The notes below the pieces were generated by a model. It did not search any database and had not been told where the DNA came from. It was given only the letters and a program-made list of their open reading frames with translations. Source: Naegleria gruberi (Eukaryota). Taken from it: a stretch of DNA of 64,000 nt. Location: the NCBI GenBank assembly GCA_000004985.1, contig GG738894.1, one strand, 5' to 3'. How positions within the stretch are numbered: position 1 is the first letter of the stretch; each line of letters begins with the position of its first letter. Below are positions 1 to 64,000 of the stretch, in pieces. A program made the translations under genes and the position numbers.

Positions 1-290
1 CAAACCCAAACCCAAACCCAAACCCAAACCCAAACCCAAACCCAAACCCAAACCCAAACCCAAACCCAAACCCAAACCCAAACCCAAACCCAAACCCAAA
101 CCCAAACCCAAACCCAAACCCAAACCCAAACCCAAACCCAAACCCAAACCCAAACCCAAACCCAAACCCAAACCCAAACCCAAACCCAAACCCAAACCCA
201 AACCCAAACCCAAACCCAAACCCAAACCCAAACCCAAACCCAAACCCAAACCCAAACCCAAACCCAAACCCAAACCCAAACCCAAACCCA
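1..290. repeat. Telomeric repeat array, about 48 tandem copies of CCCAAA (G-strand TTTGGG), at the start of the window. It marks the physical chromosome end.
   Basis: Perfect 6-nt periodicity caaacc from position 1 to 290, ending abruptly at cgactaaggt. C-rich strand reads 5'->3' on the top strand, as expected for a left telomere. Confidence 0.9.
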
Positions 291-1094
291 CGACTAAGGT
301 CAGACCCAACATTTTGACTTTTATTCATCTTAATTAATTATCTCAATAAATACTCATTATAAATCAATATATTATATATCAATATACTCCAAATTGAATA
401 TATAATCATATTATAACATAATGTTACATCATTATAATGACTTATATAAGTTAATTTCATATAATAGATTAGACAATTAGAATATCAATGAAAACATTTC
501 AAAATCATTTCAAATCAATATATCATCTTATAAATCATGTCAATAACAAAATATATCAGTTTCAAATACTTTGGTATCATTTCAAGAAATTTACTATTCA
601 ACTTGTCAACTGACCTATACTAACATTGAAGATAGAAATCTATACCACTTCAATTCACTTCCAATACATATATACATGATAATTAAATACATTAATATCA
701 TTTTGACATTCATCCATATCATACATGGTACATGGCTGATCCACTTGATACCTATAGGGATGTGACAATGACATCCACTATACAGATCATCATGAAACTG
801 GTACAGGACCTTACTAATGGTGAATAAACACTACTGTATCAGTTTCATGACAATTTGAAATCATTCAACATGTCAGGAGTGTAATCATGGGAATTATAAA
901 TGTCAAGATAATCAAATCATATTAATTTTAAAATCTTTCAATTACAATATCATATATAGATCAATTAATCATGGTATATCAATAATTGGTATTGAATTTC
1001 ATATCAATTCATTCAAACCTTAATGACCTATCCTTAGATGACCAACTCAATTTTAAACTATCATGAATCATATAACTATTGATATCATTGTGTT
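291..1094. other. Subtelomeric, extremely AT-rich non-coding region
   Basis: No convincing ORF. Only one low-complexity 64-aa ORF. Very low GC; lies between the telomere array and the assembly gap. Confidence 0.5.
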
Positions 1095-3284
1095 NNNNNN
1101 NNNNNNNNNNNNNNNNNNNNNNNNNNNNNNNNNNNNNNNNNNNNNNNNNNNNNNNNNNNNNNNNNNNNNNNNNNNNNNNNNNNNNNNNNNNNNNNNNNNN
1201 NNNNNNNNNNNNNNNNNNNNNNNNNNNNNNNNNNNNNNNNNNNNNNNNNNNNNNNNNNNNNNNNNNNNNNNNNNNNNNNNNNNNNNNNNNNNNNNNNNNN
1301 NNNNNNNNNNNNNNNNNNNNNNNNNNNNNNNNNNNNNNNNNNNNNNNNNNNNNNNNNNNNNNNNNNNNNNNNNNNNNNNNNNNNNNNNNNNNNNNNNNNN
1401 NNNNNNNNNNNNNNNNNNNNNNNNNNNNNNNNNNNNNNNNNNNNNNNNNNNNNNNNNNNNNNNNNNNNNNNNNNNNNNNNNNNNNNNNNNNNNNNNNNNN
1501 NNNNNNNNNNNNNNNNNNNNNNNNNNNNNNNNNNNNNNNNNNNNNNNNNNNNNNNNNNNNNNNNNNNNNNNNNNNNNNNNNNNNNNNNNNNNNNNNNNNN
1601 NNNNNNNNNNNNNNNNNNNNNNNNNNNNNNNNNNNNNNNNNNNNNNNNNNNNNNNNNNNNNNNNNNNNNNNNNNNNNNNNNNNNNNNNNNNNNNNNNNNN
1701 NNNNNNNNNNNNNNNNNNNNNNNNNNNNNNNNNNNNNNNNNNNNNNNNNNNNNNNNNNNNNNNNNNNNNNNNNNNNNNNNNNNNNNNNNNNNNNNNNNNN
1801 NNNNNNNNNNNNNNNNNNNNNNNNNNNNNNNNNNNNNNNNNNNNNNNNNNNNNNNNNNNNNNNNNNNNNNNNNNNNNNNNNNNNNNNNNNNNNNNNNNNN
1901 NNNNNNNNNNNNNNNNNNNNNNNNNNNNNNNNNNNNNNNNNNNNNNNNNNNNNNNNNNNNNNNNNNNNNNNNNNNNNNNNNNNNNNNNNNNNNNNNNNNN
2001 NNNNNNNNNNNNNNNNNNNNNNNNNNNNNNNNNNNNNNNNNNNNNNNNNNNNNNNNNNNNNNNNNNNNNNNNNNNNNNNNNNNNNNNNNNNNNNNNNNNN
2101 NNNNNNNNNNNNNNNNNNNNNNNNNNNNNNNNNNNNNNNNNNNNNNNNNNNNNNNNNNNNNNNNNNNNNNNNNNNNNNNNNNNNNNNNNNNNNNNNNNNN
2201 NNNNNNNNNNNNNNNNNNNNNNNNNNNNNNNNNNNNNNNNNNNNNNNNNNNNNNNNNNNNNNNNNNNNNNNNNNNNNNNNNNNNNNNNNNNNNNNNNNNN
2301 NNNNNNNNNNNNNNNNNNNNNNNNNNNNNNNNNNNNNNNNNNNNNNNNNNNNNNNNNNNNNNNNNNNNNNNNNNNNNNNNNNNNNNNNNNNNNNNNNNNN
2401 NNNNNNNNNNNNNNNNNNNNNNNNNNNNNNNNNNNNNNNNNNNNNNNNNNNNNNNNNNNNNNNNNNNNNNNNNNNNNNNNNNNNNNNNNNNNNNNNNNNN
2501 NNNNNNNNNNNNNNNNNNNNNNNNNNNNNNNNNNNNNNNNNNNNNNNNNNNNNNNNNNNNNNNNNNNNNNNNNNNNNNNNNNNNNNNNNNNNNNNNNNNN
2601 NNNNNNNNNNNNNNNNNNNNNNNNNNNNNNNNNNNNNNNNNNNNNNNNNNNNNNNNNNNNNNNNNNNNNNNNNNNNNNNNNNNNNNNNNNNNNNNNNNNN
2701 NNNNNNNNNNNNNNNNNNNNNNNNNNNNNNNNNNNNNNNNNNNNNNNNNNNNNNNNNNNNNNNNNNNNNNNNNNNNNNNNNNNNNNNNNNNNNNNNNNNN
2801 NNNNNNNNNNNNNNNNNNNNNNNNNNNNNNNNNNNNNNNNNNNNNNNNNNNNNNNNNNNNNNNNNNNNNNNNNNNNNNNNNNNNNNNNNNNNNNNNNNNN
2901 NNNNNNNNNNNNNNNNNNNNNNNNNNNNNNNNNNNNNNNNNNNNNNNNNNNNNNNNNNNNNNNNNNNNNNNNNNNNNNNNNNNNNNNNNNNNNNNNNNNN
3001 NNNNNNNNNNNNNNNNNNNNNNNNNNNNNNNNNNNNNNNNNNNNNNNNNNNNNNNNNNNNNNNNNNNNNNNNNNNNNNNNNNNNNNNNNNNNNNNNNNNN
3101 NNNNNNNNNNNNNNNNNNNNNNNNNNNNNNNNNNNNNNNNNNNNNNNNNNNNNNNNNNNNNNNNNNNNNNNNNNNNNNNNNNNNNNNNNNNNNNNNNNNN
3201 NNNNNNNNNNNNNNNNNNNNNNNNNNNNNNNNNNNNNNNNNNNNNNNNNNNNNNNNNNNNNNNNNNNNNNNNNNNNNNNNNNNN
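1095..3284. other. Assembly gap, a run of 2,190 N
   Basis: Continuous n characters. All ORFs in the track spanning this interval are artefacts of N translated as X. Confidence 0.99.
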
Positions 3285-4602
3285 CATTAGCAAAATAAAC
3301 TTCACCATTTGCTTCAGTGATACAACTAATAATAGTACCTAAACTTGAATTATAAGCAATAGTTCCATCAGTTAAAATTGAAAATTCTGGAAGAGTTACT
3401 CCAGTTCCAGCTTTAAATGTTGCATTTCCATTTGTTTTGTTCAATTCGAATAGCATCATATCATGAGTTGCAAAATAGTTGGTGGAAAGGAATTGAGGAG
3501 AAATGTTGAGAGAAGTTGCTAGCGCAGTTTCTTGACCAAGTGGAATACCAGCAAAATTTTTCGTGTTACAATTTCCAGCTAGGATTTTCCTTTCACCTTC
3601 TTTCGTATAATTATAAACAACCTTTGTCGATTCAGAAACAATCAAATTATCATACATATCCAATAGAACACTATATGGCTTTACCAAACCAGAAACTAGA
3701 ACGCTCTTTGTAAAGGTAGTATCAAGACTAATGTTCAAACTAATCACATTTCCACCATTTTGCTCCACAACATAAACCAAATCTCCTTTTCTAAACATAT
3801 TTCCAGGAAAATTTAAACCTATTTCCTCATGTTTCAATAAAATTGAATTTTCATTTGAAATGTCATATTTAGAAACCTTTCCCGTAGATCCTTGTGAAAT
3901 TATTAAATATTTTCCAGTGGATAGAATTGAATTTGGTCCTCCAAGAATTATTATTGTTGTTGTAATTCTAGTTTGTAAATTAAATTGTCGTATGGCATTG
4001 TTGCTATTGTCAGTAATAAACATTAAATTGTCATCATCTGACAAGGCAACTGACAGAGTTGACGCAAAGAGAACAGAATATGGATCGGTGCTATCATTAT
4101 ATCCAGATGAACCACATTTACCAACAATAGTTGAAATGTTGCCAGTTGTCAAATCAACTCCACGAACACAATTACTAGAACTGACAAAATATAACCAAGT
4201 TTCATTCTTATTAAGTACCATTCCTGTTGGTGCATTCAATTTAGCAGATGTAGCAACAATATTGTTTCCATCATCTCCAGATGCATAACTTCCAGCAAAG
4301 ACAGAGATTACTCCAGTGTTTCCATCAACTTTTCGAATAACATGGTATGTACTATCAGACATGTAGACGGTTCCATCTTTTGCTTGTACAGTATGGGCAA
4401 TTCTAGCAAGACATGACATGCTTGCTGGAAATCCATCACCAAACTGTCTGGTGTATGCTAATGTAATTGGTGAGGTTACACCAGCAAATATGGACACATC
4501 ATATTTAACATCAGATGATGACGCACAAATTAGAGTTGTGTGGAAACTCAGCCAAGTGGTGGCCACAAGGAGAAAACTAATTAGAAGAGCGGATAATGAC
4601 AT
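3285..4602 (-). CDS. Secreted NHL-repeat (six-bladed beta-propeller) protein. The N-terminal about 440 aa are present and the C-terminus is lost in the gap.
   Basis: ATG at 4602..4600 (MSLSALLISFLLVATTWLS, signal-peptide-like) preceded by an A-run. Repeated G/N/D-rich blocks with 'Y.D..NH.IRK.D'-like units typical of NHL repeats. ORF runs uninterrupted into the N gap. Confidence 0.55.
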
Positions 4603-4859
4603 TTTTTTTTGAAGACTAAGAAAGTAATTGTGTGGCAAAGAATTTAGGAGTGTTTCCACCAATTCCTGGTGGTTCTAACATGAGAACAAACCATAGTAAC
4701 TGTTTCCATGGATTGATGGAAAAGAACATGTGTGGTACTTGGTTTCTTTTAGAAGTGTCAAAACTAATGTGATTTGGAAAGTATTAATCAAGCCAATAAC
4801 AATCTTCCAAATTTTATGAAGAGTTTGACAAATTGATTGAATATTAATTTTTGATTAGT

Positions 4860-7800
4860 TTACTTTATTCTGACTTTCTCTTTGATTTGATTGAGTGTAT
4901 CAACCCATTCATCACGTTCTTCCTTAGTTTGAGCAGCTAAAAAGTAATCACGAGTTGGAATTTCAATTCTAAATACGAAACGTTTCTTACTTGATCTTTC
5001 AGGAATCATTTCAATATTCAAAACCTGTCTCATATCAATACATCCTAATTGCTTATCGAATTTATCTGCTTCATCATTGAAATAATAAACATAAAATCCT
5101 TCAATTCTAAAGTAACGCTTCTTATACATGTTTAGTTTAGGACCTTTCTTTTCCAAATAACCATGCTTGTCAGCATTCATTGAAGATGGTTTGACACCAA
5201 ACTTCTTTTCCAAAATGTTAGGTCTTGGTGAACGAACATAAACTTCTTCCTCTTGTGTAATTACTGATTTTCTATCAACAAATGGTTGAGAAACATCAAA
5301 GGTTGAAAGTTGATTGGAAAGTGTTGTCAAATGTTTCTTATTGACAGTTACTGACATACGTTGTGAAAGTTTTTCCTTTTCATGTTGAGAGTTAGATCTA
5401 GATGTTTGAGCGTCCATCTTTTTAGGTTGAATAACATCACCTCCTTTTTTAGGTTGTTGGAATGATTCAATCTTTACGCCTGTATACTTTTTGAGGAATT
5501 TAATTTCACGTTCCAATGTTTCTACCTTTTCACGTTCTTGTAATAGGAGAATTGTATTCGATTCTTGAGATTGTTGGAGTGTAGAGAGAGTCTTTTTACG
5601 ATAGGCCTTAATCTTCTTATATTTTTGATAGACTTCATCCTTTTCTTGTTCCAATTTCTTCATTTGTTCCTTCAAGTTTTCTTCAGCATCTTTGAGAGTG
5701 GTAATTTCCTTTCTGAGTTGTTCAACTTGTTCCATATCGGTGGATTGCTTCTTGCTAATTTCTTCCTTTAACTTTTTGAGTTCAGTTTCAAGATTTTGAA
5801 TTTGCTCCTTGTGCATCTTTTCAGTTTCTTGAGCTTTCATCTTGGAAATTTCCATTTCTGTATTCTTTTTACGAGCAGTATTGAGTTTGACAGTTAAATC
5901 ATCAATAGTTTCTTTGAGTTTTTGACTATTGCCCTTATCTTCGAATGCAGATCTTAGTGAAGCGGTTGTGGAAGAGTTGGCACTTATGGATAATCTGGAA
6001 GATTTTTCTACAGCAGTTTGATATTGATTGAACAATTGTTGATATTCGTAAATCTTATCGTCAAGACTCTTCAAAGCAATTTCAGCTGCTTTTTCTCTTG
6101 CCTTTAAGTTTTCTCTCTTGGCCAAATTGAGTTGTTCCATCAACAGTTTGTTCTTGCTCTTCATCTTTTCGATTAATTGATGAGATGGATCATCAGAAGA
6201 AAGTTGTGAAATTTCCTTAGCATTATGATTATCTTCATCTTCAACAAGTTTCTTTTCAATTTGAGTTAGTTTTTCACTAATCTCTTCGTACATCTTTTTG
6301 TAATCTTCGCATTGAATCTTCAACACATTGACAGTTTCAGCATCAATTTCCATCTTTTTCACAGATAAACTAGATTCCAATCCAGAGCTATTAGATTGTG
6401 TGACTGAGAAACGTGACGAAAGAACTGAATTGGTTGGCTTGGTGGTAGATGCGGAAGTTTCTAACTTTTTCACAGCTTCTTTCAATTCATTGATTTCCTT
6501 AGTCTTTTGAGCAAGCTTTTCATTCAATTCTTCCTTTGTAGAATCAGATTGAATGAGTTTTTCCTTCAATTCTTGAATTTCTGCATGAGTTTTTTGTAAA
6601 CTCTCATCGTGGCGAATCTTTTCCTGTTCTAAACTTTCCTTCAATTCGGTAACTTGTCTAAACTTCTTTTCCAAATCTTCAAGTGATGTTTCAGCAGTGC
6701 TTGCTTGTTTCTTATATTGAACTACAGCTTCGTGTTCCTTCTTTAAATTGGCTTCCAATTCGGTGACTTTAGTTTTCAACGAACTCACTTGTTCATTCAA
6801 TTCATGTTTCTCAGTGAGGACCTTCTTGAAAAGAGTATCAGAAATTTCTGCCTTTTCTTCATTAACAGGGGATGGTGGAGAAGAAGGTGTCATTGGTGAT
6901 TCATCAACTGGTGTTGATGGCTCCTTCTTGACTTCGAAAGAAGAGACAGGTGTTGATGGCAGTTGTTGCCTTTGTGGAACAGGTGGTGCTTGTTCAGGTT
7001 TTACATTACTACTACTAATTGCTGTTGATGAAGAAGTTGATGGTTGACTTATTGGGGTAATTTCGGCAACACCCTCCAAACTGACATAATTGATAGAAAC
7101 CTCACTTGACATTTCACACAGTAAATTGCCCAAATTCAAATTTGGAACTGTTTGCCTTTCAACAAGGGCAGGTAATGATGATTGTGACAAGGTAATAAAT
7201 CCGAAACTTGCTGTATTGATGAAAATTCGCGAGAATAACAGACAACGAAGAGTTGTTTCGAAATAATCAAACTCATCTGATTCACTGTGAATTGCTTCTG
7301 TTACTTGTTGGAAAGTTCTGAATCCTGTTGGACGTGTTTGTTTGTGTGGATCAGTTGATGATTCAGCATCAATATCAATAATGGTCAATCGACCTTCTTT
7401 GGTGAGTTTAGTATTGGTATCACTTTGAAGAAGTTTAATTTCAAAGAAAAGTGAACTATGTTCTATAATATTTCAATGAATCATTCAAGTTGAAAAGAAT
7501 AATGAATAGTTTAAATTGTTTTCTAATATAAATTTCCAATAAAAAAACAAACCTTTTGATCTCTTTTCTAAAGATTTTGAAATAAATTGGAATAGTTCAA
7601 CTTCACTCGTCACAAATTCTTCATGTAATCCAGCAATTTCAACACTATTCGTTTCATCATTGACCAATACTTCCAAATGTGCAGAATTGACATCATTTGC
7701 CAAATCATGATCAGCCAGTAAATCAGTCATGAGTGCTTCACCATTATCCAAACCACAAATTTCAAAACTTGTCATGGAAACTGAAAATTCAATTTCAGGT

Positions 7801-8551
7801 GGCGAATTATTAACAATAAAATCAAAAATTGCTCTCACAACTCTTGAAGCAAAACCTAAATTTGGTGTTGAAGCAACTGCATTTTTACCAAACAGAGTGA
7901 ATGTTTTACCTGTTTGTTCAGCACCAAATGCAAATATTGTGCAATTAATGCCATCTGTCAATCGTTGCACTATCTCAGTTCCGTATTGTGTTGAATTGTA
8001 AACTTCTTCTTGTGTTGCTGTTGCTTTTAAAAATTTATCAAACATGTATTCTGGAGGTTCAGTGGATCCATTCTAATCAATAATATTCGAAAGGTTCAAT
8101 TTATACGAATGGTTCGTTTTTAGTTTTTGAAAATGCCATAAAAATAAATATGGAAGTTGGTGATCACACCATGACACACGACAATCATTTGATATTGTGT
8201 TGTGAATAAAAATTTCGTTACTTTCGAATACTACGTACCTTGATCAGAAAATTCTTTCCGTTCTATTGTTGTTGAAGAAGTTTTTAAATGATGATAAAGT
8301 TGTTGTCATGATGATTCCAGTATGTAAAGTTGAAACGTTAGTGTGAGATAGAGTAGTAGTTATTATCGCAGTAATATTTATCAGATATTCCATATAAACG
8401 AAACCATTCGAATAATAAAAAATAAACGTACTTTATGAAAGGCTACACAACTTTTTGGTTTATCCTCTCCTGCCATACTTTCTGCATCAGACTTGAGGAA
8501 AGGTCTGAAACGAGGACAAACTTTCACTTGAACGTGTTCTGCTTTGGACAT
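4860..8551 (-). CDS. Kinesin-like protein with N-terminal motor, long coiled-coil stalk and C-terminal PH domain. It is multi-exon.
   Basis: Exon 1 from ATG 8551: MSKAEHVQVKVCPRFRP...AFHK, then GTACGT intron of about 370 nt. Exon 2 (about 8069-7559) has FDKFL..TQEEVY and the divergent P-loop AFGAEQTGKTFTLFG. A 96-nt intron (GTTTGT..ATAG, about 7558-7463) precedes the exon with EHSSLFFEIKL...LTIIDIDAESS (SSRSH/DLAGSE equivalents). About 550 aa of heptad-rich K/E/L sequence follows. The C-terminal 100 aa, GYLEKKG...KKRYF...W, match a PH fold. Stop at 4860. Confidence 0.6.
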
Positions 8552-9034
8552 TTTTTTTAATGATACTTGAAATGTTTCTTGTCAGTGATCAAAGAGCGTA
8601 GCTTCCATTCTGCGTTCACTTTCCAGTTCTGATGATGCAGTAGAGGTAATTACTCAATGCAATGAGGCATTTTGGCGACTCTTACGTTTCGAATAGTTTA
8701 GGTGATGAAAGAAGATATTCCTAATACATAAACACAAGAAGTGATTCATTAATTTTGTTCTTTTTGGACAATAACATTTATTAATTGTTGAGGAATAGAT
8801 TGTTATTATACACCCAGGTTGGGATCCTGTAAACAAATAACCTTCTCTAAAAGTAACCTTTTGGTTTTGCCCTTTCAAAGAGGAAACGGTTTGAAATGCT
8901 GTATTTAGCCAACCCAACCATTATTATGATCATACCGGTCACTTCAATTACAGGTTCAATTCATTATAATGACATTTTGATTCGGATTTGGAAGATGTTG
9001 AATAGAAAACGCGAAAGTTTTGTTGTAAAATTTA

Positions 9035-12000
9035 CTAAGGATGTGTTAGTGAATGTTGTAAAACCTTCTCAATTTCATTTTTAAGCTTATTGAGCATGAT
9101 TGGCTTGTAAAGAACGCTGTCAAATCCAAATTCCTTTAGAGTTTCATAAGTTTCCCAAATATTTGCTGTAATACCAATGATTGGAGTTTTGCTATTTTGC
9201 CCTTGTCGAATCTGGACACTTGCATCTTTTCCATTCATAATTGGCATTAATAGATCCATAAGAATAACCTCATATTTTGATTGTTTACATTTCTCGACTG
9301 AATCCAAGCCATTCTCACAAGAATCCACATTTTCATATCCAATCAATTTCAACAATTTGATAATAACTTTACGATTGATATCATTATCTTCCACAACGAG
9401 GGCTTTCTTCTGAGGAGGTTCAATAGATTTCTCTAAAATATTGGTTGGTGTTAAAAAGAGGTTCGAACTACTTGGAGGAATAATATTCGTTTCACAAGGG
9501 AATAATTTGATATAGTGTAACAGGACATCTACCAACTCTCTAAATCTAACAGGTGATGAAATATAACGTTTGTCATTAAATTGTCCTCTGGCACTAATTG
9601 GAATTGCTAAACATGGTATATTTGAAAAATCTTCAACAGTATTGGCATTATACAATACAATATTATACTTGGTCTTGTCTGCATTCTTACTTATGGCTTC
9701 CAAATCAGATTCGAAAACATTTGAATTTGGGAAGAGGAATTGTAAGTAGGGTTTGATTACTGAACCTGTGAGTGTATTGTGTTTGTCAAGGAGATAAAAT
9801 TCAGGAGTGCAATGATGAATCGACTCGTGCAGTTCCTTTGATAATACTTCAATAGTTCTTTGATTGGATTCAAAGAATTCTGATGAATAATCATCAAAAC
9901 CTGAATAATCCCCAACTAAATTCTTGAGTGGTATTATTATTGTTACCTTGGTATATTCGTCAACTTTACTCTCAATAAATATTCTACCTCCCATCAAGTC
10001 GAGTAAACTCTTTGAAATACTGAGTCCATATCCGTTATTCTCCTTGAAATCTCTTTCCTCATCTTCAATGGCAATATCATTGTTGGTTAAGGACTTTTTG
10101 TAGTATTGCTCAAATATTGGATTGGAACTGTTTTGTATGGTTGAATTGAAAGTTTCTTGATCAACCTTGTAAAATGGCTTTTTAAACAAGTCCTTAGTTT
10201 TGGCCTCTGAAATACCACAACCTGTATCTTTACAAATAAACTTGACATAGGTGTATTCAGGATCTTTCTTGAGGCCAACACGAAGCAAATCCTTATTTGT
10301 GCATTGCTCTGCAGTTAATAGGACGTGTCCCTTGTCAGTATACTTGACTGCATTGCTAAGAATGTTCATTAGTATTTGACAAACTCTCGATTGGTCTCCT
10401 AAAAACATGTACTTTGGTAAGGACTTGAAATTATAGAATGATCCTATGGAAATTCTCTTTTCCTCTGCATTTCTAATGAATACTGCAATCATTGATTCCA
10501 AAATATCGACTAGGTTAATCTTCATTTCATTAAGTTTGATTTTTCCAAGTTCTAAATTTGTCAGTTGTAGTGAAGTAGAGAAAATGTGCAATAATAAATT
10601 AGAATTGTAGTAAATATCATCTAGTGTCTCTCTAAATGATTGACTGTTAAATATTTGACTCTTTTCACTGTTCACAGTCTCATGTTTGAGTAATTGAATG
10701 GAACATAAAATGCCCTGAAGAGGATTTCTGGCTTCATGACTCAAGTTACCAATAAATTTAGTTTTGGCTGTGTTGACAATTTGCTGTTTTAACAATTCCA
10801 ATTGTTTTCTTGCATTATCATCACTTTGTTGTTCCATAATTCGAGAGAACATGTAAGTTCCCACAGTTAGAATGAAATGCAAACCAATAATCTCCAAAAT
10901 TTTGGTTTTCATTTCTTCAAGAATGTATTCATCCATCTTACCTCTAGCATCATACTCCCAAATGTAGGAAATGTAGATTGAAAGACAACATCCAAAAGTT
11001 GCTGTAGCTGTATTAATAAGAGAAAATATTCTCCTATAATAGAAAATATTAACAGATATGATAATTGGGAAAGTTTGCAAAATCCAAAATGGAAAATTAG
11101 GTCCATAGTACGTTTGCACTACAATCCTTCCCATGATTGCAATCAGAGTCCTACAAATATTAATAAGTTCTAGTTTTGGTATTGATTTAATAGTTACTGT
11201 AGAGCATAAAGTATCAATAGTAATATTGAACGACATTTCCACAACAAAACCCAACCAGAAAACGAAATATCCATGTGTAACTGGATTAATAAAAACTAGT
11301 GAAACATAAATAAGTAGGATTGCAATAGCAATCATTAATTTAGGATTTGCTTTTGCTAACTGTTCATGCCTAGATTTGAATTTAATAATTAGAGCTTCAT
11401 CATCCGATAAACTAAACCTCCTGTCTTGTGGTAGAGGTAGAGAAGAAGATGGTGAAGAATCGGGTGTTGAAACAGTTGAAGTACTATTTTCTTCCACTGA
11501 TGTTTTTGTGGCTGTATTGATAGATTGTAAATAGGTAGAAACTTCATGATTATTCAATAGAGAGGACATGAAGAATTTCATAAATCCTCCAGTGAGAGTT
11601 TTCCAATAATATGATGCTGGGTAAGAATTTTCTTCTTCCATATGTTCCGAAGCTTCATTAGCTTCTTGATTGGTGAGAATTAGACTTTCACATGTTGATG
11701 ATACATCACTGCTATCTACTTGACTTGAACTGGATGTTCTTTTTAATTGTTGTTGTTGCTGTTGGGGTGGATGTTGTGAATCTCCTAGAGAGCTGATATG
11801 ACTACCAGAACCAACACCACTCGTTGATTCATATGGTGATGAATTATTGGTAGCACTCGATGTTCTAATCACAATAGGTTCCAAAATACTGTGATCTGTT
11901 AATGATTGATCCTGTTCATAGAAGAGTATAAAACTGTCCTTTCTTTTTTGTTTGTTTCCGACAATCACTTGGTCAATATTACTCAATAATTCATGATGAG

Positions 12001-13039
12001 TTGTTGAAGAACCACTTCCAGAACGTGAGGAAGTATGAAAAGTATAACTATTTGGGAGAAATTGAGTTAGGGATGAGTTAGAATTTGAGGAGGAGATGGA
12101 ATTGGATGCCTTTCTTGTGGTAGGAAAATGGTGAGGAGAAGATGATGGTGTTGTGTTTTGATATGAAGATGAGGATGATCCAACAACATTCGTTGAAGCA
12201 TATTGTCCGTGAATACTTGTTGAATAATTATTATTATTATTATTATTTGACTCGTAGGTGTGCTGTTGTTGTTGTTGTTCTGGATTACTTGTCCAACTAT
12301 TGGCACTATGGCATGATAGGGGTGAAATGCACGGAGATTGATGTTGTGCTTGATGATGGCACTGATGATTATTGTTAGACATGAGGGAAATATTAATACG
12401 AGGTATGGAATGTCTTGCTTGTTGTATATGATGTAAATTCAAAACTTCATATTGAGCATCGTTGGAATCACTAATATCATCAGTAAATTCTTCTTGTTGT
12501 GATTCCTCACCGTTCCTTAAAGCAACATGTTCATGTTGTTGTTGTTGATGACCAGATGAATATTGGTGCCCAAAACAAAATTCATCCAAACCATGTGTAT
12601 TCAAAGAACAAGATTGGGCTTCCTTATCTAGTTGATTGGTTGGAATTGTACCACTACCGCTCGGCATGCTACTTTTTTTGTTAACTGTTTCATCTTCCGA
12701 CATGCTCGCTTGAATAAGATCATTTTGTTGTTCATGTGTGTTGTTGTTGTGTGGAGAGAAGTAAAGCAAAGAAATGGCAGCATCTTGTTGTTGATGAAGA
12801 GTACTTTCATGATGAGGGAGCGGAGAAGCATCTCTTGTGGTAGTATTCGCATCTTGTGGTGCTGATTTGGTGTAAATAATACTAAAAGTGTGTTCATCAT
12901 GTATTGGCGATGATGTTCGACTGGGGTTATCATTGATGTTATCTTTCCGTTCTTCCTTGTTGTTGTGTGTTGTTATTACTGGTTGTTGTGGTGTTGGTTT
13001 AGTATCATGATTGTCCTCACCACCTTCACGTCCAACCAT
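9035..13039 (-). CDS. Hybrid sensor histidine kinase with HisKA, HATPase_c and a C-terminal receiver. It has a polytopic membrane sensor region and a Q/N/H/S-rich N-terminal extension of about 500 aa. Intronless, 1334 aa.
   Basis: Single 1334-aa ORF. H-box IGNLSHEARNPLQGI, N-box NILSNAVKYT, G-boxes DTGCGIS and GYGLSISKSL. Receiver with VVEDNDINRKV...ILMDLLMPIMNG...K. Several hydrophobic helices upstream of the H-box. ATG 13039 in an A-rich context. Confidence 0.85.
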   Translation of the reverse strand: MVGREGGEDNHDTKPTPQQPVITTHNNKEERKDNINDNPSRTSSPIHDEHTFSIIYTKSAPQDANTTTRDASPLPHHESTLHQQQDAAISLLYFSPHNNNTHEQQNDLIQASMSEDETVNKKSSMPSGSGTIPTNQLDKEAQSCSLNTHGLDEFCFGHQYSSGHQQQQHEHVALRNGEESQQEEFTDDISDSNDAQYEVLNLHHIQQARHSIPRINISLMSNNNHQCHHQAQHQSPCISPLSCHSANSWTSNPEQQQQQHTYESNNNNNNNYSTSIHGQYASTNVVGSSSSSYQNTTPSSSPHHFPTTRKASNSISSSNSNSSLTQFLPNSYTFHTSSRSGSGSSTTHHELLSNIDQVIVGNKQKRKDSFILFYEQDQSLTDHSILEPIVIRTSSATNNSSPYESTSGVGSGSHISSLGDSQHPPQQQQQQLKRTSSSSQVDSSDVSSTCESLILTNQEANEASEHMEEENSYPASYYWKTLTGGFMKFFMSSLLNNHEVSTYLQSINTATKTSVEENSTSTVSTPDSSPSSSLPLPQDRRFSLSDDEALIIKFKSRHEQLAKANPKLMIAIAILLIYVSLVFINPVTHGYFVFWLGFVVEMSFNITIDTLCSTVTIKSIPKLELINICRTLIAIMGRIVVQTYYGPNFPFWILQTFPIIISVNIFYYRRIFSLINTATATFGCCLSIYISYIWEYDARGKMDEYILEEMKTKILEIIGLHFILTVGTYMFSRIMEQQSDDNARKQLELLKQQIVNTAKTKFIGNLSHEARNPLQGILCSIQLLKHETVNSEKSQIFNSQSFRETLDDIYYNSNLLLHIFSTSLQLTNLELGKIKLNEMKINLVDILESMIAVFIRNAEEKRISIGSFYNFKSLPKYMFLGDQSRVCQILMNILSNAVKYTDKGHVLLTAEQCTNKDLLRVGLKKDPEYTYVKFICKDTGCGISEAKTKDLFKKPFYKVDQETFNSTIQNSSNPIFEQYYKKSLTNNDIAIEDEERDFKENNGYGLSISKSLLDLMGGRIFIESKVDEYTKVTIIIPLKNLVGDYSGFDDYSSEFFESNQRTIEVLSKELHESIHHCTPEFYLLDKHNTLTGSVIKPYLQFLFPNSNVFESDLEAISKNADKTKYNIVLYNANTVEDFSNIPCLAIPISARGQFNDKRYISSPVRFRELVDVLLHYIKLFPCETNIIPPSSSNLFLTPTNILEKSIEPPQKKALVVEDNDINRKVIIKLLKLIGYENVDSCENGLDSVEKCKQSKYEVILMDLLMPIMNGKDASVQIRQGQNSKTPIIGITANIWETYETLKEFGFDSVLYKPIMLNKLKNEIEKVLQHSLTHP

Positions 13040-13506
13040 TTTTTCTCAATCTTGTTTTTGTTGGGTATGAGAAACAGATGTTAGCAAATAATTATCATTC
13101 AATGCTCCATTTCACTTTTGCCACTTGTCAAATCAAATTGACTGTTGGCATTTATGTCTTGTACTATTATGCGAAGTGTTTGGATTCTCTATTAAACCTA
13201 ACAAAAGACAATGCCTCAACACAATTTATCATAAATACAAGAAGATATTATTACGCACTACAGTTTTCCTCAACACAACTTTGAACAGCCTATTTAACAC
13301 CTTATTGTAATCCCAATTTCTATTCAATCCAAACAACCGTAATTTTTGCCTTGCTGCAGCATAAGGAAGGAGAATTTGTGTTCCATTGCAGAAATTTTCC
13401 TTATCAACGCTGATGGACACGAAAGAAAAAGTTGATCGGACGCCCATGTCTTTCTCATCATCAATTAGATTAGAAAAAAATTTAAAAAACAACAACTCAG
13501 AGAGAA

Positions 13507-15699
13507 ATGCATGAAGCACGTCGTCTCTCCATTCTTCTCAACCACTTGAATATCCATGTGGATCAAGAACAACAACAAAATTCCCTATCATCAAATTCAT
13601 GTTCATCATCTTCATCATCAAAACAACAACAAATAATTTATAATATTCCTTCCAATGCTTCTGATTTGAACTTTAAAGGGGATGATCATCATTTGGAATT
13701 ACCTGCTGATGAATCCCTGCATAGATATCATTTGATGCTCAAGAGAAAGGATCAACCACTCTACGATCAACTTCCAACCAAATCACTTTCATCATTGAAG
13801 GCTTTCCATTCCAAAGATTGTAAATCACTTGCTTCACGTCTTTTACAAACAGCTGAAAAGACTATTTTCGATAAGGGTTACACTGCAGCTCGTGAAGCTG
13901 TTTGGAAGATTTTAAATCAAGAAACTTTTACTATTGATAATGAATGGCAAGATCAACAACTCAGACTTCAAATTGTTTCACAATTCCGTGAATTCATCAA
14001 GAATAAGCCAATTACAACACAAGTTATGAATGAAAATATCTTCTTCTTTTTGGGAGCACTTGAATCTGCAATTCAATATGATACATCATTCACTGCTGCT
14101 CTTGTTGTTAGTATGCAATTATTTGGTACTTGTATTTACAAGCTAGGAACTGGAAGACATCAATACTTGTTGAATGATTTGAATTCTGGTCGTGATATTG
14201 GAAGTTTTTGCATGACTGAACTTACTCATGGTTCAAATACTAGAGCCATTGAAACAACAGCTCATTACGATCATGACAAGAAGGAATTCATCATCAACTC
14301 ACCAAGTGAATCATCTTACAAATATTGGATTGGTAATACTGCCTTCTTTGGAACCAAGACTTGTGTATTTGCTCAATTATATGTCAATAATGAAAATAAG
14401 GGTGTACATGTCTTTGTTGTTCCAATCAGAGATCAAGATACACTCGACATGTATCCAGGTATTACCATTAAGGATATTGGATCAAAGAATGGATGGCGTG
14501 GTGTTGCTAATGGTTGTCTTCGTTTTGATCATGTAAGAATTCCAGCTAGTGCCCTATTAAACAAGTATGGCGACATTGATACAAGTGGTAATTATACCAG
14601 TCAAATTAAGGATGAAAATGTAAGATTCGCCCTAACTTTGGCAGCATTGAGCATGGGAAGATTGCTCTATATTGCTGGTCCAACTTTTGCTTTGAGAGCT
14701 GGTTTGACCACAGCCATCAGATATGCTCACCAAAGAAGACAATTTGGTGGAAAGGATGGAAAGGAAAATTTAATTTGGGAATATCCAACTCATTTGAATA
14801 TGATGTTACCAATGGTTGCCATTTCACATGCTTTCCACTCTGGAATGGTTACTTTGGCTCATGAATGGGCAAGTGTCAACAATTCTAATATGGAAGATTT
14901 CCATGCTGTAGTTTCAGGTATTAAGGCCTACGTTTGTGAATATGTCACTCCTGCATTGAGAGAGTTGAGAGTTGCTTGTGGTGGTCACGGATACAGTTCA
15001 AACAATAGAATCAACATTCTCATGAATGATATGGATGTTTTCAATACTGCTGAAGGTGATGCCACTGTTTTGTATATTCAAGTTGCTAAATTCCTTCTTG
15101 GAAAGGCTTCAAAGAAGGCCAATAATAATCCAGTCCTCAAACTTGTTTTGAGTGCTGAACCAAAGGCTGCTCAAAATGTAAACTTATTGACATTTGAAAA
15201 TCAAGCAAAGGCATTGGCTTTCAGAGTCAAATCCTTATTGGAAAAGTGTTCCACCTCCATTGCTAAACACATGAAGGATAAGAAGGATGCCCAAACTGCA
15301 TTCAACTTGGCTCTTGTTGATGTAATTGAACTTGCAAGAAGTTACATTGAATTGGAAATGTTATTCAGACTCGACAAGTCTCTCATTAAGAATGCTGCTG
15401 ATGAACAAGTTAAGCAAGTTTTCAAGACCTTGTCTGATATTTATGCTCTCACAATCATCAAGCAAAACCTTTCCTATTATTTAGTTTATCAATATTTTGA
15501 TATTGACACATCCAAGAAGGTTATGGATGACATTCTTCCACATCTTTACCAAACAGTTAATCCAGACATTTTGGAAATTGTTGATTCCTTCAATATTCCA
15601 GATTCATTGTTGAGAGCACCATTAGGTTTGAGTAATAACCAAAGCTATGTCAAGAGAACACTCCAAAGCATTGGTTTCAAAGCTCCAACCATTGAATAA
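13507..15699 (+). CDS. Acyl-CoA oxidase (peroxisomal-type, ACOX family) with an N-terminal PTS2-like nonapeptide. Intronless, 730 aa.
   Basis: Full-length ACOX-like ORF including the GGHGYS motif. Residues 5-13, RLSILLNHL, fit the PTS2 consensus R-[LVIQ]-x-x-[LVIH]-[LSGA]-x-[HQ]-[LA]. No C-terminal PTS1 (ends -PTIE). Strong codon bias (AAG, TTG, AGA, GGT, GCT, CCA) suggests high expression. Confidence 0.85.
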   Translation: MHEARRLSILLNHLNIHVDQEQQQNSLSSNSCSSSSSSKQQQIIYNIPSNASDLNFKGDDHHLELPADESLHRYHLMLKRKDQPLYDQLPTKSLSSLKAFHSKDCKSLASRLLQTAEKTIFDKGYTAAREAVWKILNQETFTIDNEWQDQQLRLQIVSQFREFIKNKPITTQVMNENIFFFLGALESAIQYDTSFTAALVVSMQLFGTCIYKLGTGRHQYLLNDLNSGRDIGSFCMTELTHGSNTRAIETTAHYDHDKKEFIINSPSESSYKYWIGNTAFFGTKTCVFAQLYVNNENKGVHVFVVPIRDQDTLDMYPGITIKDIGSKNGWRGVANGCLRFDHVRIPASALLNKYGDIDTSGNYTSQIKDENVRFALTLAALSMGRLLYIAGPTFALRAGLTTAIRYAHQRRQFGGKDGKENLIWEYPTHLNMMLPMVAISHAFHSGMVTLAHEWASVNNSNMEDFHAVVSGIKAYVCEYVTPALRELRVACGGHGYSSNNRINILMNDMDVFNTAEGDATVLYIQVAKFLLGKASKKANNNPVLKLVLSAEPKAAQNVNLLTFENQAKALAFRVKSLLEKCSTSIAKHMKDKKDAQTAFNLALVDVIELARSYIELEMLFRLDKSLIKNAADEQVKQVFKTLSDIYALTIIKQNLSYYLVYQYFDIDTSKKVMDDILPHLYQTVNPDILEIVDSFNIPDSLLRAPLGLSNNQSYVKRTLQSIGFKAPTIE

Positions 15700-15866
15700 T
15701 AAAATATTTTAGACAATTATAAATCGGCTGTATTCTTCCAAAACAAGATGCACCAATCAAGCCTCAATGATCATTCCCGCCACAAATTTCAGTTCAAACT
15801 AGACCAATTAACGTTGACTTTCACTGGTCATCTCTCTGGAACTTAAAGGTTCAACAACACAAAAAA

Positions 15867-18800
15867 ATGGCCAAACAATCAAATCAAAGCACCAATGGCT
15901 TTTATTTATCCGTCATGATGATGATCGTGTTTCTATCATTGTGTTGTATGATTGAAAATTCTCTACAACAAAATTTTGTCACCTTCAATTATTATCCAAA
16001 TGAAGGGAAGCTTTTCTCCTCCGATAGCAAATTCGTCAATGTTCAGGGGAGTATTCAAAGTGGTTATTGTAATGCCCTACTGAGTGATTTTGAGCAGTAT
16101 GGAGCATCGGCTTTTTGTTTTTCAGACAATGCTGGTCTGACCATTTATTTGGGATATGGATATTCATTGAGTGGGATTAGATCAGGAACGGACAGTGATG
16201 GAAGATTTGTGAAAATTGAACCAGCTTCTTCTGTTGATTTCAGTGCTGCACTAGATCAGTTAACTATTAATCCTTCGAGAAATTCATATATGATTGTGAG
16301 TGCTGTGGGAAGCTATGTTAATCTGCCAGGAGCTCGATTAAGCTATTCCGTTATTACTAGTGATGCAAAAGTGAATCAATATTTGGCAAAACGTTATCAA
16401 ACTCAAAATCCAATTATTTTCTTTCCATTAACTGAACTTTCTGGTACCTCATTACAAATACAACTTTCTGCTAATTCGTCTGATTGGAATTTGGCGAGAT
16501 CAGCTTCTACGATCATTAAAAATGTTTCGTATGATAGGAGGACATCGTACAACTATGGAAAATCATCAACAAAGTGCGTAGACTATAATTGTTTTATAGA
16601 GACAATGGTAAACGAGACACTTGTGGATAATCCTTCAGTTAATTATTATTTTAATGGAAATTTAGCATCAAGTTTGAATAACTTTCAAATGGCAAAGTTT
16701 ACACCAGCAATTTTTAAATTGACATCTAGTTCTACAACTTTGAAAACTGTTTTCACCACAAACGAAACTTTAAACACTGACATAATAACTGATTCATTTT
16801 CATTATTAACTGGTTATTATTTGAAGAATGGTGATAAAATTCACTCTCAAAGTCAACCGATCACTATCATTTTGGAATCAAGAGACACAAATGCTTTCCC
16901 ATTGGAAGCTATTACTTCTCTGAATTGGTATTTGAGTGTTTCAGCAAGTGTTGACCTTTCTCAATATTCCAACAAGAGATATTTGACATTACCTGCCAAC
17001 ATATTCTCTTCCAATCAAGTTTTGGTAAAAGCAGAGGTCAATTTCAACGATGGAACGCAAATAACTCTTTCAACCACTTTATATATTCAGAATATTGGAA
17101 CTTTAACATTGACTATGGATCCAACAAGCCCATATCTCACATCGGGGGCACAAGTCAATTTGATAACTTATGTAAATGTACCTACAGTTACTATTCAATC
17201 CGTTGTGTATGAAGATAGCGCATCGAAATACATTTCTCTTGATTCAATCAAATCAGAGTTTAATACTAGCTCTATAATTTCCGCAACACTTAAGGCAGAT
17301 ACTCCAGGATCGCTTAGTTTTATGCAAACTATCAAGCTCACTTCAGGAATATCTCTCTATAATTATATTTCAACAAAGGTCATGCCTAAATATCCACTTA
17401 TTTCTGGTTGTTCTGTTTTGCCAAGTTATGGAATCGGTTATGAAGATTTGTTTGGAGTCTCATGTCCAATGGCTCTTGACCAAACCAAGATTTCATCCGT
17501 TAGAGTTGAAGTCTATCAAGACACCGAAAAGCTTTTCACCCTTTTCAATACCAAAACTGCAAACTTTGCAACAAGATTGCCTTTAACCTTAGCAACAACT
17601 AGTAGTTATGTACAGGTAACAATTACAGATATTTTTGGATATTCACACTCGTCTGTCAAATTTTATTACTCTGCTAGTATGAATCAAAATTATCCTACAA
17701 CACTGTTGGGCAGGATTGAAAGGATTCAATTCTATTTGAGCCAAACAAAGGCAAGAAACTTCCAAACGGCAACTAATTATGGTATATTGTTAAACTTGTT
17801 AACAAATGGCATGCTCACAAGTGCTACCGCAATTGAAATTTCTCAATATTCAGTACAATGGAACTCATTCTTGGATTATTTTGTATCTGAATTGGATATT
17901 CTAAGAAGAACCATTTTTCACAGCTCTGTCTACGATAGGGCTGTACCATTATTGGCACCTCTACTTAGAGAAATTGTTGATTTTGCCGATAAGGTTTCGG
18001 CATACACAACTTTAATATCAACAAAGAAACAAGTGCTTGTACAAAATGCAGAATTTTTGATTAGTAATGACAAATCAGGATGGCTATCTACGAGGGATCG
18101 TGCAGCTATTGTCAGAATTTTGGGATCAGTCACTGCTTCAGATCAAACAACGTTTTGGAATGTTACCTCATTAACAGATATTTCAGATTTCAGCACAGCT
18201 TTCAAATCACAACTTTCCAAGTTAGATTCCATGTTTAACAGAGGATTAGATTTATCTCCTTTTGGATTTAATAAGCAAATTAGCAAATTTGATACACTAT
18301 TCGATTTATCATCAGCCCAGAGAAGCATTTCAGGTTTGACAGTTCAAATGCCAGCATTAACTCTCAATGATTATGGTTATCCAGCCAATAGCTATTCTCT
18401 CTTACTTACAAGTTATGATATTTCAACTCAAGTATCCTCAAAGAAATTTAGTCTAAGTACTGGAAACTATTCAAGGTTTTGTGGAAATACACTCTTTTCA
18501 ATTGATGTTGGAAGGAGTGATGGAAGTATTTTGGGAGTTTCAGGACTCTCATCACCTATTATTCTCACAATGGATTTATCTCTTGATAGTTCTTTAGCCA
18601 CTTCAATTAGTAGTGTTAATTTTACTTGTAGATATTTGGCTGAAAACAATATGTGGTCTACGAGTGGTGTGGCAACAGAGGTCGTAACAGTTGGTTCAGC
18701 ATCAGTTAAAGTCAGATGTAAAAGTAACCATCTCAGTACCTTTACAGTTTTTGCAGATGATGTTTATGTCTCCACAACTAATAATTCAACAACCTCAAAT

Positions 18801-20036
18801 ACCGATAAGGTAATACAATCAGGATTATCGCAAGGAGAAATTGCTGCTGCTGTGGTAGTGCCTGTCGTTGTTGTTTTAATTATTACTGTAATTATTATTG
18901 GAATTGTTATTTTCCTGTTATTGAGAATGAAGAGAAAGAAAAAAGCTAATACAGCAGAACCTAAAAAGATGAAGAAAGAAATCAATGCTTACCAAGCTGA
19001 TTCAGTTAAATATGACGACCTAAAGATTGAAATGAGCAGTAACATGTTTATCTCTGATTACAAATCGCTCAATTCGAATACTATTCCTTCTGCAACTTCT
19101 GTTCAATCAACAGAGACACCAACGAGTTATAATGTTACAACTCCATCCACATCTACGAATGTCATTAACAAGAAATATGAAATTTTGGAAAAGATTGGTG
19201 CAGGAGGTTTCGGCGCAGTTTTTAGAGCTAGAAACTTGTTTTTCAATCATGGATCCAAAACTGTCAATGATTTGGAATATTATGCCATTAAGAAGATTCA
19301 ATTATCTGGTCTGTCCGAGTTGAATGACAAATTCAAGGAAGCTGTCAACATGTTCAAGATTCGTCACGAAAATTTAGTATCCTTGGAAGATGCAGTGGTT
19401 GATGAATCAACCAATTCCCTCTATCTAGTAATGAAATTTTATGGAAATGGAGATTTGGATCATTTTGTAAAGAGTAAGAGAATGCTTCCAGAACAAGTAC
19501 TTAAACAAATCATTGTTCAGGTTTGCAGAGGTTTGAAATATTTGGAAGAAGAAAGAGGTTTAATTCACAGAGATATCAAACCATCCAATGTATTTGTTGA
19601 ATATTTCGATTCTGAAAGAGATAACATTAAGGTAGTAGTGTCTGACTTTGGTTTAGCCAAAGAGTCGAACATGATGACTTCAGTTTCGTTTGCAGGAACA
19701 CCATTTTTCATGAGTCCACAAGCATTAATTGGTTCCAAGTACAGTTTCAATGCTGACATATTTTCACTAGGTTGTAGCATCTTTTTAATGATTACACACG
19801 ACATGTCCTCATCCATTGCTCAATTATACTTCCAAAAAGCAGGAAATCAAGGTCAGGTACATGAATTTATCAGAGACAATATTAAGAAGGCATGCCAGAA
19901 TAGTAGAACAATTTCATACAGTGATGAATTTATCGATATTTTATTGAAATTAATGGAATTTGATGCAGATACTAGACCTAATGCAGCAAAAGTTTTGGAA
20001 ATGATTGAAAATTCAGTGGAAATTACAACTGTTTAA
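15867..20036 (+). CDS. Receptor-like Ser/Thr protein kinase. Signal peptide, large glycosylated ectodomain ending in a GPS/GAIN-like motif, single TM, cytoplasmic kinase. Intronless, 1389 aa.
   Basis: N-terminal hydrophobic signal. About 980-aa ectodomain with many N-x-S/T sites. Near the membrane, FTCRYLAENNMWSTSGV...VKVRCKSNHLSTFTVFA resembles the GPS (C..W..C.C.HL..F) signature. TM is AAAVVVPVVVVLIITVIIIGIVIFLLL. Kinase motifs GAGGFGAV, AIKK, HRDIKPSN, DFGLAK. Confidence 0.75.
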   Translation: MAKQSNQSTNGFYLSVMMMIVFLSLCCMIENSLQQNFVTFNYYPNEGKLFSSDSKFVNVQGSIQSGYCNALLSDFEQYGASAFCFSDNAGLTIYLGYGYSLSGIRSGTDSDGRFVKIEPASSVDFSAALDQLTINPSRNSYMIVSAVGSYVNLPGARLSYSVITSDAKVNQYLAKRYQTQNPIIFFPLTELSGTSLQIQLSANSSDWNLARSASTIIKNVSYDRRTSYNYGKSSTKCVDYNCFIETMVNETLVDNPSVNYYFNGNLASSLNNFQMAKFTPAIFKLTSSSTTLKTVFTTNETLNTDIITDSFSLLTGYYLKNGDKIHSQSQPITIILESRDTNAFPLEAITSLNWYLSVSASVDLSQYSNKRYLTLPANIFSSNQVLVKAEVNFNDGTQITLSTTLYIQNIGTLTLTMDPTSPYLTSGAQVNLITYVNVPTVTIQSVVYEDSASKYISLDSIKSEFNTSSIISATLKADTPGSLSFMQTIKLTSGISLYNYISTKVMPKYPLISGCSVLPSYGIGYEDLFGVSCPMALDQTKISSVRVEVYQDTEKLFTLFNTKTANFATRLPLTLATTSSYVQVTITDIFGYSHSSVKFYYSASMNQNYPTTLLGRIERIQFYLSQTKARNFQTATNYGILLNLLTNGMLTSATAIEISQYSVQWNSFLDYFVSELDILRRTIFHSSVYDRAVPLLAPLLREIVDFADKVSAYTTLISTKKQVLVQNAEFLISNDKSGWLSTRDRAAIVRILGSVTASDQTTFWNVTSLTDISDFSTAFKSQLSKLDSMFNRGLDLSPFGFNKQISKFDTLFDLSSAQRSISGLTVQMPALTLNDYGYPANSYSLLLTSYDISTQVSSKKFSLSTGNYSRFCGNTLFSIDVGRSDGSILGVSGLSSPIILTMDLSLDSSLATSISSVNFTCRYLAENNMWSTSGVATEVVTVGSASVKVRCKSNHLSTFTVFADDVYVSTTNNSTTSNTDKVIQSGLSQGEIAAAVVVPVVVVLIITVIIIGIVIFLLLRMKRKKKANTAEPKKMKKEINAYQADSVKYDDLKIEMSSNMFISDYKSLNSNTIPSATSVQSTETPTSYNVTTPSTSTNVINKKYEILEKIGAGGFGAVFRARNLFFNHGSKTVNDLEYYAIKKIQLSGLSELNDKFKEAVNMFKIRHENLVSLEDAVVDESTNSLYLVMKFYGNGDLDHFVKSKRMLPEQVLKQIIVQVCRGLKYLEEERGLIHRDIKPSNVFVEYFDSERDNIKVVVSDFGLAKESNMMTSVSFAGTPFFMSPQALIGSKYSFNADIFSLGCSIFLMITHDMSSSIAQLYFQKAGNQGQVHEFIRDNIKKACQNSRTISYSDEFIDILLKLMEFDADTRPNAAKVLEMIENSVEITTV

Positions 20037-20367
20037 TGAACATTGTATATTTTCTACAGTTCAAATAAATAGTAGATTTATCAAACTACTATTTGCAAAT
20101 GTTATTCAAAAGAACAACAACTATGTTTCCAATTCCTAGTCCTTGTTCATTATTTAGAATGCAAGGAATTATCTGTTCTACATCCAGAACTATCAAACTA
20201 ACCACCATAGACAAGTGATATTTTAAACTCATAGTCGAACAGCAGTTCTCTGAAAACTTCATTGTAATACATTGATTGAAAGGGGCGGTCCAATTTTGTA
20301 TGTCGTTTCTTCTTTATTTAAACGAAAGCAGTTCAGGCTAACGAATACAACAACAATCAAAAAAAAA

Positions 20368-21531
20368 ATGTCGAAACTCAGAATTATTCTCGCTGTTGTG
20401 CTTGTTTGCATGGTAGCAGCATGTTGTATTGCCGAAACCACAGAAAGTGGAGAGTGGAAAGTTAAACTTCGTAATGAAGATTGTAAGAGAGAAATGAAAT
20501 TCTCCTTGTCAGATTCGAATAAGGTTGCCGAAATTGAATCCACTGGTGGATGTAAATCAAAGGACCCAGAAGGACTTATTCAAGGTTCTATTGCTAATAT
20601 TGAATTCCAATTTAATGTCAAGAAGGTGCCACTTGTCAGAATGAAAGCTCACACTGCTGTCAAAGTTGATAATGGACCAACCAAAGTTGTTAACATGGGT
20701 GGTTTGTTTGGATTCGAAAGATTATTCGAATATATTAACAATGATGGAAAGGATGGTTATCAAGTTAATGGAACAGACACTATCGTTCGTTCAATTGACT
20801 TGTCAACTGTTTCTTGGTCTCAAATCACAGTTCAAAAGACAGTTTTGAATGGTTCTTCAAATTCTTTCATTTATGAAGCTTCTTCCCAAGCAACTATTGC
20901 CAATTGGTGTACTTTCAAAATGTCAGCTGTCGTTTCTACTAGTGAAGTTCAAGTTACAAGCAATAAGACTCTTTCTCGTTCTGGAGTTATTCAAGTTTTG
21001 ACTCCTTCCTCACTCAAAGTTAATGTTGAATTGACAAATATTCAATATACTGCTGGTAATTCCTTATTAGGTATTAGTTCTATCACTGCTTATCGTGGAA
21101 ATTTGAAAGAAAAACCAACTCAAGATAAGCCAGTTGAAGAAAAGCCAGATGATGCTTCTCCTGATCAAGCTGTTAATCAATTTGATGGAGATGTCACTGA
21201 TCAAACTGGTTCTTCAGCAGTTGTTTTGCCAAAAGCATTCTTCTCATTCCAAACATTTGTTTCTAAATATCCAACTAGCTCACCAACAAGTATTTCTAGA
21301 TCTACTTTGGGAGTTTCACCATTCGTTGATGCTAACGAAGATTCTGTCAAGCAAATCAGAGATGATTTTGACACTAAGGGAAAGGTAAAGAGATTTTATG
21401 TCTCCTTATTGGAAAGAGTTGATAATTTCGTTTGGGATCCGACTGTTGGATCAAGCACATCTGGAAGTAATGGAATTTGGAGAGGATTCAGTGTTGTTTT
21501 GATGATTTGTTTTGCTTTCTTCATGTTGTAA
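20368..21531 (+). CDS. Secreted, probably GPI-anchored, cell-surface protein of unknown function
   Basis: ATG at 20368 in an A8 context. N-terminal signal MSKLRIILAVVLVCMVAACCIA, S/T-rich body, C-terminal hydrophobic tail GFSVVLMICFAFFML typical of a GPI-attachment signal. Confidence 0.5.
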   Translation: MSKLRIILAVVLVCMVAACCIAETTESGEWKVKLRNEDCKREMKFSLSDSNKVAEIESTGGCKSKDPEGLIQGSIANIEFQFNVKKVPLVRMKAHTAVKVDNGPTKVVNMGGLFGFERLFEYINNDGKDGYQVNGTDTIVRSIDLSTVSWSQITVQKTVLNGSSNSFIYEASSQATIANWCTFKMSAVVSTSEVQVTSNKTLSRSGVIQVLTPSSLKVNVELTNIQYTAGNSLLGISSITAYRGNLKEKPTQDKPVEEKPDDASPDQAVNQFDGDVTDQTGSSAVVLPKAFFSFQTFVSKYPTSSPTSISRSTLGVSPFVDANEDSVKQIRDDFDTKGKVKRFYVSLLERVDNFVWDPTVGSSTSGSNGIWRGFSVVLMICFAFFML

Positions 21532-21728
21532 AATAAAATTACTTTCTTGTACATTAAAACATTAAATATGTCTTAGAATAAATTATTACAAGAATTATTA
21601 TAATTTTTGGATAAATTTGGAAAGTGAATTGAGAATGGAAATTGGAGATTGATTCTGCTAACACCTGTTTAAAAATCACCTCCAGAAAAACGCCTAAAAT
21701 CTTTTTGTCATCATTCATTTAACAAAAA

Positions 21729-22472
21729 ATGATTCGACAACTTCAGGTAGCTTTCGGCTTGTTTATTTGCTGTGCATTTCTTCTGCATGTTGCACTGTGC
21801 ATTCCACCTGGACAAGTTGTGAACATTAACAATTGGTATCTTACCCTTCCAATAGGAAGCTATAAGAATCCACAAAACATCTACCAGCCGAATCTAAACA
21901 CATTCGAAAGTGATCCGTATTTTGTTACTGGAAACGATGGAAACAGCATTAGATTTAGAGTTCCAATCCATAAACAAACTGTTACAACATCTGGAAGTAG
22001 TTATCCAAGAACTGAGTTGAGAGAAATGGATTCGTCTAATCCTTCCAAGACGAAAGTTGCTTGGACGAATTCAGATAAAGGAGTTCATACCATGATTATT
22101 GATCAGGCAATCACTCACCTCCCAATCAAGAGAAATCGACTTGCGGCAGGTCAAATCCACGATGACAATGAATTTGTCATTATTATTCAATTGACAGGAA
22201 GTCAACTTTTTGTAAAAACAAATAAGAATGCAAATGCCAAAGTTTTAGATAGTAACTATCAATTAGGCACTAGATTCCTCTTGAAAATCGAAGGATTTGG
22301 TGGAATTACCAATATTTATTATAATGACATGACGAAAGCTGCCTATTCCTATGAATATTCGTATAAGAATGCCTATTTCAAAGCAGGATGTTATTCGCAA
22401 TCAAATTGTGATTATGAACAAGAATTGTGTACAGACACTTCGTTTGTTGAGATTGTTTATGGAAATATTTAA
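21729..22472 (+). CDS. Secreted polysaccharide-lyase family 7 (alginate lyase 2-like) protein
   Basis: Signal peptide, then the three PL7 signature blocks in order: YPRTELREM (R-S/T-E-L-R-E), QIHDD (QIH) and YFKAGCYSQ (YFKAG-V/I-Y-N/S-Q). The 247-aa size fits a single jelly-roll PL7 catalytic module. Confidence 0.6.
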   Translation: MIRQLQVAFGLFICCAFLLHVALCIPPGQVVNINNWYLTLPIGSYKNPQNIYQPNLNTFESDPYFVTGNDGNSIRFRVPIHKQTVTTSGSSYPRTELREMDSSNPSKTKVAWTNSDKGVHTMIIDQAITHLPIKRNRLAAGQIHDDNEFVIIIQLTGSQLFVKTNKNANAKVLDSNYQLGTRFLLKIEGFGGITNIYYNDMTKAAYSYEYSYKNAYFKAGCYSQSNCDYEQELCTDTSFVEIVYGNI

Positions 22473-22543
22473 TATTACGGTACCAAAAAAGTTCTCCATT
22501 CCATTTTCAAACTGTAAAAGGCAAAAAAAACAAAGATAAAAAA

Positions 22544-23254
22544 ATGGCTCAACAAGTCGTCGTCGTTGCTTTTGATTCTCACGCAGGAAACAAACATTTA
22601 ATGTCCTTTTTCATCTTGATGACAATTCTATTGACAATATTTTGTCCAGCAACAAGTGCGGGATTGATCGGAGAAGTGAATTCACAAGAAGAAAATACAA
22701 CAAGTGGAATTTCTATATTGACACTTCCTAATACTCAATCAATTGTTGGAAATTCAACAGTTGCCTTTTCAGTGGTTAAATTATCGACCAAGTATACTTT
22801 GAGTGAAAATGGATTTGTAAGATTGGACCTTAGTGGACTTTTAAGGGGAGATTCGAATTTTAAGGAAATTTACTTGACAAGCGTTTATCCATTTGAATCA
22901 AATTCATTGGAATTTGATTATTCATTCAAGAAGGAAGGTCCTTATTCATCTGCTACTTCAAATATTCCTGCAAGTTCAACAATTATTGCTCAGATTTCAA
23001 TTCCAGAAAGTTTACAATCATCTGCATTTATTTCACTTTATATGGATATTAAGTGTTTACAAACAAAGTGTGATTTCCAGGTTTCTATTGAGGATGGAGT
23101 TTCTGTTGCTATAGGAGCTGTCATTGGCTCCATTCTTGGTGCAATTATTTTGGTAATTATTGGAATTATGGTTTTGGTCATTTGGTTGAGAATTTATTCA
23201 CCAAAATATAGGACTGATGAGGATAAAGTTAAATTAACATCGACACATGTTTAA
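22544..23254 (+). CDS. Type I single-pass membrane glycoprotein, unknown function
   Basis: N-terminal hydrophobic segment, ectodomain of about 170 aa with N-glycosylation sites, TM VAIGAVIGSILGAIILVIIGIMVLVIWL, short cytoplasmic tail. Confidence 0.45.
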   Translation: MAQQVVVVAFDSHAGNKHLMSFFILMTILLTIFCPATSAGLIGEVNSQEENTTSGISILTLPNTQSIVGNSTVAFSVVKLSTKYTLSENGFVRLDLSGLLRGDSNFKEIYLTSVYPFESNSLEFDYSFKKEGPYSSATSNIPASSTIIAQISIPESLQSSAFISLYMDIKCLQTKCDFQVSIEDGVSVAIGAVIGSILGAIILVIIGIMVLVIWLRIYSPKYRTDEDKVKLTSTHV

Positions 23255-23352
23255 GTGTTGGAATTTAAATTATTATCATTTTCAAATATTTTCCAATATT
23301 TTGTAATATTTTGTAATTTTGTAAAATTATTAAATAAATTTAAATATTAAAA

Positions 23353-24197
23353 ATGTCGCAACCAATCATTAGATATGCCTTCCTACATGGTTATGCTTCC
23401 TCTCCAAGCACTCGGAAGGGTATTCATCTCAAGAAATTCTTCTCAGAACATGGCATTGAATTGGTGGTTCCAGATTTGAATATTCCTTCGTTTGAAGAAT
23501 TGACAATTTCAGTGTTTTAAATTATTTGGAAACGGAAATATTATTAGATTGTGATAATGATGGCAAAGAGGTACATAATTTTATGATTTTTCTTTTTAAA
23601 TATTTAAATATTTGATCATCAATTTATTAAAATATTTAAATAATGTTTAAATATTCGGAATTGCTAAATTTCATGATGGAATATTATCATCACTATCAAC
23701 AGATTAAATGGAGATTAATTGCAAGTTCTCTGGGAGGCATGATTGGAACGAGATTTGCTGAGCTTCACCCAGAAAGAGTTGATTCTCTCATTCTCCTTGC
23801 CCCAGCTTTTAATACTGAAAGTAGATGGAGAAGTATTTTGGATATTGAAGAGTGGGAAAGAAATGGAACGAGAGAAATTTATAATTACAAACTTGGATCT
23901 GTGAAACATGTGAAATTTGACATTTTTAAAGATTTAGTTAATCATCCAGCATTTCCCATTCCAAATTGTGTATTAAATCAGGAAGGGAAGGGTATTAAAT
24001 TGTTTATTATACATGGAGAACAAGATGATGTTGTGAAAATTGGCACAACTGATCTGTTTTTGGAAAGATTAGTGGAATTGAACTTTGATTTGGAGAGAAA
24101 TGTTAAAGTTTTCAGAGTTCCAGATGGACATGAACTTGTGAGTGAGGAAACTTTGAATTTGATTGAAAAGTTGGTGTTGGATAATTTACTATTGTAA
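23353..24197 (+). CDS. YqiA/UPF0227-like alpha/beta-hydrolase (esterase), with at least 2 exons
   Basis: Exon 1 MSQPIIRYAFLHGYASSPSTRKG...PDLNIPSFEELTIS. Downstream exon IKWRLIASSLGGMIGTRFAELHPERVDSLILLAP...IIHGEQDDVV matches the YqiA layout (HGF-SSP, GSSLGG nucleophile elbow, C-terminal HG). Intron boundaries between about 23515 and 23700 are not resolved unambiguously. Confidence 0.5.
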
Positions 24198-24350
24198 ATA
24201 AGAGTTTTGGAACTTTAGTTTTCAATCATGTTCACAATATAGATTATTATCACAACAACCAAATAATTTACTTTAAAGGTGATAGAGTGGTAAAACATCA
24301 ATTCCCAAATTTTCATTGCCATGTGATGCAAAGTTTCTGTGAAATTCAGT

Positions 24351-25880
24351 TTACAATTCTTCATAAACTTTTTCATTGTTAATTCCAATTTTCTTCATCA
24401 TTTCAATTTCTTCACTTGATTTCCCATATTGAATTAGTCTTAATGAGAAAATAACTGGCGATTCGACAAGCTGAAGGATCATTCCAGTCAATTGAGCACA
24501 AATCAAATAGAGAAATCCAAAATTTTCCCAAACGAAACCTTTCAACAATTTCGAATCATCTTGGAAACTGTCCCTACAAAAATACAACACCAAGGCACAT
24601 GCAAATCCGCTCACCATTTTGCATCTTTCAATTTGATGCAAAATGTTATTGGTTTGCTCGTCACCACTCCAGAGTTGACTAAACATGTAGTTCAGTAAAT
24701 TGTTTTTTGAGGATTTGACACTTTGAAACACTAAATTGGATCTCAATTTCATGGAATTGAAAAGATTGACATTTGGGGTAACACTGTGAACAAGTAGTGA
24801 GCGACTTGTCAAGAGTAAAATTAAACAACAAATGACAAATAGCAGACATCCAATTCCAAATAATAAGGAAAATGCAATTATCAAGATAATGCACAATATT
24901 CCCAGAGTTAGAGATACTGGATCCATATTAGTTTCTCTAAAAGTTTCCGATTTCTCATAATAATAAGTTTTTTCAGTTCGAGTAATCGTTTTGGTTGATC
25001 TCTTGTCAATTACATCCATAACTTTGGAACAGAATGCAATAATTGGAAAACTAATTGATACAGAAATGACACACAAATCTCTGAGAACAATGATCAAATG
25101 ATGAACTGTTGTGAAAATTGAAAAAATGGTCAACTCAATTCCTTTGTACAAGAAATTGTTAAAAAATAAATGAAAGGGGGAGAACCATCTTCTAGAATCA
25201 AACACCTCCATAAATATTAACTCTGAAATTGTGATATGAACAATATTAGTCATGATTTCCATTAATAGAAAGGTCAGTAATATTTCACTGTAAAGGACGA
25301 ACTTGTCTGCTTGTGAATTGAAGATTGAAAATACCAATAAAACCAATATTACTTGCATAAACAAGCCAAATATTACTAATCCAATCGATTGCTTTAAAAT
25401 CTTCCATGAAAATTTGGTGACATCTGCACTGACATTGAAAACTGACGTTTGTTTGAAAGTTCTAATCAAATCTAATACTAATACAACAAATGAATAAATT
25501 GCCAACAAGCTGAATAACCATTTAGATTGATCATCTTCCAACTTTCCATTGAAAAACATGTAGAAAGCAAACAAACAAAGAGAAGCTCCAAAAAAGAAAC
25601 TTCCAATAAAGTGAATTGTCAAGTAAATGATTCTATCTTTGCAATACAGTTCTATAAAGAACAGAGAAGTGAATACTATTCCTATCAGTATTGAAAAACC
25701 AATAACAGTTTGCAAAATGTCAACAAACAACGAAGCCACAATCTTGTCAACAAGTGTCACGAGTGAAAAATCAACAATTTTACAAGCCAGCAAGTAAATA
25801 ACAATAAAAGCCAAAGGACTTGTACAGATCAACCCTTTGAGAATGATTGTTAGTGCATTAGGAAAGTTTCCAGTTGTCAT
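24351..25880 (-). CDS. Polytopic integral membrane protein of about 12 TM helices, unknown family
   Basis: Continuous ORF. The track start is a TTG, and the first ATG (MTTGNFPNAL) at 25880 has an A-rich context. Hydrophobic helices throughout; no recognisable transporter signature. Confidence 0.45.
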   Translation of the reverse strand: MTTGNFPNALTIILKGLICTSPLAFIVIYLLACKIVDFSLVTLVDKIVASLFVDILQTVIGFSILIGIVFTSLFFIELYCKDRIIYLTIHFIGSFFFGASLCLFAFYMFFNGKLEDDQSKWLFSLLAIYSFVVLVLDLIRTFKQTSVFNVSADVTKFSWKILKQSIGLVIFGLFMQVILVLLVFSIFNSQADKFVLYSEILLTFLLMEIMTNIVHITISELIFMEVFDSRRWFSPFHLFFNNFLYKGIELTIFSIFTTVHHLIIVLRDLCVISVSISFPIIAFCSKVMDVIDKRSTKTITRTEKTYYYEKSETFRETNMDPVSLTLGILCIILIIAFSLLFGIGCLLFVICCLILLLTSRSLLVHSVTPNVNLFNSMKLRSNLVFQSVKSSKNNLLNYMFSQLWSGDEQTNNILHQIERCKMVSGFACALVLYFCRDSFQDDSKLLKGFVWENFGFLYLICAQLTGMILQLVESPVIFSLRLIQYGKSSEEIEMMKKIGINNEKVYEEL

Positions 25881-26076
25881 ATTTTTTTTCTTATTGAATT
25901 TCAAAACGTGAAAACGTGATTAAACACAATCAAACTATTCTCCAATATCCACTCTATCTCATTCCAATCTCAAATCCACTTCCTTCCCTTCAAACTTCAT
26001 CTCAAAATCATCTCAATTTCCAAAATAGCCGTTACAAAAAAATCAAAAAAAAACATAAATTTCAACTCAAAAAAAA

Positions 26077-27783
26077 ATGAAAAGAACAAAGAGGGACGAT
26101 CCTGTTGCTCTCGTCATTGATTTGGCATCATCATCATCGGACGAAGAAGAAGAAGAAGAGGAACAGCAAAAGGAACAACAATCAAATAAAATTAGATGCA
26201 CAAATTGCCGTAAAGGGCACTCCAAATGTTCATCTCTGCAGGACGGAATTTTTCCATGCAAAAGATGTAAGGATAAGAAGAAGGAATGTATTCCAGTGAA
26301 TTTTAAAAGAGGTATGAAGGAATCCGACTCTAAAACATCATCAAAATCTTCAAAATCTCCATCATCAAAATCATCAGCGAGTGGAAAATCAAACAACAAG
26401 AAAAATTCATCAAGTCAAACATCATCTTCATCATCAATAGTACAAACAGTTGTTAAAAAGGAAGAGGAACCAAAGAAGAAACGAAAAGTGGTGAAGGATG
26501 AATCCGATGATAGTCCAACAAGTAAGCCACTTCTCACCAATCTGAATGGTCACTCACAACACGATCAAATCGAACCATTCGATGAGACAACTTATAACAA
26601 TTTTGAAAGATATTCGGAGAGATTATTGGAAGTAACATCTGATGATGGAAGATCGAATACTACTTCCTTCATTAACAATAATAATAATAATAACAATAAT
26701 AATAGTATGAATATATTTCTTGCTAGGATGCCTAATGGAGATTTAAACTTGATGAGAGCTCCATCACTTCTTCAATCCAAAATAATGTTGGAGAAAATGG
26801 TTGCAGAACCTGAAACTGCAATGATTTATCAGTATGATGGTCCTCTGTGTTTTGGATTTTCTCCCACTGTTAGACCTCTAGCATCTGCAGAACAGTACAT
26901 GATTAATCAAGTCAGTACTTTATCAAAATCTAGGGATACTCTACTTCATCAACATTTTGTGGAAAACTACAAGAAGAATCACATGCTTGATTGTAAATTT
27001 AGAGTTTATGATGTGGAATCGAAAACTGAGGTCGATTTGGAATGTCACTCTGCTGTTGTACTTTCCTTTAGTCCTTATCTGAGATCTCTCGTCAAACCAA
27101 CAGCGACTCAACCAGTATTTAAATTTGGAAACAAATTTCACTATGTAAATAAGAATGCACTGTTAAATATTATCGAATTTCTCTATCTAGGAAAGAAAAT
27201 TGCTGGGAGTATGGATGAACTGTTTGATATTGTACTTTGCTCAATTTTGATGGACATTGAAGAAGTCAAGTATGCAGCATGTCTCACTATTATTACTAAA
27301 TTATTCAAGGAAGGTCAAATTGCACCACTCAAACCTAAAAGAGCTGCCAAAATAGTTGGAGTTTTACATTTTGCAGATGAACACTTTTTGCAATTACTCA
27401 TTCAAGCAATTTTCAATAGGATCGTGAGAGAAGATGTTGGAGAAGAATTGAAACAACATGGATTGAGTAAACATTTATTAGAAAAACTGAGAAGTTGGCA
27501 AGAATATCGAGATGGAGTTGTGTGGAATGAAGAAGGACTCACTAAGGATGTCTCTATGAAACTTGACAATAATACCCTCTCAACCAAAACATGGCACAAA
27601 TTGACCAAAACTGCCTACCCAAACAGACAATACTGTCAATCGAAAGAAGATCTCAAAGAAGTCATCATTTCCGAGCAAATAGAACACGACCTAAAGAAAG
27701 CTAAAGAAGCAACAAACTCTCAATCATTAAGCAGCCCTAAAAAATCCATTCACAAACGTGTTGTTTCTAATCAACTTTTGTAA
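26077..27783 (+). CDS. Putative transcription factor with an N-terminal Zn2Cys6 binuclear cluster and a central BTB/POZ-like domain. Intronless, 568 aa.
   Basis: CTNCRKGHSKCSSLQDGIFPCKRCKDKKKEC fits C-x2-C-x6-C-x(5-12)-C-x2-C-x6-C. Poly-Ser/Glu and poly-Asn linkers. Residues about 300-400 (DLECHSAVVLSFSPYLRSL...ALLNIIEFLYLGK...LFDIVLCSILMDIEEV) align with the BTB core. Confidence 0.65.
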   Translation: MKRTKRDDPVALVIDLASSSSDEEEEEEEQQKEQQSNKIRCTNCRKGHSKCSSLQDGIFPCKRCKDKKKECIPVNFKRGMKESDSKTSSKSSKSPSSKSSASGKSNNKKNSSSQTSSSSSIVQTVVKKEEEPKKKRKVVKDESDDSPTSKPLLTNLNGHSQHDQIEPFDETTYNNFERYSERLLEVTSDDGRSNTTSFINNNNNNNNNNSMNIFLARMPNGDLNLMRAPSLLQSKIMLEKMVAEPETAMIYQYDGPLCFGFSPTVRPLASAEQYMINQVSTLSKSRDTLLHQHFVENYKKNHMLDCKFRVYDVESKTEVDLECHSAVVLSFSPYLRSLVKPTATQPVFKFGNKFHYVNKNALLNIIEFLYLGKKIAGSMDELFDIVLCSILMDIEEVKYAACLTIITKLFKEGQIAPLKPKRAAKIVGVLHFADEHFLQLLIQAIFNRIVREDVGEELKQHGLSKHLLEKLRSWQEYRDGVVWNEEGLTKDVSMKLDNNTLSTKTWHKLTKTAYPNRQYCQSKEDLKEVIISEQIEHDLKKAKEATNSQSLSSPKKSIHKRVVSNQLL

Positions 27784-28015
27784 ATATTAATGTATTTACA
27801 ACCATGACGAGCTATAGTATTATTCAACTCATTATCTTACGACATTTCCGATCTCTATTTGTTCTATTCATCCTTGATGATGCACCAAGAATCTCTCTTC
27901 TTCGCACATTATTATCAATTTGCTGTACGACAAGTCCTCGTACATTGCATTCATCAACATACATGATGAGAAAGAGGACAAATATTAATAATCAATTAGA
28001 AAAAATTCCTTCCAC

Positions 28016-30078
28016 TTGCACAATATAGAGATGAAGTATCAAAGAAACAAGTTACTGTCATTATGTTTATTGGCCATTGTTGGATTAATGTTCATGATAG
28101 GAGGATTGAATGGACAGAAGGATTGTCCCTCCTATCGTTCCAAACACTACTTTCCAAGGATGAGATATGAAAATGATGGCACCACCACTCGATCGGAATA
28201 TTTGACAATGAGGGATGGTGTAAAGATTGCCTGTGATTTATATTTGCCATACAGGGCTGTTAATGAAAATCACAGATTGCCAACATTGTTGCACGTGACC
28301 AGATATTACAGATCTTACAAGGTGAATTGGCCATTTAATTATCTTGTTGGAGATAAGATTAGTATTAATGGAATTCCATTCCCAAAATTCTTGGCTCGTG
28401 GATATGCCATTGTTAGTTGCGATACTAGGTATGTTTTACATATAATATAACTTATTAACATAGTATCAAAAGAGGTTCTGGTGTTAGTTTCGGAAAGAGA
28501 TTATACGATTTCCACAGAGATGAAGTTCAAGATTTCAAGGAAGTTCTCGATTGGATTACCAAACAAAAGTTCAGTAATGGAAAGATTGTTTCTACTGGTA
28601 TTTCGTATGATGGCATGGTCACTGATTTCTTGACCTCTTTGAATCATCCAGCTTTGGTTGCTGTTTCTTCAATTTCAGGACCATTCGATATCTATAGGGA
28701 TACAATCTATCCTGGTGGTATTTATCAAAAGTCATTTATTGATTATTATTTGAAATTTACACAAACTGTCGAGTCTGGAGAGATGATTACTAGATCTGAT
28801 TTGTGTGCTGGTTGTGCTCCAGAAACACTCAAGGAAAAGATTATGGACAAGTTGGCTAAACTTCTCCTCGGTGGTGTTAACCCTGTGGATTCCAATGATT
28901 TGGAAACTATGAGAAAAGCCATTGAATCACACAAGGACTCTACTGACATGTTGGATGTTGTTCATCATCTTGAAAAAGGTATCAATAAGATTGTTACCAC
29001 AGACAAGTTCACCTATGAAATGGAAAGAGATGGACCAATGAGAGTCATTGCTGATAATAAGAAGAGAATTCCAATATTAGTATTTGGTGGCTATTATGAA
29101 AGTATGGTTTTGAATAGTGTTGTAAAAAGATTCTACTCTTTATATCACAAGGACAGCAGATTGATTATGGGACCTTACAATCACGGTCTCAAGGTAATCA
29201 ACTCACCTTACTCAGAAACCACCACACCATGTTTTGATGCCTTTGAGGAAATTATGAGATTCTTTGATCATCATTTAGGATTGGAGGAAGATCTTGGACT
29301 CGAAAATGAAAAACAAGTTCACTACTATTCTATTGGATCTGAAAAGTGGTTCTCAGTTGACAGTTGGCCACCAAAAGCTGAAGAGAAGGTTTTACATTTG
29401 AGTAATGCTGGAGCCCTCGTATCCGAGAAGACTGAATTGAATCATGTTTTAAAGCTTAATATGGAGGAAGAAACACTCATTGACTGTAAGTGGAATATGT
29501 TAACTTCACTCTTCCAAAAAGCTACCAAATACTCTGCAACCTTGTCCTCTCCTCAATTCTCCAATGGAAAGCTCAATTATATCTCACAACCATTGAGTGA
29601 AGATTTGGAAATTACTGGTTATCCTCACCTCACTGTTGAATTATCTGCCAACAATCGTGATGGATTGATTTTTGCCTATTTGCAAGAAGTTGACACCAAG
29701 GGAACTGTTAACTTTGTCATGGATACTCAATTGAGACTCGTCCATCGTAAATTGAATTTACACAGAAATACCAGTGGACTCATTGATGTAGTTCCACATC
29801 ATACCTTCTACGTGGAGGATCGTCAATATTTAGAACCAAACCAAAAGACCACCATTCAATTATACTTCCCAGCTGTTTCCTACACTGTCAAGAAGGGTCA
29901 CTCTCTCAAGCTTTCCCTCTTCTCATTCGATAAGATTAACTTTAAGATTTTTGAGAATGAATCTGATCTTTCCAGTGAGCTCTTCCTTCACAGTGCCTCT
30001 CTCCATCTTCCAATCGTTCACTCTCGTCCAGAATCTTCTTCTTTACATTCTGATAATTCTAATAAGGATGAGCTCTAA
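28016..30078 (+). CDS. CocE/NonD-family (peptidase S15, Xaa-Pro dipeptidyl-peptidase-like) hydrolase, two exons
   Basis: Exon 1 28016-28428, a 44-nt GTATGT...AG intron at 28429-28472, exon 2 to 30078. Splice restores ...CDTRGSGVSFG. GISYDGM nucleophile motif (GxSxG), N-terminal signal/TM anchor, long C-terminal beta-sandwich region as in CocE/NonD. Confidence 0.7.
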
Positions 30079-30177
30079 AATAAAACAATTTGTCATCATT
30101 CCCTTAGTATTAAATAGTGGATGCATTACAGTTCATCTCTCTCTTCTGAGGGATTCTCACAGACAGTTCAAAAAAAA

Positions 30178-32046
30178 ATGCAGGAACAAACAACAGCAAA
30201 AGATCATGTTCTATCTGTTCTTGAAGAACAACAGCAAGATTATGCTACTACTGTTAAATCTTCATCATTTACTGCTGTTAGTCATGATGAAGAAGATTTT
30301 CACTTGTTTGAAAGAAAAAAGAAGAAACGAAAAGAAAATTCTGATTTATTAATTCTTCTATCGGAAGAAAGTGATGAATTTGATGGTGGATGGTTGAGAT
30401 TGAAGGATGAATGGATGATTGTGTTGGAATTTCTTCCGATTGGAAGCATTCTCATGTTGGCCATGACTAGGAAAGCCAATTATGGATGGATTTGTGGATA
30501 TGTGAGGAGGATGGCAAGATTATTGATTGAGAAGGGATTGGGAGGAAGGTTTTCAATTACTAAAATGTTGAGAATGAAGAAAAAGATGCATGTTGATTCG
30601 AATAATTTTAAACAAGTTTATGAAGTGTTTAAAGAGATTAGTTTGAGAAATGGATCATTAACTGAATTGAGTCATGGTTTTTTATTTAATGGTATTCATT
30701 TTGAACAGTTATACCATTTATTGGATATTAGAAAGAGTTTGGGACATTTGGATGAATTGACTGTCGAAACTGTTTGTCTTCCAAAGAAGGAAATTCTATC
30801 ATTTGAAAGAATTTTCCTTAAGAAACAAATTAAGGACATTCCTATAGGTTACGAATTGAAAAATTTGGAATTAATTATTGAATATTCAGAGTATGGAGTT
30901 CAAACTCTTTACAAAATTCTTGCAAAATGCAGAAATTTAGAAAGTTGTCAAATTCAAGTTGACGAAAACTCTAAAAAAACCACACATCTCTATTCTGATG
31001 ATACATTTGATGAAAATTACATTCATGTACCTCTAATGAATAATCTTAAACATTTAGATGTGGATTCATTTGAAGAAGACCCACAATTCATGTTTGACTT
31101 GTTGAAATTTTGTCCAAACTTGGAAACATTGCATTATGCATGTGAAGCAACACCAAAAGATGAGTTTTTGAAATTTGTATCTGAAATGTGTCCAAAACTG
31201 AGAAGAATGACCATTCAGTCTGAGTATAGTAGAATTACTGATGATGCACTTGTTGATTTTTTAACACGACAAAAAGAAATGGAATACTTAGATATAAGAC
31301 CAACTCCAATGATTAGTGGAAAGGTATTTAAACACTTGGATCAATTTGAAAAGCTTAAATATTTGAGAATTCGTAGGTGTCTTCATTATGCAAGTATTGC
31401 TCCTCAATTGGTCGATGATTTTCAATTAGGATCAAGACCATTGCCCAATCTACATTATTTGGATATTGGAAATAATTATAGATTCTCTACTCATGTGAAA
31501 TTTGATCGATTTGAAAATAGTTTAAAGCTAGTAGCTCCAAATTTGAAAGACTTTTATGAAATGGACAAAACGTCAATTCTCGAGCTCTATGCGACTACTT
31601 TAGAGACAACCATTGGTACTTTGACTAATCTATCTGAATTGCATTTATGCACAAATTTAAAAAGGGTAGTTCTCCAAATTCCTGAAAATAGCAAATTTGA
31701 TGGCATTCCTGTTTGTCCACATGTGATTGAGTTGAAATTTCATTTTAATTACTATTTGGATAGTACAGTCTTGTTGCAACTTGCCAGAATATTTCCATCT
31801 GTGGAGGTGCTTGATATTTCGTTTTGTGGAGATTCATTTGTGGAATTATTGAAAAATTCATCATTTTGGCCGAAACTAGTTTATTTGAAGGTTTCACCAA
31901 CAAGAAAGGAGAAATTAATCAACATTGACAATGCTAGACCAAGCATCTACATTGAAGGATTTCAATTTCCAATCATTCCTAACACTTTTAATTATTTATG
32001 GCTAGAAAGAGATTTAAATGTTAGAAATGAATATTTCTTGACATGA
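30178..32046 (+). CDS. Leucine-rich-repeat protein (F-box/LRR-like, cysteine-containing LRRs)
   Basis: ATG in an A9 context. Repeated L..L.L..C..I(T/S)D blocks (CPNLETLHYAC, CPKLRRMTIQSEYSRITDDAL, etc.). Confidence 0.45.
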   Translation: MQEQTTAKDHVLSVLEEQQQDYATTVKSSSFTAVSHDEEDFHLFERKKKKRKENSDLLILLSEESDEFDGGWLRLKDEWMIVLEFLPIGSILMLAMTRKANYGWICGYVRRMARLLIEKGLGGRFSITKMLRMKKKMHVDSNNFKQVYEVFKEISLRNGSLTELSHGFLFNGIHFEQLYHLLDIRKSLGHLDELTVETVCLPKKEILSFERIFLKKQIKDIPIGYELKNLELIIEYSEYGVQTLYKILAKCRNLESCQIQVDENSKKTTHLYSDDTFDENYIHVPLMNNLKHLDVDSFEEDPQFMFDLLKFCPNLETLHYACEATPKDEFLKFVSEMCPKLRRMTIQSEYSRITDDALVDFLTRQKEMEYLDIRPTPMISGKVFKHLDQFEKLKYLRIRRCLHYASIAPQLVDDFQLGSRPLPNLHYLDIGNNYRFSTHVKFDRFENSLKLVAPNLKDFYEMDKTSILELYATTLETTIGTLTNLSELHLCTNLKRVVLQIPENSKFDGIPVCPHVIELKFHFNYYLDSTVLLQLARIFPSVEVLDISFCGDSFVELLKNSSFWPKLVYLKVSPTRKEKLINIDNARPSIYIEGFQFPIIPNTFNYLWLERDLNVRNEYFLT

Positions 32047-32328
32047 TTTTGTAACCAGAATGTTATCCAACTAGCCTCCTACCAATTTCCTAAAGTTTCC
32101 GAGCTTTGTTATTTTTCATCCCACAAGTTGTTTCTAACTCAACTGATGGTGTGCAATCAACACTTTTCAACAAATTCATCAAGAAGAAAAATCATGTCTT
32201 ATTCAAAAAACAGGCATGGAAAGGAATTTACCAATCCATTCTGCATCTCTTATTGGAATGTTGTAATCACAACACAATGTTTTAAAACCGAATTAAATTT
32301 GATGACGGAACGTGCCAAGAACACACAT

Positions 32329-32916
32329 TCAATTATCCAATTGATACATCTCTCTATTATTGAATGGAATCAAAGCCAACACAAGAGCCTGTTCGTAATA
32401 GGCAGCTCTCGTAACAATCTCTCTCGTCAACAACCCTACAGCACCTGTTTGTTGCTTTGAATTGTGCTTTTTAAAGACAATATCATTAGCTTCTCCCAAT
32501 TCCTTGCCCTCCTTGATGAGAAGAATAATCTCTGGTGGTAAATAAAAGCTCGATGTTTGTGCCGATGATACATAACCAGTCTTGTTTTCAACAACAACAG
32601 TGAAAGCAGAGGAAGCAACTCGAGTCTCACTCTCAAATTCTATTCCTCCCTCGATACCAACAAAATAGATACCATCAGTGTGGGTGGCTACATCAGTAGA
32701 TGATGTTTCTTGCTCGAGAAAGGCTTTCTGTACATTGAGTGCTCTTGTTGTGGCTCCGTGAAGAGTTTCCTTGTTGGATTTTGGTTGGGCATCAACACCA
32801 GATGGAACAGAGAGAGAACGAAATTCTATGGACGTGTTGTCTGGATAGACTTTGATAAAGGCTTCTTTGGTGCAGCCAACTTTAACTGGATTGGTCGAGC
32901 CAACAATGACGAGCAT
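32329..32916 (-). CDS. YjjX-family (DUF84) non-canonical purine NTP phosphatase (inosine/xanthosine triphosphatase)
   Basis: MLVIVGSTNPVKVGCTKEAF..SGVDAQP...ALIPF parallels E. coli YjjX MHQVVCATTNPAKIQAI..SGVPEQP...ALSPF. 195 aa, intronless. Confidence 0.6.
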   Translation of the reverse strand: MLVIVGSTNPVKVGCTKEAFIKVYPDNTSIEFRSLSVPSGVDAQPKSNKETLHGATTRALNVQKAFLEQETSSTDVATHTDGIYFVGIEGGIEFESETRVASSAFTVVVENKTGYVSSAQTSSFYLPPEIILLIKEGKELGEANDIVFKKHNSKQQTGAVGLLTREIVTRAAYYEQALVLALIPFNNREMYQLDN

Positions 32917-33156
32917 GATGTTGTTGGATTTTTTTTAAAGATTTTAATTAAAAGTTTTTTTCAAAATTGTTCTAACGGTTTCATAAATTTTCACTATTTC
33001 CAAATCTGTTATTAAGGGATCGTAGACTGATTAACTTTCTAACAAAAAATTAATTTCAGCAAGTTTTGGAAGTATATATCTTTCTCATGAAGCCCACTAC
33101 ATGTGTTAGTTTAAATAAGAACACTATGAAAATACAAAAATACAAACTGAAAAAAA

Positions 33157-35920
33157 ATGGAACGAGAACACCGCCCTCAATACAACACTTTGAGCAGCAC
33201 CTCGAATATTACTGAGAATATGTTTGCAAATGATGACTCTTTTGGTGATGACGATTTAAATATGATGGGAGTTGATCGTCAATATTCGGGTTCTAGTAAT
33301 GATAATAGTAATAATGATGAGGAAGAGGCTCGGCAAATTTCATCCTTCCTGAATACAACAGCAGGTTTATCACAAGTAAGGGATAATTCAATTCATTCGG
33401 GGACGGTTGATCCATCATTTGATGATAATTTATCTGATTATGGAGATGAATACTTGGGAGAGGATGTTATGATGCAGACAATGAGACCTAACAGAAATAA
33501 TAAGGAAAACAATGAGGATGAGGATGAAACACTCCTTCAAACAAATTCATATGAATATTCACAGGATAAGGTGGAACAGTTCATCAAAGGAGAAGACTTT
33601 GCTGGTCTATCTAAGGAGATTGAAAAGCTTCTCGAGTCAGATAATGCCACACCTCGTCTTGGAAATCAAACAACAACACCATTGGATAATATTGGAGAAG
33701 AATATGCATCTCTTTCTAACAATAGTTCTCTTCTTCAACAAGAAGGAGAAGGAACAAATGATATGAGCACCACCAATAAGGAATCTTCATCTTTCATCAC
33801 TGATGAAGAAGCAGAAGAGAGATTGAAATCACTTCTAATGAAATTGGACAAGTCAAAAATCTCGGAAACCAACACTAACAGAACGGAAAGCCCTAAACAA
33901 CAATCATCTCAATTCTTTCTTCCTCAACAGGAAAATATCATAACAACCAGAATGCTTCCAGATGCAAATGAATTGTCTATTGAAACAAGATCATCAACCT
34001 CCTCACCTGCAACAACACGAGAAAGTACTCCAAGTAAAAAGATTGAGGAAATTATAGAAAAGTATGAATATTTGGATAGTATTTCTCACAATAGCGATAC
34101 TGTGAAACCTGTTCATTCATCGAGAGAGGATCATCTCTTTGACAAGTATGATGCAAATTATAACAACTTGGATCAAGGGGAAATATCATTGAAAAAGGGT
34201 GAATCTAAAAGACCAGAACTCTTAAGTGCACCGTCTACTCCTTCACTCTCCTCTATAATTAATAATAACATGAATCACAATTTAGAGTTCAGAGAGCAAA
34301 ACATTCTGCCAGAAAAAGAAGTGGAAATTTCAAACATCTCAACTATTTATGAGGAGACCAACGTTAATAATATAATAGAGATGAAACTTGAACCAATTTC
34401 TCAATTGTTAAGGTCAAGTGGATATGCTGGCTTTTTAGGGGAAACTGATATTGTAAAGAGTAAGTTCACAACAATCGTGCAACCAAACAATATTTTAATA
34501 ATATCATTTCAATACGATAGGAATCAAAGAAACATTCCAAATGATGTTAGAAGATATGGAAAGAAAAACTAAAACCATTGAATTACAATCTAAGAATCAA
34601 CAAGAATTTACCAAAACCATGTTGAAATTAAAGCAACAGGTGGAAAAGGCCAATGAAGTTTGTAATCAATACAAGGTTCAACTGGAAAAGAAGGACAATG
34701 AATTGAAAGCATTCAAGGATAACAATCAAGTTAGTAGCAATAAGAATGAGAAGGAAATTTCTCAACTAAAAAAGATGGTTGAAGGAATGACCTCCAAAGT
34801 TTCGCAATACGAGTCAAGCATTACAGTCAAAGATGAGGAGATTAATGATTTGAAAAAGAAACTTTACCAAATTGTATCAAAAGAAGAAACTAAGCGAATT
34901 AATGCGATGAATATATTCAGTCAAGCCAATAAGAGAAAGCCTACAACTAAAACAGACTTGAAAGAAATTGATATCATTTCAATGTATGAAGAGCAGAGAA
35001 CACAACTGAAGAGAGAAGTTGCATTCCTTAAAACCGAGATACAGAGACTCAATGAAAGTGAAGTGCAAAATCAAAATGGCTCAGAAATTGTTCATAAGAA
35101 TGAGGAGCAAATCAAAAAATTAATCGCTCAAACGAGGATGGAACGAGAACGATATTCCAAGTTGGAGGCCGAATTTAATGCCGTTCAACAAAAACTAAGT
35201 GCACTATCGAATCAGAACCAAAGAGTGATAGCAAATCTTGAAGAGGAGAATTCCAGACTTTTGAATGAGCTAAAAGGAAGACCTCACGCTGAAGACTTTG
35301 AGAATCTCAGACAAAGGAGCGAACTAATTAGAAAGGAGCTTATTATGAAGAACAAGGAACTGACAGAATTGAAAAAAACTACAGACAAGTCTGCAGTCCT
35401 TTCTATACCCGGAGGGAAATGGTCTAACACTAAAGAGGAAGCCTCCTCAAAAAAGAAGAAAACCACTGACAATGTCTCTCTCCAAACCTCTTTCGAGAAA
35501 GAAGATCAGAAAGATCTCTCTATCTACAAGGATATTATTCAAGAAGTTTGTAAAATTCTAAACATCTCAGACGTGAGTGGACTTGTGGCCTCCCTCCAAA
35601 AGATGGTTTCAATTGTGAAGGCTGTACCAAAAATGGAAAAGTTTATTTGCGAGATTTGTGATATTTGTAAAAAGGGAACTGTGGATCTGGGCCACGAAAT
35701 TGATCTAAAACCAAAGGTGATTGCTCCATTGTTGGGATATTGGATTGAAAAATTGAGGGAAAATCAGGAAATGGAAAAGGAAATTGCTCAACTTTTGAAT
35801 AATAGACAAGGTAAAGAACCAATAGATTATTCCGATCCTGATTACAAGGAATTGAAGAGACAAATATTGACATCAGTTGCAGAGTTGGTGAGTTACGAGT
35901 CCAATCAACAGACTCAATAA
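33157..35920 (+). CDS. Acidic low-complexity protein with a C-terminal coiled-coil, two exons
   Basis: ORFs 33157-34572 and 34541-35920 are joined by a 61-nt GTAAGT...AG intron (34460-34520) that restores frame (..DIVK|RIKETFQMMLEDMERKT..). N-terminal D/E/N/S-rich region; C-terminal long heptad-rich K/E/L region. Confidence 0.55.
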
Positions 35921-35931
35921 ATCACCAACAA

Positions 35932-36642
35932 TTAATACTTTCTAGGTCTGCCTCTACTTCTCTTGGGTTTCAGACTATTCATCAATTGCTCTTCCCTGTA
36001 GGATTCCATGGTGTGATTCACAAGCTGCAAGTTTCCGTTTAATGTTGAAATATTTTGAGAGTAGGTTGATGAGCTATTTGTCGGTGATTGAATTATAAGG
36101 GGAGGTGGAGGGAAAGATGATTTTCTGGCTCTTTTTTGACTTGCGGTCTTGGTTGGTTTGGAAATTAAACTGTCTTTTCTGTACATGGGAACTGGTAATA
36201 TTATTTCTTGTTTGTTTTCATTAGATGGAGTGGTTTGAACGACATGATTAGTATTTAAACAAGAGGGGAATTGATCTAATGAAAATTGTCCTTGAACTGG
36301 ATTAATAGATATCGAAGTGATGGGAGAAGGAGAATTGAAATTTGAAACTTCTGAGTGTGGAATGAATTCAGTTTGAGCTACCATTTGTTGATTAGAAGAG
36401 GTATGATAGCTTAGAAAAGTTGGAGAGCTACAAACTTGATTGGATATTTCACTTGACGTGTTTTCATCTGATCTGTTAATAAGCGAAATGTAAATCTTCA
36501 ACAGTGAAAAAAACAATTCACTGTCTGCCTCTTGCTGTTGCATGCAATTGTAATTATTGGACATTTTTTTGTTATGGATTAGGTTTTTAATCGTGTTGAT
36601 GGTTTTAAGAGTGAGGAGAATGGTTACCATACCAATCAACAA
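35932..36642 (-). CDS. AT-hook-containing nuclear protein (paralog B)
   Basis: Ends ...TMESYREEQLMNSLKPKRSRGRPRKY, a GRP AT-hook core. S/N/Q-rich body. Confidence 0.45.
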   Translation of the reverse strand: MLIGMVTILLTLKTINTIKNLIHNKKMSNNYNCMQQQEADSELFFSLLKIYISLINRSDENTSSEISNQVCSSPTFLSYHTSSNQQMVAQTEFIPHSEVSNFNSPSPITSISINPVQGQFSLDQFPSCLNTNHVVQTTPSNENKQEIILPVPMYRKDSLISKPTKTASQKRARKSSFPPPPLIIQSPTNSSSTYSQNISTLNGNLQLVNHTMESYREEQLMNSLKPKRSRGRPRKY

Positions 36643-36770
36643 AGAGATATTCCTAATGAAGAGGATAGTTTTACCATTCTATTATATATCTCTAAATCTA
36701 GAATATCATCTTCAAATAAGTATACTCGAACATTGACATTTATAATATTCAAACAAATGAAATTGAATAT

Positions 36771-37497
36771 TTAATTCTTCCTGGGTCTTCCTCTTCCACG
36801 TTTAGGTCTATTCAAGTTCTTTTTCATTTCCTCCCTGTAAGAATCCATTGTTACAACAGAGAGTTTAATTCCATTTTCGTTTTCATTTAACTTTTGGGTC
36901 TGATCTACTATGATTTTTGAACTTGATGTACTAGAACTTGATGAAGATGATGTAGATGATACTGATCGAACTCTGGACATGATGTTTTGATTATTTCTCG
37001 ATTTGATTTTGGCAGGCTTAATAATTTTTTGTTCATGTGAAAAATTGGTAGATGTTGATGCATGTTGCGAAACATGATGTTTCTGTTAAGGTAAAGAATA
37101 CATGTACACATGTCGAACTACTTACATGTACATCATGCATGATTTCTTGGGATGTTTCAATAATTTCACATTTCGAAATTCCATTCTTTTCTGAAAGAAC
37201 TATTCTCATCATGGGTTTTGTCTTGGATGTAGAAGATTCATCAACAGCATGTTGTTGCTGAACTGACGCTTTGGTATTTTCAACACAAATAAGGCCTTCT
37301 ACATGTTCGTTTGTGCTATTCTGCCTCAGCATCCATTGTTGTTCCTGCTGTTCTTGTTGATATTGTCGATGAGCCAACATTTGTTCCTGTTGTTGCTGTA
37401 AAGCATATAATTGAAGCAAGATTTGCATGTTATTTTCACTTGGTTCATCACTGTTGTTGTTTTGAGATATTGATGATGAGGTATTGTTGTTAAACAT
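36771..37497 (-). CDS. AT-hook-containing nuclear protein (paralog A), two exons
   Basis: Exon 1 from ATG 37497 (MFNNNTSSSISQNNN..., Q-rich). A 43-nt GTAAGT...AACAG intron at about 37107-37149. Exon 2 ends ...TMDSYREEMKKNLNRPKRGRGRPRKN, the same C-terminal module as the adjacent gene. Confidence 0.5.
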
Positions 37498-38120
37498 TTT
37501 TTAAGGTTTTTTCTCAACTGAAAGCTTCTCTAGGATTAAAGAAATGGTAGATTCGTTCCTTGTCCACAAAATTTCTAATTAAGGATATCGAATTTTGCTT
37601 AAATGCATTATGGGTTGTGCTTTTCACCTTAATAGAACAACATGCACCACCGCGTTTGAACGTACATCGCAGAAATGGCAGATTCGCACCGTGCGTCTTA
37701 TAACACCGTATTTCAACCCTAATTTGACTTTTTGTGCTGAGTCAAACCCACAAGAAATACGCAGTTGTGAACTCTAAGGTTTTGTTAAGAAACTATTTTT
37801 TAAGAACAATTCCAAGAGTCTTTCTTTTCCTTAGTTTTCCTCAAGGAAAAAACTGAAGAGACACATGCTGTGCACAATTATTCAGGGAAATTTGACTTGA
37901 ATAATTTTGTTCGTCGGCCATTAGTAACCAAGTTCGTCATTTGCTTGTACAAATGCTTGTAGTGATAATGTGGAAGACTCGCTGAAACGAGAACAATCCA
38001 AATCAATACACCAAACTCTTTTTCCCCTTTGATTATTTTTGAAAATCAATTAAGGTCAAAGAAATAGTAATATTTTCCCAACAATAACAAATTGATATCA
38101 CAATTGAAAGGCAAAAAAAA

Positions 38121-38420
38121 GATTTTCACTGCTGGGTTTCATCGCTGTTGTTGGTTAGAGATATTGATGAGGAGTATCTTTAAACATTTTTTTTCTCACT
38201 TTTGAAAGATACTCCACCACAGAACTACAGAATATTAAGAATATTCATTCTCCACCACAGGAATACACAGAATATATTGTGGTGGATTCTCTTTCATGAA
38301 TAATTCATTTTTGGATTGTGCGTCTCACCTTAATGGATTTAGATCACATATAGAGTGTTGTGAAATGATCGTGGCTTGAATCATCTGTAAATAATCAGAG
38401 GTCTTTCTATTTCTGCTTCT
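38121..38420. repeat. Degenerate segmental duplicate of 37440-37800. It copies the 5' end and upstream region of AT-hook gene A.
   Basis: 38131-38190 (ttcatcgctgttgttggttagagatattgatgaggagtatctttaaacattttttt) is about 80% identical to 37445-37500. 38300-38340 (ggattgtgcgtctcaccttaatgg) matches 37610-37635 (gggttgtgcttttcaccttaatag). The copy has an in-frame stop. Confidence 0.5.
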
Positions 38421-38922
38421 GAATCATTTTCTGTGTTTGAGAATTTTTACACTACCTTTTAGCGACGATTATTTGATTGTTCTATGACACTTTTCTTCTC
38501 TCTCTGAATAGATTGATCGAGAGGGTATGAATTGTTGGATACTTTTAGATCATTTGAGTGGGACTTCTTAACAGATGACACTGTCATCAACTGAGTCATT
38601 CACATATAAAAGTTTCCATTGGATTGGTCGAGTATAACTCTGAAAGTTTCATCAATCCTTAAAATTGTGTATTTTTTTATAGTGATTGTGTGTTTCGTTT
38701 TCCTTAAACCGATTCAATATATTGATGGATGAACAAACAAAAGGAAAATGAACCAGGAGGTAAATAAAATTGTATTTAATTCACAATCTGATCTGACGTT
38801 AGGTTGAATAACGGCCCCTCTTCTTTGAAGATACCAGAGATGGTGAAAAACCTTCAGCACATGTCAAAAATCTCTCTCAGCAAGTTTCCCTCAACTCAAA
38901 CAGTTAAATTAATTTAAAAAAA

Positions 38923-41127
38923 ATGAAAACATTCCTCTCTAAACATTCCTTGCTGCCATCAAAATCAACGACAGGTGGCAGCACTGGTAAATCAAATCAA
39001 GACATGGCAAATTCAAAAACCGAATTAGAAGAAGCAACTATCGAAAGTGCACTTCATGATCCGAAATTACTAACTGTTGGTTCCGAACCTTCCATGAGTA
39101 AACAAATTTCCAAATCTCAAGGTCAATTCGATGATGGAATTTTGAAACGAGCCGAAAAGAGTTTTGGAGGTTTTTTCAAAGCATTGAGGAATGAGAAGGA
39201 TGACAATCAGAAAAAGAAGAAACCAAACAAATTTTCCAACTCTCTGCATAATATAAACAAGATGACTGATGACGTGACTAGTCCAAAAACAAGTCAACCT
39301 AATTTACAAAAGAATGGTACTGGTTCATTTCTCACTCTTCCCAATTTAAAAGCACCAGATGATCAGAGATTAAGTATTACATCTTATGACAGTAGTTGTC
39401 ATTCAATGAGTCAGGGAAATTTAGAAGAATTGTCTCCATCACCAAATGCTCAATATTTTCATAAGAGAAGAGAAGGGGAGAAATCATTGGATGATTTGTC
39501 GCCAGATGTATTGGGGTATATCATTAGCTTTTTGCCATCTAACTTGGAAATTGTTAAGGAATATTATAGAGATTCGTATAGTCAATTATTAGAAATTAGA
39601 AAGAGAGCTAAACTTTCAATGAATGGAAAGAATAAGATTGAAGCGATTAATAGCAAACAAAAGAAGGCTCTCAAAAAGTTGCTCTATTCTAAAAAGGAAG
39701 CAACTCGATCTTTTGGTGTATTTTCACTTTGTTTTACGAAACGATATTTCTATGAAGAGTTATTCGAAAGGGTTTCATTCTGGCAAAGTTTATGTGAGGT
39801 TTGTAACAGGATTGACTTGAGAAGTTGGGATTCTTTCTGTCAAAAAGTTGATCAATCACATGATGATAAGGAACAAATTGACATGTGGCAGAATATTTAC
39901 AGATATTACAATGAATTTTCTGCCAGATGGGAAATTCATCCAGATTTTGTGCATTCAGTATTCAAGATTTCTCAAAATGATTTGAAAATTAAGAGAAGTT
40001 CCAAAAAGTCAAAACTCAACTCAAGTCATCTTGGACACTTGATTGAATATAAGGATGAATTCAAGAGCTTGTTGAATACAGGTTCCAAAAAAGATTCATT
40101 ATGTGCCATTTCATCCAATTCATTCACTCCTGGTAACTTGTACTATATAGAATGTGAATGCAAGTTTAGTTCAATTTCTTCAAGATTAGCCATAGGTATC
40201 ATGCCAGATACAGATTGTTTCTTTAAGGAGCATCAAGATCCAACAGCTCACAATATGGACTATTCCTTCACCAGCTTTGATGACACAACCTCTCCATTGA
40301 AGAACATTTGCAGAAACTCTCTCAATATGGCTCAAAACATTTCACTCAACTTGTCCAATGTTCATTCACCATTCAATCCAAAAGAATACACCTCTCCTGA
40401 TATGCTCTGTCTCTCCATGCTTGAGAATATGGAAGATTCCCAACTCTTCCTCTCAGGAGACAAGATTAGTATCATTATCGACTATGCCCACACTGAAAAG
40501 AATGTTCTCAAATTGTACTATTGTAACAATTGGGATAGCTCAAAAGAAAGGACTACCTTTGCAAAATCCATCGAGAGAATTAAACTTTACGATAGGACAA
40601 GAGCTGAAGGTCAATTCGCTAATTATCTTCCTCAAAATTTAGCTCTCCAAGATGATAAGGTGTTGAATTACTTGATTAAGGATGAAATTTCACAAATTCA
40701 AAAGGAATGTAAAAAGAATTCTTCAACAACAACAACCACAGAAGACAATGTCAATCAATCATTTGAAGATAGAATTAGTGAACCATTCAAAAAGTACAGT
40801 TCCAGACATGTTTATTTCCTTTCCAAATATAGAAATTCCACAGAACAAAATTATCAATATCCGAAAGGATATAAATCACATGCAAGACGTGAAATTATTT
40901 CATTTTTCAAAGTTGATGAAAAGAATGAAAGTTCACATCCAATCAAATCTTTGAGTTCTGCATTTGATCCGACTAGGGAACGTCCAACTATTTGTACAGC
41001 TGACTTGTACTTGCCAAATATCAAACTTTGCATGTCAAGTCAAGAAGTTGGAGATTCTGTCAAGATTGTGAAACCTTCACTTCCTTATCCACCTTTCTTT
41101 TATCATTTATTATCACAAAAAGAATAA
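38923..41127 (+). CDS. Large hypothetical protein (734 aa) with an F-box-like segment. Intronless.
   Basis: ATG in an A-rich context. LSPDVLGYIISFLPSNLEIVKEYY resembles an F-box. The remainder is S/N/K-rich with no recognisable domain. Confidence 0.45.
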   Translation: MKTFLSKHSLLPSKSTTGGSTGKSNQDMANSKTELEEATIESALHDPKLLTVGSEPSMSKQISKSQGQFDDGILKRAEKSFGGFFKALRNEKDDNQKKKKPNKFSNSLHNINKMTDDVTSPKTSQPNLQKNGTGSFLTLPNLKAPDDQRLSITSYDSSCHSMSQGNLEELSPSPNAQYFHKRREGEKSLDDLSPDVLGYIISFLPSNLEIVKEYYRDSYSQLLEIRKRAKLSMNGKNKIEAINSKQKKALKKLLYSKKEATRSFGVFSLCFTKRYFYEELFERVSFWQSLCEVCNRIDLRSWDSFCQKVDQSHDDKEQIDMWQNIYRYYNEFSARWEIHPDFVHSVFKISQNDLKIKRSSKKSKLNSSHLGHLIEYKDEFKSLLNTGSKKDSLCAISSNSFTPGNLYYIECECKFSSISSRLAIGIMPDTDCFFKEHQDPTAHNMDYSFTSFDDTTSPLKNICRNSLNMAQNISLNLSNVHSPFNPKEYTSPDMLCLSMLENMEDSQLFLSGDKISIIIDYAHTEKNVLKLYYCNNWDSSKERTTFAKSIERIKLYDRTRAEGQFANYLPQNLALQDDKVLNYLIKDEISQIQKECKKNSSTTTTTEDNVNQSFEDRISEPFKKYSSRHVYFLSKYRNSTEQNYQYPKGYKSHARREIISFFKVDEKNESSHPIKSLSSAFDPTRERPTICTADLYLPNIKLCMSSQEVGDSVKIVKPSLPYPPFFYHLLSQKE

Positions 41128-41296
41128 GAAACCTAACTAATCTAACCATGTTGAACTCACTAACTTTATAACTCAAATAACAAACTCACCACAACTTAAT
41201 AAAAACCTCAATCTAACCCTTCAAATATTCAGTCTCTTTATATCATAATCTAACCGAAATAACCAACAAAAACAATCAAAAAACAAAACAAAAGAA

Positions 41297-42163
41297 ATGC
41301 CACAACTTGAAGTTCACGTAATTAAGGGCGTAAATTTACCCAAGATGGATGTTGGAATTGGCGCCAAAAGTGATCCCTACGTTGTGATGAAGATTGGCAA
41401 GTGCAAACATCAAACCACCATTAAGAAGAATACTTTAGATCCGATCTATAATGAAACCTTCCTCTTTACCTTTGAAAATAAGGGAGAGGCTACCACCTCC
41501 GCTACCAAATTAAAATTACAAATGTTTGATTATGATAAGTTAACAAAGGATGATAAGATGGGAAAGGCTAGTATTGTTCTGAGTGGATTAAAGAAGGGAG
41601 AAGTAACCAAGCATACTATCAAGATTGGTCCGAAGGGAAATTTACTTATTGAATTGAGAGCCTTAGATTTTGGTTTGAGTGCTGATGATGATGATATTGA
41701 ACAAGATATTAAGAAGGCTTGTTATTATTACTTTAAAACACCAGTTGATGAGCAGGGAAATAACAATGAAATGGAATCAGAGGCCATTCAAAGTGCAGCT
41801 TTTGATGAGAAATTAATTGCTAATTATTTAGAGTGGCAAATTCAAACGCCCGATGATGAAATCACAACCTTTGTCAGATCTTCATTGGTGAATGGTGGTT
41901 GGTTCAGAGTGATGAAAGGCCAAATAGATGACAATTACTACTATTACAAGTATGCTGGAATTAATGATGAAGGTTTTGAGGAGTATGATCAAGCCACTGA
42001 AGAGGAATTGACAGATTTGGATAATGATATGAAACAGTGGAAGTTAGAGATGGAATATCAAGTCGATGAAAGTGAAAGGAAACAATTGTATTTTGTGACT
42101 GAATATTTGGATAGTGCCACTGGAGAATATTATGCTGTCTATTCTGATAAGCAACATCTATAA
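41297..42163 (+). CDS. C2-domain protein (Ca2+/lipid-binding fold), 288 aa
   Basis: MPQLEVHVIKGVNLPKMDVGIGAKSDPYVVMKIG...TLDPIYNETF...LKLQMFDYDKLTKDDKMG is a canonical C2 beta-sandwich signature. Confidence 0.65.
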   Translation: MPQLEVHVIKGVNLPKMDVGIGAKSDPYVVMKIGKCKHQTTIKKNTLDPIYNETFLFTFENKGEATTSATKLKLQMFDYDKLTKDDKMGKASIVLSGLKKGEVTKHTIKIGPKGNLLIELRALDFGLSADDDDIEQDIKKACYYYFKTPVDEQGNNNEMESEAIQSAAFDEKLIANYLEWQIQTPDDEITTFVRSSLVNGGWFRVMKGQIDDNYYYYKYAGINDEGFEEYDQATEEELTDLDNDMKQWKLEMEYQVDESERKQLYFVTEYLDSATGEYYAVYSDKQHL

Positions 42164-42963
42164 ATTGTTATCAAATTAAATTGTTGAAGTTGACTTTGTT
42201 GGTGTCACGTTAAGAACTTAAAAGTGACCAATCTACAGATAATAGCTTAATAGATGGGTATTATACAACAGCGAACTGTACAGTAATAGTTCAATGATTA
42301 GTTGTGAAAAGAATCACGGATAAAGATGATTCTCGACGAAAGCTTGCCATCTTTTTAACACAATGGCAAGTCAATCTACCAATTCCACACTGAAATATAA
42401 CATTGTTATCGGTTCGAATAGATTAGGAAGGTATATGTCAGATGCAAAAGTTACTTTCCAAATAAATAAGAAATGCAAGTTCTATAATGAGCTACTAGTT
42501 GACTTAGATGAATTCGAAATTAGCCACCCATTTGTTTTTGGACCCACAGTATTTGATGTTGGATCTTTCTTTCTCGAGCCTTTATTGTTCTCCTTCTCAA
42601 TTTTTACAGGTTTCTAATAAATATATCATCTCTTTCGAATAGGTTTTAGAGACATTTCTACCTCATCTCCATGAATGTATCTTTGAATAAAAGCCCATTT
42701 TTATGTTTCTCTGATTCAGGGTGATGTGTTTCTTGATTTTATTTTCATAAAGTTATGTCAGTTTGCAAACGCCAAATAAAATCACCTTGATCCTAATTTG
42801 GAATACTGACAAGTGACTGGGCATGAAAATGCATGACTTAGTTGGCTGACCAGCATCAAAAGCAATCACTTAGTTTCCTTTTGAAATGTTTTAAAGTCTC
42901 CAACAATACACAATACAAAAAAACAACATTACATTTATTCGAAACAATAGTTTATTAGAAAGT

Positions 42964-44508
42964 ATGCATCACAATAGATCAGAAAGTGAACCAACAAGAA
43001 TACAATCTATCCGATTGCCTACTCATGATCGAAGAGGTCAATCTATGGGAAATTCTCCACAATCACCTTTAAACATACTTTCGTCTAGTACTCCAAGATA
43101 TTCTAAACGAAAGGAAGAACGAACAGTCAATCTAGACCAATATTCCTTCAAAACACAAACTAATCCAACACTTTCCCAACTCTTACTCAAGCTTGGTCAT
43201 GAAATATTCGAAAATTGGGACGAATTCTGTGGAAACTTGGCACTTCAAGCCAGAACCTTCAAATCTTCATCAAAATCCGATCAGGAAACTAAACCATTCT
43301 CTTCCCAACCATGTACTCTACTCAATAGAATGTTCTCCTACGAGAATGTCTTTTCAAAACTAACCATAGAACAGCAAATCCATTTAATCACCAATTTCAT
43401 CACAAACTATTCCTGTTATGAGGTGAATGGTTCGATAAATATGAGAATTCCAACACATCTGTACAAGTATGTGTTAGATGAGGAGGAGCACATTACGAGA
43501 TCACGTTCTCCATCTTCACCTACTCATCATGTTTCCAATTTTTCACATCATTCGAATAATGATAGATTTTCCAATATTAAAGGAAGAGCTCCAATGAGCA
43601 GGAGAATAGTTCCACAACAGGTATCAGTCCTTTCAGAAATGTATTTCCAATACGATGAGGAGAATGACAGATGCGATTCAATGATGGTTTTGGCCTTTTT
43701 ATTGGATGTGGTTTTGAGAGGTTGTGTCCAGAAGGAGTTGACCACAACTTGCATGGACATGAGAAGTGTGGAAACAATTCTTTCTGAGAAATCTGAGCAT
43801 CATGGAGATGATTCACCTTGTTTAGGAAGGGATCAAGATGAGGAGGTCAATAGTTATCATTGGAGAGAGTATGTTTGTGATGTTTTGAGGCAATTGGTGG
43901 TTGGAAGAGAATCGAATAGAGATTCGTTTGATGAGACAGATCATGGAAATGATGTAGATATGGAAATGTCTGCATTTTCAAATGACATGTCAGTTTGGGA
44001 TGCTTTAATAATGAGAATTTTCAAGAATTTTCTTGATTTTAATCAAAATGACAAGCTGTCACGTGTTGAAACAGTTAAGGAACAATGTAAGCGATTGAAA
44101 AAACATTTCAAGAATAGTGCCAAGAATGTTTATCAAGTTCTGCAACACGACATGTGTCGTTTGGCATTCGTCTGTCAAAATGCCACACTATTCCAACCAA
44201 ATTTCAGAACTACTGCCGAAAAATATATCGACTCTCTCAGAAAGGAAGATAAAATGAAAGATCTTCCATTGAGTTTGGAAATGAGTGGCGAGCTACCTTT
44301 CATTACCATTTGTTATTGGCATACCTTGATGTGTAGAGGAGTACATGCTTATTTATCACCTCTGGAAAGAGTGAAAGCATTCCACAGAGTGGTGGAGAAG
44401 GCAATCTTTCCAATCAAACATATTTCACCAAAGAATCCAACAGAACCTTCTCATGTTTCATTAATCTTGTCAAAATCTGTACAATCATTCTTGGAATTAT
44501 TCAAATAA
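42964..44508 (+). CDS. Hypothetical protein, 514 aa
   Basis: Long intronless ORF with non-repetitive composition. No motif recognised. Confidence 0.4.
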   Translation: MHHNRSESEPTRIQSIRLPTHDRRGQSMGNSPQSPLNILSSSTPRYSKRKEERTVNLDQYSFKTQTNPTLSQLLLKLGHEIFENWDEFCGNLALQARTFKSSSKSDQETKPFSSQPCTLLNRMFSYENVFSKLTIEQQIHLITNFITNYSCYEVNGSINMRIPTHLYKYVLDEEEHITRSRSPSSPTHHVSNFSHHSNNDRFSNIKGRAPMSRRIVPQQVSVLSEMYFQYDEENDRCDSMMVLAFLLDVVLRGCVQKELTTTCMDMRSVETILSEKSEHHGDDSPCLGRDQDEEVNSYHWREYVCDVLRQLVVGRESNRDSFDETDHGNDVDMEMSAFSNDMSVWDALIMRIFKNFLDFNQNDKLSRVETVKEQCKRLKKHFKNSAKNVYQVLQHDMCRLAFVCQNATLFQPNFRTTAEKYIDSLRKEDKMKDLPLSLEMSGELPFITICYWHTLMCRGVHAYLSPLERVKAFHRVVEKAIFPIKHISPKNPTEPSHVSLILSKSVQSFLELFK

Positions 44509-44593
44509 AAATAATAATAAATAATTGAGAGCGTTTTATTTACAATCATATATTTTTCAATAGTATGATAATGAAGATTTCGAACATCTTGAA

Positions 44594-46053
44594 TTAGTCC
44601 TTAATTACATGTTCATAATCTTTGGTGTGTTCAAATTCATAATCTAAATGTACATAACATCTTTCAACATCTGGTAATGATTCAATCTTCTTTTGCAATG
44701 ATTCACCAACATCGTGAGAGTCCAAGAGTGGAGTTTCCTTTGGAAGGACAACATCAATCTCAACAATCATGTTAGCTCCAGAGTAGTAGGCCATTACTGA
44801 ATCAACTTGTGTAATTAAAGGACTATGATTCAAGGCCATAAATGTTAATTTTTGAATATATTCCTTGTCTGCAGTCAAGCCAACCAGTTTTGTAATGTGT
44901 TCCAATGATTCCTGAATCCAACTCTTAATAATATAAGTACTCAAAAGAACTGCACCAATAGAATCTAACCACCACAAGTAAGTACTCAAGAATAATGAAA
45001 CAAGTAACAAGCTGTTCGATAAGACATCATTTCTATGATCGAATGCGTAGGCAATTACAGATGGTGAATGTTTGACTCTTCTGCAAACCAAATGGAGAGC
45101 CAATTTGATGAGAATAGTTGCCAACAAGACACCAATACCATACCAATAGAAAATTGAGGAGAGATATTTTGGAATCATAATTCCAAACATCCATTCAACC
45201 TCAGCATTGGAATCAGCAGAGCTATTATTATTGTAAACATCGCCAGTAATGAGACCTGTTACAATTTGAGATATACCTTCCTTGATAATTTGTAAACTTG
45301 CTGTACACATGCAAGTTGCAAAGATAACAAATCCAATTGGTTCCAATCTGTTTCTTCCAATTGGGTATTGTTCTTTCTTCTTCTGTACAATGAAGTAATA
45401 TAAATAATCAAACCAGACAATAAATCGAGAGCTGAATCAATTGTAGACGTAATAACTGAAAGGGAAACTGACAAGACACTCGCAGAACATTTCAACACAA
45501 ATAAGCAAACATTAGTCCAAAATGACAAGTGAATGCACCAATATTCCAATCGTTTCATTGCAGGTGAAACTTGTTCTTCCTGTTTGAATGCATCTTCATT
45601 CATAACAACAGATCTTCCTGTTAAATCACCTTCACTGGTTGTTTCATCTGCATGTTCCAATTTTGACTTGTATAGTTTTGCATACTCATCAACCATTTCA
45701 TTTTGCTTTTCGTAAAACTCAACTACCTTCTTCTTTTCAATATTGGATGTATCAATCAGTGGAAATTGCTTAAAATTTGATTGCCAATCCCTTGTAGCAT
45801 GTTCCACATACGACACATTTACCTTGGGAACTGAAATTGGATTAAAATTTGGACTGGAACCAATTCTATGCGTCATCATTTGTTCAGATGAATTTCCTCC
45901 TTCACCATTAGCAGCAGTAGCAACAATTGGTTTATCATTATTCATGTCCACAACTTCAATCATTTCTTCATCATCTGTTGCAGCAAGTTTGGTCTTTTTC
46001 TTTTTCGCATAGTGGCCATGATTAATTCCCTCCTCTAATATTCCTTCCGACAT
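44594..46053 (-). CDS. Cation diffusion facilitator, Mn-CDF/MTP8-like subgroup, with a frame disruption between TM2 and TM3
   Basis: DSALD (TM2) and DHRND (TM5) DxxxD motifs. KEQYPIGRNRLEPIGFVIFA matches the YPIGK-R-EP-G loop. C-terminal ...GESLQKKIESLPDVERCYVHLDYE. The two ORFs (45259-46053, 44594-45346) are offset by one base within the purine run AGAAGAAGAAAGAA (about 45350-45365), with no canonical intron available. Confidence 0.6.
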
Positions 46054-46446
46054 TTTTAAAGCTACTGTAATGAACGCACAAGTATATTTTTGTTATGAAA
46101 GTGTTGCGGCTTTGTTTTTGCACAAATTCTTATTGCGCAATTATTTCGTAAGTGTTGGAGTTCTGGAGCGATAATGATGAATAAAAGGCAAATAATCAAA
46201 TAAATGGGTAATAGCAACACTAACATTGTTGACTAATATGTGAAGTGCAGATATGAATGCTCGTTTTCAACAAGGTTTTTGAATAAGATTCCAATCACTA
46301 TTAATCATTTCCTTTCGAGCAATGTGTTCTAGAACGTTTTGTAGATGCATTGCTTTCCAGAACCAATTATCATTCATACCACTATAAAGATTGTTGCAAG
46401 TTGGTGGCAATTTTGTTGAAATTGCACTGAGAAATAGTTTTTAAAT

Positions 46447-47511
46447 TCATGGATAATTAAATTCCAAAACAGAACTATTCCAATTAAAAAATTCAACGTA
46501 AAATCCAAGATTTTTCATATCTTGCACATAATCCTTCACCAGAGAATGACTCTTATAATCAATAGAAAGAAACTCCTCACTTTTAAACCATTCCAATTGT
46601 TTAGGTAGTTTCATACCTTCTGCCAAAGATGCTTGGACCTCTTCATCATCTGAAACATCTTGAACCTTGTTTGATTTTCTATTGCTATTTTTTAAAGTAA
46701 GATTATCCACTTCATCTTTCCACCAAAATTGATAACCCAAATATCTAAACTTTGGAATAATTTCTGTAGCAAAAACTCCTTGATTATTATTCAAATAGTA
46801 CCAACTTCCAATATATGCATTAAACCCTTCATTCATTAATGCATTTTCCTCAGTTGCCCAGAATGGATTATCCTCATTGAGTGTAGTATGTATTAAGTGT
46901 TTCAATTGTTTTTCAAAATTTTCATTATTCGAACAATCTGATAATGGATCCAATAATTTCATTAATTTCCTATTCTTTTGATTGTAAGGCATTGCCTCTT
47001 CCATTTCAATCCACTTTTCAATGATGGCATTTGTGGCACTATAGACGAATATTCCAACTGGACACAATAGAATATCAAATAGTAATTTTCCTTGACAATT
47101 TGATAGATATCCCACATTATCGATGTGATCTTGTACAACTCCGATCATATCCTCACTATAATTGTAATATCAAAATTAATATTAAATAATTATTTAAATT
47201 AATTACCTTGATATTAAATTGGCCATATTAATAGGAAGTTTAGTCTTTCTATCAATTTCAATCGGATGACAATGAAAAGTATACGGAACATCATCATGAA
47301 CCTCACATAGTGTATAATCTAATTGTCTTCTTCCCTTCCTAATTGATGAAGATGCTTGTTCTTCATCTAATTGCTTTTGTATCGTTAGAATTATTACTTC
47401 ATCTATTTCCGAAAGAGTTTCATCATTATGATCATTAATTTTCTTTTTTTTACAAGTTTTTTCTTCTTTCCTAATTTTTTTTTTTTTTTTTTTGGTGATT
47501 TTCATAATCAA
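46447..47511 (-). CDS. Hypothetical protein, two exons, with a lysine-rich N-terminus
   Basis: Exon 1 47511 to about 47210 (MIMKITKKKKKK...MANLIS), a GTAATT...TATAG intron of about 50 nt, exon 2 (S)EDMIGVVQDH... to 46447. The frame is preserved across the junction. Confidence 0.4.
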
Positions 47512-49092
47512 AATAATAATATAATACCAGCTTGAGTACCCAAAGTATTCAAAACAGTATCAACATCACCAGAATAAACAAGAATTCTAATTTGAGGAAG
47601 CAACTTGGTATAGAATGGCAACATGGTAGTATAGATGGTGGTGTAATTAATGAAGGTTGAACAAACTTGCCATCCATTTGGATTACCAATATGAGTAGCA
47701 CCAATGGCTGATCTAACAGCTGGAGTATTGAAATAGGAAATGACAGAGTGATCTGGAACACAAGGTGAATCACTTTCGTCACCAACAATAGAGAAACTAG
47801 ATCTTCTTGATGTAGCTCTGTGAGTGTGAAGTTGGAAGAGTGGATGATTCTTAGAGTTGATAGAACGCTTTGGCATGTTTAAACCGTTATCACCCAACCA
47901 TGTGCAGCTAAATATTTTGTTGACCAAAAGATGAGAAAATTCCAATAATAAATTCCAATAATAATTCCAACAATTCAATTTTCATGAATTTTCAAACATT
48001 TTCAATAACATTGTTCACGTTAATATTGATATCAAATTACTTGGATAACTTACGAGTCATAAATGTAATATGGATTCAAATGGGTCAAGGAAGCATAAAC
48101 TTTTGACAAGAATGCAGAACAATCAGCACTGTTTTGATTAGCATAAAAATTACCCTTGCAACTAACAAAACCAGCATTGTAATCTTCAATGGTAATCAAA
48201 CTGTGTTCCTTATAGAAGAGAGGAACAGAGTTGGCATCTTCTTCACCATCAGTAACACCATTACCAACCAAAATACCTGCATGAAATTATATTAGTATAA
48301 ATTGAAATCAGAAACATACCTTGCAAGTTAATCTTTGGTAATTCACCTTGTTGATTTCCTTGTAAAATTCTGTAAGCAGCAGATGGAACATAAACTCCAC
48401 CATATGATTCTCCAGAAATAAAGAATGGATTCTTGACATATTGTGGGAATCTAGAGAAGAAATCTCTCATGGCTCCATTCATATCATTGGCAGCAGTAAT
48501 ATCGGTGATAGACATATAATCAGCAGTATTGTCACTATAACTATAACCCTATTTAGTTGTTTAAATCATGAACAAACTCTCTATGTAACAAAAACTTACA
48601 ACACCAATTGGTTGTTCCAAATAAATAATGTTAACTCTCTTATTCCAAGCAAATGGATTGCTAACAACAGTTTTACCATCAGCTAACACAACAAAAGGTC
48701 CATGTTCCGATACCATTCCGTCTATTGTTGAAATAGTCATTAGATGACATTGTTAAAACTTTAAATTTTCACAATTTTCACAAAATACTAACCAATTGAA
48801 GAGCAACCTGGGCCACCATTTGTCCACAAAACCCTATTCATTGTCAAAAGGATGATAATACTGAAACAACTTACACTGGTGCTGTAGCTGGATTTTCTTG
48901 ACATTCCATGAACCAATAAAACAAATGGTGTTGAGTAGAATTTCCATTCAAATAGCCAGTGTAACTCTTGAATGTTATTGGTTGATTATAACCAGGCAAG
49001 GAAGTAACAAGATGATCCCTCGAGGTTTGTCCCATAACAACCTGAGCATGCAAGAACATCAACAGAGCAAGGCTTCCGAAGACGAGTAACAA
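47508..49092 (-). CDS. Serine carboxypeptidase (peptidase S10), at least 5 exons, apparently lacking the C-terminal catalytic His region
   Basis: Exon 1 from 49092 (signal peptide) ...ATAPV. A 41-nt GTAAGT intron. VLWTNGGPGCSSIG. A 67-nt intron. DGMVSEHGPF...GESYGGVYVP (catalytic Ser). A 43-nt GTATGT..CAG intron at 48277-48319. ILVGNGVTDG.... An intron of about 70 nt. ...VYSGDVDTVLNTLGTQAG, then a stop. There is no downstream exon encoding the His box. Confidence 0.65.
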
Positions 49093-49504
49093 AGTTCTGG
49101 AAACGTTTTTGCATTTTTTTTAAATTCAAGTAGCCGGCTATTGGTTGGCGGGTGATTTTTTCAGTGCTTTTTGAGGCAGGCAAAATATCTCAAGAATTTC
49201 CAATGTTACGGCTTTCATGTTGGGAGATGCTTTTTTGAAACTCCGGAGATGGAAAACAAAATTGTTAGTAATGACCCTTGAGTATCTTGTTCGTTATCTT
49301 CAAATAATATTGAAATACATCTATGATTCCGTTTTCCAAACATCTTAATTACAGATATTTTTTTCATTGTAGGGTGATATTTAAGAGGTCACAGCAATCA
49401 CAATAGCAACGCTTTTCTCTTGTGTATGGGACAATCATTTGGTTGTCGAGTTGCTTATCGTTATCCTTAGAAGATTGAAGAAGCATCAGAATTTGTTTAA
49501 TCCA

Positions 49505-49580
49505 TTCTTCTTGTTTCCTATCTCTTTCTTCTTGTTTTCTATCACGTTCATCTTGCTTTCTATCCCTTTCTTCTTGTTTC
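49505..49580. repeat. Imperfect 21-bp tandem repeat, about 3.5 copies
   Basis: ttcttcttgtttcctatctct / ttcttcttgttttctatcacg / ttcatcttgctttctatccct / ttcttcttgtttc. On the minus strand it would encode (RKQEERD)n, but that ORF starts at TTG. Confidence 0.5.
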
Positions 49581-50006
49581 TTTTCAAGCTTATTAACTTT
49601 CAATAATCTTATTTAAAACCGAAAGGATTAGGGAATTATTAAGTTTTAACATGTCGAGTGAATTCATTTTTTTCTATTATAGATTTAGTTTATTTAATAT
49701 GGGTAAGTTGTAGGGACTTTCACTGTACAATATTTGAAATGTGGGGGATTATTGGGTCTTTTCAAGAACTCTTTTGATTTCTTCGACTGTTTATCACGAA
49801 AATTGGGAATGTGTCAAATCAAGAAATATACAAGTAAAGAAGCATTTCAAAAGTTATGAGTAGAGCACAAATTTACAACTTGATTCAATACAGAGATCTT
49901 TTAAGTCATGTTTCAGATTTAGCTTTTCATGATGTTGCTTGACATTCGAAATAATCTTATTTATGCCTGTATGAAGTGAAAAGAACTATTTGGTTTCAGT
50001 CCTGTT

Positions 50007-50993
50007 TTATAAAAGAGAGCAATACCAATTTTTAATCTCCTCTTCATTTGCATCCTTTTCGAAAAAACTATTGAAGGTAAATTGTAATTGAATGAACCAC
50101 ACTGGTACATAAATATGTTTGAAATTCTTACAGTCAATCTCCACAAATACTGAGCGTCTATATTCATACGCTTTCTGTACAGCATCTTTCAAGCATACTG
50201 GTTTTCTTTCGTAGTGAGAATAATTCTTTTCTGAATGTAATCCTAAAACTATTCCTGTATCAGTATTATTAGATTGTAAACCCGCTAAGAACCATTCATC
50301 TAATTTGTTGAATGTCGATTCATGATCCATTGAAAATGCAAATAAACATTTCACATCATATTCTTGATGCCATTTATCTTCAATCATTTCACTCTTGGAG
50401 TAGAATCTTTCAACTCCATTTGTCTCCCAAATCTGATGCTTACAACGATTCTCCTCATTGGGAATTGTACATATTTTTGAAAAGTAATAAGGCCCAATAC
50501 CAACATTTTCCCTAAATTTTCCATGTTGAATAAAAGTTCCCAAAGTTGATTTTCCAATACCACTATCTCCTAAAATCATATAATTAATTGTTTGATCTTT
50601 GTGAGCTATTTCAAAATTAGGAAAAAATAATCGATAGAAATTCAACAATTCCAACTCGTTAGGATTGAGAATTTGTGAAATTTCTTCTGTATTTCTTTCC
50701 GGATCATGATTTCCCAATTTAAAAGCCAATTTTAACAAGTGTAATCGTATGAAATATTTTGCATTTCCAATTAATTTTACATGATCACTATTCGAATTTT
50801 CCGCGTTTTGATAAATTGAAATATTTAAATCTGATTTCTCGCCATTACAAAATTTACAAATATCATCACTAATAACAATGCAGGAATTTCTAATCAAGTT
50901 GTGAATATTCCGATTAACAGTGAGGAGAGAAGTTAAAACATCAATCGGTTCTAAAAATTGAATAATCTCCAACCAAGCAAGATCTTGCGCCAT
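50007..50993 (-). CDS. F-box-like N-terminus fused to a divergent Ras-superfamily small-GTPase-like domain
   Basis: ATG 50993 after an A8 run. N-terminal LAWLEIIQFLEPIDVLTSLLTVNRNIHNLI is F-box-like. G1 ILGDSGIGKST. G3 WETNGVERF (the DTAGQ equivalent with the catalytic Gln replaced). No clean NKxD. Confidence 0.5.
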   Translation of the reverse strand: MAQDLAWLEIIQFLEPIDVLTSLLTVNRNIHNLIRNSCIVISDDICKFCNGEKSDLNISIYQNAENSNSDHVKLIGNAKYFIRLHLLKLAFKLGNHDPERNTEEISQILNPNELELLNFYRLFFPNFEIAHKDQTINYMILGDSGIGKSTLGTFIQHGKFRENVGIGPYYFSKICTIPNEENRCKHQIWETNGVERFYSKSEMIEDKWHQEYDVKCLFAFSMDHESTFNKLDEWFLAGLQSNNTDTGIVLGLHSEKNYSHYERKPVCLKDAVQKAYEYRRSVFVEIDCKNFKHIYVPVWFIQLQFTFNSFFEKDANEEEIKNWYCSLL

Positions 50994-51660
50994 TTTTTTT
51001 GTAATGAATTAACACACCAACACTCACAGTCAACCACAATAAAATCTAATGAAATATCTTTCTCAATAAAATCCAAATTCCAATTATAGTTTGTCTGAAC
51101 CACCTCTCAATGCTAATTCTACTACTCCATCTCAATAGCACAAACCAATATTCCACATTCCACAATTCTCCACATCAAGTACAACTCCAACTTCGGATCA
51201 CCTCTCTACAAAATCAAAAACTTCCAACACCCACTTTCCAAGTGAACCAAAAATCAATCCTCCATAAAAAACAATAGGATTACATAATATTCAATATACA
51301 GTACACTGAAGCAAGCACACTTCATCATAATCGCGCATTATTATTTCACGAATATACTGAATATACTGCCGTGTCATTTCATGAGTGGACAATTCATGCA
51401 TAACTCCTTTTTACATTGCTAACAACCCATCATATCAAAAAAAGACCCAATACAACAATCAACAGCCAGTTAGTTGCCTTCATCCTCAACACACAACAAG
51501 CCTTTGATTTTTCGCGCTTTTTTTCTCTTGTTTTAATTTCCCTCCACAAAGCTCCTGTAAATAATTCAATATTTCATCAAAGAGCACACTCAATCTTTTT
51601 GCGTGAGTGAAGAAAGAAGAAATTAGTGTACAATAGTGGTTTTCCCGACATATTGAAAGT

Positions 51661-54600
51661 ATGAAACGGGTTGGAATTTCCCAGAGGAAGATCCATCATT
51701 TGATTTTAATTTTGATTTTCCTTGTCTTGTTTGTGATTAATAATTATGAATTATTAATTAATAATCATAATGCTGATTTGGGATCATCACCAGAGGCAGT
51801 GTTCATGGGAGGTCTTGTTAATGGTGCTTCTTATCGATTTTTAGGTGAATTAACCAATTCAACCAAAACAAATGTTTCTGCAGTCTATGTAGATGCACAA
51901 TCAGGTCAATCATTCACTAATTATACTGTATCGACTTCAACTTCAACGATTGGTTTTGGATCATTTTCATATACCTATGAAAGTGATGAATTTTCATGGC
52001 AAATTGTGATGGACAATGAATTGCCTTCATTTACCAATACGAGTAGTAGTATTTCATTGAGATATTATCGATTGGTACATAAGAATATATTGCTGACTGA
52101 TTTATCAAAGAATTTATTTATTAGTGTGGAGAATATTTCGACAGTGTTGACTCCTCTCAATCTGTTGAATGGATCTAATGGATTGGATATTAGTGTGAAT
52201 GGAATGCTTATTAGATTGAATGGAACAACTAAGGGAAAGTACTCCAATTCATCAAAATTGGTGGATATTCCTGAATTGTTTACATCTTCCTATTCATTAC
52301 AATTGTTTTCAATTCAATTGAATACATCAAAATTACAAGATAATAGTACCTATCCTGCAGTGGTAGATCCATCGAAAATTTTGGTCAATTACACTCAACT
52401 CAAAGGAAAGAATCCAACATATTCCTACCAGGTTCTCGAATCAGTGAAGGAATATATCAAGGTTCTTTCAGTAACCACTGTTTCATTGAAGAATTTGTGC
52501 AGTTCTTCCTCTCCTATTGTGGCCTTTACGTGGGGCTCTTGGAAATTGTGGTTCGTTTTGGCCATTGTCATTCTAATGTTGCTCATGCTTGTGGCTTCAT
52601 GGTGGAGGCCATACTTTATTGTTTTCATGACTTTGGTCATTTTGAATCTTTCAGGAATAATTAACCTTACACAAACTCTGAGTGGTTTCTCTAATGATGG
52701 TATGCTGACAGTCTTGCTGCTCTTCCCTATTGTCCAACCATTATCGGAGAATTCATTAGTATTGAGAGGATCCAAGTTAGTATTTGGTACAGCCAAGTAT
52801 GGTTTATGGTTGTGTATGCTTAGATTATGTTTGGTTATTTCAGTAATTAGTCCTTTCATTAATAATACTCCAATTGTCGTTACAGCCCTTCCAATTATTG
52901 TAAGTTTATTATGAATATTTCTCTTATTTTGTTTCTTCTATAATATTTTAATATTTATTTCATTAAAATAGAAAGATTGGGCCAGAGAAAATAACATTGC
53001 TGCCTCCAAATTCTTAATGGCCATGTGTTATATTACAACAGCTGCAGGCTTAATGACCTTGATTGGTACCAGTACAAACATTGTGACCAATGGTCTATTT
53101 ACTGCCTACGGTTATGAGGCTTTCACATTCTACGAATTTTTCTACATTGGATCAATTTTGACATTTATTACAATCATTTATTTGTGTACATATGGATTGT
53201 GGGTCTCTCCAAATAGAAAAGGTGGTATGTTTAGATTGGCCAGAGAAAGAGGTGAACAATTCTTGACAAAACTTGCAGTCGAAAGAAGGAATTCACCTTT
53301 AATTGGTAAGAACAAGACCAAAGTTATTACTTATTTGGGATTGGACAAGTTGGAAGTTGTTGAAATTATCAGAAAAAAGACCAAACAAGCACCAGCCGCC
53401 ACACCATCCAATGACCGATCGAATACTGATTCACCAACTAGGGTGGAGGTGACCACAATTATGAGTTCAAACGATGATGACAATTTGGAACATATTGTGC
53501 CAGTTCCTGACGATTTGACCATTCAACTCTATGATACCATCATTTTCAAAGGTCATCCAACCAATATTTTAAAACTCCACTCCATGGTTGGTGTTTCACA
53601 AAATATTGAACAAGATCCAAAGGAAGAATCCAACATTTTGCACACCATGTTGGGAACTGAAAATTTACAAATCGATACCAATGTAAATAATGCAAACAAT
53701 ACAGAAAAGAAGAGTCCACTTTCTCCAAGAAAGCCATCAACTGCTGAAGAGAATGATCAAGAAGTTGTTGTGGAAATTAGTGATAGTGAGGCTGCTTCTA
53801 CCAATGATTTGATTATTGGTGAGACAAATTCTACAGAGGATCAATTTTCCTCTGCACCACCAATTCCAAAAACCTCATTGAAAAATAAGATTAAGGAACA
53901 AAATCTTCATGAAATGGTTCTCAAAAAGTCAGTTGAAGAAGAAGAAAAGAGAAAGTCTTCTGTTGAAGAAGAGACTGAAATGGAGGAAATACAAATTCCA
54001 AATGATGTGGAAATTCCATCAAACCCTACTGATTCAGAAAAAAGAATAGACACAATTGACAATACAGAAAATAAGACAGTCGACACTACAACTGAAAGTA
54101 AAAAGAAGGAGGATGCCTCTGAAGCAGAATCTGAGAATGAACCAGAATTTTTCGAAGTGGTCATTAGTACCTTCAACCCATGCATGGGTGAATTATACTC
54201 TGATTTTGAAAAGAGATATGGAGTTGTCATTCTTGCAGTTCGTCACAATAAGGGTCTCGAAACTAAAACAGATATCACTGATTTCAAGACTACAAAGGTT
54301 AAAGCAGGAGATACTTTATTACTTATTGGAAAGGCTGATTTCTATTCCAAGTGGCATGAACTAAGGATTTCTATGTCATTTCCAGATGTAATGTTTCACC
54401 AAAGGAGAAGAGCAAACATCAAAAATTTATTGTCAAGATTCCATTCACAAAGAAATCAGTCAACTTGTGGTGGTGGGAACACTTGATTTTCCCATTCTTT
54501 ATTGCAATGATTGCTGTTGCCATTGCTGGATATTCAATGCTTCAATGTGCTATGGTTACTTTGTGTGTTGTAATTATTTTCAGATTAATCAATCCAATTA

Positions 54601-55064
54601 AGGCAATTGAATCTATCGAGTGGCCACTTATTGCCTTGATCGGTTCTAGTTTTGGTATTGGTACTGCAATTACTCAATCAGGTATGGGTGAGGCTCTTGC
54701 AGAATTATTAAGATTGATGAATGTTCCAGTTATTCTACTTCCAGCATTTGTCGTTTTCATTACTCTAGTAGTGACTGCTGTCATTACCAATAATGCTGCT
54801 GTGGCTGTTTGTTTCCCATTGGCTATGGCTATTGCTAGATCGTACGGTTTAAATCCTCGATGCTTTGCCATGTGTGTCTGTATTGCTGCCTCCTCTGTAT
54901 TTGCCACTCCAATTGGCTACCAATGCAATATGATGATTATGGGACCTGGTGGTTATTCCTTTATCGATTATGTGAAAATTGGTTTACCATTGACAATTAT
55001 TTACTTTTTCGCCGTTAGTACATTTGTTCCACTCATTTGGGGATTGGAAGTTCCAAACTTTTAA
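51661..55064 (+). CDS. SLC13/DASS-superfamily permease of the bacterial YfbS type, with two internal TrkA-C domains. It is preceded by a eukaryote-style N-terminal signal anchor and glycosylated ectodomain. Three exons.
   Basis: Exon 1 51661-52902 (ectodomain of about 270 aa rich in N-x-S/T, then TM helices). A 66-nt GTAAGT..ATAG intron at 52903-52968. Exon 2 52969-54387 (..LPII|KDWARENNIAASKFLMAMCYITTAAGLMTLIGTSTNIV; TrkA-C-like GELYSDFEKRYGVVILAVRHNKG...GDTLLLIGK). A putative 50-nt intron at 54388-54437 (GTAATG..AAG) rejoins frame to ..IPFTKKSVNLWWWEHLIF.. C-terminal permease repeat to 55064. Confidence 0.6.
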
Positions 55065-55143
55065 AATATTTGAAAATATTACAATATTAGAAATAATTAT
55101 TTATTTTGAAATATATATCACTTTTGGATAATATACAAATAGT

Positions 55144-55965
55144 TCAAACTTCTTTCCTTTTACAGAAAATCAAACAGCTCCAAATAAATACTGTTAATAC
55201 AATTGCCAAACAACACAATACAATACAAGCAATTCCTCCTCCTTTGAGACTTGTTTGAAGTGCCAACAATCTGTCCACTTCATCCAAATTTATAATTGGT
55301 TTCACAGAGAGTGTCACATTAGAACTCAACACTCCACTAATCAAAGTAGAATTATTCGAAAATTGATTATTCAAGTTATTGAGATACCACTCTGTTTCAT
55401 TCATGTAGCAGATTCCTTTTCCCAAATTAATGCTTGTCAATTCAATAGTCGAAAATAATCGATTAGTTTCAAGAGTGGTATTTAATTGTGGGAAACGATC
55501 ATCCTCAATTCGAATCAAACTTGCACATTTTTTCACTTTACAAACATTCGTATAATAAGTCGTCGATCCACAATAATAAAAACTATCCACACATTTTGCA
55601 GTAACATTCAACACTGTACAATTCATAACAAATTGATCCCTCACCATACTTTCTCTTTCAATTGAAACCACAACTTTCGAATTGGGTGAACAACATTCGA
55701 ATAACAATCCAGCACTCGCACCCAACAATCCAAGTACCAAGGCAGGTAAAACAAGCACTCCAACCACCAATAAGAACGTCCAATGCTTCCTCCCGAATGC
55801 ATTCTCCAACGAGTGAGGAATACTTGTCGGTCTAGTGCCCAAATTAACAACGACCGTAGTGGATTGTGCAATTTGTGCGTTTTGACCTGCAGAGGCCTCC
55901 CGTGGTGGGATGGCTGCTGGATTGGAATGCGAGGTGGAGGGAATGTGGGCTGGTAGAGTAGACAA
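55144..55965 (-). CDS. Membrane glycoprotein-like ORF without an identifiable ATG start. It may be a pseudogene or a mis-joined 3' portion of the upstream gene.
   Basis: A 273-aa ORF with an internal TM (LLVVGVLVLPALVLGLLGASAGLL) and a C-terminal TM (GIACIVLCCLAIVLTVFIW). The track start is TTG. No ATG exists between it and the stop of the upstream gene at 56075. Confidence 0.3.
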   Translation of the reverse strand: MSTLPAHIPSTSHSNPAAIPPREASAGQNAQIAQSTTVVVNLGTRPTSIPHSLENAFGRKHWTFLLVVGVLVLPALVLGLLGASAGLLFECCSPNSKVVVSIERESMVRDQFVMNCTVLNVTAKCVDSFYYCGSTTYYTNVCKVKKCASLIRIEDDRFPQLNTTLETNRLFSTIELTSINLGKGICYMNETEWYLNNLNNQFSNNSTLISGVLSSNVTLSVKPIINLDEVDRLLALQTSLKGGGIACIVLCCLAIVLTVFIWSCLIFCKRKEV

Positions 55966-56074
55966 TTTTTTTAAAGTTGTTTTTTGATGAATTTACAAAA
56001 ATACTTTACAATAAATTTCTATAATTGATCTACTAGTAGATCAGTATTGATTTATCGTTGATGAGGGAGGACTA

Positions 56075-56965
56075 TTAAACATGATTAACACTTGAATAGT
56101 AATAAACCACTGCTTCAGTTTGTTGCGCAGCATTCGAAGTATTTCTATCCGAATCTTGTTCATAATTCTCCATTGCAGTAGAAGAATACTCAACTGTTGA
56201 AGCTTCTGTATATCTACGTGAATTCTCACCTCTATCTCCCACATTATCAGCATTTTCATTTTCCAATTGATCACTACTTGCATTACTTGTTGAACGATAT
56301 GGATTCTTTCCATTCAAAACATCCAAAACCTTAAAACAACAATTAGAACTCCAATCTCCTTCTGAAATTGTCTTGTGAATTCCAAATGCACAAATTGGTA
56401 AGACACAAAATACTAAAATGAGACCAACAGGGACCAAAATGAATGGAAGAATGCAATTGACATCACATTGGTTGACTGCAGTGGTTGATTGAGTGGAATT
56501 GGAATTGGTTTCAGTTAGGACATTCAGAAATTGTGTTGAAATTTCGTTAGCTGAAACTATTAGAATCGAATGAGTTGACGAATGAATGAGCATGAATAGT
56601 ATAAAGGAGAGAATTAAATATTGTTTCCATTTCAATAACTGAAACTTTTTCTGCAACAATTGTGATTTCATATAATTTCTTCTTGTTTTTTGAATTTTCC
56701 CTTTTTCATATTCATCACATTTGTATTGTTGTAATTTCTTCAACTTATTATTGGTAATAATATTAATAATCCTATTCCTTCTTGTAGTGTCATCTTGATC
56801 ATCGGAATTACAAGTTATAGTAGAATTAATACTACTGTCATATTGTGGTTGTTGCTGAGAGGATTCTCTTCCATGAATTGTCACACTTGATGAATTCTCC
56901 ATCACAGTTGTGGCCCTATCATGACATTGTTGGTGGTGTATGAACATTTTTTGTTTGTTGTTCAT
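56075..56965 (-). CDS. Single-pass membrane protein, unknown function
   Basis: The ORF-track start is TTG. In-frame ATGs lie at 56965 and 56947 (the latter in an A-rich context). TM FILVPVGLILVFCVLPICAF. S/N-rich tail. Confidence 0.4.
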   Translation of the reverse strand: MNNKQKMFIHHQQCHDRATTVMENSSSVTIHGRESSQQQPQYDSSINSTITCNSDDQDDTTRRNRIINIITNNKLKKLQQYKCDEYEKGKIQKTRRNYMKSQLLQKKFQLLKWKQYLILSFILFMLIHSSTHSILIVSANEISTQFLNVLTETNSNSTQSTTAVNQCDVNCILPFILVPVGLILVFCVLPICAFGIHKTISEGDWSSNCCFKVLDVLNGKNPYRSTSNASSDQLENENADNVGDRGENSRRYTEASTVEYSSTAMENYEQDSDRNTSNAAQQTEAVVYYYSSVNHV

Positions 56966-57132
56966 GAAATAGAAGAGACTATTGTGACACAAACAACAAC
57001 TTGCATTAATAACGGCATTGGGTGGAGTTGAAGTTCGATATTGTGCGGCCTCTAATTGTCAAAAATAGTTTTGTTTTATTATTTCATGATCCTCACAAAA
57101 ACGATAACAAGTTATTTGGAGTTCGATAACAA

Positions 57133-59316
57133 TTAGTGAGTTTCAGTTGTTGTGGTGGTAGCTTCTGTTTGTTGAGATTGTTCGTTTGTTGTTTGATTAG
57201 TGGCAGCACCAATACGTTGTTGAATCATATTAACGACAAAGGCTGGATCAATAACGTGTTCGAAAATTAAACCAGATCTTTCCATACCCTTAGAATTGAC
57301 AGTCTTCAAGTAAATTCTATTGTCTTCAGCCCAAACACTCTTAATCTTTTCATAATTGACACTGACCAAGTTCATTCTCAAACGAAGTGGCAATTCAATA
57401 ACTCTAACAATACGTTCAGAGGTGATCAAATAGTGAACACTTCTTCTCTTGAAGAGAGCAAACCAAGTAATGAGGGCAATAACACCCAAAGTAAAGTACA
57501 AATGCAAGAATCCACTGAAAATCTTGAGTTTGAAAATAGAGATACCAGCATGGAGAGTACCATAGGCAATCAAACCAATAACGAATAAAATAAGGGCAAC
57601 CTTGGCAATGACACACAAGATACGTCCAAACTTTCTCTTACCATTACAAGCACCATGTTTCTTACCGTGACATGAAATATTCTTCTTGGCTGGCTTTTCA
57701 TACAATAAGAGAGTTTCAGTTGCCTTGGTAGCAGTTGATCTCATAAGTTTCCAGAACTTGGACAATCTCTTTTGCAATACTCTTTCTTGACGTGGAGTAT
57801 TTTCCATCTGTAAAGTGGAAGAAGAGAGAAGAGTTCTAGACTTTGGTTCTTTTGGATCTTGAATAATAACAGCTGAAGAGGAAACTTCATCGAGTTTGTA
57901 AACTTCTCCAGTACCTTCAAATGGATTGGCAAAGTATTGTCTAATGAATCTATCACAAGAACGTCTACTCTTACCATCCAAAACCTTAAAACCAATAATT
58001 ACAAAGATTACAGTAATAACTACTGAAAGAATCAAGAAACCTGGAATAGCACAACGAAGACTACGACGGAATCTACGAGCAACAGTTTCACGAGTGGCAA
58101 TAACATCTTCATGGTTCTCATCTCCACGACGATCCTTTTGTGGTTGTCTATTGTCAGCAGGAGCAATTGATGAGGATGGTTGTTGTCCTTGTTTACCAGA
58201 GTCAGGTTTAGCTTGATCGTTTGGTTGACCAGATTGTGGTGGTGCTTGCTGATTATCATTAGATGGTGGTGCTTGTGGCTTTGAGCTTTCTAGGATTCTC
58301 TTTTCACCACGACCAGATTGTGGTGGTTGATGTTTGGAGTATCCTCCATGACCCTTTCCTGGCTTTTCCATATCAAAGAACATGTCCATAACTTCCATCA
58401 TTCTCATTCTGTCTTCATCAATATAGCAAGAAATTTCACCAAGTTTAATAACACGATCTCTGCAATCTAAAGTTTGTTGTTGTAATGGATATGAACAAAC
58501 TCTTGACATGATGAAGGATTTCTTGGCAATCTTTGGTGGTTTAGTGTAAGAGTCTGGTCTTGATCTCATTACATGTCTAATTTCTCTAGTGTGTCTGGCA
58601 TGATTAGCAATTGAATGATGACCAGGATGGAATTCATCATGACCTGGACCACCAGGACCCAAGTTTCTGTGTGCAACTGAAACATTCAATTCGAGATAGT
58701 ACACTCCACGATCATAGTCAAAGTGTACAACAGAGTTATCTTGGTCAGTATTGACCTGGCAAACGCTCTTTCTATAATTTAAATGATTGTCAGCACTCTT
58801 ACCAATAGTTAAGAAGAATGCAATGGAGAGGAAAATAAATAAGAGTGAGAATACCCCAACAGCTCTTGGAATTCTTGTCCAAGTCTTACCCTTTAACGAT
58901 TTCAAAAATCTTTTTTGTTGGGCATGTTTACAATTTCTCCACTTCCAGAGCCATGATCTACGAGGAGCTTGTTCTCTTTGTGGCAATGGAATGGTAGTAT
59001 CTTGATTATTGGTAGTAGTAGTGGATGATGGAATTAAATTTTGGTTCATTGGAACTTCTTGTAATTCAACATCATTATGTACAATTGAAGATGGAATTGA
59101 TGATGAAGGAGGAACGTAATTGAATGGAATTGGATTCATACCACTCCATGGATACATGGTTGGGAGGTTATTTGTAGTAGTTTGATTAGCTGTTGATGGA
59201 GTTGTGGAATTTGGTTGTTGTTGATGAACCGTATAATAGGGAACATATTGAAGATCTTCGGAAGCCCCATTCAATGATGGATATTGGGAAGTTGGTTGTT
59301 GTTGTTGATTATTCAT
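57133..59316 (-). CDS. Membrane protein with a P/Q-rich N-terminus and a C-terminal two-helix hairpin followed by a bacterial-type PH (bPH_2/YdbS-YdbT-like) domain
   Basis: First ATG at 59316 (MNNQQQQ; the track start is TTG). Two TM helices near residues 160 and 440. C-terminal LILFVIGLIAYGTLHAG...VIALITWFALF, then RRSVHYLITSERIVRVIELPLRLRMNLVSVNYEKIKSVWAEDNRIYL, which follows the bPH_2 pattern. Confidence 0.45.
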   Translation of the reverse strand: MNNQQQQPTSQYPSLNGASEDLQYVPYYTVHQQQPNSTTPSTANQTTTNNLPTMYPWSGMNPIPFNYVPPSSSIPSSIVHNDVELQEVPMNQNLIPSSTTTTNNQDTTIPLPQREQAPRRSWLWKWRNCKHAQQKRFLKSLKGKTWTRIPRAVGVFSLLFIFLSIAFFLTIGKSADNHLNYRKSVCQVNTDQDNSVVHFDYDRGVYYLELNVSVAHRNLGPGGPGHDEFHPGHHSIANHARHTREIRHVMRSRPDSYTKPPKIAKKSFIMSRVCSYPLQQQTLDCRDRVIKLGEISCYIDEDRMRMMEVMDMFFDMEKPGKGHGGYSKHQPPQSGRGEKRILESSKPQAPPSNDNQQAPPQSGQPNDQAKPDSGKQGQQPSSSIAPADNRQPQKDRRGDENHEDVIATRETVARRFRRSLRCAIPGFLILSVVITVIFVIIGFKVLDGKSRRSCDRFIRQYFANPFEGTGEVYKLDEVSSSAVIIQDPKEPKSRTLLSSSTLQMENTPRQERVLQKRLSKFWKLMRSTATKATETLLLYEKPAKKNISCHGKKHGACNGKRKFGRILCVIAKVALILFVIGLIAYGTLHAGISIFKLKIFSGFLHLYFTLGVIALITWFALFKRRSVHYLITSERIVRVIELPLRLRMNLVSVNYEKIKSVWAEDNRIYLKTVNSKGMERSGLIFEHVIDPAFVVNMIQQRIGAATNQTTNEQSQQTEATTTTTETH

Positions 59317-59971
59317 CTTCACTACTAACAATATTTATCTCAACGTGATGACGATGATAATACAATTATTATTAACAAAGGAGATTTTGCCGTTGATGAT
59401 AGTTCGCTATTTAAAAAATGTCGATACAAAAATGCGCGCTAACTGGGTAATGAGTTGGTTTTTTTAATGTTGTTTTTGCTGTTTTGAAAGCAGGAATTAG
59501 AAGGTAATAAAAATGCGACGATTAATACGCCTTAATACAGAGTTCCGTTCCACTAGTACTGTTTACGTTCGCTGATGGTTGACTTGTGAAGGACAATATT
59601 GCAGGGTTTGGAACAACAAAGTAGAAGATGCTATTGTCCTGTTCAGTGATGAAGAACTTTAAATTTTAGAAACTTACTGTTCTGCTCAATAACTATGCAA
59701 TATTACTTTATCTGATCTAATATTGGGTTAGTACTTTATTCCTCGTTATTCGAATGATGTAGAATAGTTGAACAACATGGTTATTGCATGGTTGTATATT
59801 AAATGACACTTCATCTCAACAATTTATTCGCCAAAATATCCTATTCATCCATTCCATTCTCAAAAAGAAATTTCGCCTCCATCCTCATTACAATTAATAT
59901 TTATGCGTTCATTCCAAATCGTCATTTCATAAAAGAGTCGAATTTACAATCTTTCCAAAATCATTGAATGT

Positions 59972-62900
59972 TTAATGCTTGTCACTGGATTTTACCGAAA
60001 GTACAGAAGGACGGGTTGAAGATTTGACAGAGAGTGGAGAGTTTCTGGTATTATTTACATTGTTTGAACTGTTTGTGACTGAGAGCTGTTGTTGGGATTG
60101 TTTGATAGGAGTTGTGTTGACCTGTCTTCCAGTTGTTGTTGATGAGCTTGAACCAGTTGCTGTTGTATTGGATGTGCTTGGAGTACTGGAATACTTTTGA
60201 GAGGTAGTCACAACTTTTCCACTATTAACATTTGTATTGACCTTATTCGTTGCTGTTGGTTGATTAGCAGTTGTAGAACTTGTTGTTGTGGACGTAAGCT
60301 TTGGAACTGTATTGGTTGCAGTTGATTTGTTGGCAGTCTGAGTTGTTGGTTTGACTTCGACTGGTGTGGAGGTAAGTTTTGGAACTGTATTGGTTGCAGT
60401 TGGTTTGTTGGCAGTCTGAGTTGTTGGTTTTACCTCCACTGGTAGTGGTAAAATTTCATTATCTTTCAGAACTGTCTTGGCAGAGGTTGAGGTGAGAATT
60501 TGAGGTTCTTCTCTATTACCACACAATCTATTCTTTCTGCATTTTCCTTTGGCATTGGCACTGATTTCGATACCCCTCTTCTCACTGGTGAAAAGTTTGT
60601 TGAGCATGACGAGAGGGTCCGCATCCGATCCAATATATACATTCGATCCGCTATTGCTAAAAACCTTATTATTTACAATATTTCCGAGTCCTTCCTTTCC
60701 AATCTTGATACCTTCAGCCATGCTATTGTGAATTTGATTATTTTCAATTGTTGGATTTCCACCATCCTTTATAAAAATGTTTGCTTCCAAACTTCCAAAA
60801 ATGTCATTATCAGCAATAGTGCCATGAGCACCTGAATGTATTTGAATTCCAACATGAGGAGAGTCACGAATAGTATTACCAGTAATGGTTGGATCTGCCT
60901 TTTCACAAATTTCCAAAGAAACTCCCTTAAAGGTACACTTTTCGATGGATGCATCACATTTTGATCCCTTCAATTTAACAGTACAATGTGGGAGTTTTCC
61001 AGTTGTTTTGGTATTTGGTTTGTACTCTGAATTGTAAACTATCAAATTTCTAATTTTCGAATATCTGACATTGTCAAAGAGAATGACATCCTCAACATCT
61101 TTTGGTTTGTAAAGAATGGCATGTGATTTTCCTTCCGAAATTCCCTTCAAAAAGACACTTCTGTCAATGAGAATTTGTTCCTTATAAACTCCAGGTCGAA
61201 TATTAATAATTGGTGTTGTGAGTGGTCTGGTTGGTTTGATGATTTTTCTTCCGTCTGATGGCCTCACAATGAAAGGCAAGTTGAATTTTTGCATTAAAAG
61301 TCTCTGCTTATCAACAAGTGAAATGTCAAGATTGGAGAGTGGATTACTCTTGACTGGATTGTTTGTTCCCAACATGACTCCTCCACTCGATCCACAATCT
61401 TCATACTCTCCAATATCTCCCAAATTACCAGTTCTAAAACTACTGGCCTTCTTTAGCGAGCCCGAGTCTGAGAAGGCATTCTTCATGGAACTGGCTGAAA
61501 AGGTTTTTGTCAATGAATGAGATGGTAGTGGCCTCTTTGGTATAATTTTCGTAATATCCATTGGAAGAGCATTGATAGCTGTTTGAATGGATGTATAGTC
61601 TCCCTTTCCATTAATATCTACTGTATATTCGAGTGAGTTTTGGAGAGGAATACTTCTCAATTCGGTCAATATTTGAGAGAAGGTTGGACGTTCGTCTGGA
61701 TCCTGTAAACAACAAGTCGAAACCAATCTAACAAAGCAATCAATAATTGGTGATTCTTGTGCCAATTTTTCAGCATTTTCAATCTTTGGTCTTTGTCCCA
61801 TAATTACCTGTGAAGCTACAGTGAATGGATTTTGAACATCGTGAAATGGAATTAAGTGAGTAATCAACTCGTACATGACCATTCCGAAACTGTAAACGTC
61901 AGCTTTTTCTCCTGAAGATGCTGCAGAACTGAACATTTCCTGTTTTTCAAGTTTCGAATATAATAAGTAAAGTAGTAATATTTGATAATAATTTGTTGCA
62001 TAATTTGAATAATAAATTGATATTAAAAGTCAATGCAAAAATACTTACTGGAGCCATCCATCCAGATGTACCTTTCATACCAGATACTCCTGAATTTCTA
62101 TTTCTCACAGAAGACAATCCAAAATCTGAAATTTTCGAAATCAAATTCTTATCCAACAACACGTTATGACTCTTCAAATCTCTGTGAATGATTGGTTTTG
62201 GTCTCGAGTGCAAATGATGCATTCCTTCGGCAATATCAATGGCAATTTGTAATTTCATTTCATTGCTGAGAATTGGTTGTGATTGGAGGAATTTCTTGTA
62301 CTTGTCTGCTTGTTCATCCTCATCATCCATTGGAGATTCGACAATGGTGAGTCCAGTTCCGAGAAGTTTCTTTGTGGTTGGTGTGATCACTTGTCTATTG
62401 TTTTGTTGATTTGAAGGAGGTTTTAATTTGCCATTCTGTGATGATTCATTGGTTGGTGAGAGTTGAGAAGAGTTTTGTTTCTTGGATTTCATCAGAGGTT
62501 CATAGTCATACTCTGGAAAGGTTGTTTCTAATACTTTATGAAGAGAGAAGGGCAGAAATTCCTATTTTTCAATATTACATTATATATTAATTATATATTA
62601 GAATATTAATATGATGTTGTGTGTTGTTGTTATTAATATTATTCCGAATGATGTTTTCCAATTAATTAAATTAAACATTATAATAACAATTAAATTGTTG
62701 GAAGAAGTTAAACACAAATATAATGGAGAGAAGAGTCATAAGAAGAAGAAGAAATTACACTTAGAAAAGAGAGAAATAATTAAACAACTCACCATAACAA
62801 TATAAACACACTGACTATCATCGGACCAACCAAAAACATTCAAAATATTGGAATGTTGTACTCGTAACATGATGGCAATTTCATTCAAAGTCTCCTTCCA

Positions 62901-63466
62901 CAATTCATCATCATCACTATAGCTAGCAAGTCCAATCTTATTTCTTGGTGTTCGACAATTCTCGGGTATGAACAATTGTTTAATAGCACAAACTTCACCA
63001 TCATAGGTTCCCTTACTATTATCATCATCATCATTCGTTATTATTAATTGTTATTATTAATTCATATAATTCAAATATAATGGTTTAAATTCCAAATCAA
63101 AATATTACAGCAATATTTGGATAGATTACATTGTATATAATGGCAATCAGGATGATTTTAATTTTTCATAATTTGTAATTGTATCCGTTATGAAGATATG
63201 AAATTAATTGGCAAAGGAAAAGATTTGATAATTAAAAACATTAACAAAGGAAATGATAGAACGATCATTGAATCAACTACTGAACAGACAAATTAAACAA
63301 CAACATACTTTACAAAGCCTTTAAATAATATATATTAAAAAAACGAGGGAAAATATATTGAAAACATACCAAAACCTCCTTTACCAATCTTTTCTCCAAA
63401 TTCTAAATCCTCCTTATCAATTCGAAATTCTTTAATTTCGTCTTCCAAATCTCCGATATTATTCAT
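59972..63466 (-). CDS. TKL-like protein kinase with a large kinase-insert, fused to a C-terminal parallel beta-helix (PbH1 repeats) and a repeat-encoded T/P/S-rich tail. At least 4 exons.
   Basis: Exon 1 63466-63370 (MNNIGDLEDEIKEFRIDKEDLEFGEKIGKGGFG). A GTATGT intron. Exon 2 about 63010-62762 (GTYDGEVCAIKQL...CVYIVM). A GTGAGT intron. Exon 3 about 62535-62047 (HRDLKSHNVLLD, DFGLSS, GTSGWMAP). A 110-nt GTAAGT intron. Exon 4 61936-59972 (EMFSS..., then NTIRDSPHVGIQIHSGAHGTIADNDI-type beta-helix turns, then a TQTANKPTATNTVPKLTST tandem repeat). Confidence 0.7.
60290..60440. repeat. Two tandem copies of about 75 bp inside the kinase/beta-helix CDS. They encode duplicated PVEVKPTTQTANK(P/S)TATNTVPKLTST.
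   Basis: 60289-60363 and 60364-60438 are near-identical (ggaactgtattggttgcagttg(a/g)tttgttggcagtctgagttgttggttt...). Confidence 0.6.
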
Positions 63467-64000
63467 CTTCTTTGGATTGTAAAACTAAAGGTTGTTGCAA
63501 CGACTGTAAATATTTCGTTTTTTATATATATTTGATTATTGTATTGGGTATCGTGTTGTTTTGTTCACTTTCTTGATGGACTTTGAAAAAAGGTCAATGT
63601 CCACTGATGTCTATTGTTTTTTTTTAACTTGACGAGTGACAATCGGGCTCATTCTTGGGTCATCCAGAAAACAACATTGATTTTGTCGTTCAAGCAAAAA
63701 GCAATTCTCTATCTTTTACCTTGCATTTTACCAACAGCAAACAAAGTAAACGCCAAAAATAGAAGAAATGGCTGGTTTCATGGTTCACCGAGTTGTAAAT
63801 TATTTTGGCGCACTCTAAGAAAATGCACAACATTTACCAAGTTTGTTAGGATGAGATTTTACCTGCAACGATTCAAAGAACGTTGAGAGTAATCACTTGT
63901 TTATTGAATTGGTAGAAGGGTAGAAGAAAAGAAGGCTTCCCTAGAAAATGAAGATGATTGAAAAATCTCCAAATCAGAATCAGAAATGAATTAAGAGAAC

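What the first reader, a model, noticed from the sequence alone, without database searches (positions are those of the whole stretch)
51661..55064. Bacterial YfbS-type TrkA-C/SLC13 permease that has gained introns and a large glycosylated N-terminal ectodomain
The permease repeat and twin TrkA-C regulatory domains are bacterial in character, but the gene has two to three spliceosomal introns. It also has a signal anchor plus an N-glycosylation-rich extracellular domain of about 270 aa that bacterial homologs lack. This is a clear case of a domesticated prokaryotic transporter acquiring a eukaryotic sensor-like appendage.
Basis: partly seen in the sequence, partly recalled or inferred. Interest (0 to 1): 0.5.

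Follow-up and report, generated by a model that had tools for sequence, protein, structure and literature searches.

The report
Naegleria anion permease with added ectodomain
This is an annotated but uncharacterised Naegleria gruberi membrane transporter of a bacterial-style family, probably for sulfate, that carries an amoeba-lineage-specific sugar-coated outer domain; it has one real intron, and the second "intron" only compensates for a missing base in the sequence.

Summary
The gene is real and matches the given bounds (51661-55064, + strand). It is Naegleria gruberi NAEGRDRAFT_81068 (XP_002672862.1).

**Confirmed**
- A CitMHS/DASS-type permease whose two halves are separated by two cytoplasmic TrkA-C domains.
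- An N-terminal signal anchor followed by a sequon-rich ectodomain of about 260 aa. It lies in the same exon as the first permease helices.
- The ectodomain occurs only in this heterolobosean permease family: 11 hits among 1.84 billion cluster representatives.

**Corrected**
- Only one intron is real: 52900-52971, 72 nt, 14% GC.
- The proposed intron at 54388-54437 is coding sequence. The window lacks one A at about 54358. A contig 98.9% identical at the DNA level has that A and reads straight through the conserved DFYVISRCNV motif.
- The N. fowleri and N. lovaniensis orthologues have no introns.

**Origin and function**
- The closest relatives outside Heterolobosea are roughly 592-aa Bacillales permeases. 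Three of the four examined sit in sulfate-assimilation operons.
- Algal proteins (SAC1/SLT, Heterosigma, Mesostigma) share the architecture, and my trees do not resolve the origin. Horizontal transfer is plausible but unproven.
- Nothing supports a sensor role for the ectodomain.

Interest is low to moderate.

The parts
51661..51759 (+). Start codon and N-terminal signal anchor or signal peptide (aa 1-33: MKRVGISQRKIHH-LILILIFLVLFV...)
   Evidence: Kyte-Doolittle peak of 2.5 at aa 15-33, preceded by K/R residues. There is an in-frame stop upstream. The JGI model P0121 uses the same start.
51760..52539 (+). Heterolobosea-specific, sequon-rich ectodomain (aa 34-293)
52540..52899 (+). Permease N-half, first part (three helices plus the hairpin with the NNTP motif), in the same exon as the ectodomain
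   Evidence: One uninterrupted ORF, 51661-52914. Pfam CitMHS begins at aa 309. It aligns with bacterial homologues from their first residue.
52900..52971 (+). Genuine spliceosomal intron (72 nt, GTAAGT...AG, phase 0)
   Evidence: GC is 13.9% against 34-37% in the exons. An in-frame TGA lies 13 nt into the intron. Splicing restores TPIVVTALPII|KDWARENNIAASKFL without a gap against bacterial TPIVVTLTPIIKRWAKDNNFSPSKFL. The intron is present in the sister-strain contig L001 and absent from the N. lovaniensis and N. fowleri orthologues.
52972..53223 (+). Permease N-half, second part (two helices, GTSTN break)
   Evidence: Alignment A1 and hydropathy.
53239..53604 (+). TrkA-C domain 1, interrupted by a 35-aa lineage-specific insert (53380-53484)
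   Evidence: Pfam TrkA_C scores 19.1 bits, below the gathering score, after the insert is excised. hhalign against bacterial TrkA_C #1 gives 99.2% probability, E 2e-19. The flanks have AF2 pLDDT 86-94 and the insert is below 50.
53605..54138 (+). Low-complexity, predicted-disordered cytoplasmic linker with two conserved short motifs (ILHTMLGT, APPIPKTSL)
   Evidence: pLDDT of 31-50. The motifs are conserved across heterolobosean paralogues and absent from bacteria.
54139..54386 (+). TrkA-C domain 2, running into the conserved DFYVISR motif
54358..54360 (+). Site of a 1-nt deficit (GAAC here, GAAAC in the sister strain) that shifts the reading frame; either an assembly error or a strain-specific frameshift
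   Evidence: Aligning the window with L001 (98.9% identical) shows one extra A at 54358 in L001. It is the only indel inside the coding sequence whose length is not a multiple of 3. With the A restored, the ORF is continuous to 55064.
54388..54437 (+).
   Evidence: GC is 32%, like the exons. In the corrected frame it encodes ...CNVSPKEKSKHQKFIVK..., which is conserved in N. fowleri, N. lovaniensis and Willaertia. P0001 is an uninterrupted 682-aa ORF across this stretch. The JGI model bypasses the same frameshift with a different 35-nt GT..AG 'intron' at 54351-54385.
54462..55064 (+). Permease C-half (second repeat with the hairpin motif SSVFATPIGYQCN) and stop codon

Best explanation
The locus is Naegleria gruberi NAEGRDRAFT_81068. 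It encodes a protein of about 1,110 aa once the missing base at about 54358 is restored.

**Core.** The core is an ion-transporter-superfamily (CitMHS/DASS-like) elevator-type anion:cation symporter. It consists of two inverted 5-helix-plus-hairpin repeats. Between them, on the cytoplasmic side, sit two TrkA-C (RCK_C) ligand-binding domains that presumably regulate transport.

**Substrate.** The substrate is most likely sulfate or a related oxyanion. This rests on two inferences: the nearest bacterial homologues lie in sulfate-assimilation operons, and algal SLT/SAC1 proteins share the architecture.

**Additions found only in Heterolobosea**
- An N-terminal signal anchor plus an N-glycosylated, beta-sandwich-containing ectodomain of about 260 aa. 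It joins directly to the first permease helix. By homology to VcINDY helices 2-6, that helix starts outside the cell, so the fusion is topologically consistent.
- Long disordered inserts within and between the TrkA-C domains.

**Gene structure.** The gene has one real 72-nt intron. The apparent second intron is an artefact of a 1-nt gap in this assembly or strain.

**Shown versus inferred.** Family, architecture, gene structure and the lineage restriction of the ectodomain are shown here. Topology, substrate, TrkA-C regulation and glycosylation are inferred. The role of the ectodomain is unknown. I consider a structural, protective or trafficking role more likely than sensing.
For: - **Identity:** exact cluster membership with XP_002672862.1.
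- **Twin TrkA-C:** hhalign 99.2% and 99.6%.
- **Gene structure:**. The orthologues are single uninterrupted ORFs.
- **Ectodomain in the same gene:** it shares one ORF with the first permease helices and is conserved in 3 or more paralogue groups across Naegleria and Willaertia.
- **Lineage restriction:** 11 hits among 1.84e9 representatives.
- **Extracellular location:** sequon enrichment and conservation.
- **Substrate:** P0010, P0137 and P0142 lie next to ATP sulfurylase, APS kinase, PAPS reductase, sirohaem synthesis and sulfite reductase genes. SLT/SAC1 literature: PMC3355512, PMC8780407.
Against: - No transcript, protein or transport data were available.
- TrkA_C #1 is below Pfam's gathering score.
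- TIGR00785 (dass) scores 62.6 bits against a cut-off of 198.6.
- The PS01271 signature is matched only if the last V may be I.
- One close bacterial homologue, P0151, is not in a sulfate operon, and many family members are annotated as di/tricarboxylate transporters.
- If the frameshift is real in strain NEG-M, this particular copy would be truncated.
- The ectodomain model has only medium confidence (pLDDT 73.6; three of the five models are below 50).
Confidence: 0.75

Rival explanations
1. Reading of the first-stage reader. A bacterial YfbS-type permease entered the heterolobosean ancestor by horizontal transfer (for example from a Bacillota-like donor). It then gained introns and a eukaryotic sensor-like ectodomain.
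For: - After Heterolobosea, the top 110 or so hits of the core are proteins of about 590 aa; every one a source names is bacterial, and the best-scoring named ones are Bacillales. They are 33-34% identical over 97% of the core.
- No non-heterolobosean eukaryote appears in that list.
- Domain order and even the DFYVIS motif are shared.
- The family is monophyletic in Heterolobosea with 100% bootstrap.
Against: - Placement is unresolved. The sister relationship to bacteria has 8-40% bootstrap support, and a Heterolobosea-plus-Heterosigma clade appears in 39% of replicates.
- Algal SAC1/SLT, Heterosigma and Mesostigma proteins have the same architecture (PMC8780407).
- There is one intron in N. 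gruberi and none in the two sister-species orthologues.
- No feature of the ectodomain indicates ligand sensing.
Confidence: 0.3
2. The 1-nt deficit at about 54358 is real in strain NEG-M. This copy is then a recently inactivated or truncated gene that loses the C-terminal permease half. Paralogues P0131 and P0135 would cover the function.
For: - The base is absent from the window.
- The public JGI model had to invent a 35-nt intron to get past it.
- N. gruberi has at least two paralogues.
- The exact frameshifted ORF is in no other assembly on record, so there is no independent confirmation either way.
Against: - A contig 98.9% identical at the DNA level has the intact frame.
- All 4 substitutions downstream of the site are synonymous in the corrected frame.
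- It is the only coding-region indel that is not a multiple of three.
- It lies in a short A run, a common place for base-calling or assembly errors.
Confidence: 0.2
3. The transporter carries di/tricarboxylates such as citrate, succinate or malate, or another anion, rather than sulfate.
For: - The Pfam family is named Citrate transporter.
- The closest solved relatives, VcINDY and LaINDY, carry dicarboxylates.
- Many homologues are labelled di/tricarboxylate transporter by their sources.
- P0151 sits beside TctABC and a two-component system rather than sulfur genes.
- P0009 sits beside a second Na_sulph_symp/CitMHS-type permease and no sulfur-assimilation gene.
Against: - Three of the four closest bacterial contexts examined are operonic with sat, cysC and cysH.
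- Source names in this family are automatic annotations.
- The near-match to the Na:sulfate signature PS01271.
- NaS1 with bound sulfate is among the top structural matches, at 20% identity.
Confidence: 0.3
4. The protein is a transceptor like Chlamydomonas SAC1. It senses external sulfate or another cue through the ectodomain and signals through the long cytoplasmic loop.
For: - It shares the SAC1 architecture of two TrkA-C domains in the central loop (PMC8780407).
- The cytoplasmic linker contains conserved short motifs specific to Heterolobosea.
- The ectodomain is conserved across paralogues.
Against: - All transport-site motifs are intact.
- SAC1 itself has no ectodomain.
- The ectodomain shows no recognisable ligand-binding fold or conserved pocket residues. 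It has only one invariant His and one invariant Cys.
Confidence: 0.1

Closest known systems
Bacterial/archaeal 'SLC13 family permease' of the YfbS type (CitMHS PF03600 with two central TrkA_C domains, about 590-620 aa), e.g. Salinicoccus and Virgibacillus proteins P0140 and P0142
   Same: - Same domain order: 5 TM plus hairpin, TrkA_C, TrkA_C, 5 TM plus hairpin.
- 33-34% identity over 97% of the core.
- Shared NNTP and TPIGYQ hairpin motifs and the DFYVIS motif.
- Each TrkA_C matches its positional counterpart.
   Different: - The bacterial proteins lack the signal anchor and the 260-aa ectodomain.
- They lack the 35-aa insert in TrkA_C #1, the linker of about 180 aa, the KFIVKIPFT...NLWWWEH segment and the C-terminal WGLxxPNF motif.
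- The comparison with E. coli YfbS itself rests on my own knowledge; I did not test it here.
Chlamydomonas SAC1 and SLT1-3 (SAC1-like Na+/sulfate transporters) and other algal homologues (Heterosigma P0014, Mesostigma P0099)
   Same: - They are eukaryotic members of the same architecture, with TrkA-C domains in an intracellular loop (PMC8780407, PMC3355512).
- They have a probable sulfate-related function.
- Heterosigma P0014 also has a long insert in the loop.
   Different: - The algal proteins have no N-terminal ectodomain.
- SLTs have 3-4 TrkA-C domains (PMC8780407).
- Sequence distance from the Naegleria protein is 1.46-1.82, no closer than the bacterial proteins at 1.25.
VcINDY / LaINDY and metazoan SLC13 (NaS1, NaDC, NaCT, Drosophila INDY)
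   Same: - Detectable sequence homology.
   Different: - They have no TrkA-C domains.
- They carry an extra N-terminal helix that puts the N-terminus inside the cell.
- The Naegleria protein is not nested in metazoan SLC13. It matches human SLC13 at E 1e-12 and VcINDY at 4e-23, and PF00939 does not reach the threshold.
AspT aspartate:alanine antiporter (PDB 8y1x)
   Different: It belongs to a different family, is only a weak match, and has no ectodomain.

Membership tests
CitMHS / ion-transporter superfamily permease (Pfam PF03600) | Profile match above the curated threshold, covering both halves | tested here: met
   166.5 bits against a cut-off of 31.9, in two stretches spanning aa 309-1007.
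CitMHS / ion-transporter superfamily permease (Pfam PF03600) | INDY/ArsB-like fold | tested here: met
   [not shown]
YfbS / SAC1-type architecture | Two TrkA-C (RCK_C) domains between the permease halves | tested here: met
   [not shown]
DASS family sodium-coupled anion symporter (NCBIfam TIGR00785) | Score above the curated cut-off | tested here: not met
   62.6 bits against a cut-off of 198.6, and only the C-terminal 160 aa match. It is related to DASS but is not a member as NCBIfam defines the family.
Metazoan SLC13 / Na_sulph_symp (PF00939) | Pfam PF00939 match and closest similarity to animal SLC13 | tested here: not met
   PF00939 is not reported for the window protein at E <= 1. Human SLC13 proteins match at 1e-12 to 4e-11, against 4e-23 for VcINDY. 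The best full-length relatives are prokaryotic.
Sodium:sulfate symporter signature (PROSITE PS01271, pattern recalled from memory) | [STACP]-S-x(2)-F-x(2)-P-[LIVM]-[GSA]-x(3)-N-x-[LIVM]-V | tested here: inconclusive
   ASSVFATPIGYQCNMMI at aa 1053 fits every position except the last, where V is replaced by I.
Sulfate transporter (functional class) | Demonstrated sulfate transport | not testable with these tools
   The evidence is indirect only. Three of the four closest bacterial homologues examined are operonic with sat, cysC and cysH, and there is the SLT literature (PMC3355512).
Spliceosomal intron (52900-52971) | GT-AG bounds, non-coding composition, an interrupted frame, and exact restoration of conserved protein sequence | tested here: met
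   GTAAGT...AG, 13.9% GC, an in-frame TGA, and a gapless join against bacterial and Naegleria homologues. No transcript evidence was available.
Spliceosomal intron (54388-54437) | The same criteria | tested here: not met
   GC is 32%, like the exons. The stretch encodes conserved residues in the frame restored by one A that is present in L001. Orthologues read through it.
Horizontally acquired bacterial gene | Well-supported nesting within a bacterial clade, excluding other eukaryotes | tested here: inconclusive
   Neighbour-joining with Kimura distances and 100 bootstraps. Heterolobosea are monophyletic at 100%. The sister relationship to bacteria has 8-40% support, and a clade with Heterosigma has 39%. 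No maximum-likelihood tool was available.
Cu/Zn-SOD-like / CHRD-like beta sandwich (ectodomain) | Fold match plus the family's conserved metal-binding or signature residues | tested here: not met
   [not shown]

The most novel reading that the evidence does not exclude
The heterolobosean-specific glycosylated ectodomain would be a previously undescribed extracellular module. It would couple an external cue (a ligand, the cell surface, or prey or bacterial contact) to a SAC1-like sulfate transceptor, with the conserved linker motifs (ILHTMLGT, PIPK) acting as cytoplasmic signalling sites. That would make this a eukaryote-invented sensor built on a prokaryote-type permease acquired by horizontal transfer.
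Probability: 0.08. Interest if true: 0.6.

Novelty: new variant of a known kind. Interest (0 to 1): 0.25.

Why it matters
- **Annotation.** The public N. gruberi model (XP_002672862.1) deletes 12 conserved residues by way of an invented 35-nt intron. One restored base gives a protein colinear with all orthologues.
- **Biology.** Heterolobosean amoebae, including the pathogen N. fowleri, carry a small family of bacterial-style anion permeases, with at least three paralogues per species. The likely substrate is sulfate. Each carries a lineage-restricted, probably glycosylated surface domain with no relatives elsewhere.
- **Possible use.** A surface-exposed, lineage-specific domain on a nutrient transporter could serve as a Naegleria marker or antigen, and as a small case study in how eukaryotes decorate prokaryote-type transporters.
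- **Limits.** The finding does not open a long-standing question, and the evolutionary origin remains unresolved.

Tried and rejected
I built it as proposed. I rejected its third exon junction after seeing that every homologue reads through it and that L001 has an extra A.
- **Pfam and NCBIfam on the ectodomain.** Nothing was found. From reading the sequence I suspected a CHRD-like pattern (RLVHKN). It has no sequence support, so I keep it only as a fold-class remark.
- **Structure libraries.** Foldseek against the PDB gave no significant hit for the ectodomain. The afdb50 library was unavailable.
- **Independent record of the frameshifted ORF.** Looking up the exact frameshifted ORF2 product found nothing, so the frameshift in NEG-M could be neither confirmed nor refuted.
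- **Structure prediction of an insert-free core.** I used sister-strain P0001 instead.
- **Exon-finding script for N. fowleri P0004.** My recursive script failed. I located the junctions by translating the three frames instead.
- **Literature.** Searches for YfbS and for Naegleria with SLC13 returned nothing on this gene.
- **Phylogeny.** Neighbour-joining could not place the clade. I therefore make no claim about a donor.
Full report
**What is at the coordinates**

The window is eukaryotic and about 34% GC. It begins with 48 perfect CAAACC repeats, which look telomeric. Between 51661 and 55064 on the + strand lie three long ORFs in different frames: 51661-52914, 53017-54486 and 54465-55064.

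An exact cluster look-up identifies the gene as Naegleria gruberi NAEGRDRAFT_81068 / XP_002672862.1, labelled "predicted protein", 1098 aa. The gene itself is therefore already in public databases. No source names it beyond that label.

**Gene structure: intron 1 is real**

- The bounds are 52900-52971 (72 nt, GTAAGT...AG), and an in-frame TGA lies 13 nt into the intron.
- Its GC content is 13.9%, against 34-37% for the flanking exons.
- Removing it joins ...TPIVVTALPII to KDWARENNIAASKFL.... This aligns without a gap to bacterial TPIVVTLTPIIKRWAKDNNFSPSKFL and to all Naegleria and Willaertia homologues.

**Gene structure: "intron 2" is not an intron**

Every homologue reads through that region.
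- It encodes WHE(S/T)KDFYVISRCNV.PKE...KFIVKIPFT. The DFYVIS core of this motif is conserved even in bacteria.
- An ENA metagenome contig, L001, is 98.9% identical to the window over 5.1 kb. It carries one extra A at window position 54358 (GAAAC against GAAC). There, exon 2 runs uninterrupted to the stop codon as a 682-aa ORF, P0001.
- This is the only coding-region indel between the two sequences whose length is not a multiple of three.
- The putative intron has exon-like GC of 32%.
- The JGI model bypasses the same frameshift with a different 35-nt GT..AG "intron" at 54351-54385, which deletes WHETKDFYVISR.
- With the A restored, the coding sequence is 3333 nt and encodes 1110 aa.
- Between the two strains there are 10 synonymous and 5 non-synonymous codon differences. 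All 4 differences downstream of the frameshift are synonymous in the corrected frame.
- I conclude that the window has an assembly error or a very recent strain-specific frameshift. I could not decide between the two; the frameshifted ORF is in no other assembly on record.

**Gene structure in relatives**

The orthologues in N. lovaniensis (3774 nt) and N. fowleri (3963 nt) are single uninterrupted ORFs. "Gained introns" therefore reduces to one intron in the N. gruberi lineage. A N. fowleri paralogue has an intron 8 nt away from that site.

**The permease and its regulatory domains**

- Pfam gives CitMHS at 1.1e-48 across aa 309-1007, and one TrkA_C above threshold.
- The first TrkA_C is split by a 35-aa insert and scores only 19 bits once the insert is excised.
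- Profile-profile comparison matches it to bacterial TrkA_C #1 at 99.2% (E 2e-19). It matches the second domain to bacterial TrkA_C #2 at 99.6% (E 5e-24).
- An AlphaFold model of the sister-strain protein gives pLDDT of about 85-98 for most of the helices and about 76-95 for the two TrkA-C folds. The inserts score below 50.
- By sequence, the closest solved structure is VcINDY (4e-23). Human SLC13 proteins follow at about 1e-12.
- The protein is therefore not nested in metazoan SLC13. It also fails NCBIfam's DASS cut-off.

**The N-terminal domain**

- It lies in the same uninterrupted exon as the first three permease helices and hairpin. In the orthologues it lies in the same intronless ORF. 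It cannot be a separate gene.
- A basic N-terminus followed by a hydrophobic stretch (aa 15-33) forms a signal anchor or signal peptide.
- The following 260 aa or so carry 11 sequons, against 5.7 +/- 2.0 in shuffles and about 1 per 100 aa elsewhere in the protein. Sequon density is similar in homologues and several positions are conserved.
- By homology with VcINDY helices 2-6 (established structure, my own knowledge), a permease lacking INDY's first helix starts outside the membrane. An N-terminal ectodomain plus signal sequence is therefore topologically coherent, and the TrkA-C loop stays cytoplasmic.
- A profile of seven heterolobosean ectodomains, searched against 1.84 billion cluster representatives, found 11 proteins. 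All are N-terminal parts of this same permease family. Pfam finds nothing.
- Only one His and one Cys are invariant.
- The domain is lineage-specific and of unknown function. Nothing marks it as a sensor.

**Relatives and origin**

- Heterolobosea hold a small family with at least three paralogues per species: N. gruberi P0121, P0131 and P0135, plus N. fowleri, N. lovaniensis, Willaertia and unnamed metagenomic members.
- With an insert-free core as query, the next best hits are proteins of about 590 aa at 33-34% identity over 97% of the core. These include Salinicoccus, Virgibacillus, Jeotgalicoccus and Salipaludibacillus. Every hit that a source names is bacterial, and no other eukaryote appears among the top 120.
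- Eukaryotic proteins of the same architecture do exist, however. Heterosigma and Mesostigma proteins appear, and the literature describes Chlamydomonas SAC1 and SLT1-3 and red-algal, moss and lycophyte homologues (PMC3355512, PMC8780407).
- In neighbour-joining trees on 580-589 conserved columns, Heterolobosea are monophyletic (100%). Their position is unresolved. Sister to a bacterial group has 8-40% support, and an exclusive clade with Heterosigma appears in 39% of replicates.
- A bacterial origin by horizontal transfer is plausible but not demonstrated.

**Likely function**

- Three of the four closest bacterial homologues whose surroundings I could read sit immediately beside sulfate-assimilation genes. 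These are ATP sulfurylase, APS kinase and PAPS reductase, and in two cases sirohaem synthesis and the sulfite reductase flavoprotein as well. One does not. The neighbours of P0009 were uninformative.
- Two further observations point the same way: the SLT precedent and a near-match to the Na:sulfate signature.
- Together these make a cation-coupled sulfate (or related oxyanion) symporter the best guess. Carboxylate transport remains a serious alternative.

**Verdict**

- The permease belongs to a known kind. The ectodomain fusion is a lineage-specific variant, and I found no description of it in the searches run here.
- The second intron is an artefact, and the public gene model should be corrected.
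- Interest is low to moderate.

Noticed in passing
window 1-290 (and the N gap from about 1095 to about 3000): There are 48 perfect tandem copies of CAAACC, that is (TTTGGG)n on the other strand, at the very start of the window. An AT-rich stretch and a run of Ns follow. This looks like a chromosome end with a telomere-type repeat and an assembly gap.
   Followed up: partly
window 50007-50993 (-): A 328-aa ORF has a Ras/Roc small-GTPase domain at aa 139-292 (PF00071, 3e-10). An N-terminal extension of about 135 aa precedes it and has no Pfam match.
   Followed up: partly
window 55144-55965 (-) and 56075-56992 (-): Two neighbouring ORFs of 273 and 305 aa have no Pfam match. Both appear to have a single hydrophobic segment and many N-x-S/T sites, so they may be lineage-specific surface glycoproteins. 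The 273-aa ORF is conserved in the sister-strain contig L001, where it is called as 274 aa.
   Followed up: no
L007 (N. fowleri paralogue P0004), locus about 2520-2815: This paralogue has a short GT..AG intron inside the W codon of KNW|ARENN. That is 8 nt downstream of the N. gruberi intron-1 site, so the positions are close but not identical (intron sliding or independent gain). A second intron lies after ...ISET.
   Followed up: partly
window 53605-54138; alignment A1: Within the disordered cytoplasmic linker, two short motifs are conserved across heterolobosean paralogues and absent from bacteria: I(L/I)HTMLGT and (A)PPIPK(T/A)(S/T)L. The extreme C-terminus, WGLxxPNF, is conserved in the same way.
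   Followed up: no
L002, L008, L009 (bacterial loci): In several Bacillales genomes, the permease with two TrkA-C domains lies within sulfate-assimilation gene clusters, immediately upstream of the APS kinase gene. In Bacillus subtilis (from my own knowledge) the cysH operon carries the unrelated sulfate permease CysP, which suggests non-orthologous replacement.
   Followed up: partly
L006 (N. lovaniensis) 1-164 and 5411-6774: The N. lovaniensis orthologue is flanked by a hybrid histidine kinase (GAF-HisKA-HATPase-Response_reg) and a CorA-type Mg transporter. These differ from the neighbours in the N. gruberi window, so local synteny is not conserved.
   Followed up: no

What the first reader, a model, noticed from the sequence alone, without database searches (positions are those of the whole stretch)
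59972..63466. TKL kinase fused to a parallel beta-helix and a tandem-repeat T/P-rich tail
A dual-lobe kinase with an inserted low-complexity segment of about 100 aa is followed by five or more PbH1-type beta-helix turns. That fold is usually seen in pectate lyases and adhesins. It ends in two exact 75-bp DNA repeats encoding a mucin-like linker. An intracellular kinase joined to a beta-helix module is an atypical combination.
Basis: partly seen in the sequence, partly recalled or inferred. Interest (0 to 1): 0.5.

Follow-up and report, generated by a model that had tools for sequence, protein, structure and literature searches.

The report
Annotated Naegleria kinase with beta-helix domain

Summary
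The gene is real, on the minus strand at 59972..63466. It has five exons, not four. A 10-nt micro-exon (63318..63309) makes every intron GT-AG and restores the glycine loop GKGGFGFV. The resulting 936-aa protein is letter-for-letter the annotated N. gruberi protein XP_002672935.1 / NAEGRDRAFT_81070.

It has an intact TKL-type kinase whose best solved relatives are CTR1, B-Raf and Roco4. The kinase carries an ~80-aa insert. Next comes a right-handed beta-helix of about 11 coils (Pfam Beta_helix 7.5e-29; AlphaFold core pLDDT >90) with its own ~86-aa disordered loop. A 158-aa disordered tail rich in Thr/Ser/Asn follows.

The "two exact 75-bp repeats" are two 78-bp copies, 72/78 identical. There is no signal peptide or membrane segment, so "mucin-like" is unsupported.

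The fusion cannot be a gene-model artefact, because the kinase C-lobe and the beta-helix share one exon. It is also conserved in N. fowleri, N. lovaniensis and Willaertia.

The beta-helix belongs to the CASH subfamily of FBXO11. In bacteria this module is repeatedly fused to TIR, kinase, caspase and CHAT domains. The AlgG catalytic motif is absent.

Most likely function: a cytosolic kinase whose beta-helix recruits substrates, partners or a ligand. This is inferred, not shown. Low novelty, modest interest.

The parts
63370..63466 (-). Exon 1 (97 nt). It runs from the ATG at 63466 through GKGGFG and ends in phase 1 at donor G|GTATGT.
   Evidence: The translation matches the N-termini of the N. 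lovaniensis and Willaertia orthologs.
63319..63369 (-). Intron 1 (51 nt, GTATGT..TTTAAAG, GC 0.18).
   Evidence: An intron sits at the same place in N. lovaniensis. It is absent in Willaertia and in metagenome locus L008.
63309..63318 (-). Exon 2: a 10-nt micro-exon, GCTTTGTAAA. It supplies the G-F-V-N codons that complete the glycine loop GKGGFGFV.
   Evidence: Found by an AG/GT scan. N. lovaniensis has a 10-nt micro-exon GCTTTGTCAG at the same place. The resulting 936-aa protein equals XP_002672935.1 exactly.
63016..63308 (-). Intron 2 (293 nt, GTATGT..GATAATAG, phase 2).
   Evidence: Its position and phase are conserved in N. lovaniensis, Willaertia and L008.
62793..63015 (-). Exon 3 (223 nt). 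It encodes the kinase N-lobe, including CAIK (Lys48) and the alpha-C Glu.
62562..62792 (-). Intron 3 (231 nt, GTGAGT..AAATAG, phase 0).
   Evidence: It is absent in L008, where IVMEF is contiguous.
62049..62561 (-). Exon 4 (513 nt). It encodes the kinase hinge, the ~80-aa low-complexity insert, the catalytic loop HRDLKSHN, DFG and the activation loop.
62277..62516 (-). Kinase insert (residues 126-205). It is low-complexity and only 45% identical to N. lovaniensis, against 80-85% for the flanking lobes.
61940..62048 (-). Intron 4 (109 nt, GTAAGT..AAACAG, phase 0).
   Evidence: An 8-nt indel relative to a 99%-identical second isolate (L001) lies here, as expected for non-coding DNA.
59972..61939 (-). 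Exon 5 (1,968 nt, one open reading frame). It holds APE and the kinase C-lobe, the beta-helix, the tail and the TAA stop.
   Evidence: The single exon proves that kinase and beta-helix are one polypeptide.
60449..61633 (-). Right-handed parallel beta-helix domain (residues 384-778). Its N-terminal cap has the motifs GDYTSIQTAINALP and IRPGVYKE. About 11 coils of 23 residues follow.
   Evidence: Pfam Beta_helix 7.5e-29. AlphaFold core pLDDT above 90. Foldseek hits to AlgG, AlgE4 and phage tailspikes at E 3e-7 to 1e-4.
61280..61537 (-). Disordered loop inserted inside the beta-helix domain, between the cap and the first coils (residues 416-501).
   Evidence: pLDDT below 50. Variable length in orthologs.
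59975..60448 (-). Disordered C-terminal tail (residues 779-936). It is rich in Thr, Ser and Asn, with a conserved SPLSVKSS-type motif near the end.
   Evidence: Composition. pLDDT 25-39 with no secondary structure. 24% identity to N. lovaniensis.
60287..60442 (-). Two tandem 78-bp copies (72/78 identical) encoding PVEVKPTTQTANK[P/S]TATNTVPKLTST.
   Evidence: There are also two copies in the second isolate. The repeat is absent from orthologs.

Best explanation
The locus is the annotated Naegleria gruberi gene NAEGRDRAFT_81070. It has five exons, including a 10-nt micro-exon, and encodes a 936-aa soluble, cytosolic Ser/Thr kinase of the TKL group.

Shown: the kinase has every catalytic motif. 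A CASH-type right-handed beta-helix follows directly in the same exon. This beta-helix lacks the catalytic signature of its nearest enzymatic relative. The protein ends in a disordered, fast-evolving S/T-rich tail.

Inferred: the beta-helix is a non-catalytic recognition module. By analogy with the CASH domain of FBXO11, I take it to bring substrates, partners or a ligand to the kinase, or to gate the kinase. The two low-complexity inserts and the tail would be flexible, probably phosphorylatable linkers. The 2 x 78-bp repeat is a lineage-specific duplication within the tail and not a functional core.
For: Identity and gene model:
- The 5-exon translation equals XP_002672935.1 / EFC40191.1 / UniProt D2VSG9 exactly.
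- The micro-exon is conserved in N. lovaniensis. The downstream phase-2 intron is conserved in Willaertia and L008.
- All four introns are GT..AG with GC 0.18-0.23, against 0.31-0.38 for exons (exon GC from the four-exon build).

Active TKL kinase:
- GKGGFGFV, CAIK, HRDLKSHN, DFG and APE are all present.
- The best solved relatives are CTR1 (4.9e-32), B-Raf, Roco4 and RAF1.

One polypeptide, under selection:
- The kinase C-lobe and the beta-helix share exon 5.
- Orthologs with the same architecture exist in N. fowleri, N. lovaniensis, Willaertia and two more distant sequences.
- Synteny with N. lovaniensis is kept, and the neighbouring gene is only 35% identical.
- Identity to N. lovaniensis is 80-85% for the kinase lobes and 73% for the beta-helix core, but 24% for the tail.
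- Against a 99%-identical isolate, the 7 substitutions in the part of the folded domains that P0001 covers are all synonymous (an eighth lies in exon 4, which P0001 does not cover). The tail has 4 non-synonymous and 1 synonymous.

Cytosolic:
- There is no hydrophobic segment (maximum Kyte-Doolittle 19-residue mean 1.05; at most 1.36 in orthologs). The N-terminus is acidic.

Beta-helix as a binding module:
- The fold is confirmed.
- The AlgG DPHD catalytic motif aligns to QIHS.
- The invariant residues are the repeated Gly/Asn/Pro/Ile of the coil.
- The closest relatives include FBXO11-architecture proteins (F-box + beta-helix + zf-UBR). Others are fusions to TIR, Pkinase, caspase and CHAT, that is, output domain plus beta-helix.
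- FBXO11's CASH domains were modelled by others on the same AlgG structures that are our top hits (PMC8825234).
Against: - No experiment or expression data bears on function, and no paper mentions the gene or its orthologs.
- The binding role rests on analogy and on the absence of one enzyme family's motif. A different catalytic site cannot be excluded.
- The full-length AlphaFold model was poor (mean pLDDT 48.5 with a 7-sequence alignment). It says nothing on kinase/beta-helix contacts.
- TKL assignment is by best hits, not by a formal kinome classifier.
- The substitution counts versus the second isolate are small.
Confidence: 0.6

Rival explanations
1. Cytosolic sensor kinase. The beta-helix directly senses a microbial, viral or glycan ligand inside this bacterivorous amoeba and switches the kinase on. 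This would be analogous to bacterial proteins in which the same beta-helix subfamily is fused to immune-type effectors such as TIR, CAP12/Pycsar-type TIR, caspase and CHAT.
For: - The nearest non-heterolobosean relatives of the beta-helix have an N-terminal TIR and a C-terminal beta-helix, in the same order as kinase then beta-helix here, and I saw no membrane segment in the three TIR sequences I read.
- One of them carries a CAP12/Pycsar-type TIR that hits PADLOC TIR effector models at 4.7e-36.
- Among the 54 top relatives, 9 have TIR, 5 caspase and 2 CHAT.
Against: - The beta-helix itself hits no PADLOC model.
- The TIR-beta-helix proteins are uncharacterised, and their genomic contexts showed no obvious defence island.
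- The same module also occurs in FBXO11-type proteins and in membrane-anchored, probably extracytoplasmic proteins. Fusion partners therefore do not fix the function.
- No ligand is known.
Confidence: 0.15
2. The beta-helix is mainly an intramolecular regulator or an oligomerisation scaffold (auto-inhibition, or dimerisation as in Raf-type TKL kinases), not a substrate or ligand recruiter.
For: - TKL kinases such as Raf and CTR1, the best hits, are regulated by dimerisation and flanking domains (established knowledge).
- The beta-helix follows the kinase with only about 8 linker residues.
Against: - No structural evidence is available, because the full-length model is uninformative.
- The same module works with many unrelated output domains. 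That fits a portable recognition unit better than a kinase-specific regulator.
Confidence: 0.15
3. The beta-helix is an enzyme (polysaccharide lyase, epimerase or esterase) and the protein is bifunctional.
For: The best solved sequence and fold matches are the alginate C5-epimerases AlgG and AlgE4, followed by other glycan-active beta-helices. There are weak Pectinesterase hits in distant homologs.
Against: - The AlgG DPHD motif is replaced by QIHS, and the His is not invariant among orthologs.
- Identity to all the enzymes is 8-16%.
- There is no secretory signal, whereas such enzymes act outside the cell.
Confidence: 0.05
4. The C-terminal half is an extracellular adhesin with a mucin-like stalk, which is what the first reader's comparison implies.
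For: The tail is 49% S/T/P and contains a tandem repeat. Beta-helices occur in adhesins (established knowledge).
Against: - There is no signal peptide or transmembrane segment in this protein or in six homologs.
- The N-terminus is an acidic kinase leader.
- Only two repeat copies exist, and the tail is not conserved.
Confidence: 0.03
5. The fusion is an artefact: two adjacent genes, or a pseudogene with a frameshift at the exon 1/2 junction.
For: With only four exons, the junction cannot be closed in frame using the strong donor.
Against: - The micro-exon closes it with canonical sites and is conserved.
- The kinase C-lobe and beta-helix lie in one exon.
- The open reading frame is intact and conserved across at least 5 species, and all substitutions in the folded domains versus a second isolate are synonymous.
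Confidence: 0.02

Closest known systems
Naegleria gruberi NAEGRDRAFT_81070 (XP_002672935.1, UniProt D2VSG9), with orthologs N. fowleri FDP41_006127, N. lovaniensis C9374_013088 and Willaertia magna ABK040_005849
   Same: The N. gruberi entry is identical in sequence: all 936 aa match exactly. The orthologs are 58-66% identical with the same kinase, beta-helix and low-complexity tail architecture.
   Different: Nothing differs for the N. gruberi entry. The orthologs lack the 78-bp tandem repeat and differ in intron content. All are annotated only as hypothetical or protein kinase domain-containing proteins.
TKL-group kinases CTR1 (Arabidopsis), B-Raf/RAF1 (human) and Roco4 (Dictyostelium)
   Same: They are the best solved relatives of the kinase domain (E 5e-32 to 3e-28). 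They share the HRDLKSxN catalytic loop, DFG and APE.
   Different: This kinase has an ~80-aa insert between the hinge and helix alpha-E, plus an extra loop before alpha-C. Its accessory domain is a beta-helix rather than a Ras-binding, EDR1, LRR or Roc-COR domain.
FBXO11 (F-box + three CASH beta-helix domains + zf-UBR), the substrate receptor of an SCF ubiquitin ligase
   Same: It has an intracellular, non-enzymatic beta-helix of the same subfamily. Proteins with the FBXO11 architecture are among the 54 best matches to this beta-helix out of 1.8 billion representatives. Both relate best to AlgG among solved structures (PMC8825234).
   Different: The output domain is a kinase rather than an F-box. 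There is no UBR zinc finger. Identity is about 30%. The substrate-binding role is assumed here, not tested.
Bacterial TIR-beta-helix and Ser/Thr-kinase-beta-helix proteins (uncharacterised metagenomic families, e.g. P0121, P0124, P0135, P0180, and the 694-aa kinase at L005 2136-4220)
   Same: They have the same beta-helix subfamily, with the cap motif (G)D(F/Y)xxIxxAI...I.V.PGxYxE and 23-residue coils. They share the domain order, with the output domain N-terminal and the beta-helix C-terminal. Several kinase versions also lack a membrane segment.
   Different: Their kinases are bacterial Hanks-type and only weakly similar to this one (E 1e-7 to 1e-10 in a 54-sequence search), so the fusions are probably independent. 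Some are membrane-anchored with an external beta-helix.
Alginate C5-epimerases AlgG / AlgE4
   Same: They are the best solved match by sequence (1.3e-10) and by fold (3.4e-7).
   Different: The catalytic DPHD motif is not conserved, identity is 13-15%, and those enzymes are periplasmic or secreted.

Membership tests
Eukaryotic protein kinase, catalytically competent | Gly-rich loop GxGxxGxV, VAIK Lys, alpha-C Glu, HRD catalytic loop with Asn, DFG, APE | tested here: met
   GKGGFGFV at residue 28 (complete only with the micro-exon), CAIK at 45-48, HRDLKSHN at 236, DFG at 256 and APE at 280. Pfam Pkinase scores 147.7 bits against a cut-off of 31.7.
TKL group of protein kinases | The kinase domain is most similar to TKL members (Raf, CTR1, MLK, LRRK/Roco, IRAK), with a Ser/Thr-type HRDLKxxN loop | tested here: met
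   The top 60 PDB sequence hits are CTR1, B-Raf, RAF1 and Roco4, and the catalytic loop is HRDLKSHN. A formal kinome-HMM classification was not available.
Right-handed parallel beta-helix (Pfam Beta_helix PF13229 / CASH-PbH1 repeats) | Significant profile match, and a three-stranded coil fold with a period of about 22-23 residues | tested here: met
   Pfam scores 100.8 bits against a cut-off of 25.9. The AlphaFold model has about 11 coils with core pLDDT above 90. Foldseek gives 69 PDB beta-helix matches at E<=1e-3.
Alginate C5-epimerase / polysaccharide-active beta-helix enzymes | Conserved catalytic motif (DPHD in AlgG), and a secretory or periplasmic location | tested here: not met
   DPHD aligns to QIHS. 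The His varies among orthologs. There is no signal peptide.
Mucin-like domain | Entry into the secretory pathway (signal peptide or membrane anchor) and many Pro/Thr/Ser-rich tandem repeats | tested here: not met
   No hydrophobic segment is present (maximum hydropathy 1.05). There are only 2 copies of a 26-aa unit. The S/T/P content of 49% fits on its own.
Receptor-type kinase with an external beta-helix sensor (as in the bacterial protein at L005 2136-4220) | A transmembrane segment between the kinase and the beta-helix | tested here: not met
   The kinase ends at about residue 375 and the beta-helix cap starts at 384, with no hydrophobic stretch between them. The bacterial comparator does have one.
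FBXO11-type CASH substrate receptor | F-box and zf-UBR flanking the CASH beta-helix; protein substrate binding by the CASH domain | tested here: not met
   Pfam finds no F-box or zf-UBR. Only the beta-helix subfamily is shared. Substrate binding cannot be tested with these tools.
Known anti-phage defence protein families (PADLOC) | A match to a defence-system model | tested here: not met
   The window's beta-helix gave 0 hits. Only the TIR parts of the bacterial relatives hit.

The most novel reading that the evidence does not exclude
The heterolobosean kinase-beta-helix proteins would be cytosolic pattern sensors. They would use a beta-helix module that prokaryotes pair with TIR, caspase and CHAT death/immunity effectors. 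The module would detect a microbial, viral or glycan ligand inside a bacterivorous amoeba and answer by phosphorylation. That would be a kinase-output counterpart of a prokaryotic sensor-effector architecture.
Probability: 0.12. Interest if true: 0.65.

Novelty: already known. Interest (0 to 1): 0.28.

Why it matters
As a discovery it matters little. The gene, its five-exon model and its domains are already in public databases for N. gruberi, and orthologs are annotated in N. fowleri, N. lovaniensis and Willaertia. Three points have modest value:
- A 10-nt micro-exon, created by an extra intron 10 nt upstream of an older conserved intron, explains an apparent frameshift. It is a useful caution for exon-by-eye models.
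- The beta-helix belongs to a portable CASH-type module. Across bacteria and eukaryotes this module is repeatedly joined to signalling or effector domains (TIR, kinase, caspase, CHAT, F-box). That gives a testable idea for an unstudied kinase family, one member of which is in the pathogen N. fowleri.
- The protein is a clean example of folded domains under purifying selection flanked by fast-evolving low-complexity segments.

Tried and rejected
- Four-exon model using the only in-frame canonical pair (AT|GTTTTC with ATAG|T). It gives GKGGFGIKGTY, two residues shorter than the orthologs and lacking the conserved Val. Rejected in favour of the micro-exon model.
- A non-canonical AA..AG intron reading GGFGMFSKGTY. 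Considered by eye and rejected for the same reason.
- Contig L001 from the second isolate does not reach exons 1-3, so it could not test the junction.
No comparison with predicted eukaryotic structures such as FBXO11 or SHCBP1 was therefore possible.
- The full-length AlphaFold run with 7 sequences gave mean pLDDT 48.5, with the kinase below 50. It was unusable for inter-domain geometry.
- The PADLOC scan of the beta-helix gave no hits.
- Literature searches by locus tags and accessions gave 0 papers. Searches on the Naegleria kinome plus beta-helix, and on TIR plus beta-helix plus anti-phage, found nothing that describes this architecture. The eLife 2020 conflict-systems paper does not mention beta-helix repeats, so I use it only as loose context.
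- The origin of the beta-helix (bacterial transfer versus an FBXO11-like ancestor) could not be settled. Best single-stretch scores are 89 bits for a bacterial-type kinase-beta-helix and 49-72 bits for F-box proteins, which is not decisive.
- The organisms behind P0007 (GCA_006365135.1) and P0008 (a JGI metagenome) could not be named.
- The tRNA scan of the window found none.
Full report
**What is there**

The window is AT-rich eukaryotic DNA, with GC about 0.34. The last exon is a single 654-codon open frame. It already contains the kinase C-lobe, the whole beta-helix and the tail.

**Gene model**

Introns 3 and 4 of my model are canonical phase-0 introns (GTGAGT..TAG and GTAAGT..CAG).
- The strong donor G|GTATGT at 63369 is phase 1.
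- The only AG acceptor, at 63017-63016, needs phase 2.
- The sole in-frame canonical alternative gives GKGGFGIKGTY.
- Orthologs read GKGGFGFV(S/C)KG(T/I)Y.

A scan for AG-N-GT micro-exons of the right phase found GCTTTGTAAA at 63318..63309, flanked by TTTAAAG| and |GTATGTTG. It yields GKGGFGFVNKGTY.

The comparative evidence agrees:
- N. lovaniensis genomic DNA has a 10-nt micro-exon GCTTTGTCAG at the same place.
- In Willaertia magna and in a Naegleria-like metagenome contig, these 10 nt are continuous with exon 1.
- In those two, only the downstream phase-2 intron is present, at the identical position.

The five-exon coding sequence is 2,811 nt and encodes 936 aa. The introns are 51, 293, 231 and 109 nt, all GT..AG, with GC 0.18-0.23.

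An exact-sequence look-up shows that this 936-aa protein is N. gruberi XP_002672935.1 / EFC40191.1 (NAEGRDRAFT_81070, UniProt D2VSG9, 'protein kinase domain-containing protein'). The downstream neighbour is NAEGRDRAFT_81069. The window is therefore N. gruberi, and the gene, micro-exon included, is already annotated.

**Kinase**

- Pfam gives Pkinase 5.6e-43 and PK_Tyr_Ser-Thr 8.5e-40 over residues 22-373.
- All catalytic motifs are present: GKGGFGFV, CAIK, HRDLKSHN, DFG, APE.
- The best solved relatives are all TKL-group kinases: CTR1 4.9e-32, then B-Raf, Roco4 and RAF1.
- An ~80-aa low-complexity insert (residues 126-205) lies between the hinge and helix alpha-E. It is 45% identical to N. lovaniensis, against 80-85% for the lobes.

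**Beta-helix**

- Pfam gives Beta_helix 7.5e-29 and NosD 1.9e-8.
- An AlphaFold model of residues 379-790, built with a 23-sequence alignment, has mean pLDDT 76.
- In that model the coiled core is above 90 and has about 11 three-stranded coils of 23 residues.
- The model has a cap (YTVD strand and IQTAIN helix) and an ~86-residue disordered loop between the cap and the coils.
- Foldseek against the PDB returns only right-handed beta-helices: AlgG 3.4e-7, AlgE4, phage tailspikes and glycan-active enzymes, at 8-16% identity.
- By sequence, the only solved relative is AlgG at 1.3e-10. Its catalytic DPHD motif aligns to QIHS here.
- The invariant columns among orthologs are the repeated Gly/Asn/Pro/Ile of the coil, not a unique site.

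I therefore regard the domain as non-enzymatic. This is an inference.

**Tail and repeat**

- Residues 779-936 contain 78 S/T/P out of 158.
- They have pLDDT 25-39 and no secondary structure in the full-length model.
- They are only 24% identical to N. lovaniensis.
- The tandem repeat has period 78, 2.1 copies and 91% matches.
- The copies at 60442..60365 and 60364..60287 differ at 6 of 78 positions: 5 synonymous changes and one Pro to Ser. The longest exact shared run is 27 bp.
- Orthologs lack the repeat, and the second isolate also has two copies.
- No protein of the family has a hydrophobic segment or signal peptide, so a mucin-type extracellular role is not supported.

**One gene, under selection**

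- The architecture is shared by N. lovaniensis (66% identity), N. fowleri FDP41_006127, Willaertia magna (59%) and a Naegleria-like metagenome sequence (64%). Two more distant sequences of about 33% identity also share it, one of them next to a eukaryotic RME-8 gene.
- Synteny with N. lovaniensis is kept on the downstream side, and the neighbouring gene is only 35% identical.
- A 99%-identical metagenome contig carries an 8-nt indel inside intron 4.
- The 7 substitutions in the part of the folded domains that its protein covers are all synonymous; an eighth lies in exon 4, upstream of that protein.
- The tail has 4 non-synonymous and 1 synonymous substitutions.

**Relatives of the beta-helix**

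A word-indexed search with the beta-helix region alone found the Naegleria orthologs. The other 16 hits were Beta_helix proteins, 13 of which carry an N-terminal TIR or CAP12/Pycsar-type TIR domain by precomputed Pfam. The rest include TIR-less fragments and a zinc-ribbon, membrane-anchored form. The two genomic contexts I checked look bacterial.

An exhaustive HMMER search of 1.84 billion representatives with the coil core gave 3,042 hits at E<=1e-3. Pfam scans of 54 of the best gave these partner domains:

| Partner domain | Members (of 54) |
|---|---|
| TIR_2 | 9 |
| Pkinase | 7 |
| Caspase | 5 |
| zf-UBR | 5 |
| F-box | 4 |
| CHAT | 2 |
| HSP70 | 2 |

- The zf-UBR and F-box proteins have the FBXO11 architecture.
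- Lipase and WD40 partners also occur.
- Five of the seven kinase fusions have no membrane segment.
- One bacterial example does have kinase, membrane segment and beta-helix in that order.
- Those kinases are only weakly similar to this TKL kinase, so the fusions look independent.
- FBXO11's CASH domains have been modelled by others on the same AlgG structures (PMC8825234).

**Mechanism**

Shown:
- an intact kinase;
- a folded beta-helix in the same polypeptide;
- no secretion signal;
- purifying selection on both folded parts;
- disordered and fast-evolving inserts and tail.

Inferred: the beta-helix is a portable recognition module that brings a substrate, partner or ligand to the kinase, or gates it. 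The tail and inserts are flexible, probably phosphorylatable linkers.

Rivals are a ligand-sensing immune-like role, auto-regulation or oligomerisation, and a cryptic enzymatic role. Extracellular-adhesin and gene-fusion-artefact readings are effectively excluded.

**Verdict**

The combination is uncommon among studied eukaryotic kinases. However, it is conserved in Heterolobosea, recurrent in bacteria, and already present in public annotation. No paper mentions it. Novelty: already known (catalogued but uncharacterised). Interest: low to modest.

Noticed in passing
window 1..290: A perfect (CCCAAA)n array of about 48 copies (TTTGGG on the other strand) sits at the very start of the window. 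It is telomere-like, so the window begins at a chromosome or scaffold end of N. gruberi. AT-rich subtelomeric DNA follows at 291..1094.
   Followed up: no
window 1095..3284: An assembly gap of about 2.2 kb of N. It causes the apparent GC of 0.11-0.17 in the composition profile. It also produces the spurious long ORFs that the ORF listing reports across it (e.g. 1009..4662 and 1063..3342).
   Followed up: partly
window 57133..59316 (minus strand): The downstream neighbour is NAEGRDRAFT_81069, a 727-aa predicted protein with hydrophobic stretches that look like membrane segments (judged by eye, not computed) and no Pfam domain recorded for its N. lovaniensis ortholog. It is syntenic with the N. 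lovaniensis gene at L002 9839-11824 but only 35% identical, far more diverged than the kinase.
   Followed up: partly
L002 about 6085-6375; L003 about 6110-6455; L008 about 3506-3598 and about 3815: Intron presence varies among close relatives. The 51-nt intron that creates the micro-exon is shared by N. gruberi and N. lovaniensis but absent from Willaertia and the L008 species. L008 also lacks the intron at IVM|EF.
   Followed up: partly
P0006 (N. lovaniensis C9374_008558, 535 aa, on a different contig): A beta-helix-plus-tail-only copy nearly identical to the C-terminus of C9374_013088, with a short divergent stretch. It could be a partial duplicate, an assembly duplicate or a pseudogene.
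   Followed up: no
L005 2136-4220 and 6001-7257 (bacterial metagenome contig): Two genes carrying the same beta-helix subfamily lie 1.8 kb apart. One is a Ser/Thr kinase, membrane segment and beta-helix protein (694 aa). The other is a zinc-ribbon, membrane segment and beta-helix protein (418 aa).
   Followed up: partly
P0121-P0136 (e.g. L004 3712-5826): An uncharacterised bacterial family with an N-terminal TIR (or CAP12/Pycsar-type TIR) fused to a long, very regular CASH-type beta-helix; I saw no membrane segment in the three members I read. Only the TIR part matches PADLOC models.
   Followed up: partly
window about 59990..60050 (residues about 911-931): A short motif, R(N/T)SPLSV(K/Q)SS, near the C-terminus is conserved in N. 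gruberi, N. lovaniensis, the N. fowleri-cluster representative P0005 and L008, within an otherwise unconserved tail. It could be a docking or phosphorylation site.
   Followed up: no
window 61280..61400 (residues about 462-501) and orthologs: Inside the 'disordered' beta-helix insert, the segments GVMLGTNNP and RLLMQKFNLPF..RPSDGRKIIKPTRPL are strongly conserved from Naegleria to Willaertia. The second forms a helix in the model, so part of the insert is probably functional.
   Followed up: no
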